A stretch of 64,000 nt of DNA from Candidatus Poribacteria bacterium (lineage in GTDB: Bacteria; Poribacteria; WGA-4E; WGA-3G), in contig CAXXLX010000001.1 of assembly GCA_963665235.2 (NCBI GenBank), positions 1,824,001 through 1,888,000 on the forward strand. The letters are read 5' to 3'. Under the pieces are notes generated by a model that had not been told where the DNA came from, ran no database searches, and was given only the letters and a program-made list of their open reading frames with translations. A program made the position numbers and the translations under genes. Positions 1 to 64,000 of this stretch are shown one piece after another. Each line of letters begins with the position of its first letter. Position 1 is the stretch's first letter.

Positions 1-1
1 G

Positions 2-259
2 CGAAATGGTGATATCGATTCGGCTGAGCAAGACCCGGCAAACTACGCGAAGGTTTGGACTGAAGCGGGCGGACGAAACCGAGAATTGGTCATTGAGAGC
101 GTGCGCGGCACCTGGAAATCCTACTATCAGAACATCGCTGATGTTTTGAATAAGGGAGCGGAGCTGGTTGTCAAACCTGAAGAGATGCGCAAAGTTATGC
201 AGGTATACGATGCAGCGATGCAGTCTGCCGAGACAGGCGAAACGGTGCGGTTAGGTTAA
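2..259 (+). CDS. C-terminal fragment of a probable Gfo/Idh/MocA oxidoreductase (truncated by window start)
   Basis: Frame 2 is open from the window start to TAA at 257-259; it ends YYQNIADVLNKGAELVVKPEEMRKVMQVYDAAMQSAETGETVRLG, a typical Gfo/Idh/MocA C-terminus. Confidence 0.65.
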   Translation, partial: RNGDIDSAEQDPANYAKVWTEAGGRNRELVIESVRGTWKSYYQNIADVLNKGAELVVKPEEMRKVMQVYDAAMQSAETGETVRLG

Positions 260-279
260 AAAGATAGGAGATTTTAACG

Positions 280-585
280 ATGGCTGAAACAGTAAGAACG
301 GACATTAAGGGCATTGAGCGGTTTATCTTTGAAGCAGGGGCCGATCGGGAACAGCTGCATCTCCACATTTCGGAGGTGGCCCCTGGGACCCGGGCGCATC
401 CGCCACACCAGCATGAGGGGCAGGAGATTTTCTATGTCTTTTCTGGTGAAGGTGAGGTGGTTTTTGGGGAGCAGACGCACCATCTCACGGATAATCAAGC
501 TATCCATGTGGACTGTCGCGTCTTGCATGGTATTCGGAATGTAGGGGAAACACCGCTCCGCTATGCGGTTATTATAGCACGTTAG
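280..585 (+). CDS. Cupin domain protein
   Basis: HPPHQHEGQEIFYV and LHGIRN cupin metal motifs; AGGAG RBS upstream. Confidence 0.9.
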   Translation: MAETVRTDIKGIERFIFEAGADREQLHLHISEVAPGTRAHPPHQHEGQEIFYVFSGEGEVVFGEQTHHLTDNQAIHVDCRVLHGIRNVGETPLRYAVIIAR

Positions 586-690
586 CGATTAGCAATTAGC
601 AATTGGCGATTAGCAAGATGTTGTGATTCTAAGCAGGTTTCTGACGCGCTTGCATCTACCTTTTCCTCTTGCCATAAGCCATAAGCCAAA
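583..690. repeat. Dispersed hairpin element flanked by heptamer repeats (GCAATTA / GCCATAA)
   Basis: Reverse complement matches elements at ~28488, ~28705 and ~35532 (core CTGACGCG..TCAGA..TGCTTAGAATCACAAC). Confidence 0.7.
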
Positions 691-754
691 AAGCAATGAA
701 TGGTTTCCCTACTACGAACGCGGCTGTGTAGTATGAGGAGCGTTGCCCTGTATG

Positions 755-1186
755 CTATTCAACGGGTTCCGTTTGCGGGTTTTTGAGCAATTCTACAATT
801 CCGTAAAGACCGCCTATAACTAGGAAAATGCCAATCCCGGCTACACCTCGCCGCACCCAAACAGGATGCAGGATTTGTGAGACACCGAGCAATGAAAGCG
901 GTTGTAGCAGCTTAGATACGCCGATATTGACATAAAACGCGCCGTAAGCGATTAGGCACAATTCACTGAGAAACCGCTGTTTGAAAGGGTTTACGGGCAT
1001 GCCAAATAGGTTAATCAGGTAATCCCCAGAGAGAATGAGGGTTACCCCAATGACAACAAAGGTGAAAGGGACAGCAATTAGCTGTGTGGATTTCCAAAGC
1101 ATGACAGCTAGGAGTACACTGACAGCCCCTAAGATAAGACTAATTACGCCTTGAAAGATTTGAAGTGCTCTGCTTTTTTCTATCAT
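755..1186 (-). CDS. Hypothetical membrane protein (about 4 TM)
   Basis: Four hydrophobic segments; ATG overlaps the TAA of the upstream gene (TAATG). Confidence 0.75.
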   Translation of the reverse strand: MIEKSRALQIFQGVISLILGAVSVLLAVMLWKSTQLIAVPFTFVVIGVTLILSGDYLINLFGMPVNPFKQRFLSELCLIAYGAFYVNIGVSKLLQPLSLLGVSQILHPVWVRRGVAGIGIFLVIGGLYGIVELLKNPQTEPVE

Positions 1187-2292
1187 TAGAATGAATATAT
1201 CGCTGTTAGGGAAATTAATGGCCCGAATTCAAAAGCGTCCCTTTCTTCATACCGACCCTCTAAAAAGGCATCGGTGTTATCGTAGAGCATCTCCTGTTGC
1301 AAAGGCAACATAACCGTAATGGCTATTGGGAGGCTGTAAGGGGTTGCAATAACCGTTCCAAGTGATGCCATGCTGTAACGGAGTCCGGTATTGAAGTCAA
1401 GTTCACCATCCCAATAAGCATAGTGTTGATAAAATCCGAGGTAGCTCGCTTGAAATAAAAACCATTTGTTGAGGCGATAATTCAACCCGGCTGTGTAGGT
1501 GATTTCCCTAGAGCCTCGGTAGGTTTTGCTATTCTCATAGAACGGTAATTTCGTTCGGATGCTCATATTCGCGCCCAATCCGTTGTAGAGGGGCAGGCTA
1601 TAATGCAGGTCAGCGATAGGGTTGAAAGTGCCTGTCCCAAATTGGATATGGAGATGTTTAAGCCCCGCATCGCCTAATTTCCAGGGGTCTTCCTCCGTTT
1701 TTCCTGTGGGAATTGTGGTGCCGATGCGGCCTAACAAAAAATCACTCTTCCTGAAAATTCCGTGTAAATGATGTCCTATCAATACATCCAAATCGGTGGG
1801 GCCGGTGTAGGTTTCACTCCGATGATGATTATGGCGATTGCGGAGGATAGCTTGCCACTGTTCATCTGTGACCGCTTCAATCTTCTCAATAGTCGCCTCC
1901 TGCGCTTTAACTTCGTAAGGGATGTTCAATTCAAGCACAAAACGGGGGCCGAAGTAGTATTTTAATCCTAAGTCCACGCGATAGATGTTCAACGTCACGT
2001 GATGCCGATGGAGTGGGACAGTTTTCACGGTCGGTTTTCCATTTCCATCTAGGAAAATGCCTTTTGTTTCAAGGTGTCCGCCTTGTGCGTCGAACCATCG
2101 CATGGTACTGAAAGCGATCTGAAATTTTTTTGCTTCTGAAGCCAAACTGGATTCACCTATCCCGCCTCGTGGGATTGCGGGATTGCTTCACCCACCTCAA
2201 CCTTCTTGGGCAAATACACCGCTGTGTAAAATGCCGAATGTAAGCAAAATAAGTTGTAAGACAAGTATTGCGTAGAAGTTTCGGATTTTCAT
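1186..2292 (-). CDS. Putative selenoprotein with UxxU motif; secreted, probably an outer-membrane beta-barrel
   Basis: ATG at 2292 with AGGAG upstream; signal peptide MKIRNFYAILVLQLILLTFGILHSGVFA, then QEG-TGA-GG-TGA-SNPAIP in frame with ORF 1186..2145; hairpin 3' of the UGAs; C-terminal IYSF beta-signal. Confidence 0.75.
2159..2183 (-). promoter_or_regulatory. Candidate SECIS hairpin(s)
   Basis: AUCCCGC (2183-2177) pairs with GCGGGAU (2165-2159); the stem starts 13 nt after the first UGA. Confidence 0.55.
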
Positions 2293-2339
2293 GGTGTTTT
2301 TGTGTGCTCCTGTTTTTAGCGACACGCGGCGTGTGCCTG

Positions 2340-3281
2340 CTACTTTTCTGTCTCTAGATTTAGCCATGCCATTTCGTCATCAGAGAGGTCAAGCGTTAGC
2401 GCGCCTAGGGATGAGTGCATCTCATCTAGGGTCACCGGGCCGATAATCGGAAAAATGGGGAACGGGAGTTTTGCGCAGTAAGCAAGCGAAACCTGTATAG
2501 GAGAATAACCGTATTTTTCTGCCAGCTGTTTTGCGCGTGTAAGTCTTTCAAAGTTATCATCGTTATAATAGACCCGCACCATGGCCCCGTTGCTTCGATC
2601 ATCTTGGGTGAATGCACCGCTGAAGAAGCCGCGGGCTTGCGAGGACCACGGCATCAATGGGAATTGGCTCTCCTGATGCCATTGGCGTGCGGCATCGTCA
2701 ACACAGACACACCCGCCCCACATCGGTTCCATCGGTACAGCGAGGCTGATATTGTTGCTACACGCCACAAATCCGCTTAACCCGTTTTCGGTGGCATAGG
2801 CGTTGGCTTCGACAATGCGCTGCGGATACCAGTTAGAGGCGGCAATCGCTCGGATACGTCCGGCAGTTATTTCTTCGTTTAAGTAATCGATGATAGTGCT
2901 AACAGGGATGTTCGGGTCGTCTCGATGGAGCATATAAAGGTCTATGTAGTCGGTTTGGAGTCGGTCGAGACTTTCGTCAAGGTCTTTTTTTACTTGTTCT
3001 GGGGCAAGGCGGGGCCCCGGTATTCCACCTTGTGGGTGTCCGCCTTTATCTATCAAGATGACCTCATCTCTGTTTTTGCGTTGTTGCATCCATATTCCGA
3101 TGAACTTTTCACTACCCCCTCCAGCATAGATATGTGCTGAGTCGAGGATATTTCCGCCTGCATCAAAGAAAGCGTCGAGCATTTCGGCACCGAAGTCGAA
3201 TTTGTCCGGTGAAAATATCATGGTCCCTAGAATCAATTGTGAAATATCTCGGTTGAATCCAGGAATTTTTATCCGCTTCAT
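2340..3281 (-). CDS. Aldo/keto reductase
   Basis: LILGTM, DSAHIY, SLDRLQTDYIDLYMLHRDD, PWSSQARG motifs; start placed at MKRIKIPG. Confidence 0.92.
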   Translation of the reverse strand: MKRIKIPGFNRDISQLILGTMIFSPDKFDFGAEMLDAFFDAGGNILDSAHIYAGGGSEKFIGIWMQQRKNRDEVILIDKGGHPQGGIPGPRLAPEQVKKDLDESLDRLQTDYIDLYMLHRDDPNIPVSTIIDYLNEEITAGRIRAIAASNWYPQRIVEANAYATENGLSGFVACSNNISLAVPMEPMWGGCVCVDDAARQWHQESQFPLMPWSSQARGFFSGAFTQDDRSNGAMVRVYYNDDNFERLTRAKQLAEKYGYSPIQVSLAYCAKLPFPIFPIIGPVTLDEMHSSLGALTLDLSDDEMAWLNLETEK

Positions 3282-3551
3282 GAAACATTTTTCCTTCTGT
3301 GTAGCCTCAAGCCGCTGCTTAAAACCCACCGTTTTTTCTTTTTTATATTTCGGCACGCGTGCTTTGTGCATGCCATCTTTAAGAAATTATATCACAAAGG
3401 CCGTGAAAAGTCCAGATTAAATTTTCGATGAATGGAAGGAGGGAAGATTGGAAGAAGTGAATGGGGGATGAGGCACGTTTAGATAGGCTGACGGTGTAGG
3501 CGCGATTGCGAAGTACGCCTACACTGTCAGGGGACAGCACGTTTGCACAGG

Positions 3552-4511
3552 TTATATCTGATTTCGATAAATCGCTTCAACCAGCTCCATTGTCTTGATT
3601 GCATCGGCAAAGCAGGTTGACGGCTCCTGGTCTTGCAGGATAGACTCAACAAAATGACGGGTTTCGCCATAAAATCCGTAGGTTTTGTACGTTTTATCGG
3701 AATCAGCGGCGGACTCTGGTGTGATTTGGGTTGTGCCTTCGGGTGTGTGGACCGTTGCACCTTTACCAGCATCCGGGTTGATATAGGCGGAAATGCCGCG
3801 CGCGTGCATCTCAAACGTATGAATGCGTGTACCAACTGCCCAATTGGTACAGAGATAGCCGGATGCGCCGCTTGTGAATTTGACAATTGCGTTGAAACTG
3901 TTCTCTCGCTCCGAATAGAATCGGTTGACATCGCTTGCGACAGCCTTCACCTCTCCGCCGCCGAGCCATCGGAGCGCGTCCACAGCGTGAATTGCATCAC
4001 ACGTCAAGACATCTATGACCCCATCGTAATAGAGTGCATTCGGTGCGTTTTTGTGGAAGGTGGCCATGCACTGGAGAATGGGCCCGTTTTCTTCAACTAT
4101 CGCCTTAACCTTTTGTAGGAGCGGTATGAAGCGGCGGTTGAAACCTACCATCGTTTTGCAGCCATGTTTTTCGGCAGCTAACGCCATCTCCGTGGTTTGA
4201 TGCCGCGTTATGCCGGGCGGTTTCTCGATAAAAACGTGGCACTGCTGTGAGAGACAGTGGATAACAAGCGGAAATAGGTGTTGTGGCGGCATCAAGATAT
4301 AGACAGCCTCCGGAGCGGTTTTCTCCAGCATCTTCCGATAGTCGGTGAAGGTCTGTTCTATCTCAAACTTTTCTGCGGTAACGTGAAGTTTTGACTCTAC
4401 CAAATCACACAAACCGACAAGGTTCACGTCTTCAGATTCGGCGAGCGAAGGGTAATGGACACTGTTTGCCATACCCCCTGCTCCGATTAAGGCGATATTA
4501 ACTTTTTTCAT
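3552..4511 (-). CDS. Gfo/Idh/MocA family oxidoreductase
   Basis: IGAGGMA Rossmann motif, HVFIEKP, GFNRRF; GGAGG RBS. Confidence 0.93.
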   Translation of the reverse strand: MKKVNIALIGAGGMANSVHYPSLAESEDVNLVGLCDLVESKLHVTAEKFEIEQTFTDYRKMLEKTAPEAVYILMPPQHLFPLVIHCLSQQCHVFIEKPPGITRHQTTEMALAAEKHGCKTMVGFNRRFIPLLQKVKAIVEENGPILQCMATFHKNAPNALYYDGVIDVLTCDAIHAVDALRWLGGGEVKAVASDVNRFYSERENSFNAIVKFTSGASGYLCTNWAVGTRIHTFEMHARGISAYINPDAGKGATVHTPEGTTQITPESAADSDKTYKTYGFYGETRHFVESILQDQEPSTCFADAIKTMELVEAIYRNQI

Positions 4512-4636
4512 CTAGAATCCTCCTAACGGTTCTTTTCTCTTGCATATTATAACTTAAGTTTTGGAAAGAAGGTTTGAGATGAATGTCCGCTCTTTTGGTC
4601 TGAAGCATGAGGGGTTTGAAAGTTTGAAAAATAAAT

Positions 4637-4665
4637 TTGACTTTTTCCCGCAAATGTCCTATAAT
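4637..4665 (+). promoter_or_regulatory. Sigma70-type promoter
   Basis: TTGACT-N17-TATAAT. Confidence 0.65.
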
Positions 4666-4669
4666 TTCT

Positions 4670-4926
4670 TAGGATTTATGCAAGTGTGCGATAAATCGTT
4701 ACGTTAGCAACTTAAGACATTTAACAGGACTTACGCAAATTTATCAGAAACCTCAGTATTCGGGCAAGCAGCCCGCTCTTAAGGGCGGGGTCTCCCCGCC
4801 CGCTATGTCTCGCTCTATATCCTACTATCATTAGGGTTTATCAACGCGCTGCGTAAGTCCTGATTTAATTCATAAATTTCGAGAGTGTAACGATTTATAG
4901 TAGCACAATTCATTGCGTAAACCCTA
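4670..4926. mobile_element. Outer MITE (TAGGATTTAYGCAA-type ends) containing a nested MITE
   Basis: TAGGATTTATGCAA (4670) and TTGCGTAAACCCTA (4913-4926); internal IR ATAAATCGTTAC / GTAACGATTTAT. Confidence 0.55.
4725..4862. mobile_element. MITE with CAGGACTTACGCA terminal inverted repeats
   Basis: Perfect 13-bp TIRs, ATTTAA direct repeat on both sides, homologous copy at 31575-31689. Confidence 0.85.
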
Positions 4927-5096
4927 ATGGAATCACGCTTTAAAGCGATCAGCTGATTCACATTTTGGTGAAGTAGGTCATTGATCTTTAGAGAGTACCG
5001 ACTCTGTTCGCCAGAGGATCGCCGAGTCCTCAAAAAATGAGGGTGCATTTATAATGCTTTGAGAGTACCGACTCTACCTCCAAGCGACTAACAATT

Positions 5097-5124
5097 AAGA
5101 GGGGGAAACAATCATCCCCCTCTT
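5097..5124. terminator. Terminator-like hairpin
   Basis: AAGAGGGGGA / TCCCCCTCTT 10-bp stem. Confidence 0.5.
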
Positions 5125-5217
5125 ACATCATATAGAACTTACGCATATCCCCCTGGCTCTGATAAGGCGGGATAAAAGGAGTTAAAATCCTATTAAACCC
5201 GAAAAATATAGATATAA

Positions 5218-5463
5218 TACCATTTCTAATTGAAAATGTTTCTTTATCGTAGCACTTAAACTTCCAGTTTGTGCGTTTTATCGTAGCATAAACTTCCAGT
5301 TTGTGCTCTTTATTGTAGCATAAACTTCCAGTTTGTGCTCTTTATTGTAGCATAAACTTCCAGTTTGTGCTCTTTATTGTAGCATAAACTTCCAGTTTGG
5401 GTCTTCCGTTCTCCGTTTCATTTCTAACAACCGGTAATGATAGAATAATTAATAAAAATGGTA
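5218..5463. mobile_element. MITE (TACCATTT ends, TAA target duplication) carrying five 32-bp GTAG-type REP-like units
   Basis: taa|TACCATTTC...AAATGGTA|taa; unit GTAGCATAAACTTCCAGTTTGTGCTCTTTATT; inverted copy at 29240-30755; lies within a degenerate TAGAACTTACGCA...TGCGTAGGGCCTA element (5133-5487). Confidence 0.85.
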
Positions 5464-5499
5464 TAACCTGAATCTGCGTAGGGCCTAAACGACAATACC

Positions 5500-7089
5500 A
5501 TGAACACCGACCCAATCAAACTCGAACTTTACAAAAATATGCTAACCTCTGTTGCGGAGGAGATGGGTGTGACGCTACAACGCACCGCCTTCTCGCCTAA
5601 CATCAAAGAGCGGCTGGATTTCTCATGCGCTGTATTTGATGGCACAGGACAGATGGTCGCACAAGCTGCCCACATCCCCGTACATCTCGGCTCTATGCCC
5701 CTCTCCGTTTTAGCAGCGATTGAACATACCTCTATGACACCGGGGGATATGATCGCGCTCAATGACCCGTACCGAGGCGGAACGCATCTCCCCGATATTA
5801 CGCTCGTTGCCCCTGTTTTCGGAGATGCATCGGCAAGTTCACCGACCTTTTTTGTTGCGAACCGCGCACATCACGCCGATGTCGGGGGGATGACCCCCGG
5901 TTCAATGCCCTTGGCAACGAGTGTGATTCAGGAAGGTATCCGTATTCCACCTGTCAAACTTATCCGTGGCGGAGAATTGGACACCGACCTCTGGGAACTC
6001 ATTCTCGCGAACGTCCGCACCCCGGAGGAACGCAGTGGCGATATAGAGGCACAACTCGCCGCGAATCGTATCGGTGAACGCCGGCTAACGGAAATGGTAA
6101 CCAAATACGGCACTACAGAAATTGAGACGTATATGCAAGAACTGTGTGCGTACAGTAGCCGGATGGTCCGCGCGTTCCTGCAAGAAATTCCGGATGGGGT
6201 TTACGAATACACAGATTTTTTAGATAATGACGGTATTACCGATGCCCCCGTTGAAATTCGGGTAGCTATCCGTATCAAATCGGATACGGCGGTAGTCGAT
6301 TTTACTGGCACTGCCGAGCAGGTGCGCGGCTCTGTGAATGCCATTTACGCCATCACGCTCTCTGCGGTTTTTTATACCTTCCGCTGCGTTGCAGGCATGG
6401 ATATCCCTGCCAACGCTGGATGCTTGGAGCCGATTCAGGTTATCGCGCCGGAGGGCACTGTGGTCAACGCGAAATTTCCGGCAGCAGTTGCTGGTGGAAA
6501 CGTTGAAACCTCCCAGCGAATTGTGGACGTGCTGCTCGGTGCACTATCGGTAGCATGTCCGGAAAGAATTCCGGCGGCCAGCTGCGGCTCTATGAATAAC
6601 GTGACAGTTGGAGGTTATGACGCGGGGCGGGGAAGGGATTTTACGTATTACGAAACCATCGCCGGGGGCATGGGTGCGCGGCCCTCCTCTGATGGTATCC
6701 ATGCCATCCACACCCACATGACCAATACGATGAATACCCCCATAGAAGCAATTGAGACAAGTTATCCGATGCAGGTAGTGCAGTACGCAATTCGCCGTGG
6801 CACAGGTGGGGCAGGTGAATTCCGAGGTGGTGACGGGGTTGTCCGCTCTCTGCGGTTTCTCACCGATGCAGAGGTTACCCTCCTGTCAGAACGACGCGAA
6901 CGGGGACCTTACGGTTTGCAAGGTGGTGCAGCAGGAACACCCGGACAGAATGTGCTGCTTCGTGCTGGCGAGGAACACCCACTCCCCGGAAAGGTGACGG
7001 TTTCTGTGCATGAAGGTGATGTCGTTCAGATTGAAACGCCGGGGGGTGGGGGTTATGGGAAAACCTCTGCGATGCCTGACAAAAAATGA
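5500..7089 (+). CDS. Hydantoinase B / oxoprolinase family protein
   Basis: FSPNIKERLDFSCA, HIPVHLGSM, NDPYRGGTHLPD, HHADVGG, TPGGGGYG. Confidence 0.95.
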   Translation: MNTDPIKLELYKNMLTSVAEEMGVTLQRTAFSPNIKERLDFSCAVFDGTGQMVAQAAHIPVHLGSMPLSVLAAIEHTSMTPGDMIALNDPYRGGTHLPDITLVAPVFGDASASSPTFFVANRAHHADVGGMTPGSMPLATSVIQEGIRIPPVKLIRGGELDTDLWELILANVRTPEERSGDIEAQLAANRIGERRLTEMVTKYGTTEIETYMQELCAYSSRMVRAFLQEIPDGVYEYTDFLDNDGITDAPVEIRVAIRIKSDTAVVDFTGTAEQVRGSVNAIYAITLSAVFYTFRCVAGMDIPANAGCLEPIQVIAPEGTVVNAKFPAAVAGGNVETSQRIVDVLLGALSVACPERIPAASCGSMNNVTVGGYDAGRGRDFTYYETIAGGMGARPSSDGIHAIHTHMTNTMNTPIEAIETSYPMQVVQYAIRRGTGGAGEFRGGDGVVRSLRFLTDAEVTLLSERRERGPYGLQGGAAGTPGQNVLLRAGEEHPLPGKVTVSVHEGDVVQIETPGGGGYGKTSAMPDKK

Positions 7090-7161
7090 AGCCGATGAGA
7101 GGATTTGAACCTCCGACCTACTGATTACGAATCAGTTGCTCTTCCACTGAGCTACACCGGC
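7090..7161 (-). tRNA. tRNA-Thr(CGT)
   Basis: Cloverleaf GCCGGTGTAGCTCAGTGG...; anticodon arm ACTGA-TTCGTAA-TCAGT; TTCAAAT T-loop; CCA not encoded. Confidence 0.95.
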
Positions 7162-7191
7162 ACTGGACTATAAAACGTTGCAATAGAAAAA

Positions 7192-7264
7192 TGCCGAGAG
7201 GCAGAATCGAACTGCCGACACGTAGATTTTCAGTCTACTGCTCTACCGACTGAGCTATCTCGGC
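7192..7264 (-). tRNA. tRNA-Phe(GAA)
   Basis: GCCGAGATAGCTCAGTCGGTAGAGC...; anticodon arm GTAGA-CTGAAAA-TCTAC; TTCGATT T-loop; CCA not encoded. Confidence 0.96.
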
Positions 7265-7285
7265 ACGAAAATAACTAATATTATT

Positions 7286-7314
7286 ATAATACCACAAAAT
7301 TAAACCGTTGTCAA
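7286..7314 (-). promoter_or_regulatory. Sigma70 promoter for the tRNA pair
   Basis: TTGACA-N17-TATTAT on the minus strand, about 20 nt before tRNA-Phe. Confidence 0.7.
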
Positions 7315-7332
7315 GTTTTTTTGCAGAAAAAT

Positions 7333-8292
7333 TTACTCTTTTTCGGGCCAGATGTCGATTTCCTTGTAAAAACGGATGGCACCGGGGTGAAAAGGTGTAC
7401 CTGTATCCTTGATAACATTTTTTGGGTGGATGGCTTTCCCAGCAGCATGTCGCTCGACAACCTCCGCGCGGTGTGTATACAAGGTCTTCGTAAATTCATA
7501 AACCATGCTCTCATCCGCTGTCTCGGCGGTGATGAGATGCATCGCACCGACGTTCATACTCGCGAACGGCTCCGTCTGCCCTTTATAGGTATTCGCGGGG
7601 ATAGTTATCGGATTAAAAAAGGGATACTTTTCGAAAAGGGTCTGTTTTGCCGCTTCATCGAACGGAACGAAAAAGATGTCTTGAGACGTGCTGGCTTGCG
7701 TAGCCGCGGGTGTCGGAATTGCCCCCCCGACGAATGCAGCGGCAGCGGTACCATCGGCTAACTGAGAGACCGCCCCGACATAAGTGCTGTTAATCGGTGT
7801 GAAATCGTCGTAGGTCACACCGTGGGCTGCTAATATCGGTTTAAGGAAATACTCAAAACCTGCCCCTGACGGCCCAACGACAATCCGTTTTCCTGCGAAA
7901 TCTTGAATTGTACGAATCTCGGTGGACTGTGGTGTAAGAAACAGGCCGACATTAGGTGCAAGCGTCATGACGGTCCGGATAGCGTGTTCGGTTTCCCACG
8001 CGCCTTCGCCGCGCACCGCAAAATAGGAGATTGCGGCGTTAGCGAGTGCAAACTCCAATTCACCACGGACGATGCGGCGGATATTTTCCTGCGTGCCTTT
8101 AGTGGCTTCGGCAGTCACCGTCCAGTTCTCCTCTGGAACGTTACCGTTGACGACCTCGGCGATTGCGGAGCCGACAACAAAAAATGCACCTCCGGCAGGG
8201 GCCGTGCCGACGCTAATGTGGCGGCGTTTCGAATCGCACCCTACGGCGAAGATAATACAGATAATAGCAAAGTAGGACATAATCGATTTCAT
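7333..8292 (-). CDS. TAXI family TRAP transporter solute-binding lipoprotein
   Basis: Lipobox FAVGC; GTAPAGGAFF, EATKGTQEN, GPSGAG, PFHPGAIRFYKE. Confidence 0.93.
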   Translation of the reverse strand: MKSIMSYFAIICIIFAVGCDSKRRHISVGTAPAGGAFFVVGSAIAEVVNGNVPEENWTVTAEATKGTQENIRRIVRGELEFALANAAISYFAVRGEGAWETEHAIRTVMTLAPNVGLFLTPQSTEIRTIQDFAGKRIVVGPSGAGFEYFLKPILAAHGVTYDDFTPINSTYVGAVSQLADGTAAAAFVGGAIPTPAATQASTSQDIFFVPFDEAAKQTLFEKYPFFNPITIPANTYKGQTEPFASMNVGAMHLITAETADESMVYEFTKTLYTHRAEVVERHAAGKAIHPKNVIKDTGTPFHPGAIRFYKEIDIWPEKE

Positions 8293-8331
8293 AAATAGTC
8301 TCCTTCTGTTTAGAGATGGTGGATATGTTGA

Positions 8332-9597
8332 TTAACTGAGCGGCACTTCAGGTGGAAGCGGGCACATCTCTGCCATCGCTGGGAAGATGTGCGTTACATC
8401 TCTCCGAAACACATCGCCGCTTAAAATATCAACGATGCCTCCCTGATGCTCCGGGTATTGCGACAAAAACCGCGCAAAACTGAATTCCTTTGTATAAAAA
8501 GCATAGACAAGTTTCCGAAACGCCTCCATCCCCTTTACAAACGCCGGACCGAAACTGCCTAGCTGTGCTTCAGAAAAATCTGTTTTTTCAAACGCTTCCA
8601 CAATTGTATCGGCTGCCATCTCACCCGATTTAAGAGCTAAAAACAGACCCGTTGAATAAACTGGGTCTAAAAATCCGAACGCATCCCCTACCAAAACCCA
8701 GTGTTGCCCGGCAATTCGGCTTGCACGATAGGAGAAGTCCTTGGTTGTTTGAATCGGGAAGAGCTGCTTTGCCCCTTCAAGCCGTTGCTTCAAAGGCTGG
8801 CATTTCTCTAATTCCTCGTTAAAAATCTTCTGTGTGTTCAGTTTGCCGTTCCCTTCTCTTCGGTTTTGGAGCAGATAGTTCAACTCGCCGACAACCCCGA
8901 TGCTGGTACGATTGTACGGCAGCGGAATTGACCAGAACCAGGAATCTTTCATTTCGGTATGCATAATGAGCGTCGCGCCTTCGTCAAGTCCGGTGTCCCG
9001 ATGTCCGCCTTCGTAATGTGTAAAGAGCGATGCCATCTTCAGGTTAGGTTCCGTTGTGTTCAGGTTCAGCTGTCTTCCGATGAGTGAACGTTGACCTGTG
9101 GAATCCACGATAACAGTGCCGTGTAATGTTTCAAGGGAATCATTTTTTCCGTTTTGTGTGGCAACCCCGACTGCCTTATCTCCATCAAAAAGCACTTTGC
9201 GGACACTGACCCCTCGGCGGACCTCTACGCCTTTCTCTATTGCATTGTCCAGAAGCATCTGGTCAAATTCGCTCCGCAACACCTGCCATGTGACAGCACT
9301 TTCATGCGGGTTGGTTTCAAAGAAGTAGAACGGCATGGAGGCTTTACCGGTGCGTGAATAGAACTGTACACTGAACTTCTGTGGAAAATGGCTCGCTTGC
9401 AGTTTGTCGAGCATACCGAGTCGTTTGAAGGTCCAGTATGTAGCGGGAATTAGCGATTCGCCTATTTTGAAACTGGGTTCGGATTCCCGTTCGAGGAGCA
9501 GGACGCGGTGGCCGTGCTGTGCAACCAGTGTTGCAACAGTGCTGCCAGCGGGCCCGCCCCCGATAACGATGATGTCGTAGTTTTGATGTTTGTTCAT
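8332..9597 (-). CDS. FAD-dependent halogenase-family oxidoreductase
   Basis: GGGPAG, IGESLIP, FPQK (conserved Lys position), WFWSIP (WxWxIP), GDAFGFLDPVYSTG. Confidence 0.85.
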   Translation of the reverse strand: MNKHQNYDIIVIGGGPAGSTVATLVAQHGHRVLLLERESEPSFKIGESLIPATYWTFKRLGMLDKLQASHFPQKFSVQFYSRTGKASMPFYFFETNPHESAVTWQVLRSEFDQMLLDNAIEKGVEVRRGVSVRKVLFDGDKAVGVATQNGKNDSLETLHGTVIVDSTGQRSLIGRQLNLNTTEPNLKMASLFTHYEGGHRDTGLDEGATLIMHTEMKDSWFWSIPLPYNRTSIGVVGELNYLLQNRREGNGKLNTQKIFNEELEKCQPLKQRLEGAKQLFPIQTTKDFSYRASRIAGQHWVLVGDAFGFLDPVYSTGLFLALKSGEMAADTIVEAFEKTDFSEAQLGSFGPAFVKGMEAFRKLVYAFYTKEFSFARFLSQYPEHQGGIVDILSGDVFRRDVTHIFPAMAEMCPLPPEVPLS

Positions 9598-9712
9598 TTC
9601 GTTATTACTGTTTTTCACTAAGTTGTTAAAGTGGTGAAATCGAAAAATTTTCTTACAACAATTATAACATAGAGGTTGTAGTGCACGTTTCCATTATAAC
9701 ACAATTTATTTA

Positions 9713-10359
9713 AACGTGAGTTTGAAAAAAGTTTTTACCTAGTATGAGGAGCGGGAAACCGTTTGTCCGAATACTGGGCGATAAGTTCACGCCTTAGGGA
9801 CGATATGTTTATAGAGAGCCGTTTCCGTCCCGCCGCTTAGTCCCGTAGGGACGATATATTTATAGAGAGCCGTTTCCGTCCCGCCTTAGTCCCGTAGGGA
9901 CGATATGTTTATAGAGAGCCGTTTCCGTCCCGCCGCTTAGTCCCGTAGGGACGATATATTTATAGAGAGCCGTTTCCGTCCCGCCGCTTAGTCCCGTAGG
10001 GACGATATGTTTATAGAGAGCCGTTTCTGCCCCGCCGCTTAGTCCCGTAGGGACGATATATTTATAGAAGCCGTTTCCGTCCCGCCGCTTAGTCCCGTAG
10101 GGACGATATGTTTATAGAGAGCCGTTTCTGCCCCGCCGCTTAGTCCCGTAGGGACGATATGTTTATAGAGAGCCGTTTCCGTCCCGCCGCTTAGTCCCGT
10201 AGGGACGATATATTTATAGAAGCCGTTTCCGTCCCGCCGCTTAGTCCCGTAGGGACGATATATTTATAGAGAGCCGTTTCCGTCCCGCCGCTTAGTCCCG
10301 TAGGGACGATATGTTTATAGAGGTTAGGGAAAACGGACATTTATTATCAAACTCACGTT
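9713..10359. mobile_element. MITE (AACGTGAGTTTGA TIRs) carrying a REP-like tandem array
   Basis: AACGTGAGTTTGA...TCAAACTCACGTT, with ATTTA repeated on both flanks. Confidence 0.8.
9795..10320 (+). repeat. About 51-bp tandem array (10 full and 1 partial cores AGTCCCGTAGGGACGATATRTTTATAG)
   Basis: Cores at 9840, 9889, 9940, 9991, 10042, 10092, 10143, 10194, 10244, 10295; near-identical linker AGAGCCGTTTCCGTCCCGCCGCT. Confidence 0.95.
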
Positions 10360-10411
10360 ATTTAAAGGATTGCGTAAATCCTACATATTAACAAAGAGCA
10401 GGGCGTTTTAC

Positions 10412-11662
10412 TCACGAGGCGCGCTCATCAGTAAATCGCCTTGATTTCAGTTCATATCTCGGCAATGTTCCGAGTGGGACAGCCTTCACAACAGCGCGCA
10501 GTCCCAAAACGTCTCGGATAGCTGAAGCGACAGCAGCCGCGGTATCAGCAGGACGCAGGTTTGTAGACTCAATCTGAATTTCAAGTTCATCAAGCGTCTC
10601 CGTCCCGTATACACGTCCGGCAAACTCTTGGACCTCCGGAAACTTGAGGATAATGTTTTCAAGCGTAGCAGGATACACGTTCAGACCGCGAATAATAAGC
10701 GCGTTGTCTAGTCGTCCAATGACACCTCCATCAAGTACACGGTGCACGCTGCCACATTCACACGGCGCGGATTTAAGTTTGACATGGTCCCCCGTACGAT
10801 AACGGATGACCGGCATACCGATTCGACCTAAATTGGTGATGACTAATTCGCCTTCATTTGCCTGCGTCCCTGTGTCCGGGTTGAGCACTTCACAGATAAA
10901 CTCGTCTTCGTTGAGATGAACGCCTGCCTGTGGTCTACACATAACCCCCCATGCGCCAACTTCGGTTGCCCCTGCATGGTCGTAAGCACGCGCGCCCCAG
11001 CCGGTTTCAATCCGTTGTTTCGTTGCGGTCAAGCTTGCCCCCGGTTCACCTGCGTGAATTGTTACCTTGACTTCCGACTCACGACTGAGGTCAACGCCCA
11101 TCTGTTTTGCGACTTCAACGAGGCGCAACGCGTAAGTCGGTGTAGCAATTAGCACCGTCACACTGTTGCTGAGGATAGCACGTATCCGCTGCTCGGAGGT
11201 CAACCCGCCATTTGCAATTGTGAGCGCGCCGAGCTGTTGTGCCCCGTGGTAAGCACTCCAGAAACCGATGAACGGACCGAACGAAAACGCAATCATGAGC
11301 CGCTCGGAAGCGGTGACACCTGCAGCACTATAAATATCTCGCCAGCACTTTCCCCACCAATCCCATGATTCTCTAGTGTCCAACCATCGCAAAGGTGCAC
11401 CTGTTGTGCCTGAGGTTTGATGGAGACAGGTGTACTGTTCTAGTGGAAAGGTCCGATTTGTGCCGTAAGGCGGGTGTAATACCTGGTCGGCACTGAGTTC
11501 ATCTTTTGTGGTAAAGGGCAGCTTCCGGTAATCCGCTAGTGTTTGCACATCATTTGGGTGTGTGAGCCCGGCTTCAGTGAGTTTTTGCTTATAGAAGGCG
11601 TTTGTTTTTAATATTGGCGCGAGCATTTCGCGGAATCGGTTTAATTGTGTTTGTATCCCCAT
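10412..11662 (-). CDS. Phenylacetate-CoA ligase family (ANL) enzyme
   Basis: LPFTTKDEL, QTSGTTG, AGEPG, DHAGATE, IRYRTGD, GRLD..IIRGLNVYP. Confidence 0.92.
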   Translation of the reverse strand: MGIQTQLNRFREMLAPILKTNAFYKQKLTEAGLTHPNDVQTLADYRKLPFTTKDELSADQVLHPPYGTNRTFPLEQYTCLHQTSGTTGAPLRWLDTRESWDWWGKCWRDIYSAAGVTASERLMIAFSFGPFIGFWSAYHGAQQLGALTIANGGLTSEQRIRAILSNSVTVLIATPTYALRLVEVAKQMGVDLSRESEVKVTIHAGEPGASLTATKQRIETGWGARAYDHAGATEVGAWGVMCRPQAGVHLNEDEFICEVLNPDTGTQANEGELVITNLGRIGMPVIRYRTGDHVKLKSAPCECGSVHRVLDGGVIGRLDNALIIRGLNVYPATLENIILKFPEVQEFAGRVYGTETLDELEIQIESTNLRPADTAAAVASAIRDVLGLRAVVKAVPLGTLPRYELKSRRFTDERAS

Positions 11663-11683
11663 GTTTTTTGCATGTAATGTTGT

Positions 11684-13024
11684 TTAGGTATATCGCGTGT
11701 TCTGGTATTCCGGGGCATAGAACGCTGGGAGTAAGCTATCCACCTGGAGCAATCCCCGCTGTGTCAATTGGATTTCATCTGCTGCAGCGTTGACCTGTAA
11801 CATACCGTCATTTTGCAGTTTTTCGTAGGCATCGGCGTAAATAGTGAGGATATCCGCCTGAAACTTCTCTTGAAAATAGGAGGGCCGAATTTTTCCTATC
11901 TTCAGCTGAAGTATCATCTCTCTCGTCAATTTCTCTGCTTCCGTGGGTTTCAACGCCCGGTAGAGAGGGAGTTTATTTGCCTCAAGGCTGCTGAGATAGT
12001 CTCCCCATAAAGGGGCGTTTTGAAAGTGAACGCCACTGAGATGTGAAAAAGAGGCAACGCCTGTGCCTATCATATCGCTTCCCTGCCACACAGCGTCACG
12101 ATAAACGAACTGATACGGCTTGTCTTTCTTGAGCATTGTGTAAGCACTCGATTGCACATAACCGGCTATCGCAAATTGCTCAAAGGCGTATTGATGCCAT
12201 TCCCGCTTCAGTTTCCAATCTGCGACAGGCAGCGTGTCGCCGCCAAGGATGTCTTTGGAGTAAACAGTATTGAAGGGCAGCTCCAATTGATAGACAGTAA
12301 TACTGTCCGGCTCAAGTGCGATTGTCCTTCTCACTGTGTCGCGCCAGCTGTCCCAGGTTTCTCCAATCATACCTGAGATGAGGTCAATGTTAACCTGCTC
12401 GAATGCCAACGTTTTTATCCAGGGGGCGATGCGGTAGACCTCTTTTGAGAGGTGCGCGCGGCCGTTTTCAGCAAGGATATCGTCATTCAGATTTTCAACG
12501 CCGAGGCTCAATCGGGTTACCCCAATTGCTTTGATCGCTTCTAATTTCTTTCGTGTAAGTGTGCCGGGTTCACATTCAAATGCGACCTCTTCGGCAGCGT
12601 CCCACGGCATGACCTGTTTCACCCTGTCAACCAAGGTTGTTAGGTGTTTAACGCTAATATAAGAGGGGGTGCCACCGCCGAAATAGACGAACCGCAACGG
12701 TCGACCCGCAATTGCTGGTTGACTGCTGTAGAGTTCAATTTCTTTTGCAAGCGCGTTCAGGTACGTGTCAATTTCCGAGCTGTTTTTATCGGTATAGACG
12801 CGAAAATAGCAGAACTTGCACCGTTTGCGACAGAAGGGGATGTGCAAGTAAAGTCCAAGCGTGGTATCACCGCGCGGTTTTTCCGAGAGGGCACGGTGCA
12901 CCTCTGGGACAGCGGATTCGTTCCATGTAGAATACGGTGGATAGTTGGACACGAAAACGCTTCCAACTGTTGTCTGTTTTGATTCTATACCTGCTGTTGC
13001 AGGTTCCGGTTTTGTTTTAGACAT
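11684..13024 (-). CDS. HemN-like (coproporphyrinogen III oxidase family) radical SAM enzyme
   Basis: YLHIPFCRKRCKFCYF CxxxCxxC, YFGGGTPS, TRLSLGVE; N-terminal SNYPPYS. Confidence 0.9.
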   Translation of the reverse strand: MSKTKPEPATAGIESKQTTVGSVFVSNYPPYSTWNESAVPEVHRALSEKPRGDTTLGLYLHIPFCRKRCKFCYFRVYTDKNSSEIDTYLNALAKEIELYSSQPAIAGRPLRFVYFGGGTPSYISVKHLTTLVDRVKQVMPWDAAEEVAFECEPGTLTRKKLEAIKAIGVTRLSLGVENLNDDILAENGRAHLSKEVYRIAPWIKTLAFEQVNIDLISGMIGETWDSWRDTVRRTIALEPDSITVYQLELPFNTVYSKDILGGDTLPVADWKLKREWHQYAFEQFAIAGYVQSSAYTMLKKDKPYQFVYRDAVWQGSDMIGTGVASFSHLSGVHFQNAPLWGDYLSSLEANKLPLYRALKPTEAEKLTREMILQLKIGKIRPSYFQEKFQADILTIYADAYEKLQNDGMLQVNAAADEIQLTQRGLLQVDSLLPAFYAPEYQNTRYT

Positions 13025-13130
13025 TATCTGTTATCCTTATTTTCAAAGCGTGGCAAAGGTAGAGAAAGTATGTACAAATTTTACCTTATGTTCGCCTAGA
13101 AAAACAAATTTTTTGTGTAATTGGCAATTG

Positions 13131-14348
13131 TTACTTTTTTTCTCCGAAGCAGTAGAGGATTCCATCCTCAGTCCCGATGTAAATTCTGCCATCGGCAACG
13201 CTCGGTGATGCGACAATAGGTGAACCGGTCGCAAATTCCCACACCAGCTCCCCTGTGTCGATATCTAGTGCGATAAACATCCCGCGAGTAGTGCCGAAAA
13301 AGACGCGCTTCCCCACGATAACCGGCGAGGATTCAATTCGGGATTTCGCAGTATAGGTCCATTGCGGTTCACCTTTTTCTGACGAGAGGGCATGCACTAA
13401 CTTATCGCGTCCCCCAATAATTATAACCGATTCCGTTATGGCAGCTGAGGCAAAAAATGGAAACTGCCGGACCGGGTGTTCATACCGCCATAAGATTTCA
13501 CCTGCTGTGAGGTCAACTCCTAAAACTTCGTTCCCGTACGTTCCGCAATAGACGCGAACAACAGATGTCCGTTGCGGCGCAGGCGCAATTTGTCGGGTTT
13601 CGCTGTGTTCAATCTGACCTGCTAAAATGGCAGGACTCGCGCCGACATAAGCTCCCATGTCTATCTGTTCTACTTGGGTGCCATCGGCGATATTGATGAC
13701 GCGCAAATAGCTATCGCATCCCGTGACAATCACGAAATTGGCAGCATTCGGAGAGTGCCCATTACCTTGCGTCCAAACCCCCGGGGTGCCATGGACATAT
13801 CCCTCCGTTTCAAACTTCCAGAGTAGGTCCCCGTTTTGTAGGTTGAGACAGTAGAGAAATCCATCATACGAACCGAATAGCACACGGTTATCCACAAAAT
13901 TTGCCGATGAGATAATTTCCCCGCCTGTAGTGAACTGCCATCTCTTTTCCTGCGTTCTGCTATCCACTGCATGAAAGACCCCGGCACTATCACCAAAGTA
14001 GATAACCCCCTCATGAATAGCCGGGGAGGCTTTGATTGAATCGTTCGCCTGATAGGTCCATCTCTTTTTGCCGGTTTTTGCATCAATGACGTAGAGGAGC
14101 CCATCCAACGCGCCGACATAGACAGTGCCATCAACGACTGCGGCGGTAGATTCAATTATATCCCCTATATCAAAAGTCCAGAGCACTTCAAGCTTATCCG
14201 GAAGCTGCGAGTCTGCTACCCCGGTGAGTTGTGGGTTGCCACGGAAGCTTGCCCAATCGCCAAAAGCGGGAGGCATCGCGTGAATCAACAGAAAAACGAG
14301 GAGATTCCAATATAGTAATGACTTCAGCCCTTTAAAAAATGTGCTCAT
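13131..14348 (-). CDS. PQQ-like / BamB-type beta-propeller protein, secreted
   Basis: Signal peptide, DWASFRGNPQLTG, repeated SSP..VYVG..DG..Y..D..TG...W blades. Confidence 0.9.
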   Translation of the reverse strand: MSTFFKGLKSLLYWNLLVFLLIHAMPPAFGDWASFRGNPQLTGVADSQLPDKLEVLWTFDIGDIIESTAAVVDGTVYVGALDGLLYVIDAKTGKKRWTYQANDSIKASPAIHEGVIYFGDSAGVFHAVDSRTQEKRWQFTTGGEIISSANFVDNRVLFGSYDGFLYCLNLQNGDLLWKFETEGYVHGTPGVWTQGNGHSPNAANFVIVTGCDSYLRVINIADGTQVEQIDMGAYVGASPAILAGQIEHSETRQIAPAPQRTSVVRVYCGTYGNEVLGVDLTAGEILWRYEHPVRQFPFFASAAITESVIIIGGRDKLVHALSSEKGEPQWTYTAKSRIESSPVIVGKRVFFGTTRGMFIALDIDTGELVWEFATGSPIVASPSVADGRIYIGTEDGILYCFGEKK

Positions 14349-15453
14349 ATAATCTGATAAAATCCTGTATAGCAAGAGAACGCGGGTTAAACTGGGCAGT
14401 CCATTGTGCTGCAGCCTCCTTTGCTAGTTCAGCTATATCTGTCGAGCTTACAGAAGATTGGACAGAACAATTCTGTAGTGTGTTCGGTAAATCGGCCATT
14501 TGCATTAACGCTTCAACTCTATCTGCTAAATTTCCATCCGGGTAAAGCGCACAATACGATTTATCTGCGACCGTTTCGTTAAATCGAATGACGTGCGGTA
14601 ACATCAGGGCAACAGCGATGCCGTGGGGAATGCCGTATTCGGCTGTCAGCGGATTCGCGCAAGCGTGTGCTGCCCCTAGCATCGAATTTTCAATTGCGAC
14701 ACCTGCGAGATACGCGCCGAATAACATCTTGCCGCGCGTCTTACTGTTTTCTATTTGTAGCGCCATTTCAAAATTAGTGTCTAACAGCTGCCAAGCGTGC
14801 AGCGAGAACATTTGTGACATCGGAGTGCGTTTCGTTGAAACGAAGCTTTCAATAGCATGTGAAATTGCATCTATACCGGTCACTGCTGCTACCGGTCTCG
14901 GTAGCGTTTCGGTGAGCGTTGGGTCTAAGATTACTGTCCTGAATCGTGCTTTTTTGTCGCCGCATGCCATTTTGATATGTGTCCCTTCTTGTGCAATCAA
15001 GGCGTAAGATTGCGCCTCACTTCCTGTGCCAATCGTTGTCGGAATGCCGATAGTGGGGAGCATAGGGTGTGTTGCTTTGTTCGTTCCCCAGTAGTCCTCC
15101 ATTTTGCCGCCGTTGGTGAGCAGAAAATTCGCACCTTTCGCGCAATCCATCGCGCTTCCTCCGCCGAGCCCAATAATAAGGTCAATCGGGGTGTTAGCTT
15201 TGGCAAATTGAACGGCAGCCTCAACATGCTGTGTCGTCGGGTTAGACGCGATGTCGGAAAAAACGTGGGGGTTAAGCTGCTCACTCTCTAACGCTGCACA
15301 CGCGCGTGAGAGAATGCCTGCCTTTTGAATACCGGGGTCTGTTACAATTAGCGGTCGGGTGCCGCCCAGTATTTTCGTCAACTCGCCCAATCGTTCAATA
15401 CTGTTTTCACCAAAGATGACGCGTTGCGTCGATTCGAAATCAAAAGTTTCCAT
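14332..15453 (-). CDS. Iron-containing alcohol dehydrogenase
   Basis: GLGGGSAMDCAK, PTTIGTGSE, DAISHAIE, AHACA, HGIAV. Confidence 0.93.
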   Translation of the reverse strand: METFDFESTQRVIFGENSIERLGELTKILGGTRPLIVTDPGIQKAGILSRACAALESEQLNPHVFSDIASNPTTQHVEAAVQFAKANTPIDLIIGLGGGSAMDCAKGANFLLTNGGKMEDYWGTNKATHPMLPTIGIPTTIGTGSEAQSYALIAQEGTHIKMACGDKKARFRTVILDPTLTETLPRPVAAVTGIDAISHAIESFVSTKRTPMSQMFSLHAWQLLDTNFEMALQIENSKTRGKMLFGAYLAGVAIENSMLGAAHACANPLTAEYGIPHGIAVALMLPHVIRFNETVADKSYCALYPDGNLADRVEALMQMADLPNTLQNCSVQSSVSSTDIAELAKEAAAQWTAQFNPRSLAIQDFIRLYEHIF

Positions 15454-15476
15454 AACATCCCTGCGTTGTGGCACAG

Positions 15477-16760
15477 TCATTCTAACTTTTGCCACGGCAC
15501 ACCCCCCGCCTTCTGTGTTTCCGCCTGAAGCAGAGATTGCATCTCTTTAAAGATTGCTGTTTGTGTCTCGGCAGCGTTTGTCGTTTCCAGCGGGTCGCTC
15601 GATAGGTCATAGAGTGATAGCGGCTCAAATGGACTGTTGTGTAGCAACTTGATGTCGCCGCGCCGAACTGCATGTTGAGATTGCCCAAGAAACCGTTGTC
15701 CTCCCTCTCGCCGCAGCCAATAAAGGGACCGTTCGGATAAGTCCTGCTGTTCACCTTGGAGCGTCTGATAAATGGAACGTCCCTCAATTTCGTGTGTGAT
15801 AGGGATGCCAGCGATGTCACACAGGGTCGGAAAGAGGTCCATGAGCAACGCGACCTGTTCTGTGACATGCCCGGCGGGGATATGCCCTGGCCACATTGCA
15901 CAAGTCGGGACTCGGATGCCGCCTTCGTACATCTCACCCTTTTGTCCACGCAACGGACCATTGTTTGCCCCAACCTGCATCGCACCGCCGTTGTCAGAGG
16001 TGTAAATAACAAGTGTATTGGAGAGCTGCCCGGTTTCATCAAGCGTATCCAGGACGCGACCGATACCGGCATCCATGTGTTCAACGAGGGCAACATATTT
16101 TGCTCGCTGGGGAGAGATGTCCGGTTCACGTTGTTTCACCCGTTCCACCCAATCGTCAGGCGGTTGGATTGGCGTGTGAGGAGCATTATATGCAAGGTAT
16201 AGGAAAAAAGGCTGTGCCGACTGCGCTTGCGCCCGAATGAACTCCACACTCCATTCCGTGAAGAGAGATGTCGCATGTCCATTTGGCGTAATGGTGTCAA
16301 AACCGTTCCGCATGTAGTTTATATTATGCCGGCGGTGTGTGTAATAGTCGTCCATCATATCGCCGAGGAATCCGTGAAAATGGTCAAACCCGCGTTTGAT
16401 AGGATGATTCTCCGGTTCAAGCCCGAGGTGCCATTTTCCGATAAGTGCTGTGTGATACTCTTTCCGTTTCAACATTGATGGGAGCGTGATAGCGTCCTGT
16501 CGAAAATAGCCCCAGTTGTTTTGTGAATGGGTGCGAATCACCCCCGGTACGCCGACCCGGTCCGGGTAACGTCCGGTCATAAGGGCTGCACGGCTTGGCG
16601 AGCAGACAGAGGAATTTGCATAAAATTGGGTAAAGCGCGTCCCCTCCGCAGCGATTCTATCAATGTTCGGCGTTTGAATCGATGGACCGTTGTGTGCTGA
16701 AATATCACCATACCCGTGGTCGTCAGCGAGAATGAGGAGTATATTCGGTAATTTTGCCAT
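15477..16760 (-). CDS. Arylsulfatase-family sulfatase
   Basis: PNILLILADD, CSPSR (formylglycine motif), GKWHLG, SDNG, YEGGIRVP; GGAG RBS before MAKLPN. Confidence 0.95.
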   Translation of the reverse strand: MAKLPNILLILADDHGYGDISAHNGPSIQTPNIDRIAAEGTRFTQFYANSSVCSPSRAALMTGRYPDRVGVPGVIRTHSQNNWGYFRQDAITLPSMLKRKEYHTALIGKWHLGLEPENHPIKRGFDHFHGFLGDMMDDYYTHRRHNINYMRNGFDTITPNGHATSLFTEWSVEFIRAQAQSAQPFFLYLAYNAPHTPIQPPDDWVERVKQREPDISPQRAKYVALVEHMDAGIGRVLDTLDETGQLSNTLVIYTSDNGGAMQVGANNGPLRGQKGEMYEGGIRVPTCAMWPGHIPAGHVTEQVALLMDLFPTLCDIAGIPITHEIEGRSIYQTLQGEQQDLSERSLYWLRREGGQRFLGQSQHAVRRGDIKLLHNSPFEPLSLYDLSSDPLETTNAAETQTAIFKEMQSLLQAETQKAGGVPWQKLE

Positions 16761-16807
16761 AGTTTTCTCCATATAGGGGTAGAAACGCGACTTCAAAGGG
16801 TATGCGG

Positions 16808-17968
16808 TCAAGCCACGAACTCACACCATACCGCGGGAACACCCATCGGTATACCGACTGGCATAATCTGAAGGTCTGTTGCATTTTCGACCGGTACATC
16901 AGCGGTTATCATTGAAAGATTGGCACGTGCCGCTGCTAAGTCATCGGCCTCGAGTGCGGCACTGAATTCTGCAATTGCAGCATCCCGTTTTCCTTGTTGA
17001 TAGTAGACAACTCCAAGATTGTTTCGCGCTTCAGCTAACGCGCCCGCCTTTTGGTAGGAAGCAATTGCCGCCGCAAGTCTATCTTGTCGGAAATGGACTA
17101 TACCGAGGTTGGTGTGTACCTCAGCAAAATCCGGTGCGATGCGGTGCACACGAGTTAGTATCACCTTCGCTTCATCAAGTCTATTTTGACAGATATACGC
17201 GAAACTGAGGTTGAGCTGCACCTCTACTGAATCCGGGGCCATATTTAATGCTTCCTTATGGAGCGCAATTGCCTCGTCATGTTTCTCTTGCCAACTGTAG
17301 AGCAATCCAAGGTTGGTATGCGGCTCTTCCCCACCATGAAGTTCAATTGATGTCTGAAAAGCCGAGGTTGCCTGTTCAAAGTCGCCTTGCAACAGATAGA
17401 CAAGTCCAAGGTTGTTGTACGGTTCCGCTAGGGTTGAATCGGTTTCAATTGCTTTTTTATAACATGCCACAGCTTCCTCTAATCGGCCTTGCCACGTGTA
17501 GATTAATCCGAGGTTAAGCTGTGCTTCTCCGCCATCACCGAGTCGAATCGCTTCCTTAGAGGCGGCTATCGCAGCGTCAAGCTCACCGCTGCAGATATAG
17601 ACGAACCCTAAATTGGTATGGGCTTCAGCAGAATTCGGATTGCGTTCTAGGGCTGCGTTAAGGGAGTGTAGGGCTGCATCGAGCTGCCCCTGCCAGGCGT
17701 AAACCACAGCTAAATTGGTATGAGGTGCTGAGAGACTGGAGTCCAGACGAGATGCTTTGAGATGCAAAGCGATTGCTTCATCTAATTCACCTGCCCAACA
17801 GTGCAGAACACCCAAATTGGTGTGTGGTGCTGCTAAATTGGGAGCAAGCTGAATCGCTTCAATTAAGGCAACTTGCGCTGCACCAAGCTGTCCCTGAGAG
17901 ACATGATGGCATGCCTGACGGTTCAGTTCTTGCGCGTGCTTGATATTCTCTGTCTTATTTTTTTTCAT
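16808..17968 (-). CDS. Tetratricopeptide repeat protein
   Basis: About 10 repeats of the HTNLG/NNLG..G.L.AA type; start MKKNK at the IS junction. Confidence 0.9.
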   Translation of the reverse strand: MKKNKTENIKHAQELNRQACHHVSQGQLGAAQVALIEAIQLAPNLAAPHTNLGVLHCWAGELDEAIALHLKASRLDSSLSAPHTNLAVVYAWQGQLDAALHSLNAALERNPNSAEAHTNLGFVYICSGELDAAIAASKEAIRLGDGGEAQLNLGLIYTWQGRLEEAVACYKKAIETDSTLAEPYNNLGLVYLLQGDFEQATSAFQTSIELHGGEEPHTNLGLLYSWQEKHDEAIALHKEALNMAPDSVEVQLNLSFAYICQNRLDEAKVILTRVHRIAPDFAEVHTNLGIVHFRQDRLAAAIASYQKAGALAEARNNLGVVYYQQGKRDAAIAEFSAALEADDLAAARANLSMITADVPVENATDLQIMPVGIPMGVPAVWCEFVA

Positions 17969-19230
17969 CAATCTTCGGTGTGGAGACCCCGTTGCTTTAG
18001 CACGGGGAGGAAACACCGCTCCTATATTGAAAGTTCAAGCGTGTTAGGACTTGAAAATCTGTGCGTTTCGCACCCGTTGTTAATCGGTGTCCATCTTTTG
18101 AATAGACAGAGAATAGTCCTTTAGCATTAACACCCGCAAGGCGTGTTAGTCCATATTTGTCGTGCTTTATCAATGTGTTTTTAACGAGTCCATCGCCTAA
18201 TAAGGTGCCACCATATCGCGGACGATTGCCACCTTTCTGCGGATTTTGTCTGTGGAGTTGTCGCCTGCGTATCGGTATCGGTGAGATACAGAATATATCG
18301 GTATTGTCGGGTATCTCTAAACCGCCCACGGTGTGATAGGCCAAGCACCAGCTATCAACGCAATGTGCCTCAAAGGTTTCAGCTAACTTCTTTGACGACT
18401 TGTTGAGACCCAGACGCTCGCGTATCTCTTTGGTTTCAAACCCTTGTAATGTCAGGAGTTTCCATCGCTTTTCTACCTCTGAATAGAACCAGTGCTTGCC
18501 GACTTCCAAAGGACTAAAAGCCTGATTCCACTGCTTTTGATACTGTTTTGTTTGCGCCTTAATGTCCTCAACACAGACGTGTGTAACAGGATAGAGGTTA
18601 GACAACCAATCTAATATGCGAAGTTTCCAATCCCATCTCGCACGTGTGCCTGCGGGAATACGCTTCCGGTTCGACAGGTTGTGATGCTTCTTTTTCCGAT
18701 TCGGACATTTCCGTGTGCGTCTGCCTCTCCGCAGCGTCCGCCGCTTTTCGATTTTCTTTCCAACCTTGTTGTGAGCGTCTGCTTGCACATTCAGGTAGGT
18801 ATGTGCCTCGCTTTTGACGGTAAAGCCTTCCTTCTTACTGCCAGGGTCTACGCCTACACATATCTCTTGGAAGTATCTATCCGAAGGAGCAGCGTTAAGG
18901 CGCACACAAAAAACGCCATTCTTCCAAAAGGGTGTCGCTTTCTTTTCTTGTATCCACTTCCTTGCCCGCGAAGGCTTTGTTGGCATCAGTGGATTTTGGT
19001 TTTTGTCAACGACAGGAACAAACATAGTTTGTAATTCTCCGTAGAGTTTGTATTTCCCCATCCAGATCGGTATATCAGCGTTTACATCGGACTTGGGGAG
19101 CATCCGAAACACCGTTGTGCACCACCACAGATATACCGATATATGACTGTAGTGAAGAACTTAATCTTTGACAGGGAACGTGTGGTTACGCTATGTCAAA
19201 GCACCCATGCTTTAGCAGGGTGATCTTTAC
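17969..19230 (-). mobile_element. Non-autonomous IS200/IS605-superfamily element encoding IsrB and omega-RNA
   Basis: Subterminal hairpins CACCCTGCTAAAGCATGGGTG (~19202-19222) and CCCCGTGCTAAAGCAACGGGG (~17987-18007); no tnpA; followed directly by ATGA. Confidence 0.8.
17997..19025 (-). CDS. isrB: IsrB RNA-guided nickase (RRXRR/PLMP domain, split RuvC, no HNH), 342 aa
   Basis: PLMPT, RuvC-I GVDPG, Arg-rich bridge helix RRTLRRGRRTRK, RuvC-II VEDIK, RuvC-III HCVD; no HNH motif. Confidence 0.85.
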   Translation of the reverse strand: MFVPVVDKNQNPLMPTKPSRARKWIQEKKATPFWKNGVFCVRLNAAPSDRYFQEICVGVDPGSKKEGFTVKSEAHTYLNVQADAHNKVGKKIEKRRTLRRGRRTRKCPNRKKKHHNLSNRKRIPAGTRARWDWKLRILDWLSNLYPVTHVCVEDIKAQTKQYQKQWNQAFSPLEVGKHWFYSEVEKRWKLLTLQGFETKEIRERLGLNKSSKKLAETFEAHCVDSWCLAYHTVGGLEIPDNTDIFCISPIPIRRRQLHRQNPQKGGNRPRYGGTLLGDGLVKNTLIKHDKYGLTRLAGVNAKGLFSVYSKDGHRLTTGAKRTDFQVLTRLNFQYRSGVSSPC

Positions 19231-19250
19231 TGTAACCTGACACTAATTAT
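19040..19250 (-). ncRNA. omega-RNA (HEARO-like) with 5' guide taken from flanking DNA
   Basis: Minus strand GTAAAGATCACCCTGCTAAAGCATGGGTG...GGATGCTCCCCAAGTCC...GATGGGGA with several stems (CTTTGACA/TGTCAAAG, ATCGGTATATC/GATATACCGAT) directly upstream of isrB. Confidence 0.75.
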
Positions 19251-19340
19251 CGCAAAACGATTGATACGCTTTTTCATTTCTATCTCTTGAAGGTGAAGTT
19301 TTTCTGTTGTGAAAATATGAACTTGAACAATACATCCTTA

Positions 19341-19369
19341 ATTTTAACACAATTTCTTTTTCAAGTCAA
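19341..19369 (-). promoter_or_regulatory. Sigma70 promoter reading into omega-RNA, isrB and the TPR operon
   Basis: TTGACT-N17-TAAAAT on the minus strand. Confidence 0.6.
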
Positions 19370-19531
19370 ACAAAATTCGGGAACAGAATGATTCTGATTT
19401 TTTCTTTGACACCTTTTCGGATTTATGTTACTATAGTTTACCTAAGTTGCCACATAGTAGCATAATCTTCCAGATTGTGCATATTTGTGTGCAAATTGGA
19501 AGTGAACGGGACAAATATTAGCTAATTATCA

Positions 19532-20227
19532 CTATAGTTTGGACAATTTCTGTGAGCCTGATGCCCGATTTTCAAAGCCTTTCTGATTTTTCTCAAAGTT
19601 TCTCACACAAGGACAAATAGTAGAAAATGGGCACAGTATTCGGGTAAGAAGTCCGCCTCTCCTGCGAAAACGCAGCCCCGTAGGGGCGGTATGTTTATAG
19701 AAGTCCACAACGAACCCACAAACTAGCCCCGTAGGGGCGGTATGTGTAAAGATGTCCTAGTCTTCCGCCGTGCCGAACATAAGCTTATGTTTTTAATTTG
19801 ACTTTTGCGGTCATGGTTGTAACCGCCACCAATGTTGAAGTTCCGAACCTCAACCTATGGTAGGGTTGTTTGATGTTCTGACCCATTACCATTTTTGTGC
19901 AATGCTTTGTATCCAAAAGACCCCATTGGATACCAAAGCACTGATTCACAAGCATAAAGAAGGTGCGAAGCACGAGGGCAATTGTCCTTTGAGTTAGGGG
20001 CAGTAAGACTTCAAGCATTGTTGACGTTCACACGTCTGAAAACCACAATAATAGCTAACGCGTAGCGGAACGCCCTCTTTGCTGGGAGAGTATGTCAAGA
20101 ATTACCGAGTGAACCCCTAAAGTCATAATCACAAAACCGCGCATCTTAAACTCCGCGCCCTCTGCGTTCTCATCCGCGATTCAGACAACACCGCAAATGC
20201 AAACTCATAAAATTGTCCAAAGTTTAG
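19532..20227. mobile_element. Degenerate composite MITE containing a REP pair and an IS605-like right-end remnant
   Basis: Ends CTATAGTTTGGACAATTT / AAATTGTCCAAAGTTTAG; two AGCCCCGTAGGGGCGGTATGT cores (~19674, ~19725); GGGAGAGTATGTCAA at 20084-20098. Confidence 0.45.
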
Positions 20228-20332
20228 GATTTATGTTAGACTTCAATAATTGAACGAAGATAGGAATAGAGCGTTATCAAGGACATCTATCTAATCGCTA
20301 TTTCAACGAAGACCTCTCAAGGAGATATTATC

Positions 20333-20925
20333 TTGAAAAGAACAGCTTTAATGCTAACGATTTTGTTTGTGCTCCTAACGGTTGCACCAAACATCTTCGC
20401 TATAGACTACACACAATGGAACTTGCCTGAAGTGGCTAAAGCACGACTCGGTAAAGGTAGTATAAATGATATAAAGTTTTCAGTAGATGGCACGCGGTTA
20501 GCCGTTGGTAGCAGTATCGGGATTTGGATTTACGATGTCCAGACAGGGGAAGAACTCAATCTATTTACAGGACATACGGATTCGGTCGGTAGCGTGTCGT
20601 TTAGTCCAGATGGGAACACCATCGTTAGTGGAAGTTATGACAAGACTATTCGTCTATGGGACCCAAACACCGGGCGACTTATCAGAACATTCACGGGACA
20701 TACGGGGCAGGTCCTTAGCGTATCGTTTAGTCCAGATGGAAATACCATCGTTAGTGGGGTGATGACAACACTCTTCATCTATGGGATATTAGCATAGGAG
20801 AACTTATCAGAACACTCACAGGACATACGGGGCGGGTCCTTAGCGTGTCGTTTAGTCCTGATGGTAGAACACTTGCCAGTGGGAGTGTGGATGGCACTAT
20901 TCTGTTATGGGAACTTGACCTTTAA
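20333..20925 (+). pseudogene. Secreted WD40-repeat protein with a frameshift at ~20759
   Basis: GHTD/GHTG..SVSFSPDG repeats; they continue in another frame (DDNTLHLWD...GTILLWELDL*) to TAA at 20923-20925. Confidence 0.8.
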
Positions 20926-20970
20926 GCGTGCTGCGTATTGGAACGGTAAGAACCGGGGCAGGACATCGGA

Positions 20971-21711
20971 TTATACCGCTGCAAACCGTTCCGGATAATT
21001 TGAGGTAATACCGTGGACACCGAACCGCTTCAGTTCACGCATACGTGCAATATCGTCCACTGTCCAACACCATAAGGTAATACCGCGCCGTCTTACCTGA
21101 TATGCAAATTCTGACGTTATCATAAGGTGATTGACATTCAGGATTCTGCTGCCTAATGTACACAATTGCTCACACAGCTGTGCAGGCGACGCATCACTGT
21201 CTTGACTCCCTATGAGCCACCCTGTCGAGATGTACGGCTCCATCTCGCGAACGGTTTTTAAAACAGATGCATGAAAAGAGATAATAATAACCCTTCCAAG
21301 GATGTTTATTGGATTTCCCCCGTTTTGTACAGATAATTCGAACTCGCGAATCTTTTCTATAACTGCCTCACCAATGTCGGGCTCTTTAATTTCTAAAACG
21401 GGCAATGTTTTAAGTGCTATACATTCCAGGGTTTCAGTCAGCGTTGGAATCGGTTCACCGGTGAACTCGACATCGAACCATGCCCCAGCATCGGCACGTT
21501 TGATATCCACTAAAGTTGCTTGGTTAACCGGACCGTGGAGGTTGGTCGTTCTATCTAGGGTAGCATCATGTATTGCAACAATTTCGTCATCAGCGGTGCG
21601 GTGCAGGTCAAGTTCAACCGCGTCTGTACCAATTTCAATTGCCTTTTTGAATGCTGCAAGCGTATTTTCGGGGGCACTCCCTGATGCACCCCGATGTGCA
21701 ATCCGAATCAT
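20971..21711 (-). CDS. Glycerophosphodiester phosphodiesterase family protein
   Basis: IAHRGASG.APENT, ELDLH, HDATLDRTT, WTVD, GITSNYP. Confidence 0.95.
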   Translation of the reverse strand: MIRIAHRGASGSAPENTLAAFKKAIEIGTDAVELDLHRTADDEIVAIHDATLDRTTNLHGPVNQATLVDIKRADAGAWFDVEFTGEPIPTLTETLECIALKTLPVLEIKEPDIGEAVIEKIREFELSVQNGGNPINILGRVIIISFHASVLKTVREMEPYISTGWLIGSQDSDASPAQLCEQLCTLGSRILNVNHLMITSEFAYQVRRRGITLWCWTVDDIARMRELKRFGVHGITSNYPERFAAV

Positions 21712-21724
21712 AGCACCCTGGCTC

Positions 21725-23149
21725 CTATTTATCGTTTTGCTGTTTAATCTTCTTCATGAGTGTCGTTCGACTCATGCCTAACAATTCCGCTGTTTTGCTA
21801 TAATTGCCTTTGCATTCATCCATCACTAATTCTATAATCACCTTATCCAGTGCTGTGGTAACATCATCGTAAAAGTGTTGATTTTCGCTGGCAATAGCTG
21901 ACTTTGTAATCCGTTGTAAGATCGATTTGAAGGACGCTTCAAGTCGTAACGTATCGGCAGTGGTGCCCCTATAAGCCGCGCGGATTTCTAGGGGGAGGTC
22001 CTCCGGCAGAATAACATCGGCTCTGGAGAGTGCTGCTGCGCTTCTGAGGCAGTTCTCTAACTCCCGAACATTGCCTGGCCAGCTGTAGTTCTGTAGCAGT
22101 GCCATCCCCTCTTCAGAGATACCGCGAATCGGTTTGCCGAGTTCATCTTGAATTAGCAGTAGAAAGTGCGTAATGAGCAGCGGAATATCTTCTTGGCGTT
22201 CCCGCAAGGGGGGCAGCTGAAGTGTGATACGCTTGAAACGGTAATAGAGGTCCTCGCGGAACTGTCCAAGTTTAATCATTTCCCCGAGTTCCCTATTGGT
22301 CGCAGCGATGACGCGTACATCCACTTTAATCGTTTGGGTGCTCCCTAGTCTCTCAATTTCCTGTGTTTGCAAGGCGCGTAGCAACTTTACTTGCAATGCG
22401 GGGCTCATATTCGCGACCTCGTCAAGGAAGAGTGTGCCCCCGTTTGCCAGCTCAAATCGCCCCGGTTTTCCTTCCGTTTTTGCACCAGTGAATGCCCCGG
22501 CTTCATAACCGAACAGTTCGCTTTCCAGAAGTTCATCGGGCAGTGCGCCGCAATCCACCGGCACAAACGGCTCGGTTTTTCGCGCGCTGCCTTTGTGAAT
22601 AGCGCGTGCGACCAGGTCCTTTCCGGTCCCCGTTTCCCCTTCAATCAGCACTGTCATCGTATTGCTTGCCATTGTGCCGATGAGTTTGTAAATTTCTCGC
22701 ATCTGCTCACTTTTTCCGACAAGTCGATGTCCCCGTTCACTTCCTGCCGAAGCGTCTGGTGTCTCTAAGGGAAGGGTGCTGCGGATAGATTGCGTCCGGA
22801 AGGCACGCACAAGCACGTTTTTCACGATAACCAAATCGATAGGTTTCGGAACGAAATCGAACGCTTGGAGGCGCATCGCTTCTATTGTCGTATCCACATC
22901 GTCGTAAGCGGTGATGATAACGACAATTACCTCCGGGTGGAGGGTGTTTATTTTCGCCAACGCCTCTAAACCGCTCATCCCCGGCAACTTGACATCGAGA
23001 AAAACGACACTCGGCTTGTCCGAAGCGATGCAGCGTAATCCCTCCTCGGCACTGTTCGCGATGCTGGCATTATAACCTTCACCTTCCAGAAATTGCTGAA
23101 ACGCCCAACAAATTTTCTCGTCGTCGTCAATTACCAGTACATTTTCCAT
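21725..23149 (-). CDS. Sigma-54-dependent response regulator (NtrC family)
   Basis: REC domain, GETGTGKD, GAFTGA, LFLDEV, FREDLYYR, WPGNVREL, C-terminal HTH. Confidence 0.95.
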   Translation of the reverse strand: MENVLVIDDDEKICWAFQQFLEGEGYNASIANSAEEGLRCIASDKPSVVFLDVKLPGMSGLEALAKINTLHPEVIVVIITAYDDVDTTIEAMRLQAFDFVPKPIDLVIVKNVLVRAFRTQSIRSTLPLETPDASAGSERGHRLVGKSEQMREIYKLIGTMASNTMTVLIEGETGTGKDLVARAIHKGSARKTEPFVPVDCGALPDELLESELFGYEAGAFTGAKTEGKPGRFELANGGTLFLDEVANMSPALQVKLLRALQTQEIERLGSTQTIKVDVRVIAATNRELGEMIKLGQFREDLYYRFKRITLQLPPLRERQEDIPLLITHFLLLIQDELGKPIRGISEEGMALLQNYSWPGNVRELENCLRSAAALSRADVILPEDLPLEIRAAYRGTTADTLRLEASFKSILQRITKSAIASENQHFYDDVTTALDKVIIELVMDECKGNYSKTAELLGMSRTTLMKKIKQQNDK

Positions 23150-23178
23150 GGTGTCTTTCCTTCGGCTGTTTTGCGTTT

Positions 23179-24462
23179 TCATGTTTCGTGCCGTTTGCCG
23201 CCCTCTATTGAAATCAGAAATTTTTTCCCATCATCACCTATCCCGTTTTCAGTTGCTTGCGCCGCGCGCGCCTCCCGTTTTTTCCGGAGAACCGGATAAG
23301 CGTCCACAATCGGGATGTCGCTGAGGTGTGTCAAAGGCGGTTTACGCGCTTCGGCTGCGGCAACCGCTTCAGCAAAACGTTCGTTTTTGCGGGCGACTTG
23401 CACAGCGTCTCGCGCTTTGAAATCAGGTAAAACCGTCTCCGCAAAGAGTTCTAACGATTCACATATATCTTCATGGCGATTTGCACCCGCCTGCTGAATA
23501 AAAACAACCTGATCTACCCCGACCTCTTCCATTACTAATAGATGTTCGCGAATCTGAGCAGGGGTACCAATACCTGCTCGTCCCCCAGCAGGGGTTTGTG
23601 GTGACTGCTTATACAACTGCCAAATATCTGTTCTGCCGGGAATCTGTGAGCCGCCGTGATAGTAATGGGCAAGGGCAAATCGGAAAAAACGTAAACCGTC
23701 TAACCCACGGGCAACCGCTGTCTCCTCATCGGTGTGACAGGAAAACCCTGACACCATGGCGATGTTGGGATTGACCCGCTGTGTTAAAGGTGTGCACTCC
23801 TTCTCAAAGATTTCATAATACTCCTCTACCCAGAATTTTGCTTCACTTGCATCGACAAATGCGAAGGTTAGCGCGCCGAGGCCGTACCTTGCTGCATATC
23901 TGAGACTATCGCGGCTGGAACAGGCAACCCAGGGCGGTGGGTGCGGTGTTTGCAACGGTTTCGGCACGACATTACGCACCGGCATAGAAAAATACTGTCC
24001 ATCATATCCAGCATAAGGCGATTGCACCATCATTTTCGCTGTTTCCTGCGTACATTCCGCCCACATCTCGCGTTTAGACTTCGGGTTAATGTTGAACCCG
24101 CCGAGTTCCATGTGCGATGCAGATTCACCTGTCCCCCACTCTACGCGTCCATTTGATACCAGGTCAAGTGTCGCGATACGTTCGGCTACCCGTGCCGGGT
24201 GATTGTAAGCCGGGGGCATCAAGACAATTCCATGCCCTAGCCGAATCTGCTTCGTGCGTTGACTGCACGCCGCAAGGAATACCTCCGGTGCCGAAGAGTG
24301 TGAATACTCTTCAAGGAAGTGATGTTCTACCTCCCAAATATAGTCAAACCCGAGGGTGTCCGCCAATTCTACTTGCTCCAAAGCATCTTGGAAGAGCTTA
24401 TGTTCTGCCCCTTCATGCCAGGGACGGGGGATTTGGTGTTCATAAAACAGCCCGAATTTCAT
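23179..24462 (-). CDS. LLM class flavin-dependent oxidoreductase
   Basis: MKFGLFYEHQ, EVEHHFLEEYSHSSAPE, AERIATLDLVSNGRVEWG, PKPLQ. Confidence 0.93.
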   Translation of the reverse strand: MKFGLFYEHQIPRPWHEGAEHKLFQDALEQVELADTLGFDYIWEVEHHFLEEYSHSSAPEVFLAACSQRTKQIRLGHGIVLMPPAYNHPARVAERIATLDLVSNGRVEWGTGESASHMELGGFNINPKSKREMWAECTQETAKMMVQSPYAGYDGQYFSMPVRNVVPKPLQTPHPPPWVACSSRDSLRYAARYGLGALTFAFVDASEAKFWVEEYYEIFEKECTPLTQRVNPNIAMVSGFSCHTDEETAVARGLDGLRFFRFALAHYYHGGSQIPGRTDIWQLYKQSPQTPAGGRAGIGTPAQIREHLLVMEEVGVDQVVFIQQAGANRHEDICESLELFAETVLPDFKARDAVQVARKNERFAEAVAAAEARKPPLTHLSDIPIVDAYPVLRKKREARAAQATENGIGDDGKKFLISIEGGKRHET

Positions 24463-24525
24463 GCGTTTGTCTCATATCCTTTCGTCATAGCCTATCCCGA
24501 AGTTTGCGGTGCATCAGGGACGTTT

Positions 24526-25296
24526 CTAAGCCGCTTCGAAGCTCTGCATCTCCGCTTCTGTTAATTGCCATTCGAAGATATCTAAATTCTCCTGTAGATG
24601 CGGCACCGAACCGGATTTCGGAATTGCAATAATCCCTTTCTGAATTAACCACCGTAAGGCTACCTGTGCTGCTGTTTTTCCGTGTTTGTCTCCGATTGCT
24701 TTTAATGCTGTGTCGCCAGCAAGGTTTCCAACGGCAAGCGGTCTATGTGCGGTGATAGGGATGTTGCGTGCTTCACAATAATCTCGTAGGGTTTCCTTGT
24801 TGTTACGGACATGATACTCAACCTGATTCGTGCAAATTGGTAGGTCCGATACCTCACACGCCCGTTCAACCTGCGCGATGCTAAAATTGCTAATACCGAC
24901 GCTTTTCACCTTACCTGCGTCGTAGATTTCTTGGAAAGCAGCGAACGTTTCCTCAAACGGCACAGTGTCGCTCGGCCAATGGATTAGCAACAAATCAACA
25001 TAGTCCATCTGTAAATCGCTTAAACACACCTCAAACTGCTCTAAAACGTCGGCATGTTTGAGATGGGTATTCCAAATTTTGGTCGTAATAAAGAGTTGCT
25101 CACGTTCAACACGTATATCTTGAAGTGCATCCCCAATTGCACGCTGGTTTTGATACATCCACGCCGTGTCAATATGGGTGTACCCCAATTCAATCGCTTT
25201 TTTAATAATCCGTTTGCACTGTCTGCCTTTTAGCTGCCAGGTGCCAAGACCTAGCATCGGCATGTCGTGTCCAGATGCAAGTTTGATATTTTTCAC
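24526..25296 (-). CDS. Aldo/keto reductase (2,5-DKG reductase-like)
   Basis: GLGTW, HIDTAWMY, LFITTK, DYVDLLLIHWP, GISNF, IPKS. Confidence 0.94.
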   Translation of the reverse strand: MKNIKLASGHDMPMLGLGTWQLKGRQCKRIIKKAIELGYTHIDTAWMYQNQRAIGDALQDIRVEREQLFITTKIWNTHLKHADVLEQFEVCLSDLQMDYVDLLLIHWPSDTVPFEETFAAFQEIYDAGKVKSVGISNFSIAQVERACEVSDLPICTNQVEYHVRNNKETLRDYCEARNIPITAHRPLAVGNLAGDTALKAIGDKHGKTAAQVALRWLIQKGIIAIPKSGSVPHLQENLDIFEWQLTEAEMQSFEAA

Positions 25297-25394
25297 AGCC
25301 CGGCCCTCCTTTTTTTATATCATGATAACGGATTTCGAAAAAAAGTCAAGAAAAATATGAGACAGGGTGTGTAAAGTTTTTGTACAAAACCGGT

Positions 25395-25432
25395 GTAAAT
25401 GTTACACTTTTGACACAAAGTGTAACATTTAC
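25395..25432. promoter_or_regulatory. Perfect 16-bp inverted repeat (operator- or terminator-like)
   Basis: GTAAATGTTACACTTT-TGACAC-AAAGTGTAACATTTAC, upstream of the AKR promoter (TTGACT..TATCAT, 25322-25349). Confidence 0.45.
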
Positions 25433-25674
25433 TTCTCAGTGCTGCAGTCGCACAAACTCACGCCCCGTCTATGTTTAGAAGCATTTTCGACCCGTCTTTT
25501 TCACAACACATAAAAAATGAGTTGTGACATTTCGACCTCCGATTTTCGTTTATCAGTTCTGCCTACTTTTCTTATCGTTCTGCCTCCTACTTTTTGAGAC
25601 CGTTCCGATTTATCGGATTTCTCGGATTTTAAGCAATAGAAGGTTTGTGATTATGAGCTAGGGTGTTGTGTTTT

Positions 25675-26585
25675 CTATAAATATACTGCCCGGATGGGGC
25701 TAGCTTGTCTGGCACCCGCGCTTCTATAAATATACCGCCCCGCTGGGGCTAGCTTGTGTTGTGTTGTTGTGTTTTCTATAAATATACCGCCCCGCTGGGG
25801 CTAGCTTGTGTTGTGTTGTTGTGTTTTCTATAAATATACCGCCCCGCTGGGGCTAGCTTGTGTTGTGTTGTTGTGTTTTCTATAAATATACCGCCCCGCT
25901 GGGGCTAGCTTGTCTGGCCCTCGCGCTTCTATAAAGATACCGCCCGGATGGGGCTAGCTTGTCTGGCACCCGCGCTTCTATAAAGATACCGCCCGGATGG
26001 GGCTGGCTTGTCTGGCGTTCACATTAAACATGTTGCCCCGATACCCCTAGTCCCGTAGGGACGATATATTTATAGAAGCAGATGTGTCTGGCGTTCACAT
26101 TAAACATGTTGCCCCGATACCCCTAGTCCCGTAGGGACGATATATTTATAGAAGCAGATGTTTCGACAACCCCTAGTCCCGTAGGGACGATATATTTATA
26201 GAAGCAGATGTTTCGACAACCCCTAGTCCCGTAGGGACGATATATTTATAGAAGCAGATGTTTCGACAACCCCTGGTCCCGTAGGGACGATATATTTATA
26301 GAAGCAGATGTTTCGACAACCCCTAGTCCCGTAGGGACGATATATTTATAGAAGCAGATGTTTCGACAACCCCTGGTCCCGTAGGGACGATATATTTATA
26401 GAAGCAGATGTTTCGACAACCCCTAGTCCCGTAGGGACGATATATTTATAGCAGATGTTTCGACAACCCCTAGTCCCGTAGGGACGATATATTTATAGCA
26501 GATGTTTCGACAACCCCTAGTCCCGTAGGGACGATATATTTATAGAGATTAGTGAAAACGGACATTTATTTTCAAACTCACGTTT
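25675..26585. repeat. Bipartite REP-like tandem array: 7 minus-strand cores, then 10 plus-strand cores, then a MITE right end
   Basis: CTATAAAKATACYGCCCSGMTGGGGCT x7 (25675-26004); GTCCCGTAGGGACGATATATTTATAG x10 (26050-26545, mostly 50-bp period); then TCAAACTCACGTT. Confidence 0.93.
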
Positions 26586-26611
26586 AAGTACAAAAATTTT
26601 ACACACCCATC

Positions 26612-26640
26612 TTGACATTCCCTCGGAAAAAAGGTATACT
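26612..26640 (+). promoter_or_regulatory. Sigma70 promoter
   Basis: TTGACA-N17-TATACT upstream of the SDR gene. Confidence 0.7.
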
Positions 26641-26713
26641 TAATTTTGTAGGTCGGGTTGGATTTTCAGAGAAACCCGACACCGTTTTAATATCTATTTT
26701 TTGAAGGGATGTT

Positions 26714-27505
26714 ATGAACCTCGGACTCACAGACAAAATTGCAGTAGTAGGCGCGTCAAGTAAAGGACTTGGACGTGCAATCGCGCTCGGTTTAGCACAG
26801 GAAGGGGCGAAGGTCACTATCTGTGCACGTAATAGGGACACGTTGGAGGCAACGGCGCAAGAGATTCGGAACCTGACCGGCACAGACGTATTGGCGGTAC
26901 CGACTGATGTTAGCGAGCCTGAACAGATTGAAGTGCTTATTAACACAGCACTATCACACTTCGGAGGTATCGATATTTTAGTGAATAACGCAGGTGGACC
27001 GAGGGCGGGCAGATTTGATGACCTGTCAGCCGAAGATTATCGAGATGCGGTCCAGCTGAACTTGATGAGCACCATAAACCTATGCCGTGCTGTTGTGCCG
27101 ACGATGCAGGAGCGAGGCGGCGGACGTATTATCAATCTCACCTCTGTTTCCGTTAAACAGCCGGTAGATGGTCTAATGTTATCAAATATGGCTCGGACCG
27201 GGGTTATAGGTTTTGCAAAGACGCTTGCAACGGAATTAGCTCCTGACAAAATTTTAGTTAACAATGTCTGCCCCGGTATTATTTACACCGACCGGATTCA
27301 GCAATTAGCGACTGTCCGTGCAGAAGAGGCGGGCATCACGTTTGATGAAGCCCTCGCCAACATGACAGCGAATATTCCGCTCGGCAGAATCGGGAAGCCT
27401 GATGAATTTGCTGCCCTGGTCGTATTTCTTGCCTCAGAACAGGCAAGCTATATAACAGGCACCACAATTCAGGTGGATGGTGGCATGGTAAAATCCTTGC
27501 TTTGA
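26714..27505 (+). CDS. SDR family oxidoreductase
   Basis: GASSKGLG, ILVNNAGGP, NVCPG, ASYITGTTIQVDGG. Confidence 0.95.
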   Translation: MNLGLTDKIAVVGASSKGLGRAIALGLAQEGAKVTICARNRDTLEATAQEIRNLTGTDVLAVPTDVSEPEQIEVLINTALSHFGGIDILVNNAGGPRAGRFDDLSAEDYRDAVQLNLMSTINLCRAVVPTMQERGGGRIINLTSVSVKQPVDGLMLSNMARTGVIGFAKTLATELAPDKILVNNVCPGIIYTDRIQQLATVRAEEAGITFDEALANMTANIPLGRIGKPDEFAALVVFLASEQASYITGTTIQVDGGMVKSLL

Positions 27506-27598
27506 TCGGCTATTGATGCTTTGGCTATCGGTAGTTGAAAATTGTTAGAAAAGGGGGTATCGGGAAGATAGCTCTTGTAACCGATAACCGAACCGACG

Positions 27599-28336
27599 AT
27601 GTTAGTATCTGTAATCATTCCTGCGTTCAATGAAGAAGGCACAATTCAACAGGTTGTGGAGGCGGTAAGGGCACTTCCGTTTGATAAACAGATTATCGTT
27701 GTCAACGACGGGTCAACCGACAGTACGCGTGTGATTCTTGACGAACTGAACCGTAATGACACGTTGACTGTCGTGCATTGCGAAGAGAACCGCGGGAAAG
27801 GTTTCGCTATTCGGAGGGGGTTGTCTTCCGTTAAAGGGGAAGTCGTTGTAATTCAGGATGCGGATATGGAGCTCTGCCCCGATGACCTTGTGCCGCTTTT
27901 GGAACCCTTGAAAAAAGAGAAGATTCATGTTGTTTACGGTTCAAGATTCTTGAACGGCCGTGGGAATGCAAGTCTCCACAACTTCATAGCGAACCGTCTT
28001 CTTGCAATATATACCAATCTTCTCTACGGTTGTCATATCACAGATGAATCTACAGGTTATAAAGCGTTTTCAGCGGAGCTGATAACACACTTAGAGTTAA
28101 CTTGTGAGGGGTTTGAATTTTGCCCGGAGGTTACAGCGAAACTATTGCGTGCTGGGTATCACATCCATGAGGTACCGGTCTCCTATTTTCCACGTACGAA
28201 AAAGGAGGGCAAAAAACTCAGGTTTTGGTCGGATGGATTTTTGGCGGCATGGACACTGCTGAAGTACCGATTTATCTCGAAAACTGCTCTCTTCAAAAAC
28301 CGAACGCAACGTCAGGTCCCTCATCCCAGGGGATAG
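27599..28336 (+). CDS. Glycosyltransferase family 2 (DPM1-like)
   Basis: VIIPAFNE, DGSTD, NRGKG, QDAD, GSRF, FEFCPE. Confidence 0.93.
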   Translation: MLVSVIIPAFNEEGTIQQVVEAVRALPFDKQIIVVNDGSTDSTRVILDELNRNDTLTVVHCEENRGKGFAIRRGLSSVKGEVVVIQDADMELCPDDLVPLLEPLKKEKIHVVYGSRFLNGRGNASLHNFIANRLLAIYTNLLYGCHITDESTGYKAFSAELITHLELTCEGFEFCPEVTAKLLRAGYHIHEVPVSYFPRTKKEGKKLRFWSDGFLAAWTLLKYRFISKTALFKNRTQRQVPHPRG

Positions 28337-28467
28337 CGAGTCTATTTCGTTAGGAGAAGAGAATTAGAGATAAACAAGGTTATTTAGTTTAAGATAGAAG
28401 CACAGAAAGCTCACACTTCCTGTCAGAAACTGGACACACTCGGCAAAAAAAGTTTGCCATGTTTTGT

Positions 28468-28925
28468 CAAATTGTGTTATACTAAAATGGCTATTGGCTA
28501 TTGGCTTATGGCAATTGGCAAGAGAAAGAGGACTCTGACGCGCGTCAGATATGTGCTTAGAATCACAACCTCTTGCTAATTGCTAATTGCTAATTGCCAA
28601 ATTGTGTTATACTAAACTTGTCTATTTTACTTGACGACACTGTTTAATTCCTAAGGAACTGAGAGGAAAGATGGCAGAGGAAACGAAAGAAACGAACGCC
28701 CCAAATGGCTATTGGCTATTGGAAACCGTTGGCAAGAGAAAGAGGACTCTAACGCGCGTCAGATATGTGCTTAGAATCACAACCTCTTGCTAATTGCTAA
28801 TTGCTAATTGCTAATTGCTAATTGCCAAATTGTGTTATACTAAACTTGTCTATTTTACTTGACGACACTGTTTAATTCCTAAGGAACTGAGAGGAAAGAT
28901 GGCAGAGGAAACGAAAGAGACAACC
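28468..28925 (+). repeat. About 228-bp tandem duplication of the heptamer element, promoter, RBS and first Rpn codons
   Basis: CAAATTGTGTTATACTAAAC...GAGAGGAAAGATGGCAGAGGAAACGAAAGA occurs twice (ATG at 28671 and 28899). Confidence 0.85.
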
Positions 28926-29469
28926 GCTCTCAATGATTTACTCGGTGGAAAGGTCGCACACTTTTCAGACAGAAGCCTGCGCTGGTTGCTTCAAAGACCG
29001 AGAAACGTTCAGGGGTTGGTAGAAATTGCTGCTCCCGGCCTTGCGGAAAGTATCAACTTTAGCGGGCTTGAGCGGCTTAGCACGAGTTTCATTCCGAGAG
29101 ACTTACGGGAACGAGAGGCGGATATTTTGTATCGCGCCCCTTTTCAAACATCGGATAAAGCCGATGAAGTCATAATCCATATCCATATCGAACACCAATC
29201 GACGGTGGACGAGACGATGGGGTTTCGTTTTCTATCTTATACCATTTTTATTAATTATTCTATCATTACCGGTTGTTAGAAATGAAACGGAGAACGGAAG
29301 ACACAAACTAAAAGTTTATGCTACAAGAAAGAGCACAAACTGGAAGTTTATGCTACAAGAAAGAGCACAAACTGGAAGTTTATGCTACAAGAAAGAGCAC
29401 AAACTGGAAGTTTATGCTACAAGAAAGAGCACAAACTGGAAGTTTATGCTACTACAAAGCACAAACTGG

Positions 29470-30710
29470 ATGAAGATTAATTTATTAATTCGGTAATAAT
29501 CCGACATAGCGTAGCAATGCTTGTGAGCCGCCTCTAAACTGTGTCATAAAGTCAAGCACCTTGTCTTTGAGGGTCTCCCACTCATCGCAGAGGCGATGGA
29601 TATGCAGAACCGATTGCCGCACCCATCGCCATAACTTCTCAATCGGATTTGTCCACGGCGCATAAGTCGGCAGCTGCACTATTTCAATCGGGAGTTTTGT
29701 CAGTTCACCGATTTTCTCGGAAAGTTTTCCGGTCCAATTCGGCGGGGTCGGTTTCACAAAGGAGACCGATTGCGGCAGCAGTGCCTCCATCAAATTGGCG
29801 TGAAAATGTATCGCCCGATTATCTTGGATAAGATAAATCCGTTGCTTGTCGGGATAGCGTTGGCAAATCTCGGTATAAAATGTATGGAGGGCTACAACTG
29901 TGCAGCTTGGCACTTGCTGATAAACAACGTCTCCTGTATGGGGGTTCATAGCACCGATACCATAAATAGTTTTATCCGATTGATAACTCTGATGGGCTAA
30001 TGGCGTTTTTGTCCCTGTCTGTGCCCAGTCTTTTGCTATAGTGGGGTTTCGGTAAAATGAGAACTCATCTTGATAAAGCACAGCCGTGTTCTGTGGGTTT
30101 TGATGGGTCTCTTCTAAAACTTGCTGTATCCGTTCGATTTTCTTGGCATAGTCTGTATCCGGACTCTGCAAATACAGTCTAGCACGCTTATAGCTGATGC
30201 CCAGGCGTGAGAAGATTTGATGGATACCCGGCACAGAGATATTAGCAAGCCACGGCACAACCTCGCCAACCGTGCGAAGCGTCCAGCGCGTTTGATGTGC
30301 CTTGACTTGTCCCGGGTCTTGTCCTATAGCCGTCAACGCCTCGGTTTCTGCTTCTTCGGGGGATTTGGGGGCGAACGCGGGTTTGCGGCCACGGCCCGGT
30401 CTATGAAACAATCCTTGAATGCCCTCTTCTTGGTATCGGCGAAGCCAGGCATAAACAGTGTCCGGATCTCGCTTCTTTAGCAGCCCTTTGAGGGCGATTT
30501 TGTGTGGAGAAGTTCCCGCGGCTATCTTTAGCAGGGCAGCCGCACGTTCCCGAAGATAAGCGGGTTCCCCTGTATCGCGGAGTTCAATCAGTCTTTGGCG
30601 TTCATCTTTACTGAGTTCAAGTTCATGGCGTTTTGACATAAGACAATACCTCCTGGGACAATAGGATAACATAAAAACAGAAATTACCGAATTAATTTCT
30701 TAATCTTCAT
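29470..30710 (-). mobile_element. IS630-family insertion sequence
   Basis: 28-bp imperfect TIRs ATGAAGATTAA..ATTAATTCGGTAAT flanking one transposase gene. Confidence 0.9.
29485..30639 (-). CDS. IS630-family DDE transposase
   Basis: N-terminal HTH, YQDE, IQDN..IH, LPTYAPWTNPIEKLW; AGGAGG RBS before MSKRHE. Confidence 0.92.
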   Translation of the reverse strand: MSKRHELELSKDERQRLIELRDTGEPAYLRERAAALLKIAAGTSPHKIALKGLLKKRDPDTVYAWLRRYQEEGIQGLFHRPGRGRKPAFAPKSPEEAETEALTAIGQDPGQVKAHQTRWTLRTVGEVVPWLANISVPGIHQIFSRLGISYKRARLYLQSPDTDYAKKIERIQQVLEETHQNPQNTAVLYQDEFSFYRNPTIAKDWAQTGTKTPLAHQSYQSDKTIYGIGAMNPHTGDVVYQQVPSCTVVALHTFYTEICQRYPDKQRIYLIQDNRAIHFHANLMEALLPQSVSFVKPTPPNWTGKLSEKIGELTKLPIEIVQLPTYAPWTNPIEKLWRWVRQSVLHIHRLCDEWETLKDKVLDFMTQFRGGSQALLRYVGLLPN

Positions 30711-31242
30711 GAAGTTTATGCTACTACAAAGAGACATTTTCAATTAGGAATGGTATTACATGGTATCGATATGGGACGCAGAAATCAGACGATGGGAGAA
30801 AGACAAGCCTCCCAAAAGTGAACGCCGCTTGTCCCCGATTCTGCCGATACTCTTTTACACAGGCGACCAGAGCTGGAACGTTCCGCTGACCCTGGAAGCA
30901 CTCATGAACCTCCCGAAGGAGCTGGAACGTTTTATTCCCAAGTTTGAGACGGTGCAGCTGGATGTCAAAGAGACAGAGGTGGAAGTGCTAACGCAGACAG
31001 AACATCTGATAGGTTGGCTGCTTACGGTGCTGCAAAAGGAGCGTGCAAGCCCAGAGGAGCTAAGGCGTGCCTTAGTTGATATGCTAATGCACACGGATAC
31101 GCTTCCTGCGGGACAGGCGGCTGAGAAACGTGAGGCGATTCAATATATCCTATCGCTTATCATGCATCGCCGGCCTCCGGCGGAGCATGAAGCGTTGATA
31201 GAACTTGTTGATAAACATACCCCTACTTTGGAGGTAAATTCA

Positions 31243-31533
31243 ATGACACGCACAATAGCACACGAATTGATGGAACAAGGTATAGAAATCGGTGAACAGC
31301 GCGGTATAGAAATCGGTGAACAGCGCGGTATAGAAATCGGTGAAAAACGCGGTGAACAGCGCGGTCTGGTTCGTGCGAAGTGGGAGGCTATCCTGAAAGT
31401 GCTATCTTCCCGTTTTAGCGATGTTCCTGATACCCTCACCCGTAAAATCGGCAGAATGCACAGTCTCCAACGTCTAGATTCAATCCACACACAAGCGTTA
31501 GAGGTGCAAGCCATAGAGGATATAGAGTGGTAA
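31243..31533 (+). CDS. Predicted internally translated Rpn C-terminal protein (RpnS-like)
   Basis: GGAGGT 7 nt before in-frame ATG; MTRTIAHELMEQG followed by GIEIGEQR repeats. Confidence 0.6.
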   Translation: MTRTIAHELMEQGIEIGEQRGIEIGEQRGIEIGEKRGEQRGLVRAKWEAILKVLSSRFSDVPDTLTRKIGRMHSLQRLDSIHTQALEVQAIEDIEW

Positions 31534-31574
31534 TGTGTTGGGCTGCCTATAGGATAAAGTGAGACAGAAGTACA

Positions 31575-31689
31575 CAGGACTTACGCAAATTTATCAGGAG
31601 TCTCGTAGGGGCGGGGTCTCCCCGCCCGCTATGTCTCCCCCTATGCTCCCATTATCATAAGGGTTTATCAACGCACTGCGTAAGTCCTG
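31575..31689. mobile_element. MITE with CAGGACTTACGCA TIRs
   Basis: Perfect TIRs, GTACA direct repeat on both flanks, homologous to 4725-4862. Confidence 0.85.
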
Positions 31690-31870
31690 GTACAAAAACT
31701 TTACACACCTGATTATAGATTTTTTTTGACATCTTTCTGAAAATTTGGTATCCTTTTAATCGTTGGCGGGCAGCTTGCCCCCCTACTGTAACATCATGCA
31801 TGGTAGTAGGCATTCTCCGAATGCTGTCCTGCTAAAAACATACACAACTCTGGAGGTTAAATTACGAACT

Positions 31871-33484
31871 ATGTCCAAACAAATAACCTATTCTCTATTG
31901 ACGCTTTTATTGATATGCGGTCTGTCCTTCTCTGCTTTCGGGCACGGCGATGTTTCTTCGCTTTTAGAGGATATCAACAAAGACGGTGTAGTGAACATCC
32001 AAGACTTAGTGCTCGTTGCCAATGCGTTTGGCCAGGCGGTAGGCAGGGATGTAGCCCAGAATCCCGATGTCGATCGAAGTGGCAGCGTTGATATTCTTGA
32101 CCTGGTTCGCGTAACGAAACGTTTTGGTGAAACTGTGCCGGATGAGAACTCAACGTATCATGATATTCAGGAGTATATTTTTGATAAGAGCTGTGCCAGT
32201 AGCATTTGCCATGCTGCACCGCAGAACGCAGCCAATTTAAATCTAACATTTAGACTTTCCTATCAAGATTTAGTCGGACGTGTGCCTCGGAATCCTGCAG
32301 CGGCAGCAGCAGGGATGAAACTCGTTGACCCCGGCAATCCGGAGAACAGTTTCCTTTTGACGAAATTAATGGGCCCCGAAGCTCCCGAACTCGGTCAACG
32401 CATGCCTTATGGGATGGGAGCACTTCACAACGGAAAAATTAATGCTATCCGCACATGGATTACGGCAGGCGCGCCAGAAGCAGGAAAAGTGCCAGGAATC
32501 GGTGACCTCGGGGTACTTCGAGACCCGCAAGAGGTATTTACACCACCTGCACCTCCGCCCCCTGGGCAAGGTTATCAACTTCGACTGCCGCCTTTCAAGA
32601 TCGCACCTGGGACTGAGCGAGAGGTGTTCTATGCAACACAGATTACGGATGAAAATGGGCAACCTATAACGGGCGACATTTTTATTAACAGGGTTGAAAT
32701 TTTCTATCCATCTGGCAGTCATCACTTCATCATATATCGGATTACGGAAAATGGGCTAGCCAAAGGGCTCTTAGAGAACGGCATAATCCCTGGCATTGCG
32801 GTGAACCCTGAGGATACTTTCCGGGAACTTGACGCGAGTAATCCTGATCCGGTATTCGGACATATTGGCGAAAGACTTTTTGTCGTTGGCACACAGACAG
32901 ACGATACCGTCTTCCAGTTTCCTGAAGGCGTAGGCTTGCGATTGCCCGGAGATACGATTTACGACCTGAATTCTCACTATATCAATCTCCTCGGAGACGA
33001 AACGTTGATTGGCGAAACCTATGTCAATATCTATACAATTCCGGAGGAGGAGGTCAAGTATGAGGCACTCGAAATTTTCGTCAACAATCGTCAAATTAAC
33101 GTACCGCCTAAAAAGACACGCGTCGCCAAAATGACCTGGTACGTTGAAGATGAATTGCGAGTCCGCGGCCATGACCCGGATACGGCTTTGAACGTCTTTT
33201 TGCTGAGTTCTCACATGCACAGGCACGGCGAAATTTTCGAAATTTATCAGACATCAACAGATAAGTTATTGCATCGGAGTGTCGCTTATGACGATGCACC
33301 TATTGACCTATTCAAGCCGCCCTTGGTTTTAGGCCCTGACGATGGGCTCAGCTTCCGGTGTACGCATAATAACTACGATAAAGACGTGCCGCTCCAGTTC
33401 GGACTTACCTCCGAGGACGAGATGTGTATTATGTTCGGTTATTACTTTGTACCGGCTGACAAGGCGGGGAGTATAATTCAATAG
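31871..33484 (+). CDS. Secreted copper type II (PHM/DBH-like) monooxygenase with dockerin-like and CX4CH domains
   Basis: Signal peptide; DINKDGVVNIQDLV repeat pair; CASSICH; SHHF, NSHY, SHMHRHG, EDEMC. Confidence 0.75.
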   Translation: MSKQITYSLLTLLLICGLSFSAFGHGDVSSLLEDINKDGVVNIQDLVLVANAFGQAVGRDVAQNPDVDRSGSVDILDLVRVTKRFGETVPDENSTYHDIQEYIFDKSCASSICHAAPQNAANLNLTFRLSYQDLVGRVPRNPAAAAAGMKLVDPGNPENSFLLTKLMGPEAPELGQRMPYGMGALHNGKINAIRTWITAGAPEAGKVPGIGDLGVLRDPQEVFTPPAPPPPGQGYQLRLPPFKIAPGTEREVFYATQITDENGQPITGDIFINRVEIFYPSGSHHFIIYRITENGLAKGLLENGIIPGIAVNPEDTFRELDASNPDPVFGHIGERLFVVGTQTDDTVFQFPEGVGLRLPGDTIYDLNSHYINLLGDETLIGETYVNIYTIPEEEVKYEALEIFVNNRQINVPPKKTRVAKMTWYVEDELRVRGHDPDTALNVFLLSSHMHRHGEIFEIYQTSTDKLLHRSVAYDDAPIDLFKPPLVLGPDDGLSFRCTHNNYDKDVPLQFGLTSEDEMCIMFGYYFVPADKAGSIIQ

Positions 33485-33646
33485 TATTGTAGGAGTCCTT
33501 GAATCGGGTTTCCTGTCCCACAACTACAACTATCCGCTTTTTGGCTTTCGGCTGTCGAAAACTATCAGCTATCGGTAAGAGGGTTTTGATTTATCATCAG
33601 AAGTCTCTTACCAACAGCTGACTGCCGATGGCGCATCGCAAATAGC

Positions 33647-35527
33647 ATGCTTACCACACCATATAAAAAAAAGAATTTCATCGAATCCTTAGCACAGCGA
33701 GTCCTTGTGTGCGATGGTGCCATCGGCACAGAACTCCGGAAACGTATACCGGCGCATCTGTCTTGTGTAGATGCCTGTAATATTTTTGATGAATACAGAG
33801 ACGCAGTCGTTGAGATTCACCGAGAGTACGCCGCAGTCGGGGCGGATGTTATTCAAACCAACACCTATCAGGCAAATAGAGAGGCGTTGGCAATTCACGG
33901 GTTAGCCGAGCAGGTTGAAGCCATTAACCGGGCAGGCGTGAAATTAGCGCGGCGTGGTGCAGGGGAGGCGTGCTATATTGCTGGCTCCGTTGGGCAAATT
34001 CCGTTTCAAACGGCGGATGCCACTGCCACAAACGTCAGCCCATCCAGTAAAACGATTCGCAAGCTTTTCAAAGAACAGATGGACGCACTCGTTAATGAAG
34101 GGGTTGACCTGCTCATATTGGAAACGTTTGTGTCTGCCAAGCAGGCGGAGATAGCTACGAAGCAGGCACTGACGTACGATTTACCTGTTATCGTCGAGAT
34201 TAGCGGAATTTCTGGTGGAACTGTCGGCACAGGCGTGGATGTACGCGTCTTCGCCCAGGAATTGGAACAACTCGGTGCCCATGCGGTCGGTATAAATTGT
34301 AGAGGCCCGCACGATTTGGTTGAAGCGATGGAGCTCCTCGCGCCTGTCATAAAGGTACCGCTCGTCGTGCAGCCCAACGCGGGCAATCCGAGGGTGGAAC
34401 AGGGAGAAATTGCCGTTTCCTATACCGTTGACGCGGATGTCTTTACCGACTATGTCCACAAATTAATTAAACTTGGCGCGAACATGATTGGGGGGTGTTG
34501 CGGCACAACGCCTGAGTATACCGCCAAGATTCGGGAAGCGGTTGCCGATACGAAACCGGTTAAACGGCAGCCCCGTATTTTTGTGCTGCCGAAACGTTCG
34601 CCAGCGTCCAAAACAGAACGAGATAACCCGGTGCAGCAGGTATTTGAAACACGCGAACGGATTGTGAGTGTAGAGGCGCGCGCCAATACGTTTCCACAAT
34701 TACGTGCCCTGCTCAAGGAGGCGAAAGTCCTCGCTGCGCTCGGTGTCGACCTATTTGATGTGACCGATAATTCCGGGGCAGCGGTAAACATCGGGGCAGT
34801 CGGGACAGCCTTTAGACTTCAGCAGGCGACGCATATTCCGACGCTTATCCATTGGACAACCCGGTCGCGCAATCTTATCAGTATGCAGTCGCATCTGTTG
34901 GAGGCAGAGGCGTTGGGGATTCGCGGAATAGTCGCTTTATCCGGTGACCATCCAAAGGCGGGCCCGTATGAATCCGCTAGTCTTGTCCCTGACGTTCGCG
35001 GCGCGGTTCAATTGATGAAGCTCATTTCTCGGTTAAACCGAGGTGAACTTGCCGATGGCGCGTCCATCGGAGACCCGTGTGGTTTTTATTACGGCGGCGG
35101 GTTCACAATTGCTGAAAACCTATTACCCCACGTTAAGCATCTAACCAATAAAGTCGCAAACGGCGCAAAGTTTGCCTATACACAACCGGTTTGGACATAT
35201 CAAGACATTGAACGTGCGCAGAAAGCGACTGAACACCTCGGCATAAAAATCCTTTACGGCATTCTACCGCTAACGAGTTTCCGCAGTGCCTCCTACCTAC
35301 GCGACAATTTAGGGCTTTATATTCCGCAGTTCATTGTTGATAAATTCCGGGACCTTGGCGATACGGCAGGCAGTGAACTCGGCATGCGGTTGACCTTGGA
35401 GCTGGTCCAGAAAATCCGAAATCAGGATGCATTTCCGATTGATGGCATCTATCTTATCCCCCCAGCGCGGCTAAATTGGAAAAATAGACGCGGTGTTATT
35501 TCTGAAATCGTTAAAACCTATCGTTAG
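33647..35527 (+). CDS. Bifunctional homocysteine S-methyltransferase / methylenetetrahydrofolate reductase (YitJ-like)
   Basis: DGAIGT, GINC, PNAGNP, GGCCGTTP, followed by an MTHFR domain (DVTDNS, SGDHP, TQPVW). Confidence 0.9.
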   Translation: MLTTPYKKKNFIESLAQRVLVCDGAIGTELRKRIPAHLSCVDACNIFDEYRDAVVEIHREYAAVGADVIQTNTYQANREALAIHGLAEQVEAINRAGVKLARRGAGEACYIAGSVGQIPFQTADATATNVSPSSKTIRKLFKEQMDALVNEGVDLLILETFVSAKQAEIATKQALTYDLPVIVEISGISGGTVGTGVDVRVFAQELEQLGAHAVGINCRGPHDLVEAMELLAPVIKVPLVVQPNAGNPRVEQGEIAVSYTVDADVFTDYVHKLIKLGANMIGGCCGTTPEYTAKIREAVADTKPVKRQPRIFVLPKRSPASKTERDNPVQQVFETRERIVSVEARANTFPQLRALLKEAKVLAALGVDLFDVTDNSGAAVNIGAVGTAFRLQQATHIPTLIHWTTRSRNLISMQSHLLEAEALGIRGIVALSGDHPKAGPYESASLVPDVRGAVQLMKLISRLNRGELADGASIGDPCGFYYGGGFTIAENLLPHVKHLTNKVANGAKFAYTQPVWTYQDIERAQKATEHLGIKILYGILPLTSFRSASYLRDNLGLYIPQFIVDKFRDLGDTAGSELGMRLTLELVQKIRNQDAFPIDGIYLIPPARLNWKNRRGVISEIVKTYR

Positions 35528-35654
35528 CCTGGGCTATTGGAAACCATTGGAAACCGTTGGAGACCAGAAGTCTCTGACGCGTGTCAAAAACCTGCTTAGA
35601 ATCGCAACCTCCTGCTAAATGCTAATTGGTTGTTGGCAAGAACGCATCGTCTAA

Positions 35655-35845
35655 TACCGAATTTAAAAAAATAATCTTCAGGACTATATTATCATTTTTG
35701 CCTATTTTTGATAATAAGGAATTCTATATTATCATTTTTACCTATTTTTGATAATAAGGAATTCTATATTATCATTTTTGGAAACTATCGCGAATTTAGT
35801 GGATTTGCAAAATGGAAAAATAATATGAATCCTGTTAATTTGGTA
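35655..35845. mobile_element. AT-rich MITE with TAA duplication and an internal 40-bp tandem repeat
   Basis: taa|TACCGAATTT...TTAATTTGGTA|taa; unit CTATATTATCATTTTTRCCTATTTTTGATAATAAGGAATT at 35684, 35724 and partially at 35764. Confidence 0.7.
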
Positions 35846-35994
35846 TAAGTGGGACGTTTGTATGCGCGCTTACAAATGGTGGAGGAGATGCTTAAACAAA
35901 TGAACCTCATTCCTCATTTTGTTTATTGAAGAGAACGCGAAATTCTGCTAAAATATTAGAAAAACAGGTAGGAGAAGGAGACACAACCCAAGAG

Positions 35995-37002
35995 ATGGAC
36001 AAAAAACGCGCAAATGGACGCTACTATACACGTGGAAATCCGTTTCAGATGGAGGTTTTCCAGACGTGGGCAAAAGCTCTTAATTTAGAACAACAGACCG
36101 TATTGGAACCGTTTGCAGGGGCTAAGCACATTCCACAATTAATTGCCGCAGCAGATTTGCAGTGCGGAGATTGGGCATGTTATGACATTGCACCGGGGGC
36201 AAAAGGAATTGTGCAACGTGATACACTCCTTGACTTTCCAAGGGGATTTGATGTATGCATTACCAATCCACCTTGGCTTGCGCGCAACTCTGCAACGCGC
36301 CGAGGGTTGCCGTTTCCGGAAACAACACACCACAATGATCTTTATAAATACGCGCTTGAACAGTGTTTAACACACTGTTCATGGGTTGCCGCCATCATTC
36401 CTGAGGCGTTTATTCGGAGCGGTCTGTTTTTGCAACGGTTGTGTGATTTTATCTCTTTGGTCCCACAAACACAAGGTTCGATGGCACAAGAAAATAAAAA
36501 AAGAGACACCTCCTATATGTTTGAAGACACTGAACATCCAGTGGGTCTGGCACTGTTTGCCCCGGACGCAACATCGGACGTTAGGGTATGGCGTAACAAT
36601 CAACTTATAGGTGGTCTCAATGCGCTACGGAAGCATCTCCCGATGCGTTCCAGCAATCGCGGCATTGTGTTCAATGAGCCGAATGGAAACCTCGGCCTCA
36701 TCGCCATAGATAATACCGTCTCTGCCTCTATCCAATTTTGTCCGCCAGCGGAACTGGCGGGGTATCCTATCCGCCACCAGTGTCGCTCCATTACGAAAAT
36801 TGGTGTGCCGTGGCGCGTGGACATAGAGATGCTCAACGCGCGTTTGGCAACAATCCGAGAGAAAACCCACGATGTTTTCTTGACAGCGTTCAAAGGCATA
36901 CGCCGCGATGGACAGTACCGACGACGGTTAGATTGGGCATTGGCACGGTCAATTATTGACGTGAAAGGCCTACATTTGCAACTTGAAATGGATATGGAGT
37001 AA
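35995..37002 (+). CDS. Putative amino-DNA methyltransferase (NPPW type)
   Basis: GRYYT, VLEPFAG (motif I), ITNPPW (motif IV), DLYK, AIIP. Confidence 0.7.
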   Translation: MDKKRANGRYYTRGNPFQMEVFQTWAKALNLEQQTVLEPFAGAKHIPQLIAAADLQCGDWACYDIAPGAKGIVQRDTLLDFPRGFDVCITNPPWLARNSATRRGLPFPETTHHNDLYKYALEQCLTHCSWVAAIIPEAFIRSGLFLQRLCDFISLVPQTQGSMAQENKKRDTSYMFEDTEHPVGLALFAPDATSDVRVWRNNQLIGGLNALRKHLPMRSSNRGIVFNEPNGNLGLIAIDNTVSASIQFCPPAELAGYPIRHQCRSITKIGVPWRVDIEMLNARLATIREKTHDVFLTAFKGIRRDGQYRRRLDWALARSIIDVKGLHLQLEMDME

Positions 37003-37060
37003 AAATAACTTAATCGCAACCCCGCCTGTAACAACGACGAAGGCACCATGATTCAATTCT

Positions 37061-38989
37061 ATGCAAACTCATAGACCTCCTGGTTCATCTACTCCTATTA
37101 CAAGTCGCTCCCTCCTCATAGGTGTCCTACTTATCCCTGTCAATGTCTATTGGATGACGATAGTTGAGGTGAAATACTACTCGCTTGATGGCTCGTGTCT
37201 GCCGCTGTTTATTCAACCCGTTTTCATCATGTTTGTGTGTGTGGTAGGCAATTGCATCTTGAAACAATTTGCCCCTAAACGGATGTTACAGCAAGGGGAG
37301 TTGCTAACTGTCTACATCATGGTAGCGATTTCCTGTACATTTGCCGGGCATGACACAATGCAGAATATGTTCGGCAGTATTGCCCACCCTTTCCGATTTG
37401 CAACGGAAGAGAATGAGTGGCAAACACTTTTTTTCCCATATCTTCCGTCATGGCTCACTATCTCTGATGCCCAGAGCTTGCGTGGGTTTTATGAAGGCGA
37501 ATCGACCTTCTATACAAGCCACAATTTTTTTGTTTGGATAAAACCGCTGCTGTTCTGGGGATTTTTTTTCCTCGTCATGATGTTTATGATGCTTTGTATC
37601 AACACGCTTATCCGAAAACGGTGGGCGGAGCAGGAGAAGCTGGCGTATCCTATTATCCAACTGCCGCTGTACCTTTCAGAGGAGGGCGGAAGTCGTCTAC
37701 TGAAAAATAGGATGATGTGGGTAGGTTTCAGTATTGCGGCAACCATTGGGGTGATTAACGGTATTCATTACCTATTTCCGCAGTTTCCGGAGATTCCGTA
37801 TATCAAACGGACGGCTGTATTTCAAAACATCTTTACGGAACGTCCCTTGAGTGCTATCCGCGGAACACGCATCTCTGTTTACCCGTTTGCTGTGGGATTA
37901 GCCTATTTCCTTCCGCTGGATTTGTCCTTTTCGTGCTGGTTTTTCTTTGTGGTGCGGTTAGCAGAATTTGTGATTGCGGCCGCGCTTGGCACACGTTATT
38001 TTCCGGCTTTGAACGAACAGGCTTATGGGGCGTGGGTTGCACTGTTCATATTGGCTATTTGGGTTACGCGTCGGCATCTAAAAGCGGTATTGAAAAAGGC
38101 GTTAGGTTTTCAGTCGGAGCTTGATGATTCAGATGAACCGATGCCGTATCGTGCTGCGTTGTTAGGCATTATCGGCTCACTGATTGCGCTCGGTATTTTT
38201 GCGAACATAGCGGGTATGGCATTATGGGTTGCTGGCGTTTTCTTTGGTGTCTATTTCCTGCTCTCCTTTGCGATTACCCGGGTGCGTGCGGAGCTCGGCA
38301 CACCGCATGAAATTTACTATGTGAACCCACACGATATGCTGGCGATGGTTGGCGGAACGCGGCAATTTGATACGAGCAGCCTCACAATTATGTCGCTTTT
38401 CTATTGGTTCAATCGCGGGTATCGGAATCATCCGATGCCGAATCAGATAGAGGCGTTTAAGTTGGCAGAATCAACAGGTATGGGCAACCGGCGTTTGTGG
38501 ATAGCGATGTTAATCGCAATTGTTATCGGCATTTTAGCCACCTTTTGGGCGAATCTTGACATTACCTTCCGCAACGGCGCGGTTGCTAAGGCTGGCGGTT
38601 TCAAAGGATGGGTCGGCAGAGAGTCGTTCGGTCGCCTTCAGCGGTGGTTACATAATCCGACTGAACCGAACATGGTCGGCATGGGATTTATGGGAATTGG
38701 CGCGCTTTTGACGTTCGTGATGATGTATATGCGGATGCATTTCTTGTGGTGGCCCTTTCATCCGGCGGGGTACGCGCTCGCTATCAGTTTTGCGATGGAT
38801 TACTTCTGGTTCGCCTTTTTCGTGGCGTGGTTTCTGAAATTAATGATTTTACGACACGGGGGGTTGAAGTTGCATCGACGCGTAGCACCGCTCTTTCTGG
38901 GGTTAATTTTAGGTGATTACGTCATCGGGGGCGTCTGGGCAATTATCGGGCCGCTATCGGGGTTGCGTACCTATAAAATTTTCATTTAA
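37061..38989 (+). CDS. Multi-pass membrane protein (DUF6785/DUF6784-like, possibly OPT-related)
   Basis: Many TMs; ELLTVY, W..QEKL.YPIIQLP, RVRAELG, WWPFHPAGYA, FLGLILGD; paralog of 61001..62959. Confidence 0.75.
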   Translation: MQTHRPPGSSTPITSRSLLIGVLLIPVNVYWMTIVEVKYYSLDGSCLPLFIQPVFIMFVCVVGNCILKQFAPKRMLQQGELLTVYIMVAISCTFAGHDTMQNMFGSIAHPFRFATEENEWQTLFFPYLPSWLTISDAQSLRGFYEGESTFYTSHNFFVWIKPLLFWGFFFLVMMFMMLCINTLIRKRWAEQEKLAYPIIQLPLYLSEEGGSRLLKNRMMWVGFSIAATIGVINGIHYLFPQFPEIPYIKRTAVFQNIFTERPLSAIRGTRISVYPFAVGLAYFLPLDLSFSCWFFFVVRLAEFVIAAALGTRYFPALNEQAYGAWVALFILAIWVTRRHLKAVLKKALGFQSELDDSDEPMPYRAALLGIIGSLIALGIFANIAGMALWVAGVFFGVYFLLSFAITRVRAELGTPHEIYYVNPHDMLAMVGGTRQFDTSSLTIMSLFYWFNRGYRNHPMPNQIEAFKLAESTGMGNRRLWIAMLIAIVIGILATFWANLDITFRNGAVAKAGGFKGWVGRESFGRLQRWLHNPTEPNMVGMGFMGIGALLTFVMMYMRMHFLWWPFHPAGYALAISFAMDYFWFAFFVAWFLKLMILRHGGLKLHRRVAPLFLGLILGDYVIGGVWAIIGPLSGLRTYKIFI

Positions 38990-39142
38990 AATTTCCTTGC
39001 GGTTCGGTGAGGAGATATGTAAGAAAACCGTCTATTTCCGTCCATCCAGTCCTGCCCGTTGGTTGGGTTTTTGATATTTCCTTGCGGTTCGTTTAGAATT
39101 TTAGTAGTTAAAAGGGTTTCTTCCGTATATCCAGCCCTGCTC

Positions 39143-39260
39143 TTAGTCCCGTAGGGACGATATATTTATAGAAGTCTTTTGTGCTCGTTCTCTTAGTCCC
39201 GTAGGGACGATATATTTATAGAGGTTAGTGCAAACGGATGTTTATTATCAAGCTCACGTT
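39143..39260 (+). repeat. Two REP-like cores plus MITE right end
   Basis: GTCCCGTAGGGACGATATATTTATAG at 39146 and 39196, then AGGTTAGTGCAAACGGATGTTTATTATCAAGCTCACGTT. Confidence 0.85.
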
Positions 39261-39352
39261 AGATCAAGTAAACGATTTATGAGATAGACTGTAAGACAGA
39301 TACCTCTGTTGGAAACCGGCCTGTAGCGACGGGACAGGTGGTCAAGAGGACC

Positions 39353-40030
39353 ATGAATCAAAATTATCCTATTACAAATACTACAATCTCGCTCGGGGAT
39401 AGAGAGATTCAACTTACGGTTATAGATGAACCTGACCGTCTCTTGGACGAATTGAGTAGAGAGGACAGTGACGGAAAACTCTATCTCCCCTACTGGACCT
39501 ATCTCTGGGAGTCTGCTATCGGACTGGCACACCACGTGGAGGCAATAGGGCAAACGCTCTCTGACCAACACATCCTGGAAATCGGCTGCGGTTTTGGACT
39601 TGCAGGAATTGCTGCCTGTCACGCTGGGACAAAAGTGGTTTTCACGGACTTTGAACGGGAGGCACTGTTGTTTGCACGGCACAACGCACAACAAAACGGT
39701 GCGGATTCAGCTGTTTTCGTTCAGATGGATTGGAACGCGCCGTGCTTCCGTTGCAGGTTTGACGTTATTCTCGCTGCCGATGTAATCTATGAGGAGCATC
39801 ATTGGCAACCGATTTTAGCTCTGCTCCAGAAGCTGCTCGCGCCTAACGGCATCGCCCTCTTTTCTGAACCGAATCGGAAAAATGCAGATGGATTCTTCAT
39901 AACGCTACAGGATAGTGGGTTTATATACAAAAAAACCATCTGCACTATTTCCTTATCGTGCTCTGAAGCTCGCTCCTACGGGGATGAGAGGACTATCCCA
40001 ATTAACATCTACACGGTTGAACGAGCGTGA
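39353..40030 (+). CDS. Class I SAM-dependent methyltransferase (Methyltransf_16 / METTL21-like)
   Basis: PYWTYLWESA, LEIGCGFG, MDW, AADVIYE. Confidence 0.88.
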   Translation: MNQNYPITNTTISLGDREIQLTVIDEPDRLLDELSREDSDGKLYLPYWTYLWESAIGLAHHVEAIGQTLSDQHILEIGCGFGLAGIAACHAGTKVVFTDFEREALLFARHNAQQNGADSAVFVQMDWNAPCFRCRFDVILAADVIYEEHHWQPILALLQKLLAPNGIALFSEPNRKNADGFFITLQDSGFIYKKTICTISLSCSEARSYGDERTIPINIYTVERA

Positions 40031-40114
40031 GCTTGTAGCAGAGGCCTCTTTGATAGTGCCCAACACCATTCCTCTCAACGCGTTTGAGTTCTCCAGCTAA
40101 CTGCTGCCTTGTGT

Positions 40115-41170
40115 CTACTTATCACTCTTTTGGGTTCCCCAGGTTACTTTTTTTTTATCGCGTGGGGTAACAGGAAGCACATCATCGCTTATCCAATCTA
40201 TTATCTGATCCCACCCCGGATCGTCTGTTAGCTGTGTTCTCACACGGGTTGGGATATGATACTTATAGATATAGCAAGGTGGAAACTCTATAGGACCATG
40301 TATCGGTTCGTTCAAAGGCATACCTTCACGTGCACTAAAAACAACCGATTTACCGTCGTCCATCCAGTCAATGCCGTAGCATCTCCAATCCTCCGGTATA
40401 TCGAGTTTTTTTATGTTTGTTCCGTCGCGATTACAAATCATATACCGATACGCCCTGAAGAACCTTGCGTTGCCGACATTTGGCACGAACTCCCATTTAT
40501 GCTCCATTTCTGTAAACACAATCTGTTTACCATCCGGGGACCAGCGCGGACGGGAGCGGTGAATAACGAAATTATCCGCTTGTATACCGGGGGTAGGGAT
40601 GAGTTTGCGTCGGTTCCGACCATCCGCCCCGATAATCCAGATTGTGCTGCCAGCCCCCCCCACCGCCACTGCCTCTGCGAATACAATGGACTTGCCATCC
40701 GGAGACCAATCACAGAAGTTCGCCAGGGTATCCGCTATTTCTTTCATCTTCCCCGTTTCAATATTCAGCACGGTGATGCTGTATTTTGATTTGTTGTCCA
40801 CCCGAACTGTCCTATTAAAGACGATATACTTCCCATCCGGTGAAAATGACACTATACCGATATAACCCCCACCATCTTCTATGAGTTTCCGAACGTTCGT
40901 GCCATCCGGATCCATCAAGAATACGGCTACATCTCCATTTACACGGAGCCGTCTCTGAAATGCAATCTGTTTACCGTCAGGGGACCAGCAATTGGGGAAA
41001 GGTCTCAACTCTTTGGATTCGGTGAGGAGTGTCTGGTTGCTACCATCATCGTCCATAACGTAAACACCCCGCACCCCGTTGCGTTCTGAGCTAAAAACGA
41101 TTTTGGCCTGTGCTGCGGTTGATATAAGCAGTAGCAGCAGACAAAGCAAACTGATTTTGCGTCCAAACAT
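40115..41170 (-). CDS. Secreted TolB-like (PD40) beta-propeller with conserved C-terminal tail
   Basis: Signal peptide AQA-KIVFSS, WSPDGKQI repeats, tail VTPRDKKKVTWGTQK. Confidence 0.85.
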   Translation of the reverse strand: MFGRKISLLCLLLLLISTAAQAKIVFSSERNGVRGVYVMDDDGSNQTLLTESKELRPFPNCWSPDGKQIAFQRRLRVNGDVAVFLMDPDGTNVRKLIEDGGGYIGIVSFSPDGKYIVFNRTVRVDNKSKYSITVLNIETGKMKEIADTLANFCDWSPDGKSIVFAEAVAVGGAGSTIWIIGADGRNRRKLIPTPGIQADNFVIHRSRPRWSPDGKQIVFTEMEHKWEFVPNVGNARFFRAYRYMICNRDGTNIKKLDIPEDWRCYGIDWMDDGKSVVFSAREGMPLNEPIHGPIEFPPCYIYKYHIPTRVRTQLTDDPGWDQIIDWISDDVLPVTPRDKKKVTWGTQKSDK

Positions 41171-41305
41171 GACTATTCTCCTTGGATGGAATGGCCCCCT
41201 GCCCCAAAAAGCGGGGACAGGAGGCCTTTACAGTAGGTTATGGATTGTGGTTTTCATCAAACGTGGTAGTATTATCTGTGCCGTGCCAGATATCTGTAGT
41301 TCCAT

Positions 41306-43468
41306 CTACGGTTTGTCGGCAGGCTGAATTTCGTAACATGTGCCCTTGTAACAAACGATGACGTGCTTTCCGATGGCAAGATATTTTGCCAATTCAGGTG
41401 TCTTCGTCAGCAACTCGAAATAGGCATCACTGCCGAACGTTATCTTCGTTGTTTCGGTTTCCGGTGTGTGTGTGCTATCCACCCAGACCTTTTCGCGAAG
41501 CTGGAAAGTCTTGTCCTTGACACGTTTAACCGTAATCCGTGCTTGTGTTACTCTTCCTTCAGCCTGTAGTTCTTGAAGTGCCAGACTTTCCGCCTGTTTC
41601 GTGCTTGCTGTTTTTGGTTTTTGAACCCCGCCAAGCCTAGCAGCCTCCTGCTCGAGCTCTACCTTGTCTGGGAGCGTCTGTCCTCTCTGCCTTGATAATC
41701 GGCTGCTTAATCCCCTGCCGTTTGTTTCCTCCTCTGTTACAAGAAAAGAGGTGTATGGGGTCATAATACCGTATTTCTCACTAAGCCGTTTAATCTCGTC
41801 AATTACCTCTTTATTTTCACCGTTCAGTCTTATCGCGTCAACGAGATATGCGACTTTGCGCTGTGCCCACAATTGCGGTAAGAATTGATGTCCCGCTTCC
41901 TGTTTCGGAAATTTCGCTGTATTGGCGAATTCCCGTTTTTTGCCGTTGATGTCGCCGCGAAGGGTTAGCTGTGTCTTTCCATCACCGGCATACCTGCCAA
42001 GCACTGTCAACTGTGACCCGCGAAACAGATGGGGCAGCTTCTGCGGATACAGATTTTTGGTTTTGATGTTCTGGATATCCAAAGCCAAATTGACGAGAAT
42101 GGGTTCGCTAACCTTCGTAAAGAAAGCGGATACAGCGACCTCTAAATTTTCCTGCGGTTTGACATATTGACGGGTACCGCCATTCTGTTCCGCTATTTTA
42201 TCGAGCAAATTGACGTTGACATCGTAGCCTACCCCGAACACGAAGATACGCGATGTATCTGCGTTTGCACCGGAAACGTTCTTGAGAATTCGCCCTGTAT
42301 GGGTTTCACCGACGGTTGCCTCGCCATCAGTTAGGAAAATAACAATGCGTGGTCGCTTCGCATCCGGTTTATCCGTTACAGCGGAGAGGAGGGCGTCATT
42401 GATATTTGTGCCGCCGTTTCCCTTAATATCGTCAATGAAAGTGAGCGCGTTTTCACGTTCCTCTTTTACAGAAACCAATGTATCGGCGAACGGCTCAACA
42501 TCGGTATTGAAAAGGATGAGGTTAAATCGGTCGCCCTCGTTTAGATTGTTGACGCAAAAACGGAGTGCCTCTTTCGCCTGTTCTATTTTTCTCCCTTTCA
42601 TACTCCCGGAGCGGTCGAGGATGAAGATGAAATCCTTTTCAATAATTTCTGTCTGCTTCACCTCATATTTCGGAGAAATCAGGAGCATAAAATAACCCTC
42701 TTTCTCTGTATCCTCGCGATGGGCAATTAGGTCAATACCGAAATCTTTGTCGGAAACAGAATAGTAGCAGACGAAATCGCGGCGCACAGTGACGCTTCTG
42801 CCTTCATAACTGATGGTGGCATGATGGTCATCCTTGCGGTTGACTGCAATCTCATGGGAGGGGGAATAAATTGTTTTGAGGGGGTGTTTGCTCTTAACAT
42901 CGAGCGAAACCGCAAGGCTATCTACCGGGTAGTCAGTGAATTTCTCGGTTCGGAGTGGATACGTGTACTTGGCGAGTCCGGAATCTAAACTGATAACTTG
43001 TGAGTATTCAAGTTGGATGCGTCTTTCCCCGTTTGGCGGGATGGGAAACACGCGTGCCTGAAACGCCCGGGTGCCGATATACTCTAGAAGTGCGGGGTCT
43101 TGCATAGAACGGACAATCCCTTCGTATATATTTCGTGCCTTTGCCTTTGATAGCAGCTCCGCTTTGACCGGCTCCCCATTAATATATAGCACGAAGTCTG
43201 AAACGGCTACGTCGTCCGGAAGTGGAAAGAGATAGGTGCCTTCCAATTGAAAGCCGGTCGGGTTCGCGAAAACCTGGTCGATTTTCGTTGTGGTTAGTTG
43301 GTTATCAATTGAGACGTTCACATGATGCTTCTCAATTCTTAGGGTTTGAATGCCGTGTTGAATGTTCGCTGACCGCGTTACAATAATACCTTGTGCCTGA
43401 GCGAATTGTGCAACGCCTATCAAGAGTGTAATTAAAAACACTACGTGGGAATTCAATCTTTGAATCAT
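41306..43468 (-). CDS. Secreted VIT + vWA domain protein
   Basis: VIT (LEGTYLFPLP, YEGIVR..DPALLE), MIDAS DRSGSM, GGTNI, LTDGE, FGVG. Confidence 0.9.
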   Translation of the reverse strand: MIQRLNSHVVFLITLLIGVAQFAQAQGIIVTRSANIQHGIQTLRIEKHHVNVSIDNQLTTTKIDQVFANPTGFQLEGTYLFPLPDDVAVSDFVLYINGEPVKAELLSKAKARNIYEGIVRSMQDPALLEYIGTRAFQARVFPIPPNGERRIQLEYSQVISLDSGLAKYTYPLRTEKFTDYPVDSLAVSLDVKSKHPLKTIYSPSHEIAVNRKDDHHATISYEGRSVTVRRDFVCYYSVSDKDFGIDLIAHREDTEKEGYFMLLISPKYEVKQTEIIEKDFIFILDRSGSMKGRKIEQAKEALRFCVNNLNEGDRFNLILFNTDVEPFADTLVSVKEERENALTFIDDIKGNGGTNINDALLSAVTDKPDAKRPRIVIFLTDGEATVGETHTGRILKNVSGANADTSRIFVFGVGYDVNVNLLDKIAEQNGGTRQYVKPQENLEVAVSAFFTKVSEPILVNLALDIQNIKTKNLYPQKLPHLFRGSQLTVLGRYAGDGKTQLTLRGDINGKKREFANTAKFPKQEAGHQFLPQLWAQRKVAYLVDAIRLNGENKEVIDEIKRLSEKYGIMTPYTSFLVTEEETNGRGLSSRLSRQRGQTLPDKVELEQEAARLGGVQKPKTASTKQAESLALQELQAEGRVTQARITVKRVKDKTFQLREKVWVDSTHTPETETTKITFGSDAYFELLTKTPELAKYLAIGKHVIVCYKGTCYEIQPADKP

Positions 43469-43661
43469 GGGGTGCCTCCGGTTGCCTGCTGCCGTTGTTG
43501 CAGGCGGGTTTCTTCGAAATTATTGGTTAATCGCTTGAGTTCTGATGTTTCTGACATACCTCCACACCTAAAGGAGTAGGAGTATATCAGCAGTTAGCGG
43601 GGCGCGCCTATCGATAAAAATAAACGCGCCAATAAGGTTAATGAGCTGGGGAACCTAGCCC

Positions 43662-46046
43662 TTACTGCGCTGCGGCCTGGTCCTTTAAGCGGCGTGCCTT
43701 CCGGACGAGACGTAGCAGCTCTTTCCTCTGTTCCTCACGTTGAGGCGTTTCCGAATCGAAGTGCGTTAGAATCCCCTTAAGTGTCCGTTGCACCGCACCT
43801 AAACTCCCCTCCTTTGCCCAATAACTCTCTCGGAGGATTTCAGCGAATTGTGCAACTGCAGCAGCAAACTGAAAATCGGGTGACGCATCCTCAAATTTAC
43901 CTTTGAGTGCCTCCACTAGCAGTTTTTCATTGACCTCCGTAACCTGTTCCGTATCAGGGTCTTCATGTCGGATATAGACGGTTGCGAGCTCACCGGTGTC
44001 AACCTCTTTAGAGAGTTTAACCTCATAAAGTGCGGTGACGCTGTGTCCAGACCCGATTTCGCCTGCATCCGCCTCGTCGTTTCGGAAGTCTTCGTGTTTC
44101 ATTTCGCGACTCTCGTATCCGACCAACCGGAATCGGCTCACTGTCTCCTCGTTGAACTTAACCTGTATTTTTGCATCTTTTGCGATAACCTGTAACGTGC
44201 CTGTCAGATTTTCGACAAAAATACGTTTCGCTTCTTTAAGCGTGTCAACGTAGGCGTAATTCCCGTTGCCTTTCTTGGCAAGTTGTTCCATGAGAGTATC
44301 GTTGTAATTTCCCATGCCGAATCCGACCGTGGTCAAGAAAATCTTATCGTCTGCATAGTCGCTAATTTCTTTGAGGAGCGCCGGGGGCGATGTTACACCC
44401 TCGTTCGCGACACCATCTGAACAGAGGATGACACGATTGATAGACTCCTGTTGGTTGTTCTGCTGTGCAAGTTCATATCCCTTGCGGATGCCATCTTCAA
44501 CGTTTGTCACACCTTCTGGGTGCAGCGACTCAATTTTTTCCAAGATGTGTTTCCGATTCACAACGCCTGTGTGCGGTAACACAACTCGAGCAGTAGTACC
44601 GTAAACAACAATACCTATCTTATCGGTTGGGCGGAGTTGCGATACCAAGAGACGCAACGCCCTTTTCACTAAGCCGAGTCGATTCTCCATCCGCATTGAA
44701 CCGGAGACATCGATGACAAAGGTGAGGATTGCATCTTTGCGGTCGGTGTCCGGAATGGTATGTCCCTGAATACCGATACGTAGCAATTGAAGCCGTTTGC
44801 CTTTTCCAAATTTTGAGGGCGCGCCCTCAAGATGGACAGCAAACGCTGCATCGGTAGGCGGGGTATAGTTGTAATCAAAAGCGTTGATAAATTCCTCAAC
44901 CCGTACCGCTTCTGCTGGCGGTAGATGCCCATCTGTGAGATACCGACGCGTTACAGCGTAAGACGCAGAATCGGCATCCATTCCGAACGTCGAAAGGTTA
45001 TCATCTTCCGTATCAATGAATGGATTCGTGCCGTGTCCCTTAAAGTACACATCGCGATAAGCAGCACCGTTCGGCGGAGTTAACCCGAACTGTAGAGAGC
45101 GGGATGCCATAGAGCGCCTAGCCACCACCTTTTCGCGGGTACTTGCAGCACCTCTGCTTCTGGAAAGGGTCGTCTGGCGTAAAGGTGGCGGTTGCGCCTG
45201 TTCCTGTTCACTTGAGAAATAAGATATTGGACGCTCCTTGGGTTCAGGAGACTGTAAAACCCCTAATAGTGCGTCACAAGTCGCTAGTTGTTCTTCCTCA
45301 AGATGGGCCTCCGTGAGCGAATATGAACAGACGAAATCGGTGTCTAATTTGACCGCCGTAGCCTGATAAGTTATGTGCGATTGTTCCTCAGGTTCATCGG
45401 TAACCGTGACAGCGTGTGAGGCGGAGCTGAACTTTTCAACCTTATAACCTGCTTCAGTCGCAATTGACACTTCGAAATTCTCAACGGTATCATCGCTTTG
45501 AAGCGGATGTGTGTATACAAAGTTCTCATCAGTTTCCGTAACCGATTCGGTATATCGGACTTGAACACGGCACTCCGCATCAGCGGGGAGTTGCAACACC
45601 TTTGTCTGTAAGGTGACAATACCAATTGCCTCTAAAATTGGGGCATTTTCTGCGTGGAATGCCTGTCCGAAGACCGCTTCTAATTTCTTTGGAGTTGCCA
45701 CTTTTACCGGGACGACTTTGTCGTTAATAACAACCTCCGCGGTTGGGAGGACAGCCTTTTCAGGGAGCGGAATGATAAACACTCCCTCAATTGCCGCCGC
45801 GTTCGGGTTAGTGAAAACGAGTTGAACATCCGTCGTTGCATATCCGTGTCCGATGCGGATGTTCAGAAGATAGTGTTTGATAACTAATTTTTCAAATTGA
45901 CCGACCTCCGCTAAGCGTGGAATAAATCGGGTCTGCGCCAATGAATTTGAATCGGGGTGCCTCTGCTTCCCTGCTGCCGTTGTTGCAGGCGGGGCCGTCC
46001 CTTGATGTTGTGAGGTTCCTCTTTGTTGTTCAACCGATTTTTTCAT
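43662..46046 (-). CDS. VIT + vWA (YfbK/DUF3520-like) protein
   Basis: Degenerate VIT, STFGMD.D.ASY, VRVEEFIN, DVSGSM, SDGVAN, GYESR, DAGEIGSGH.VTALYE. Confidence 0.88.
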   Translation of the reverse strand: MKKSVEQQRGTSQHQGTAPPATTAAGKQRHPDSNSLAQTRFIPRLAEVGQFEKLVIKHYLLNIRIGHGYATTDVQLVFTNPNAAAIEGVFIIPLPEKAVLPTAEVVINDKVVPVKVATPKKLEAVFGQAFHAENAPILEAIGIVTLQTKVLQLPADAECRVQVRYTESVTETDENFVYTHPLQSDDTVENFEVSIATEAGYKVEKFSSASHAVTVTDEPEEQSHITYQATAVKLDTDFVCSYSLTEAHLEEEQLATCDALLGVLQSPEPKERPISYFSSEQEQAQPPPLRQTTLSRSRGAASTREKVVARRSMASRSLQFGLTPPNGAAYRDVYFKGHGTNPFIDTEDDNLSTFGMDADSASYAVTRRYLTDGHLPPAEAVRVEEFINAFDYNYTPPTDAAFAVHLEGAPSKFGKGKRLQLLRIGIQGHTIPDTDRKDAILTFVIDVSGSMRMENRLGLVKRALRLLVSQLRPTDKIGIVVYGTTARVVLPHTGVVNRKHILEKIESLHPEGVTNVEDGIRKGYELAQQNNQQESINRVILCSDGVANEGVTSPPALLKEISDYADDKIFLTTVGFGMGNYNDTLMEQLAKKGNGNYAYVDTLKEAKRIFVENLTGTLQVIAKDAKIQVKFNEETVSRFRLVGYESREMKHEDFRNDEADAGEIGSGHSVTALYEVKLSKEVDTGELATVYIRHEDPDTEQVTEVNEKLLVEALKGKFEDASPDFQFAAAVAQFAEILRESYWAKEGSLGAVQRTLKGILTHFDSETPQREEQRKELLRLVRKARRLKDQAAAQ

Positions 46047-46328
46047 GGGAAGTAAGCTCCTTTATTTATGTTTAATTTGTGAATTAGTGGATGTCTAAGT
46101 TCGTAATAGTTAGCAACGTTCAGACACAGATGTGTGGGACTGCGCCTCAGATACACCCTGGAAAGAGAAAGGTGCGTTTGAACGCTTGGTACCTATCTTA
46201 TGACGTTTATTTAACCAAAAAGTTTAAATGTTTGAATAGGACATTTGTAAGCGCGCCTGCAAATGGGGGGGGGGCACCTAAACGCTAGGTTTCTCTGCGT
46301 TCAAACCGACCTATAAGACGGTATTATC

Positions 46329-47981
46329 CTACAAATTCACGATTTTTGGGGGGGTGTCTTTCGCCATGACAATGCGTTTTTGCCAATTTGCATCGTCTTT
46401 GTCAGGGAAGTCCGTGCGGGAGTGGGCACCACGGCTTTCGGTTCGAATGAGTGCCGCTTGCGCGATTATCCAGGCGACATTGAGCATATTTAACGTTTCA
46501 CATAATGCCACATCAGTCGTTTGAAGATATGTAGGTGAATTAGGGCTGAGACCAATCTGTGTCCCTATTTTCTCTAAATCGGTGAGGGTTTGTTCTAACC
46601 CTTCGCTGTCGCGTTCAATACCGACATTTTCCCAGAGCGTCTCGCGAATAGCGTTCTGTGTGATTTGTGTAACATTCTCAACCGATTCCGTTGTTACGGA
46701 AACCTTCGGGGCATGCCGACTCCTTTCATCCGGGGGTTGGTCCGATGTTTGAGACATCGCATAAGCAGCAGCGTTAGTGCCAGCACGTACTCCGAAGACG
46801 AGGCATTCTAAGAGCGAATTGCTTGCTAAGCGATTTGCTCCGTGTACGCCGGTGCATGCAACCTCCCCACATGCATATAATCCGTTGAGATTTGTTTCTG
46901 TATCGATATTTGTGCGGATGCCGCCCATCATAAAGTGTGCGCCAGGGCGGACAGGAATTAGGTCGATGGAGATGTCCAATCCGTAGTGTTTTGTCGTCTG
47001 AGTGATAGTCGGAAAACGTTTCTGGATAAAGTCCGCGGATTTATGGGTGATGTCAAGATAGACACATGGGAAGCCTGTGAGGTGCATTTCGTTTTGTATG
47101 GCTTGACTGACGATGTCTCGCGGTGCGAGTTCACCTTTTTGGTGGTATTTCTCCATAAACCGTTCGCCTCGGATGTTGATGAGTTGTCCGCCTTCGCCGC
47201 GTACGGCTTCGGAGATTAGGAAATTAGGCGCGCCATCAAGATAGAGGGTGGTTGGGTGGAATTGAACGAATTCCATATCTATCATTTCACATCCGGCGCG
47301 CCATGCTGCTGCAAACCCGTCTCCTGTGGCTACCTCCGGATTGGAGGTGCAGGGGTAGAGGCGGCCGAGTCCCCCTGTTGCGAGGATTGTCGCCTTGGCA
47401 TAGATGTGGACCTGTTCTCCGTTTACAATTGCGGAAATACCGTAGCATGTGATATTTTCATTTTCTACAGCATCTGTCAGCAAATCGATTGCAAAGGCGT
47501 TTGAGAGGACGCGGATACGTTCTGTGTTAAGGACGCGCTGCACGAGAACATCTGTTGTTTCGCGTCCTGTTGCGTCTCCTTTGTGAACGATTCTCCGTCG
47601 ACTATGTGCTGCCTCTTGTGTAAATTGGGGTAACGTGCCTTCCCAATCGAAGTCTGCTCCCCAGTCTAACAGCTCCGTTACGCGCGGTATTCCCTCAGCG
47701 ACCATTGTCTCAACTGCCTTGACATCACATAAGCCGTTCCCGGCGGTGCATGTATCCTCGACGTGGAGTTCTATAGTGTCGTCGACGTTCATGGCAACAG
47801 CGATGCCGCCTTGGGCGTAGAGCGTATTACTCTCTTTGAGCGTTGTTTTGGTGATGAGGGTAACCTGAGCGTTTTCACTTGCTGCAAGTGCGGCTCGCAG
47901 GCCTGCGGCTCCACTGCCGATGATAAGGACATCGGTATCCCAATTTGGATTCAACACAGAAAAATCTGTTTCGGTTTTCAT
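46329..47981 (-). CDS. nadB: L-aspartate oxidase
   Basis: GSGAAG, AQGGIA, EAAHSRRRI, QFHPT, LISEAVRGEG, ELAPRD, GVHGANRLASNSLLE, ESRGAH. Confidence 0.95.
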   Translation of the reverse strand: MKTETDFSVLNPNWDTDVLIIGSGAAGLRAALAASENAQVTLITKTTLKESNTLYAQGGIAVAMNVDDTIELHVEDTCTAGNGLCDVKAVETMVAEGIPRVTELLDWGADFDWEGTLPQFTQEAAHSRRRIVHKGDATGRETTDVLVQRVLNTERIRVLSNAFAIDLLTDAVENENITCYGISAIVNGEQVHIYAKATILATGGLGRLYPCTSNPEVATGDGFAAAWRAGCEMIDMEFVQFHPTTLYLDGAPNFLISEAVRGEGGQLINIRGERFMEKYHQKGELAPRDIVSQAIQNEMHLTGFPCVYLDITHKSADFIQKRFPTITQTTKHYGLDISIDLIPVRPGAHFMMGGIRTNIDTETNLNGLYACGEVACTGVHGANRLASNSLLECLVFGVRAGTNAAAYAMSQTSDQPPDERSRHAPKVSVTTESVENVTQITQNAIRETLWENVGIERDSEGLEQTLTDLEKIGTQIGLSPNSPTYLQTTDVALCETLNMLNVAWIIAQAALIRTESRGAHSRTDFPDKDDANWQKRIVMAKDTPPKIVNL

Positions 47982-47982
47982 A

Positions 47983-48414
47983 TTATCCTGTCGTGGGCGA
48001 AAAATTTTCACCCACTGGCATCACCTTGCCGGTGCCAGTTGCGATGAGGGTGCCATCACTGCGTTTAATTTCTGCCTTCGCTTCTACTAAGCGTCGGGAG
48101 ACCTTAACCCGTTCAGCGCGAACGAGCAGTTTCACCCCGGTTGGCGCGGGAGTGCGAAATCGGACCTCAAGCTGGGCGGTAACGGCCGGTCCGTTAAAGG
48201 TGCCTATCCCAATGTGGGTGATTGCTTCATCCAACAAGGTGCTGAGTATGCCGCCGTGTAAGACGTTTGCCCACCCTTGCAAGTGTTCCGAGGGGGTGCA
48301 TTCAATGCTGACAGACGCGCCAGCGTCGCTAATTTCCGGTTTGACTTGTAGACCGAATGGGTTCTCCATTCCGCAAACAAAACAGCGGTTATTGTTTTCA
48401 ATTGCCATTTTCAC
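47983..48414 (-). CDS. PaaI family thioesterase
   Basis: CFVCG.ENP.GL, LHGGILSTLLDE. Confidence 0.9.
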   Translation of the reverse strand: MKMAIENNNRCFVCGMENPFGLQVKPEISDAGASVSIECTPSEHLQGWANVLHGGILSTLLDEAITHIGIGTFNGPAVTAQLEVRFRTPAPTGVKLLVRAERVKVSRRLVEAKAEIKRSDGTLIATGTGKVMPVGENFSPTTG

Positions 48415-51067
48415 TTCCTGATTCGGTGAGCATTGCTAAGCTCCGGGCTAACTTTTGCTGTTCAGCCTGGAGTCGTTCTAGCTGTGCTCGCTTTTGGTTG
48501 ACAACTTTTTCTGGGGCTCGCTCAATGAAGTTTGGGTTCTCCAATGCTTTCTTCGCTGCCGCTACATCCTTGGCTGCCTTTTGATGCCGTTTCGTTAGCC
48601 GCGCTGTTTCCGCTTCAAGGTCGATAACCCCTGATAGTGGTACATATATCGCAAGTTCGCCTATGACAGCCTCTGCTGAAGCGGCGGGTTTCGGCAAAGA
48701 TTCGGCGATAGTGATTTTCTCCACGCGCGTAAAAGCCGGTAAGTACTGCTCGAGATAGGTTTCAAGCCGATTTCGAATCTCAGCATCTGGTGCTTGAATG
48801 TGAACCTCCACGGATGCACCGATTGGAACGTTCAGCTCGCCACGGATACTTCTAATATTCTCAATAACTCCCATAACAGTTGCCATTGCGGCTTCTGCTG
48901 TGGGATTCTCTCCTGTTGGTTTCGGCCACGGGGCGACGGTCACGGAGCCGTTATCCTCAGGAAGAGCACGTCGGTGTGGCAGTTGTTGCCAAATTTCCTC
49001 TGTTAAAAACGGCATAATTGGATGTAGCAGCCGCAGTGTCTGTTCCAAAACATCCGCTGCAACCCACAACGTTTTTGGTGTGTCTTTTGTAAGACGTTGT
49101 TTGGCAAATTCCAGGTACCAATCACAGAATTCGTGCCAGAGAAACGCATAGAGGGTTTGTGCGGCTTCGTGGAAACGGAAGTTTTCCAGGGCATCAGTTG
49201 TTGTTTTTATTGTGTGGCTCAAACGGCTGCGTATCCATTCAACCTCTAACGGCACTTGTTCCTCTTCTGTCCCTTCATCTTCGCTAATGGGATGCTTCTC
49301 CAAGTTCATAAGGATAAATCGCGCAGCGTTCCACACCTTATTTGCGAACCTTCTCCCCGCCTCAATCTGTGATTCGGGGAGCGGCAGATATGGGTTCGGG
49401 GTGCTTACGTTTATGAGTGCAAATCGGAATGCATCTGCGCCGTAGGCATCAATTGTCTCGAGCGGGTCAATGGTATTGCCTTTCGATTTGCTCATCTTTT
49501 GTCCCTTTTCATCGACAACAAGGCCGTGGAGGTAGACGGTATGGAACGGTACTTCGTCCATACATGCAAGTCCCAACATTATCATCCGGGCAACCCAGAA
49601 AAAGAGAATATCCCATCCCGTGACAAGTACAGATGTCGGATAAAAGGTTTCTAGGTCTGCTGTTTTGTCCGGCCATCCCATCGTAGAAAAGGGCCAAAGT
49701 CCGGAGCTGAACCATGTGTCAAGAACGTCCTCTTCCTGCCGAAAGTCGGTCGCGCCACATTCACACTGCGCGGGCGTATCCGTTGCAGCGGTGGGTTTTT
49801 CACAGGTATTGCAGTACCATATTGGCAGTCGGTGTCCCCACCAACGTTGGCGTGAAATCGGCCACGGTTCGATATTTTCCATCCAATGAAAAAAGCGGGC
49901 GGTCTCGCGTTCGGGGATAAATACAACCTCCCCTTTTTTAGTAGCTTCCATCGCCTGTTCAGCAAGCGGACGTACATTCATGAACCATTGCGGCGATATT
50001 GCCGGTTCGACTATTGTGTCACATCTATCATGATGCCCGACAGCATGTTTATGTGGCACAATTTTGACCAGATATCCCGCCTCTTTCAAATCTGTGACTA
50101 CCTGTTCTCGGCACGCCCATCGGGTTAATCCGACATATTTTTCACCTGCTGCATCGTTTATGTGTCCATCGGGTGTGAAAATCGTACGTTGTTCAAGATT
50201 ATGCCGCAAACCGATTTCGTAATCGTTGACATCGTGTGCGGGCGTAACCTTCAACGCTCCCGTTCCAAATTCGGAATCCACGTAAGCATCTGCAATTATC
50301 GGAATTTCTCTGTTATGAAGCGGAAGCATCGCTTTTTTGCCAATCAGGTGCTGGTAACGTTCATCCTCTGGATGCACAGCGACTGCCGTGTCGCCTAGCA
50401 TTGTTTCGGGCCGTGTCGTTGCAATTTCAAGGACTCTATCGGTGTCTATAACAGGATAGTGGATGTGATAGAAGTTGCCATCAATCTCAATCGGTTCGAC
50501 CTCCAGATTACTTACGGCCGTGTTGCATTGTGGGCACCAATTCACCATATAGGTATCGCGATAGATAAGTCCTTGATTGTAGAGTTGAACGAACGCGGTT
50601 CGCACCGCTTTAGACCGCTCCTCATCAAGGGTAAAACGTTCCCGTGTCCAATCACAAGAGCTTCCTATTTTTTGAAGCTGCTCGACAATGTACTCCGCGG
50701 ACTCCGCTTTCCACTGCCACATACGTTCAATAAATTTTTCGCGGCCGACCGTCTCTTTACTACTACCCTCCTCGGCGAGTTTTCGTTCCATGATGAGCTC
50801 TGTGACGATGCCAGCGTGGTCGGTGCCGGGTAGCCAGAGCACGTTGTATCCTTGCATGCGTCGCCATCGGATGAGGCAGTCTTGAAGCGTGTTATTTAAT
50901 GCGTGCCCGATGTGCAAGCTGCCCGTGATGTTCGGTGGCGGGATTACAATTGTGTAAGACGTTTTGTTATCAGGTGCCTTGGCGAGAAAGTAGTCACCTT
51001 TTAGCCAGGATTCGTAACGTTTTTTCTCAATATCCTGAGGTGCATAAATTTTCGGGAGATTTGTATC
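48398..51067 (-). CDS. valS: Valine--tRNA ligase (start codon defective in this sequence)
   Basis: PPPNITGSLHIGH, GTDHAGI, KMSKS, C-terminal coiled coil; frame is open upstream of 50917 to TNLPKIYAPQDIE, with no in-frame ATG/GTG/TTG before a TAG. Confidence 0.95.
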   Translation of the reverse strand, partial: DTNLPKIYAPQDIEKKRYESWLKGDYFLAKAPDNKTSYTIVIPPPNITGSLHIGHALNNTLQDCLIRWRRMQGYNVLWLPGTDHAGIVTELIMERKLAEEGSSKETVGREKFIERMWQWKAESAEYIVEQLQKIGSSCDWTRERFTLDEERSKAVRTAFVQLYNQGLIYRDTYMVNWCPQCNTAVSNLEVEPIEIDGNFYHIHYPVIDTDRVLEIATTRPETMLGDTAVAVHPEDERYQHLIGKKAMLPLHNREIPIIADAYVDSEFGTGALKVTPAHDVNDYEIGLRHNLEQRTIFTPDGHINDAAGEKYVGLTRWACREQVVTDLKEAGYLVKIVPHKHAVGHHDRCDTIVEPAISPQWFMNVRPLAEQAMEATKKGEVVFIPERETARFFHWMENIEPWPISRQRWWGHRLPIWYCNTCEKPTAATDTPAQCECGATDFRQEEDVLDTWFSSGLWPFSTMGWPDKTADLETFYPTSVLVTGWDILFFWVARMIMLGLACMDEVPFHTVYLHGLVVDEKGQKMSKSKGNTIDPLETIDAYGADAFRFALINVSTPNPYLPLPESQIEAGRRFANKVWNAARFILMNLEKHPISEDEGTEEEQVPLEVEWIRSRLSHTIKTTTDALENFRFHEAAQTLYAFLWHEFCDWYLEFAKQRLTKDTPKTLWVAADVLEQTLRLLHPIMPFLTEEIWQQLPHRRALPEDNGSVTVAPWPKPTGENPTAEAAMATVMGVIENIRSIRGELNVPIGASVEVHIQAPDAEIRNRLETYLEQYLPAFTRVEKITIAESLPKPAASAEAVIGELAIYVPLSGVIDLEAETARLTKRHQKAAKDVAAAKKALENPNFIERAPEKVVNQKRAQLERLQAEQQKLARSLAMLTESGSENGN

Positions 51068-51260
51068 AAAATATTCGGTGTGGAGACCCCCAGCATTTAT
51101 GCGGGGGAGGAAACACCGCTCCTATATTGAAAGTTCAAGCGTGTCGTTGTCCATCTTTTGAATGCAGAGAATAGTCCTTCATTAACACCCGCAAGGCGTG
51201 TTAGTCCGTATTTGTCGTGCTTTATCAATGTGTTTTTAACAAGTCCATCGCCTAATAAGG
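51068..51260 (-). mobile_element. Truncated remnant of the isrB element (3' end of isrB and right end)
   Basis: Near-identical to ~17975-18205 (TCGGTGTGGAGACCCC..GGGGAGGAAACACCGCTCCTATATTGAAAGTTCAAGCGTGT..GTCCATCGCCTAATAAGG) with internal deletions. Confidence 0.85.
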
Positions 51261-51323
51261 TTTAAAATCGTAGGTCATGAGGTGTACCACAAATTGACAG
51301 TTTGTGGTACAGTGAAACAGATG

Positions 51324-51892
51324 TTAGGTAAAGAGCGGTTCCACCCATCCATATTTGCGGTCATCTGTTTGATAGAGTAGGTTTATCTCCTGCGTTTCCG
51401 AATTAAAGAAGAGGAGGAACGTCTCATCGGATGCTTGGAGTTCCGTTGCTGCTTCTGTGACGCTCAGCGGTTTTGAAGCGAACTTATCTGGTACAGCAAC
51501 AATAGCGGGTGTGTCGGATGTATCCGCTTCTGCCTGCGGTTCTGCGGTGCGTCTTGGAGTTCCGGGTTTAGTTGAGCGACGACTTCTCGGTGGGGTGCAT
51601 GATGCCGTCTATCCTTCAGCCGTTCTTTGTATCGGCGTATCTGACGGATGACCTTGTCTGCTGCGCCGTCCAATGCGGCGAAGACCTCATTTGCGCTGTT
51701 TTTTGCGTAAAATGATACCCGCGGTGCCGTAACTATCAGTTCCACTTCGAACTGATGTTTTTCCACTTTGAGGACGACGTTTAGGGCTTGCATTTCGCCG
51801 AAACGGGCTTCAATTTTATCGGCACGTTTGAGGATGAATTCATGAATATCGTCGGTAATTTTCAGTTGATGTGCAGAATAGGTAATTTTCAT
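51324..51892 (-). CDS. hpf: Ribosome hibernation-promoting factor, long form, with a frameshift near 51550
   Basis: N domain MKITYSAHQLKITD..RQIRRYKERLK; C domain KPLSVTEAATEL..FLLFFNSETQEINLLY..YGWVEP in a shifted frame ending at TAA 51324-51326. Confidence 0.85.
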
Positions 51893-51956
51893 GTGTTGCC
51901 TCCTAGAAAATTATTGATAAAAGCATCGCGTTTGTGTTGCGGATACGCCTATATTA

Positions 51957-52106
51957 TAACCTAAGTTGCCGCCTATAAATTTTTAGACTTGGGAACGCCG
52001 CTTTTAGTCAAAAAATGCTGTTAATTGTCCCGTGAGCTTCCTAGTTCGCGCCCTTATGGAAGACCCAAACTAGGAAGTTTATGCTACTATGTGGCAACTT
52101 GCGTTA
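51957..52106. mobile_element. MITE with TAACSYAAGTTGCC-type TIRs and TA flanks
   Basis: ta|TAACCTAAGTTGCC...GGCAACTTGCGTTA|ta; contains one AAACT..AAGTTTATGCTAC REP-like unit; an end copy is also present at ~19439. Confidence 0.7.
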
Positions 52107-53915
52107 TAGGTGGTGTTTCCTTTGCTGTGAAGAAAGAATTCCGAGTTCGTCACGATATTTTTGAACGGTTCGCCTTGCTACAACAAAACCTCGGTCCTTC
52201 AAAGACACACTGACCGCCTCGTCGCTTAGCGGTTTGGCTGGGTTTTCGCTCCCTATTATCTCTTTAATCACCGATTTGACCCGCGCGGTAGACACTGTGT
52301 CCCCGTGTGTGGTGTCCAATCGGTTACTAAAGAAAAACTTTAAAGGAAAAATTCCGTGTGGTGTTTGCACATATTTATTGCTGGTGACGCGGCTCACTGT
52401 AGATTCATGCACTTCCGCCATCGTAGCGATAGTTTTCAAGATTAAGGGTTTGATGCTATCGGGCCCTTCTGTTAGAAAATCGGATTGCACCTCAAAGATA
52501 GCTTGTGTGATGCGGACAATAGTGTTCCCGCGCTGTGCGATATTGCTGAGCAGGTCGGTGGCTTTGCTGTACCGTTTCTGTATCCATTCTTTTGTTTCCG
52601 CATCCAAAGTTTCGTTGTGATTATGCAGGAGGTCAGCATAGTACCGGTTTATCCGCAAACGTGGGATATGGTCGTTATTCTGAAGAATCTGATATTCTCC
52701 GTTAATTTGCAAAATTTGGACATCCGGTATAACGATTTGGCTGCCTCCTGGGGGGGCTGTCATAGTTCTGAGAGTCGGGTCGGAAAAGTATCGTCCTGGA
52801 TAAGGGGATAAAGTGCCAATCCATTGCGCGGCCCGGCGTATTTCAGCTTTGTCGGTCCCGAGGGCATCTTCGATAGTAGTAATATGGTTGTTTAAGAGGT
52901 CATCGAGATGATGTTTTATGATATTTTTTGCAAGTTGATATGGAGCGTTACCGTCTGTTGACGAATCTAAGCTACTGGTCTTAAAGTGCTGCGTTCGGTA
53001 CGTATCAATCTGTATACAGAGCGTTTCCTGTAGGTCGCGATAGGCGATACCGGTCGGCTCAAAAGTGTGCTGAATTGTGTAAAGAACAGATTCAACTTGC
53101 GACAGCGGACATCCGATTTTTAGTGCAATATCCTCTAGGGTAAGTTGATACAGCATCAGTTCTGTTTCCTGTCGCTTGACTGTATAAGTTTTTTTATTAG
53201 CGGTATCAACGAGTTGCCATCCGCTATATTTCCCATCTAAACCTATATGTTCAGGAGGTGCTGTTATTGGATAGATAGCAAAACCTGATTCTTTATCTTC
53301 CCGGTTAGGTGCTCTGTCTTCGGGCGTTAGGTTGCCGAGCTTTTTGGATAGCGTAGTGTCTAATTCCTCCGAGATGCTGCCCTGTTCAAAGTCCTCAGTG
53401 AATTTTAAGGGGAGGGCAAACAGTTTTAGTTCTAGTTGCCCATCGTCGTTTAAGTTTCCTATAATGAGTTCACCGATAGCCCGTTCAATTTCGGTGAAGG
53501 GTGCAAGCTGCAGTTGTCGATAGAGGTATTCATGAAGGGACAAAGTTTCAGCGATGTCTGGTTCCGGCGCGTCAGGGTCAACATACTGATTATTCATTTT
53601 CGGTGTAGGAACGCGCATATCGTCAAATGCATCGGACCAGTCCATATCGACGTATGCGTCTTCGCGGTCAATATTTTCGGGTTCACTCCACTCCGGGGGA
53701 GGGTCAAACTCTTCAAGCTGCTTTCCGGTTTCCTCTTTAATCTTCTCTGTGATTTCACTGTCTTCTTCAATTTCCAGCAGTGGGTTTTCCACTATTTCCT
53801 GTTCAATAAACTGGCGAAGCTCTAACTGGGGCATCAAGAGAATTTCAATTGCGCGGCGCAATTGAGGTGTCATGACAATCCGGTTGGATTGGTGCTGTGT
53901 ATGAGTAATTTGCAT
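52104..53915 (-). CDS. rpoN: RNA polymerase sigma-54 factor
   Basis: MTPQLRRAIEILLMP, NPLLE, IIGNLNDDG, HESTVSRVTSNKY, RpoN box ARRTVQKYR. Confidence 0.95.
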   Translation of the reverse strand: MQITHTQHQSNRIVMTPQLRRAIEILLMPQLELRQFIEQEIVENPLLEIEEDSEITEKIKEETGKQLEEFDPPPEWSEPENIDREDAYVDMDWSDAFDDMRVPTPKMNNQYVDPDAPEPDIAETLSLHEYLYRQLQLAPFTEIERAIGELIIGNLNDDGQLELKLFALPLKFTEDFEQGSISEELDTTLSKKLGNLTPEDRAPNREDKESGFAIYPITAPPEHIGLDGKYSGWQLVDTANKKTYTVKRQETELMLYQLTLEDIALKIGCPLSQVESVLYTIQHTFEPTGIAYRDLQETLCIQIDTYRTQHFKTSSLDSSTDGNAPYQLAKNIIKHHLDDLLNNHITTIEDALGTDKAEIRRAAQWIGTLSPYPGRYFSDPTLRTMTAPPGGSQIVIPDVQILQINGEYQILQNNDHIPRLRINRYYADLLHNHNETLDAETKEWIQKRYSKATDLLSNIAQRGNTIVRITQAIFEVQSDFLTEGPDSIKPLILKTIATMAEVHESTVSRVTSNKYVQTPHGIFPLKFFFSNRLDTTHGDTVSTARVKSVIKEIIGSENPAKPLSDEAVSVSLKDRGFVVARRTVQKYRDELGILSSQQRKHHL

Positions 53916-54094
53916 TTTATTCTTCATCGGACCGCTCGGCACAAACTAACAAGTTTATGCCCCTGTCTCCCATAGATACCGAAGGGCGATGTTCTTACGC
54001 GCTTTGCTCTGTCTTCGTCTGTTGTGTTGTCTGCCCGTTTGATAGCGTCTCATGCTCAGGAGCTCGCGCCTACCTTTGAGGCAGCGGGTTGAGG

Positions 54095-54859
54095 CTATGG
54101 TCCATCTGCCGTTGTGTTCCGCTGTTTGCCGTAAGGGAAGTTGTGACCGAAATAGAGTTCTCTTGCAACTTCACTGTTCAGTAGTTCATCAGGCGTACCA
54201 TCCAACGTAATTTTTCCATTCGCAATAAGATACGCTCTGTCAACAATATCAAGTGTTTCAACAGCATTATGGTCCGTAATAAGAATGCCGAGGTTCCGCT
54301 CGCGTAAATGCAAAATGAGATGCTTAATATCTGCGACAGCGATAGGGTCAATTCCTGAAAGTGGTTCATCTAATAGTATAAACGCTGGTTCCGCCGCAAG
54401 GGCACGCGCAATTTCAGCACGGCGGCACTCTCCACCTGACAACGTGTAAGCCTTTCGGTCCAGGAGTTCAAATATACCGAGCTCGGATGTTAACTCATGA
54501 ATACGGGCTTCACGTTCAGACTTAGGCACCCCTTTCGCCTCTAAAATTGCCTCAATGTTTTGCTTGATAGTCAGTTTTCGGAAGATTGACGTTTCTTGGG
54601 CAAGATAGCCGATACCAAGCCGTGCCCGTTTATACATCGGCAAGAAGGTGATGTCCTTGTCGTTATATGTTATCCTACCAGCATTCGGGCGGATAAGCCC
54701 GACCACCATATAAAACGTGGTTGATTTACCGGCACCGTTGGGCCCAAGCAAACCGATAATTTCACCCTGCCGGACAGACAGGCTCACCTCGTTGACGACG
54801 ATAGGCCCTCGCCGCGTATAACGTTTCACGAGTCCATGTGTTTGAAGTTCTATTGCCAC
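54095..54859 (-). CDS. lptB: LPS export ABC transporter ATP-binding protein
   Basis: GLLGPNGAGKSTTFYM, LPMYKRARLGIGYL.QE.SIF, LSGGE.RR.EIAR, ITDHN. Confidence 0.95.
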   Translation of the reverse strand: MAIELQTHGLVKRYTRRGPIVVNEVSLSVRQGEIIGLLGPNGAGKSTTFYMVVGLIRPNAGRITYNDKDITFLPMYKRARLGIGYLAQETSIFRKLTIKQNIEAILEAKGVPKSEREARIHELTSELGIFELLDRKAYTLSGGECRRAEIARALAAEPAFILLDEPLSGIDPIAVADIKHLILHLRERNLGILITDHNAVETLDIVDRAYLIANGKITLDGTPDELLNSEVARELYFGHNFPYGKQRNTTADGP

Positions 54860-54956
54860 TATGTTGATACCTATATTCTATTGTTGGAAACCTATTGGTT
54901 TCTTGCCGAATGTGCATAAGAAAACCTGCGGCGTGTTTAACCCGACCTACAATATA

Positions 54957-55970
54957 CTATTCCGTTTCTTCCGGCGGTTCCGTGTCGTCAGGTTTTTCCT
55001 CTGTCTCGTCAGGTTTTTCTTCCGTGTCATCAGATTTCTCTTCTGTTTCTGTGGGGGGCGTTTCTTTATCTGTATCAGATTTTGAATCTGTATCCGCTTC
55101 TTTCGTTTCAGACGGAGCAGTTTTCTCTTCGGAATCTGCTTTCCCGGAGTCATCGGCTTTGCCTGTATCTTCTTTCGTTTTGGCAGGTGCAGGCTTTTCC
55201 TCAGCAGTGCCAGGTTTTGTATCACTAGTGCCGGTGCTCGGCTCCGTTTTTTCAGATTCATCGGTTTCGGCTGGCGTTTCAGGTACGACTTGTGTGATGC
55301 GCACCTCAAATTTAACACCCCCCTCGCCAGTCTGTTTTCCGGTTACCCGATTAAACGTGAAAACCTTGGTTTCAAGCCTATCCTTCTCCTGTAAAACAAC
55401 GACATCCCCTGTAAGGGTAATGAGATTCGTCAGGTTATCCAAGGTAGCATGGTTGCATGTAGCGAAGATGTCTTTATCTCGAATTTCCACGTTGCCCTCA
55501 GCGATAACCTCTTTGGTACGCCCGGTTTCCAAGTCATTTTTGAGCGTGACTTTATCTCCGTTGAGAAATCCGATTTCTTCACCTTTTCCGCCATCTTCTT
55601 TCTGTTCGTACCGTAGCATTTTGACATTTCCGGTAAAGATTATTATGCCTTTTGGCTCATCTCTCTCCGCGTTATCGGAGGAGCCGACAATGATTTCTTG
55701 AGTCGTTTGGGGCGGGCTGCTGTTGTTACCTGCGTCCGTTTTGCCCGAATTTGTCTCGGATTCGCCACTTTGGACTGCCTGCGGTTGTACTTCTTCCTGC
55801 TTGACAACGTCATCCTCTTTTTTTTCGGGGTTCGGGGCATCTTCTGCCCACACTGAGCACACTGTCAAACAGATAACTACCGCAAAAAGGGCTAATCCGT
55901 TCCCAATGAGTAGGGGTAGCTTCCACAGTACGTCAGCACTGCGTCTAGATAGGATTTTTATGCTAGTCAT
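54957..55970 (-). CDS. lptA: LptA/OstA family LPS transport protein with long acidic tail
   Basis: IFTGNV, AEGNVEI, ITLTGDVVVLQ jellyroll repeats; position between lptC and lptB. Confidence 0.75.
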   Translation of the reverse strand: MTSIKILSRRSADVLWKLPLLIGNGLALFAVVICLTVCSVWAEDAPNPEKKEDDVVKQEEVQPQAVQSGESETNSGKTDAGNNSSPPQTTQEIIVGSSDNAERDEPKGIIIFTGNVKMLRYEQKEDGGKGEEIGFLNGDKVTLKNDLETGRTKEVIAEGNVEIRDKDIFATCNHATLDNLTNLITLTGDVVVLQEKDRLETKVFTFNRVTGKQTGEGGVKFEVRITQVVPETPAETDESEKTEPSTGTSDTKPGTAEEKPAPAKTKEDTGKADDSGKADSEEKTAPSETKEADTDSKSDTDKETPPTETEEKSDDTEEKPDETEEKPDDTEPPEETE

Positions 55971-56505
55971 GTATTTCCTCGTCTTTTGAATAGAGTGTAA
56001 ATCGATTATTTTCCATGTTTACGGTTTCAAGTGTTGGATTGGCCACCATTTCGGTGCCATACCATGTAGAATTACCCCGGACGATTTTAACCTCATTCGG
56101 CGCGTAGAGCGTGCCTTTCTTGTTCTGCCAGAAGAGCTCTTCAGTATAGAGCGTTCCGTTTTCGCTGATTCCGACCACATCTTCCCGTAGATGTAAATTG
56201 TCCTTCTCTTTACCCCGGAGAAAATGCTGTCCTCTTTTACTGGTCAACGTTATAGCGACCTGTCCCTCTTCAAAAATTTGGACCTTTGGATTCTGAACGG
56301 TGACCTTATCCCTACTGACATCCGATTCTTCGCCAATGATGGTTAAAACCTCACCGACAAGCGTCCACTTGAGGACACCTGCCTCGGTGTGTTGCATGGC
56401 GAACTGTTCCAGCTGCTGTGTCGGCTCAGGGTCAACCGGTTGCTGGCCGTTTTCCTCCTGGCGGCATGCTGTGAACGCTAGGAGTAGGAACAGATTCAGC
56501 ACCAC
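55963..56505 (-). CDS. lptC: LPS export protein LptC (start uncertain)
   Basis: LAFTAC lipobox-like segment, LYTEELFW, synteny with lptA and lptB. Confidence 0.75.
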   Translation of the reverse strand: MVLNLFLLLAFTACRQEENGQQPVDPEPTQQLEQFAMQHTEAGVLKWTLVGEVLTIIGEESDVSRDKVTVQNPKVQIFEEGQVAITLTSKRGQHFLRGKEKDNLHLREDVVGISENGTLYTEELFWQNKKGTLYAPNEVKIVRGNSTWYGTEMVANPTLETVNMENNRFTLYSKDEEIHD

Positions 56506-56536
56506 TACGATGCAAAAATCTTTCCAACTTGTAGGC

Positions 56537-57430
56537 TTACAACACCTGCTTCCCCGACGATGGACGTGTTTTCCAACGTTGATGCATCCAAATCCACTGC
56601 TCCGGATATTGTCGGATGTAGGATTCAATAATTTTTGTGAATTTCTGTGTATTGATAACAAGTTCTTTCTCTTTAGCCTCTGTCCGTTTCAACACTAACG
56701 GTGGTTCAATAATAACCCGATGCGAATTATCGGGTTGCCTTACCATAAAGGTCGGTAGTATTGCAGCACCTGTTTTGAGCGCGAAAGCAATCGGACTATA
56801 TGGCGTATAGGCCCGTCTACCGAAAAAATCAACAAAAACCCCGTTGACGGTCGTATCCACATCCGCGAGAATGCCGAGCAGTTCGTTGCGTTTTAAGCAC
56901 CGCAGTGCATGTCGTACCCCGGTATCCCGGTCGATGGTGACATATCCGCCCTTTTCTCGGTAACGTTGAACCAGGACGTTTAGCCGCGGGGAGCGTAACT
57001 CGCGTGCAATCGGGGACAGCGGGGCAACGGTCGCAGCGAGGCTTGCACCAAGGAGCTCCCAATTTCCGAAATGTGCTGTTAAAATAATTGCTCCTTTCCC
57101 TTGTGACAGCGCGTGCTCCACATGCTGAAGTCCCTCAAAGCTGACGTGCCTTTGAATCCGCTTTAGATTCAAGCGCGGATACTGCATAAACTCTACCGCA
57201 TTTTTGCCTAAATTTTCAAAACACCTTTTCGCTATCGCTTTAACCTGCCGGTCATCCGTCAGGTCCAAACTGCGCCGGAGGTGTTCACAAGCCAATCTGC
57301 GTTGCTGCGGTGCAACCCAGAATGCAAGGGTTCCCAACCACCGACCGATAGCTAAGGCTACCGAACGCGGGAGGTAAGATACACAAAAACCGAGCAGTTT
57401 GACTGCAAATTCATAAAACTGATCTTTCAT
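56537..57430 (-). CDS. Lipid A late acyltransferase family (LpxL/HtrB-like)
   Basis: TAHFGNWE, VDFFG, PEQWIWMHQRWK. Confidence 0.92.
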   Translation of the reverse strand: MKDQFYEFAVKLLGFCVSYLPRSVALAIGRWLGTLAFWVAPQQRRLACEHLRRSLDLTDDRQVKAIAKRCFENLGKNAVEFMQYPRLNLKRIQRHVSFEGLQHVEHALSQGKGAIILTAHFGNWELLGASLAATVAPLSPIARELRSPRLNVLVQRYREKGGYVTIDRDTGVRHALRCLKRNELLGILADVDTTVNGVFVDFFGRRAYTPYSPIAFALKTGAAILPTFMVRQPDNSHRVIIEPPLVLKRTEAKEKELVINTQKFTKIIESYIRQYPEQWIWMHQRWKTRPSSGKQVL

Positions 57431-57620
57431 TGTTTAAATAGTATACTAAATTTCTCGCGAAATTACAAAGAAAAATTGTGAAGTAAAAACAAATTCTGTA
57501 GGTCTTTTGATATTAGTTTATATTTTTACACAATTTCTTCATTTTTTTCAACAAATTCGGTTAAAACCTCTGAAATACGACTTGATTTTTCGTCGGAATT
57601 TCGGGTACACTTTAAACAGA

Positions 57621-58937
57621 ATGGACATCTCTATGCAAAACGCTGAGGGCATCAACAAACAAATCGTTCGGTTGGCTATTCCGAATATCATTAGCAACTT
57701 TTCTATCCCACTTCTTGGTGCAGTAGATACCGCTTTGATGGGCCACTTGGAGTCTGAGTTCTACTTAGGTGCGGTCGGTATCGGCGGTGTAATCTTCAGT
57801 TTTATCTACTGGGGATTTGGGTTTATTAGAATGGCGACAACAGGCTTGACTGCCCAAGCCTTCGGGAAAAACGATACTGCAGCATGCGGTCTCTTGCTCC
57901 AGAGAGGCATATCCATCGGTTTAATCGGGGGGCTCCTACTGTTTAGCGGCCAATGGTTTCTTGCCGATGTAAGTTTCATGCTTATTGAAACGAGTCCGGA
58001 GGTAGTAGAGCTCGCTCGTACCTATTTTCACATCCGCATCTACGCTGCCCCGGCGACACTCTGTCTACACGCCTTCCACGGCGTTTTTTTAGGATTACAG
58101 AACGCCCATTATCCGATGGTGTTGACACTTATCGTCAATCTCATCAACATTGTCCTGAACCTATTATTTGTGAACCTGCTTGGCATGAAGGTAGAGGGAG
58201 TCGCCTTCGCAACCGTCATCGCGCAATATGTCGGTCTCTTTTTGGCAGGTGTGCTCTTTTTGACGCGCTATCGGCACCTCCTAACAACCTGGGATTTCCG
58301 AAAAATCCTCGCGTTCTCTAAACTGAAGCGATTCCTCGGCATCAGCAGTGATATTTTCATCCGGACCCTTTGCTTGGTATTTAGCCATGCCTATTTCACA
58401 GCAAAATCTGCTGCCTTGAGTGATAGCTTTTTGGCAATTAACACTATTCTGCTCCAGTATATTAATCTGTTATCTTACGCGATTGATGGGTTCGCTTTTG
58501 CAGCCGAGAGCATGGTGGGCAAATACAAAGGGGCAGGTGACATGTCCAATTTGAAGCGGACAGTACGTCATATTTTTATGTCAGCGTTCCTATTCAGCTG
58601 CATGTTGACGTTGATTTTTAGCGTTTTTAGTGAGGAATTGTTCAATATTTTCACCAATCAGGTCAATCTTATTCAGGAAGTTGAACCGTATTTTATTTGG
58701 ATAATCGTCGCGCCTATTGTCAACGTTGCTGCCTACATTTGGGATGGGATTTATCTTGGCGCGACCGCCTCAAAACCGTTGCGAAATGCTATGATTGTTT
58801 CAATGGTGTTCTTTTTAGGGGCCGTCTATCTGCTAATGCCTTTTGGCAACCATGGACTTTGGGGCGCGTTGACACTCTTGTTGGTAGCGCGTGGCGTATC
58901 GCTCACGTTGTTGGCACCGAAGCATTTGTATTCCTAA
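57621..58937 (+). CDS. MATE family efflux transporter (DinF-like)
   Basis: LAIPNIISN.SIPLLG.VDTA, FIRMATTGLTAQA, DGFAFAAE, DGIYLGAT. Confidence 0.93.
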   Translation: MDISMQNAEGINKQIVRLAIPNIISNFSIPLLGAVDTALMGHLESEFYLGAVGIGGVIFSFIYWGFGFIRMATTGLTAQAFGKNDTAACGLLLQRGISIGLIGGLLLFSGQWFLADVSFMLIETSPEVVELARTYFHIRIYAAPATLCLHAFHGVFLGLQNAHYPMVLTLIVNLINIVLNLLFVNLLGMKVEGVAFATVIAQYVGLFLAGVLFLTRYRHLLTTWDFRKILAFSKLKRFLGISSDIFIRTLCLVFSHAYFTAKSAALSDSFLAINTILLQYINLLSYAIDGFAFAAESMVGKYKGAGDMSNLKRTVRHIFMSAFLFSCMLTLIFSVFSEELFNIFTNQVNLIQEVEPYFIWIIVAPIVNVAAYIWDGIYLGATASKPLRNAMIVSMVFFLGAVYLLMPFGNHGLWGALTLLLVARGVSLTLLAPKHLYS

Positions 58938-58993
58938 GCACGGGACGAGCGGTACCCATTCGAGCCGATTATGTGGATAGTTTTAAAAATATT

Positions 58994-59022
58994 TTGACAT
59001 TTTCAAGAAATTTTGGTATGCT
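58994..59022 (+). promoter_or_regulatory. Sigma70 promoter
   Basis: TTGACA-N17-TATGCT. Confidence 0.65.
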
Positions 59023-59085
59023 AGAGTCATGCAAACGAAAAACAGTTACGAATCGTAAGAAATTTACTAGGAACAATCAAAAGTC

Positions 59086-59991
59086 ATGAAACAAGCTTTC
59101 TTATTTTTAGCATTATCTGTGTTGATGAGCACAATTGCTATCTTCAAAATCGCAACGCTGCATGCAGATACGGCGAAAACGGCGGATACAACAGCTGCTG
59201 CAGCACCGAACACACAAACCCCCTTTGCTGAAGGATGTAACAAGTGTCATGCAGATGAACCTGCGTCCAAAGAGTGGAAGCAAGCGGGACACTCACATGC
59301 CCTTGTTAATCTCCTCAAGGGGCCCTATGAGGTGCGCCGCTCCTGTCTAAGTTGCCACTCCTCTGGGTATGAAATTTTCAGTGAGCGGGGGTATCCAGGG
59401 CATACCTATAACGAAAAGACAGCGGTAAATGCAGTCGCGTGCTCTTCATGCCATTCGCATAATAGTAAAGAGGAACATCTGTTGGTAAAACCGGTGAAGA
59501 AATTATGTGTCAGCTGCCATAAAATGGATTGCGGTTGTGCCGGGGCGGGTATCGTCCATCAGTCACAATCGGAGATGTTTTTAGGACGTGAGGGTGCGGG
59601 TGTCAAACGGATGCCCTCGCCGCATGTGCGGGCAATGAAGAAGCGGTGCGTCCATTGTCACATGGCAAAAGATGACCCGAAAGCTGTAGTAAAACATGGC
59701 GGGCATACGTTCGCTGCAGATTTTTCGACGTGTAGCAACGCGGGCTGCCACGATAGTGCGGACAACGATATGAAAATAAAACTGCCGCTGTATCGCACCG
59801 AAATTGAGGCAAAGATGAAGGCTGTCAAAACGATGCTGGACGGTGTCGAAGACAAAACCTCACAAGCCTACAAAGACGCGAAGCTCAACTACGATATGGT
59901 GAAAGGCGATAGCGGCTATGGGTTACACAATATCCCGTACGCTCACGCCTTATTGGACTACAGCCTCTCCCTTAAGTCGGTGCTAAAATAG
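59086..59991 (+). CDS. Periplasmic multiheme cytochrome c
   Basis: Signal peptide; CNKCH, CLSCH, CSSCH, CVSCH, CVHCH plus CSNAGCH; D.SYGLHN tail. Confidence 0.9.
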   Translation: MKQAFLFLALSVLMSTIAIFKIATLHADTAKTADTTAAAAPNTQTPFAEGCNKCHADEPASKEWKQAGHSHALVNLLKGPYEVRRSCLSCHSSGYEIFSERGYPGHTYNEKTAVNAVACSSCHSHNSKEEHLLVKPVKKLCVSCHKMDCGCAGAGIVHQSQSEMFLGREGAGVKRMPSPHVRAMKKRCVHCHMAKDDPKAVVKHGGHTFAADFSTCSNAGCHDSADNDMKIKLPLYRTEIEAKMKAVKTMLDGVEDKTSQAYKDAKLNYDMVKGDSGYGLHNIPYAHALLDYSLSLKSVLK

Positions 59992-60017
59992 GCGCGCGCC
60001 AACGTTAGGCACGCGCT

Positions 60018-60854
60018 TTAATTCGCTGCAGGCAATGCCGTTTTTAAGGGCACATCCTTATCTTGCGGAATATAATAGCTCAACGGGTCGTCGACGACCC
60101 CGATTAGCTGCTTCTGAATCGGGTTGCATTTGGCGACCAGTTCGTCGGGCATCATGATATAATCCATCGGTTTGACCCAGCGGTAGGCATATCCCATAAA
60201 AATAGTTTTGCGTGGATAGCCGACCCAGTTATGCCCGATACCGTGCCACGTCCGTTGTTCAAAGAGAAATGCATCGCCTGCGTTGACGTTCATAGAGATT
60301 GCCCCGCGTGCCCAACCTGTTTCCGGTTCAACGGCGGGCCTGCCAGTCAAGCGGTTGCTGCCTGGGACAAGCACCGTCGCACCCGATGCGGGGTCAGATT
60401 GGTCGCTGATAGCGTAAGCTATCTTGAGCAGAATGCGCGGATGCGGCTCCTGCATTTCACGATAGGAGGTACCGCCATCACGATGAAGCCCGATGCGCGT
60501 CTTGACATCCGCCGCCGGCTCCGCTTTAGAAGGAAGTACAATTAGATGTGATGTAATCATCTGAACGTTCCAATTCAGTACGCCACACGCAAGCGGTACT
60601 GTGTTGTGCCAGTCAAGCAGTTGAAGAAAGGCTTCGTGATGTGTAATGCAGTTGCGTAGGTTTAACTTACCGCCTGCCTCCAGATTGCCCGCTGCCTCTT
60701 GTTCGGCGTACACTTCATCAACTGCAGCATCGATTTCTGATACGACATCCGGGGGCAACGCATTTTTGATTAGCAGATAACCGTTGTTGTCAACGAACTG
60801 CTTTTGCTCAGGCGTAAGGACTATTGCCTCTGACAAATCGGTTTTTGTATCCAT
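60018..60854 (-). CDS. Phytanoyl-CoA dioxygenase (PhyH) family protein
   Basis: NGYLLIKNAL, LHRD (HxD), VPGS, AGDAFLF..RTWH. Confidence 0.9.
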   Translation of the reverse strand: MDTKTDLSEAIVLTPEQKQFVDNNGYLLIKNALPPDVVSEIDAAVDEVYAEQEAAGNLEAGGKLNLRNCITHHEAFLQLLDWHNTVPLACGVLNWNVQMITSHLIVLPSKAEPAADVKTRIGLHRDGGTSYREMQEPHPRILLKIAYAISDQSDPASGATVLVPGSNRLTGRPAVEPETGWARGAISMNVNAGDAFLFEQRTWHGIGHNWVGYPRKTIFMGYAYRWVKPMDYIMMPDELVAKCNPIQKQLIGVVDDPLSYYIPQDKDVPLKTALPAAN

Positions 60855-61000
60855 GTTTGTTTTCATCCTTTTTTTAGATATGTGCAAAATTCACACTTAT
60901 GCTATTCCATTAAACGTGTTTTCGTTTAAAAGTATACAACCATTCGCAGAAAATTTCAAGAAAATTGAGCAGCCCCCCACGTGTAAGGTGATGCACAGAA

Positions 61001-62959
61001 TTGAGGCAAGATATTTCAGAGCAAACTTCACGGCAATCAGCAGGCCGACACAAGCTCCGCCATAACGAACGCATGCAACAAAACTTCGGAGCGACATGGC
61101 GTGCCATTTTAATCGGTACGCTCCTGACTATTCCCAACGTCTATTGGATTTTAGATTCAGCAGGACAAGGGTACCCGACAACAATTTCGCTCTACTTTAA
61201 CGTCATTTTCTGCATCTTTCTCCTGACAGGCGCGAATCTGGCGTTGACCCGGGTTATGCCCCGAATCGCATTCCAGCAGGGGGAGTTGCTGACGATTTAC
61301 GTCATGCTTGCCATCGCCTCATCCTTAGCAGGACACGATGTCCTTCGCGTCCTAATCCCCATGATTCCCTACGCCTTCTGGTACGCCACGCCTGAAAATG
61401 ATTGGGCGGACCTATTTCATCGCTACATTCCGGATTGGATAGCTGTCAAAGACCGGACGTTTTTAACCGAATATTACCGCGGCGAAGCCAGTCTATATCG
61501 TTGGGAAATCATTGATGGATGGCTTACCACCACCCTAACCTGGGGCGGTTTTTTATGCATGCTCGTGCTCGTGATGGTTTTTATCAATAGTCTTGTACGC
61601 AAACAGTGGACCGAACATGAAAAGCTGAGCTACCCCATCATTCAGCTACCGCTTGAATTGACAGGCACCGGTAGGACAAACCTGCTGACAAGCAAGATGA
61701 TGTGGCTCGGTTTCGGCATAGCCGGTGCGATTGACATTCTCAACGGATTGCACTATCTCTACCCGACTGTCCCCAGCTTGGGCGGCCGCCTCTACGATTT
61801 ACGACCGTTCTTTACCCAAAAACCGTGGAGTGCAATCGGTTGGACTCCGATGGCAGTGTTTCCGTTCGCGGTCGGTATGGCGTTTTTTATTCCGCTTGAC
61901 TTGTCATTTTCCTGTTGGTTTTTTTATCTTTTTTGGAAGGCAGAACGTATCTTCGGCGATGCTTTGGGGATTAGGGGCATGCCGAACTTTCCGTTCACCG
62001 ATGAACAATCGTTTGGCGCGTACATCGGGCTCTTTGTTATCGCTGTTGTTGCCACCCGCAAACATCTTGCACAAGTCGGACGCAAAATCTTTAAAAACGA
62101 TGCTCGTATTGACGATTCTGACGAACCGCTCTCCTATCGCGGCATGGTCCTCTGCCTCATCATCAGCCTGATGGCACTCATTATTTTTTGCAACGTTGCG
62201 GGAATGTCTGTGTGGGTAATCCTCGTTTTCTTTGGCATTTACTACGCAATTTCCACCGCTGTAACCCGAATGCGTGCCGAACTCGGCTCCCCAGTACACG
62301 ATTTGCATTTCATCGGTCCGGATGAGATGATGCCGCGCATATTTGGCACCCGCCTGCTCGGCCCACGAAACTTAACGATGTTTGCATACCTCTTCTCCTT
62401 CAATCGGGCCTATCGTGGGCATCCGATGCCGCATATCCTTGAGGGTTTTAAACTTGCCGAACGGACCCGCATTTCCAATCGTAGGCTGCTCATCGCTATG
62501 TGTATTGCAATTGGTGTCGGCACATTTGCCTCGTTTTGGGCGTTTTATCACATCTCCTACATTGAAGGCGCGCGCGATTGGTTCGCTGGCAGACCTTTCA
62601 ACCGCCTCCAAGGCTGGCTATCTTCGCCCAGGGTGCCGGATGTGCCAGCCACTGTCGCTATGTGTGTCGGGTTTCTGATTACAGGCTTCTTAATGCTTAT
62701 GCGGATACGACTGTTTTGGTGGCCCTTTCACCCCGCAGGGTTCGCTATCTCCAGCAGCTGGTCAATGAACGTGTTTTGGTTTTCAATCTTCGTCAGTTCT
62801 GTCATCAAGTGGATTATTCTGAGGCACGGCGGGATGAATCTGCACCGCAAGCTCATCCCGTTTTTCCTCGGCTTAATTTTAGGGGAGTTTATTGTCGGGG
62901 GTGTCTGGAGTCTTATCGGAATTACGTTGAATCAACCGATGTATCGTTTCCTGTTTTAG
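61001..62959 (+). CDS. Multi-pass membrane protein (DUF6785/DUF6784-like)
   Basis: Paralog of 37061..38989 (ELLTIY, W.EHEKLSYPIIQLP, RMRAELG, WWPFHPAG). Confidence 0.75.
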   Translation: MRQDISEQTSRQSAGRHKLRHNERMQQNFGATWRAILIGTLLTIPNVYWILDSAGQGYPTTISLYFNVIFCIFLLTGANLALTRVMPRIAFQQGELLTIYVMLAIASSLAGHDVLRVLIPMIPYAFWYATPENDWADLFHRYIPDWIAVKDRTFLTEYYRGEASLYRWEIIDGWLTTTLTWGGFLCMLVLVMVFINSLVRKQWTEHEKLSYPIIQLPLELTGTGRTNLLTSKMMWLGFGIAGAIDILNGLHYLYPTVPSLGGRLYDLRPFFTQKPWSAIGWTPMAVFPFAVGMAFFIPLDLSFSCWFFYLFWKAERIFGDALGIRGMPNFPFTDEQSFGAYIGLFVIAVVATRKHLAQVGRKIFKNDARIDDSDEPLSYRGMVLCLIISLMALIIFCNVAGMSVWVILVFFGIYYAISTAVTRMRAELGSPVHDLHFIGPDEMMPRIFGTRLLGPRNLTMFAYLFSFNRAYRGHPMPHILEGFKLAERTRISNRRLLIAMCIAIGVGTFASFWAFYHISYIEGARDWFAGRPFNRLQGWLSSPRVPDVPATVAMCVGFLITGFLMLMRIRLFWWPFHPAGFAISSSWSMNVFWFSIFVSSVIKWIILRHGGMNLHRKLIPFFLGLILGEFIVGGVWSLIGITLNQPMYRFLF

Positions 62960-63010
62960 TTTGTGCTATAATTTTTTCAACATATTAACCTCACAATAAG
63001 GACTTTAATC

Positions 63011-64000
63011 ATGAAATACTGCATTATGTTCACGCTACCGCTTATATTGAGCCTCTGCGTCACCGCGGGGGAGTACGATAACGACCCGATTCAAACCCTA
63101 CTGCCTTTTGATGCTATTCCGGCTATTCTAAAACCGCAATTTGTGCCTGCTAGCGAGGCGAAATTAGATGCAGATACATCTGTTATTGGGGTGACTTTCA
63201 ATGGCGAAAGCCACGCCTATTCACGCTATCTGCTGAACGGACACGAAATCGTCAACGATGTTGTCGGCGGTGAAAAAATCGCCACTACTTGGTGACCGCT
63301 CTGTAGAACGGCTATCGTGTATAGTCGAGCACTTGAGGGTAAAACCTATACGTTCGGGGTTAGCGGTAAATTGTGGCGAGATGCACTCTTGATGTACGAC
63401 CACCAAACCCGTTCGCTCTGGTCCCATATTACTGGAGAAGCGATACGGGGACCGCTAAAAGGCAAACGTTTGAAACCGCTCGCCTCCATGCCCGAAATTG
63501 CTTGGAAAACCTGGCGGACAAATTATCCGAAGACAAAAGTGCTTTCAGTTCCGTTTCGCGGGGGCATGCGCGAAAGCCTCAAGCAGGACGTATATTCAGA
63601 GTATCACGCCAGCCAAGACACGGGTGTCAGTGGAATGGAATACACCGATAACAGACTGCCCAACAAATCACTCGTTATCGGCGTTCAGGTTACGGATAAA
63701 AATGGGGAGAAACATGCACGCGCCTATCCGCTTACACAATTTACGGAAAACACTGTCATCAACGGGACAGTGAACGGGGTGCCGTTGTTAGTTTTTCACG
63801 ACAAAGATTCTTATGCAACGGCTGTTTTTAAACGTACAGTTGACGATAGCATAGAAACCTTTGCACCTAAGTCGGGTTATTTTGTCCAAGACGGGACGGG
63901 GACGCAGTGGAATCTCATTACAGGTGCGGCAACATCGGGGAAAAACAGCGGTAAACGTCTAGAACGGTTACCAGCAGTCAATATCTATTGGTTCGCTTGG
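63011..64000 (+). CDS. DUF3179 family selenoprotein (UxxC), truncated by window end
   Basis: DAIPAI..P.F, HEIVNDVVGG, TW-TGA-PLC, FGVSGKL, MYDHQTRSLWS; frame open to YWFAW at the window end. Confidence 0.88.
63309..63327 (+). promoter_or_regulatory. Candidate SECIS hairpin
   Basis: CGGCUAU-CGUGU-AUAGUCG starting 13 nt after the UGA at 63293-63295. Confidence 0.6.

Follow-up and report, generated by a model that had tools for sequence, protein, structure and literature searches.

An apparently intact IsrB transposon with its omega-RNA in front of the start codon of a TPR-repeat gene in a Poribacteria genome

The window, a stretch of 64,000 nucleotides from a Candidatus Poribacteria bacterium, carries a small RuvC-type protein gene with a structured region upstream of it, directly in front of a TPR-repeat gene. 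Is this a complete RNA-guided system, where exactly does it begin and end, and what is to be made of its place before a start codon? An earlier note, made from the letters alone, had proposed an intact IsrB OMEGA system; IsrB is a compact RNA-guided DNA nickase with kinship to the ancestor of Cas9. We are confident that positions 17969-19230 form an intact, probably still mobile, non-autonomous transposon of the IS200/IS605 family (ISC1 type) that carries an OMEGA system (Table 1). Four of the sources with which we compare it are cited from excerpts: Hirano et al. 2022 (PMC9581776), Kapitonov, Makarova and Koonin 2016 (PMC4810608), the preprint of Meers et al. 2023 (10.1101/2023.03.14.532601), and a 2026 review (PMC13565253).

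The protein was said to have 342 amino acids, a PLMP motif, the RuvC residues D, E and H/D, and no HNH domain, and to be IsrB. All of this held up. PLMP occupies residues 12-15, D60 lies in GVDPG, E153 in VEDIK, and H221 and D224 in HCVD; from homology with Cas9 and RuvC, we take these four to be the catalytic residues. The only Pfam family found was RRXRR (PF14239; E = 2.3e-33, residues 3-164), with no HNH family at E <= 1 anywhere in the 342 residues, and just 67 residues separate E153 from H221. The NCBIfam model guided_IscB matched only the N-terminal half (residues 5-164), at 94 bits with a cut-off of 175. These are the results of the IsrB/IscB profile check that the note had proposed. 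An IscB with a decayed HNH domain is ruled out, as neither the Pfam nor the NCBIfam match holds a trace of HNH.

When we searched the PDB by sequence, DtIsrB (8dmb_P) came first (E = 4.2e-36, residues 3-294), with IscB chains far behind, and D60, E153, H221 and D224 aligned with AVDPG, TEDV and HAND of DtIsrB. We also built an AlphaFold model on 45 aligned homologues (pLDDT 87, pTM 0.84). Foldseek again ranked 8dmb_P best (TM 0.78/0.81, E = 3e-27, 350 aligned columns), followed by IscB structures and then RuvC. The N-terminal PLMP domain is present: the RRXRR match starts at residue 3, residues 1-43 are modelled as beta-strands and a helix with pLDDT 88-96, and the alignment with 8dmb_P is full-length. 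After RuvC-I, the model has an arginine-rich bridge helix at residues 88-106 (the KRRTLRRGRRTRK region), in which R95, R99, R102, R103 and R105 are each at least 90% conserved. In the 45-sequence alignment, which goes down to 30% identity, the four presumed catalytic residues are invariant or at least 90% conserved. They are also present in all 19 full-length copies from the window's own genome, and because these copies have kept both the residues and open frames despite 66-100% divergence, selection on the protein is indicated. The protein is IsrB.

Upstream of the gene, about 200 nt of structured RNA with a characteristic motif had been claimed. We found 205 nt (19230-19025) with GGATGCTCCCCAAGTCC at 19105-19089, and covariation supports the fold. 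The outcome with covariance models, another proposed check, was divided. The Rfam model HEARO (RF02033) matches 19050-19230 end to end (model positions 1-211), but at 25.3 bits (E = 0.019) the match stays under the gathering score of 83. None of 16 own-genome copies reaches that score; the best has 35 bits. Meers et al. used 15 bits as their working threshold for omega-RNAs upstream of iscB, and the window's 25.3 bits can be set beside that. The scaffold appears to work like an omega-RNA, yet it is outside HEARO by the Rfam threshold.

Evidence for the fold comes from an alignment (A1) of 20 sequences: the window, six other copies in its genome, and 13 from related genomes. RNAalifold alone called 37 pairs, and compensatory changes occur in 16 of these. 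A structure that we wrote by hand has 59 pairs and includes a pseudoknot and the terminal hairpin over the start codon (ACAAAC/GTTTGT, enclosing the isrB ATG). In this structure, 83.9% of cells pair, versus at most 42.8% with slid partners, and 26 of the 59 pairs change on both sides; none of 500 shuffles matched the observed values. The GGATGCTCCCCAAGTCC hairpin and its pseudoknot correspond to helices 7 and 8, with 100% and 98% of their cells paired; among the pseudoknot pairs, one covaries, being AU in 13 of the sequences and UA in the other seven. The weak helices 32-39/62-69 and 41-45/54-58 are only 51-55% paired, which may be due in part to subfamilies being aligned out of register. HEARO P1 did not qualify as a universal helix, as 81% of its cells are paired and several relatives lack it. 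Contigs from metatranscriptome X7 overlap 18031-18080, 18115-18659, 18813-18869 and 19136-19230. The contig depth is 171 at 19136-19230 versus ~10 for the ORF pieces. The contigs are 93-99% alike, so they possibly represent a relative's copy; DNA carry-over is another possible source, and they do not count as evidence that this copy is expressed.

Table 1. Features of the IsrB element and its surroundings (window positions; strand as read).
Feature	Position	Strand	Basis
TPR-repeat gene of the host (386 aa), whose start codon is the ATG of the putative TAM	16808..17968	-	ORF call
ATGA, transposon target and putative TAM; its ATG opens the downstream host ORF	17965..17968	-	Constant ATGA, varying linker
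Whole element, 1,262 bp, non-autonomous IS200/IS605-type (ISC1)	17969..19230	-	Similarity limits among ~25 own-genome copies
Left-end subterminal hairpin, stem CCCCG/CGGGG, same loop GCTAAAGC as at the right end	17987..18007	-	Sequence; conserved in 28 element ends of the genome
isrB ORF, 342 aa and stop	17997..19025	-	ORF translation, Pfam, NCBIfam, PDB search, AlphaFold model
Omega-RNA scaffold, ~213 nt: 205 nt to the ATG and a terminal hairpin across the start codon	19018..19230	-	HEARO match; covariation
GGATGCTCCCCAAGTCC motif: hairpin with a CCCCA loop that pairs with a downstream TGGGG (pseudoknot)	19089..19105	-	Sequence, HEARO match, covariation
Right-end subterminal hairpin, stem CACCC/GGGTG, loop with GCTAAAGC, inside the omega-RNA 5' region	19202..19222	-	Sequence; helix 2, double-sided change in 6 of 8 pairs
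Putative 20-nt guide, host 5'-UTR sequence just beyond the transposon right end	19231..19250	-	Copy-unique flank; length by analogy
Promoter-like site: TTGACT, 17 nt, TAAAAT, with TG	19341..19369	-	10/12 consensus matches only; ~100 nt upstream of the guide

To place the ends of the element, we ran BLAST with the region against the whole genome and inspected the ends of the copies. About 25 elements were compared. They start with GTAAAG... or GTCAAT... and finish with ...CCGAAGA, 0-2 nt and TTGATGA; their flanks are unrelated in every copy, and similarity stops at the element ends. By this comparison, the 5' end falls at 19230 (GTAAAG...), where conservation starts abruptly in every copy, and a conserved 3' motif, ...CCGAAGATTG followed by ATGA, ends at 17965. 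The limits proposed earlier, 17969 and 19250, are upheld by this comparison and are exact: the element's last base is 17969, and the 20-nt guide has its 5' end at 19250. Both of the end hairpins that had been claimed were found (19222-19202 and 18007-17987). The element has imperfect hairpins close to its ends, lacks terminal inverted repeats and a target-site duplication, and has a fixed 4-nt target on one side. In contigs from public runs, the fit to the element breaks off exactly at 17968 in two records (X1 record 3 and X5 record 10); in the latter, 28 more letters follow without fitting the element. A junction between 17968 and 17969 is hinted at, but no more than that.

The genome has 31 matches to the IsrB protein, and 19 of these are full-length and uninterrupted. 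A twin of the window's copy lies before leuC and is 99.6% identical over 1,274 bp, so movement must have been very recent. There are also ORF-less mini-elements with the omega-RNA, as well as decayed copies: fragments, copies with stops, and a truncated remnant in the window at 51068-51262. The window's copy is real, well formed and ordinary, and it belongs to the known IsrB/ISC1 kind.

The earlier note had placed the guide at 19250-19231 and had given ATGA as the TAM, and both proposals agree with the comparison of copies. Positions 19231-19250 are copy-unique flank outside the conserved 5' end, and the 200 nt that adjoin the element here (19231-19430) are single-copy in the genome. As for the TAM, all 28 element ends in the genome read TTG and then ATGA, so that 17965-17968 is constant among own copies. 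Among the best 80 loci from other genomes, we parsed 72 and left out eight without a recognisable left-end motif or RTGA; 69 of the 72 have ATGA and three have GTGA. The linker before these four letters varies in the 72 loci (gtg in 30, ttag in 16, ttttg in 10, ttg in eight, others in eight). The original HEARO paper (Nature 2009) reportedly noted insertion next to ATGA or GTGA.

We fixed the 3' junction before ATGA from the host start codons, the spacing of ribosome-binding motifs, and the variable linker in relatives. We divide TTGATGA into TTG (element) and ATGA (host) because the ATG is residue 1 of the host protein, because of this spacing and these linkers, and because of the S10 and L36 loci described below. 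A 7-nt TAM, TTGATGA, was rejected, as the linker varies among subfamilies and TTG would push the ribosome-binding spacing to 8-12 nt. The assignments have precedents: DtIsrB has a 20-nt guide and an NTGA TAM that is read by residues R323 and Q326 (PMC9581776), a guide outside the right end is the layout described by Meers et al., and ISC1-1_MA inserts at N/ATGA (the slash marks the junction), with N/ATGA targets and 5'-GT termini given for ISC1 and ISC2 in general (PMC4810608). For the window's element, guide length, omega-RNA expression and processing, TAM use, nicking and homing are predictions by homology. When we scanned metagenome contigs for exact occurrences of the 20-nt guide, in a set that may leave out near-identical records, we had 0 matches and hence no empty-site allele, and none of the contigs from four public runs bridges the element.

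The 386-aa TPR ORF starts with the ATG of the putative TAM; the element is therefore wedged between this start codon and the ribosome-binding region of the gene. Sister copies are likewise placed before leuC, argJ and murJ, all three single-copy in the genome, and copies in other Poribacteria before rpsJ and rpmJ. Profile alignments start at residue 1, encoded by this ATG, for LeuC (residues 1-465 on profile positions 1-466 of 466), ArgJ, MurJ, and a two_anch match (residues 1-77 on positions 1-77 of 82). At the loci of two relatives, complete genes for S10 and L36 begin at the ATG with residue 1. In the 5' flanks, motifs that resemble ribosome-binding sites precede the junction by 5-9 nt, and the usual anti-Shine-Dalgarno sequence is present at the 3' end of the genome's 16S. 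In the docked genes, the ribosome-binding region is displaced from the start codon by 1.26 kb.

Empty counterparts of these sites can be seen in part. The leuC genes of relatives align from the same ATG in most of the genomes listed, and of five such loci examined, the three that were read have ATGA there and no element. The 5' flank of the leuC copy showed no conservation in 40 genomes of the family; only the position of the start codon is comparable. In the window's own genome, rpsJ starts with ATGG and is therefore not a target, and its upstream region gave no match to the relative's flank. For rpmJ, the same genome has an unfilled site, ...AAGGAAAATT and then ATGA, whose match to the relative's flank is short, A-rich and weak.

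How often would an ATGA open a gene anyway? At the 28 element ends of the genome, the ATG opens an ORF of at least 60 codons in 17 cases and of at least 100 codons in 16. As controls, we sampled 4,075 ATGA sites (26% open at least 60 codons and 18% at least 100) and 1,633 TTGATGA sites (21% for at least 60). Binomial p values for 17 of 28 are 1e-4 and 4e-6 against the two controls, respectively; these are overstated, as some flanks recur. In other genomes, 31 of 72 frames have no stop before the fetched locus ends, ~116 codons or more (p = 2e-7 versus 0.17); here too the effect is overstated, since copies from related genomes lack independence and certain flanks recur. Our literature searches found no printed statement that IsrB docks at start codons: "start codon" has 0 occurrences in Kapitonov et al. 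2016 (PMC4810608), and "start codon" and "ATGA" have 0 in the 2026 review (PMC13565253); PMC2864571 does not mention HEARO.

How would such an element move? There is no TnpA within it, and the 13 Y1_Tnp matches in the genome all lie elsewhere. Three elements with TnpA (137 aa) and TnpB (368 aa) have ends homologous to those of the IsrB element, with the nuclease gene in the opposite orientation. Their left end reads TTAT, CAAGTCTTCCG... and then a hairpin; their right end has a hairpin, homologous to the one at 19222-19202, and ...TCTATCAC. Matching hairpins are present on at least four TnpA-bearing elements. Judging by the homologous ends, the TnpA-TnpB elements could supply the transposase. 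Their flank is TTAT (ATAA in the IsrB sense), not TCAT/ATGA, and some IsrB relatives end at ATAA. In IS608, it is the element's own end, and not the protein, that reads the target; given the TTAT flank, mobilisation in trans rests on this rule.

The proposed cycle begins with transcription from outside the element, in the 5' region of the host gene. The promoter-like site in Table 1 (19369-19341) is a candidate source of the omega-RNA/isrB transcript; it would give a leader of ~100 nt, so that a 5' processing step would be needed. The transcript would take in the guide (~20 nt of flank), the omega-RNA scaffold of ~213 nt, which doubles as the transposon right end, isrB, the left end, and the host TPR gene, and IsrB would bind the omega-RNA. 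A Y1 transposase (TnpA), acting in trans, would excise the element as single-stranded DNA and reseal the guide match to ATGA. IsrB with its omega-RNA would then recognise the empty site, with ATGA as the TAM, and nick the non-target strand, and recombination with a sister copy would restore the element. Restorative homing is listed as demonstrated for TnpB and IscB in the excerpts of the 2026 review (PMC13565253), where IsrB is unlisted.

Several known systems share parts of this arrangement. DtIsrB from Desulfovirgula thermocuniculi (8DMB; PMC9581776) has the same domain order, namely PLMP, a split RuvC with a bridge helix, a short linker in place of HNH, and a C-terminal TAM-interacting domain, and the fold is shared (TM 0.78/0.81) although identity in the structural alignment is 29%. 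The likeness extends to an NTGA-type TAM, a guide at the 5' end of the omega-RNA, and a scaffold ending in a start-codon hairpin, but the scaffold has 262 nt in DtIsrB versus ~213 nt in the window. HEARO RF02033 resembles the window's RNA in that the full-model match starts exactly at the transposon end and the GGAUGC...AGUCC hairpin is conserved; it differs in its central region (46 nt in the model, 3 nt in the window), and the score is 25.3 bits against 83.

ISC1-1_MA from Microcystis aeruginosa (PMC4810608) is likewise non-autonomous and encodes IscB1 (that is, IsrB). It begins with 5'-GT, has hairpins near its ends, leaves the target unduplicated and inserts at N/ATGA. It shares its ends with IS605 elements that have tnpB on the opposite strand, and a Y1 TnpA mobilises it in trans. 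The window's genome has the same arrangement of ends, and a Y1 TnpA may act in trans there too. ISC1-1_MA comes from another phylum and has four copies, versus 19 intact ones in the window's genome. The IscB and TnpB elements of the IS200/IS605 family in Geobacillus stearothermophilus (Meers et al.) have their guide outside the right end, as does the window's element, and transcription must therefore start in the host flank. Accordingly, IscB elements are oriented with upstream genes, a bias attributed to the need to transcribe the guide from outside the element. In these elements too, the TAM is the transposase target, and there are ORF-less, PATE-like relatives, as in the window's genome. 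Their nucleases make double-strand breaks at AT-rich TAMs, whereas IsrB only nicks.

If the copy is intact in structure, it might still be stranded as a fixed passenger in the TPR leader, either because no TnpA reads a left end flanked by TCAT or because this IsrB is inactive. The element does lack a TnpA, TTAT and not TCAT flanks the TnpA-TnpB elements that have homologous ends, and there are decayed copies such as the remnant at 51068-51262. Yet the 99.6% identical twin elsewhere speaks for very recent movement, all 19 full-length copies retain the four catalytic residues and open frames in the face of their divergence, and at least four TnpA-bearing elements have matching hairpins. We consider a stranded copy improbable.

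Two other readings give the RNA or the protein a different job. IsrB and its RNA might have been co-opted by the host, for example for RNA-guided regulation of the gene that follows, as in nuclease-dead regulators derived from TnpB. Copies do lie exactly between ribosome-binding regions and start codons, in the same orientation, including those at the single-copy leuC, argJ and murJ, so that each guide is the translation-initiation region of a host gene. Against this, the catalytic residues are intact, as are both transposon ends, and there are many recent copies at unrelated genes. A filled locus is moreover not a target, because insertion has separated the guide from the TAM, and the docking needs no host role to explain it: ATGA contains ATG, which by itself accounts for insertion at start codons. 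Co-option thus seems very improbable to us. We give scarcely any credence to the idea that the structured region serves mainly as a leader that regulates isrB translation in cis, and not as a guide RNA. It would suit the hairpin ACAAAC/GTTTGT around the ATG and the contact between PLMP domain and Shine-Dalgarno region reported by Hirano et al. (PMC9581776), but the same scaffold occurs in ORF-less mini-elements that have no isrB to regulate, and it matches HEARO/omega-RNA end to end. The leader and guide-RNA roles are compatible with each other.

The note had spoken of a poorly sampled lineage, which for this family does not hold. IsrB matches 1,317 cluster representatives at E <= 0.001 and 177 at E <= 1e-30, and among full-length representatives of other clusters the nearest has 56% identity. 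Of the best 80 loci in the genome collection, 79 come from records titled Poribacteria, and 12 of the 18 same-family genomes searched have copies. The lineage is uncultivated, yet it is well sampled for this element.

With the preferred reading, a probably mobile IsrB transposon with its omega-RNA, our findings change nothing in what is known of this kind of system; the N/ATGA target and the shared ends are already in print (Kapitonov 2016, PMC4810608, as excerpted). What the locus adds is one more IsrB, a candidate compact nickase whose predicted omega-RNA, guide position and ATGA TAM are defined well enough for a test construct. With its 19 intact copies from several subfamilies, its mini-elements that carry omega-RNA but no ORF, and its TnpA-TnpB elements that share the same ends, the genome also forms a natural series in which trans-mobilisation and the upkeep of an element that only nicks can be studied.

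The placement before the start codons of single-copy housekeeping genes poses the question of how these genes continue to be translated. The IsrB stop codon, TAA, falls within the loop of the left-end hairpin (18007-17987), ~28 nt before the host ATG and behind an invariant CCGAAGA. That docking between ribosome-binding region and start codon is an evolved strategy of the Poribacteria IsrB family, beyond a by-product of ATGA, is a reading that we find doubtful. If it were true, the element would borrow the promoter of the host gene for its omega-RNA, so that the guide would be the gene's own translation-initiation region. The layout of the left end would keep essential downstream genes (murJ, leuC and argJ, or rpsJ and rpmJ in relatives) translated through coupling or re-initiation, and the element could then live at sites where silencing of the gene would be lethal.

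The source genome contains six mini-elements that lack an ORF but have kept both termini of the IsrB element, one being the omega-RNA end and the other the far one (see table). Several of these likewise lie at start codons, with ORFs of 270, 231, and 453 amino acids opening at their ATGA, and one (C1:1888070-1888563) begins about 70 nt past the end of the window. An unfilled site, with no element inserted, is found at the start of rpmJ, which reads ...AAGGAAAATT followed by ATGA; the spacer between a gene end and rpmJ, upstream of the latter, is filled by a tandem array.

Within the window, an IsrB element that has lost its 5' part survives as a remnant directly upstream of a valS-like gene. 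The remnant ends in TTTTGATAC instead of the expected ...TTGATGA, so the expected ATG is absent before this gene. In the ValRS frame after the remnant, there is no ATG, GTG, or TTG before the codon at 50917, which lies within the HIGH motif region.

Features in the window and in the source genome's own sequences (C1, C2)
Feature	Location	Strand	Description
IsrB-element remnant	window 51068-51262	-	last ~60 codons and left-end hairpin kept
Hairpins	window 19675-19687, 19726-19738		GCCCC-TAC-GGGGC
Mini-elements	C1:337433-337905, C1:504553-505006, C1:19462-19942, C1:680873-681345, C1:1154421-1154882, C1:1888070-1888563		450-500 bp
IS605 elements	C1:3153161-3154785, C2:338566-340190, C1:31494-33122		near-identical; TnpA 137 aa, TnpB 368 aa
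Tandem array	C2:46560-47170		~40-nt unit (CACAAACTGGAAGTTTATGCTAC...), about 15 copies

Immediately upstream of the unique guide-side flank are small high-copy repeats (window 19431-19760), including a unit of about 100 nt (19440-19540) with about 75-138 BLAST matches in the genome, and a similar ...AATTGTCCAAACTATAGT... word adjoins one other IsrB copy (C1:3830050).

Three TnpA-TnpB IS605 elements have ends that are homologous to those of the IsrB elements. They are flanked by TTAT and contain a near-consensus TTGACA...TATAAT promoter. Among the relatives, a sister IsrB subfamily (loci L045, L046, and L050; 64-65% identical) has elements that end in ...GCGAAGATTAG followed by ATAA rather than ATGA, and the C-terminal (TAM-side) sequence of these proteins also differs. 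This subfamily may represent a natural TAM switch.
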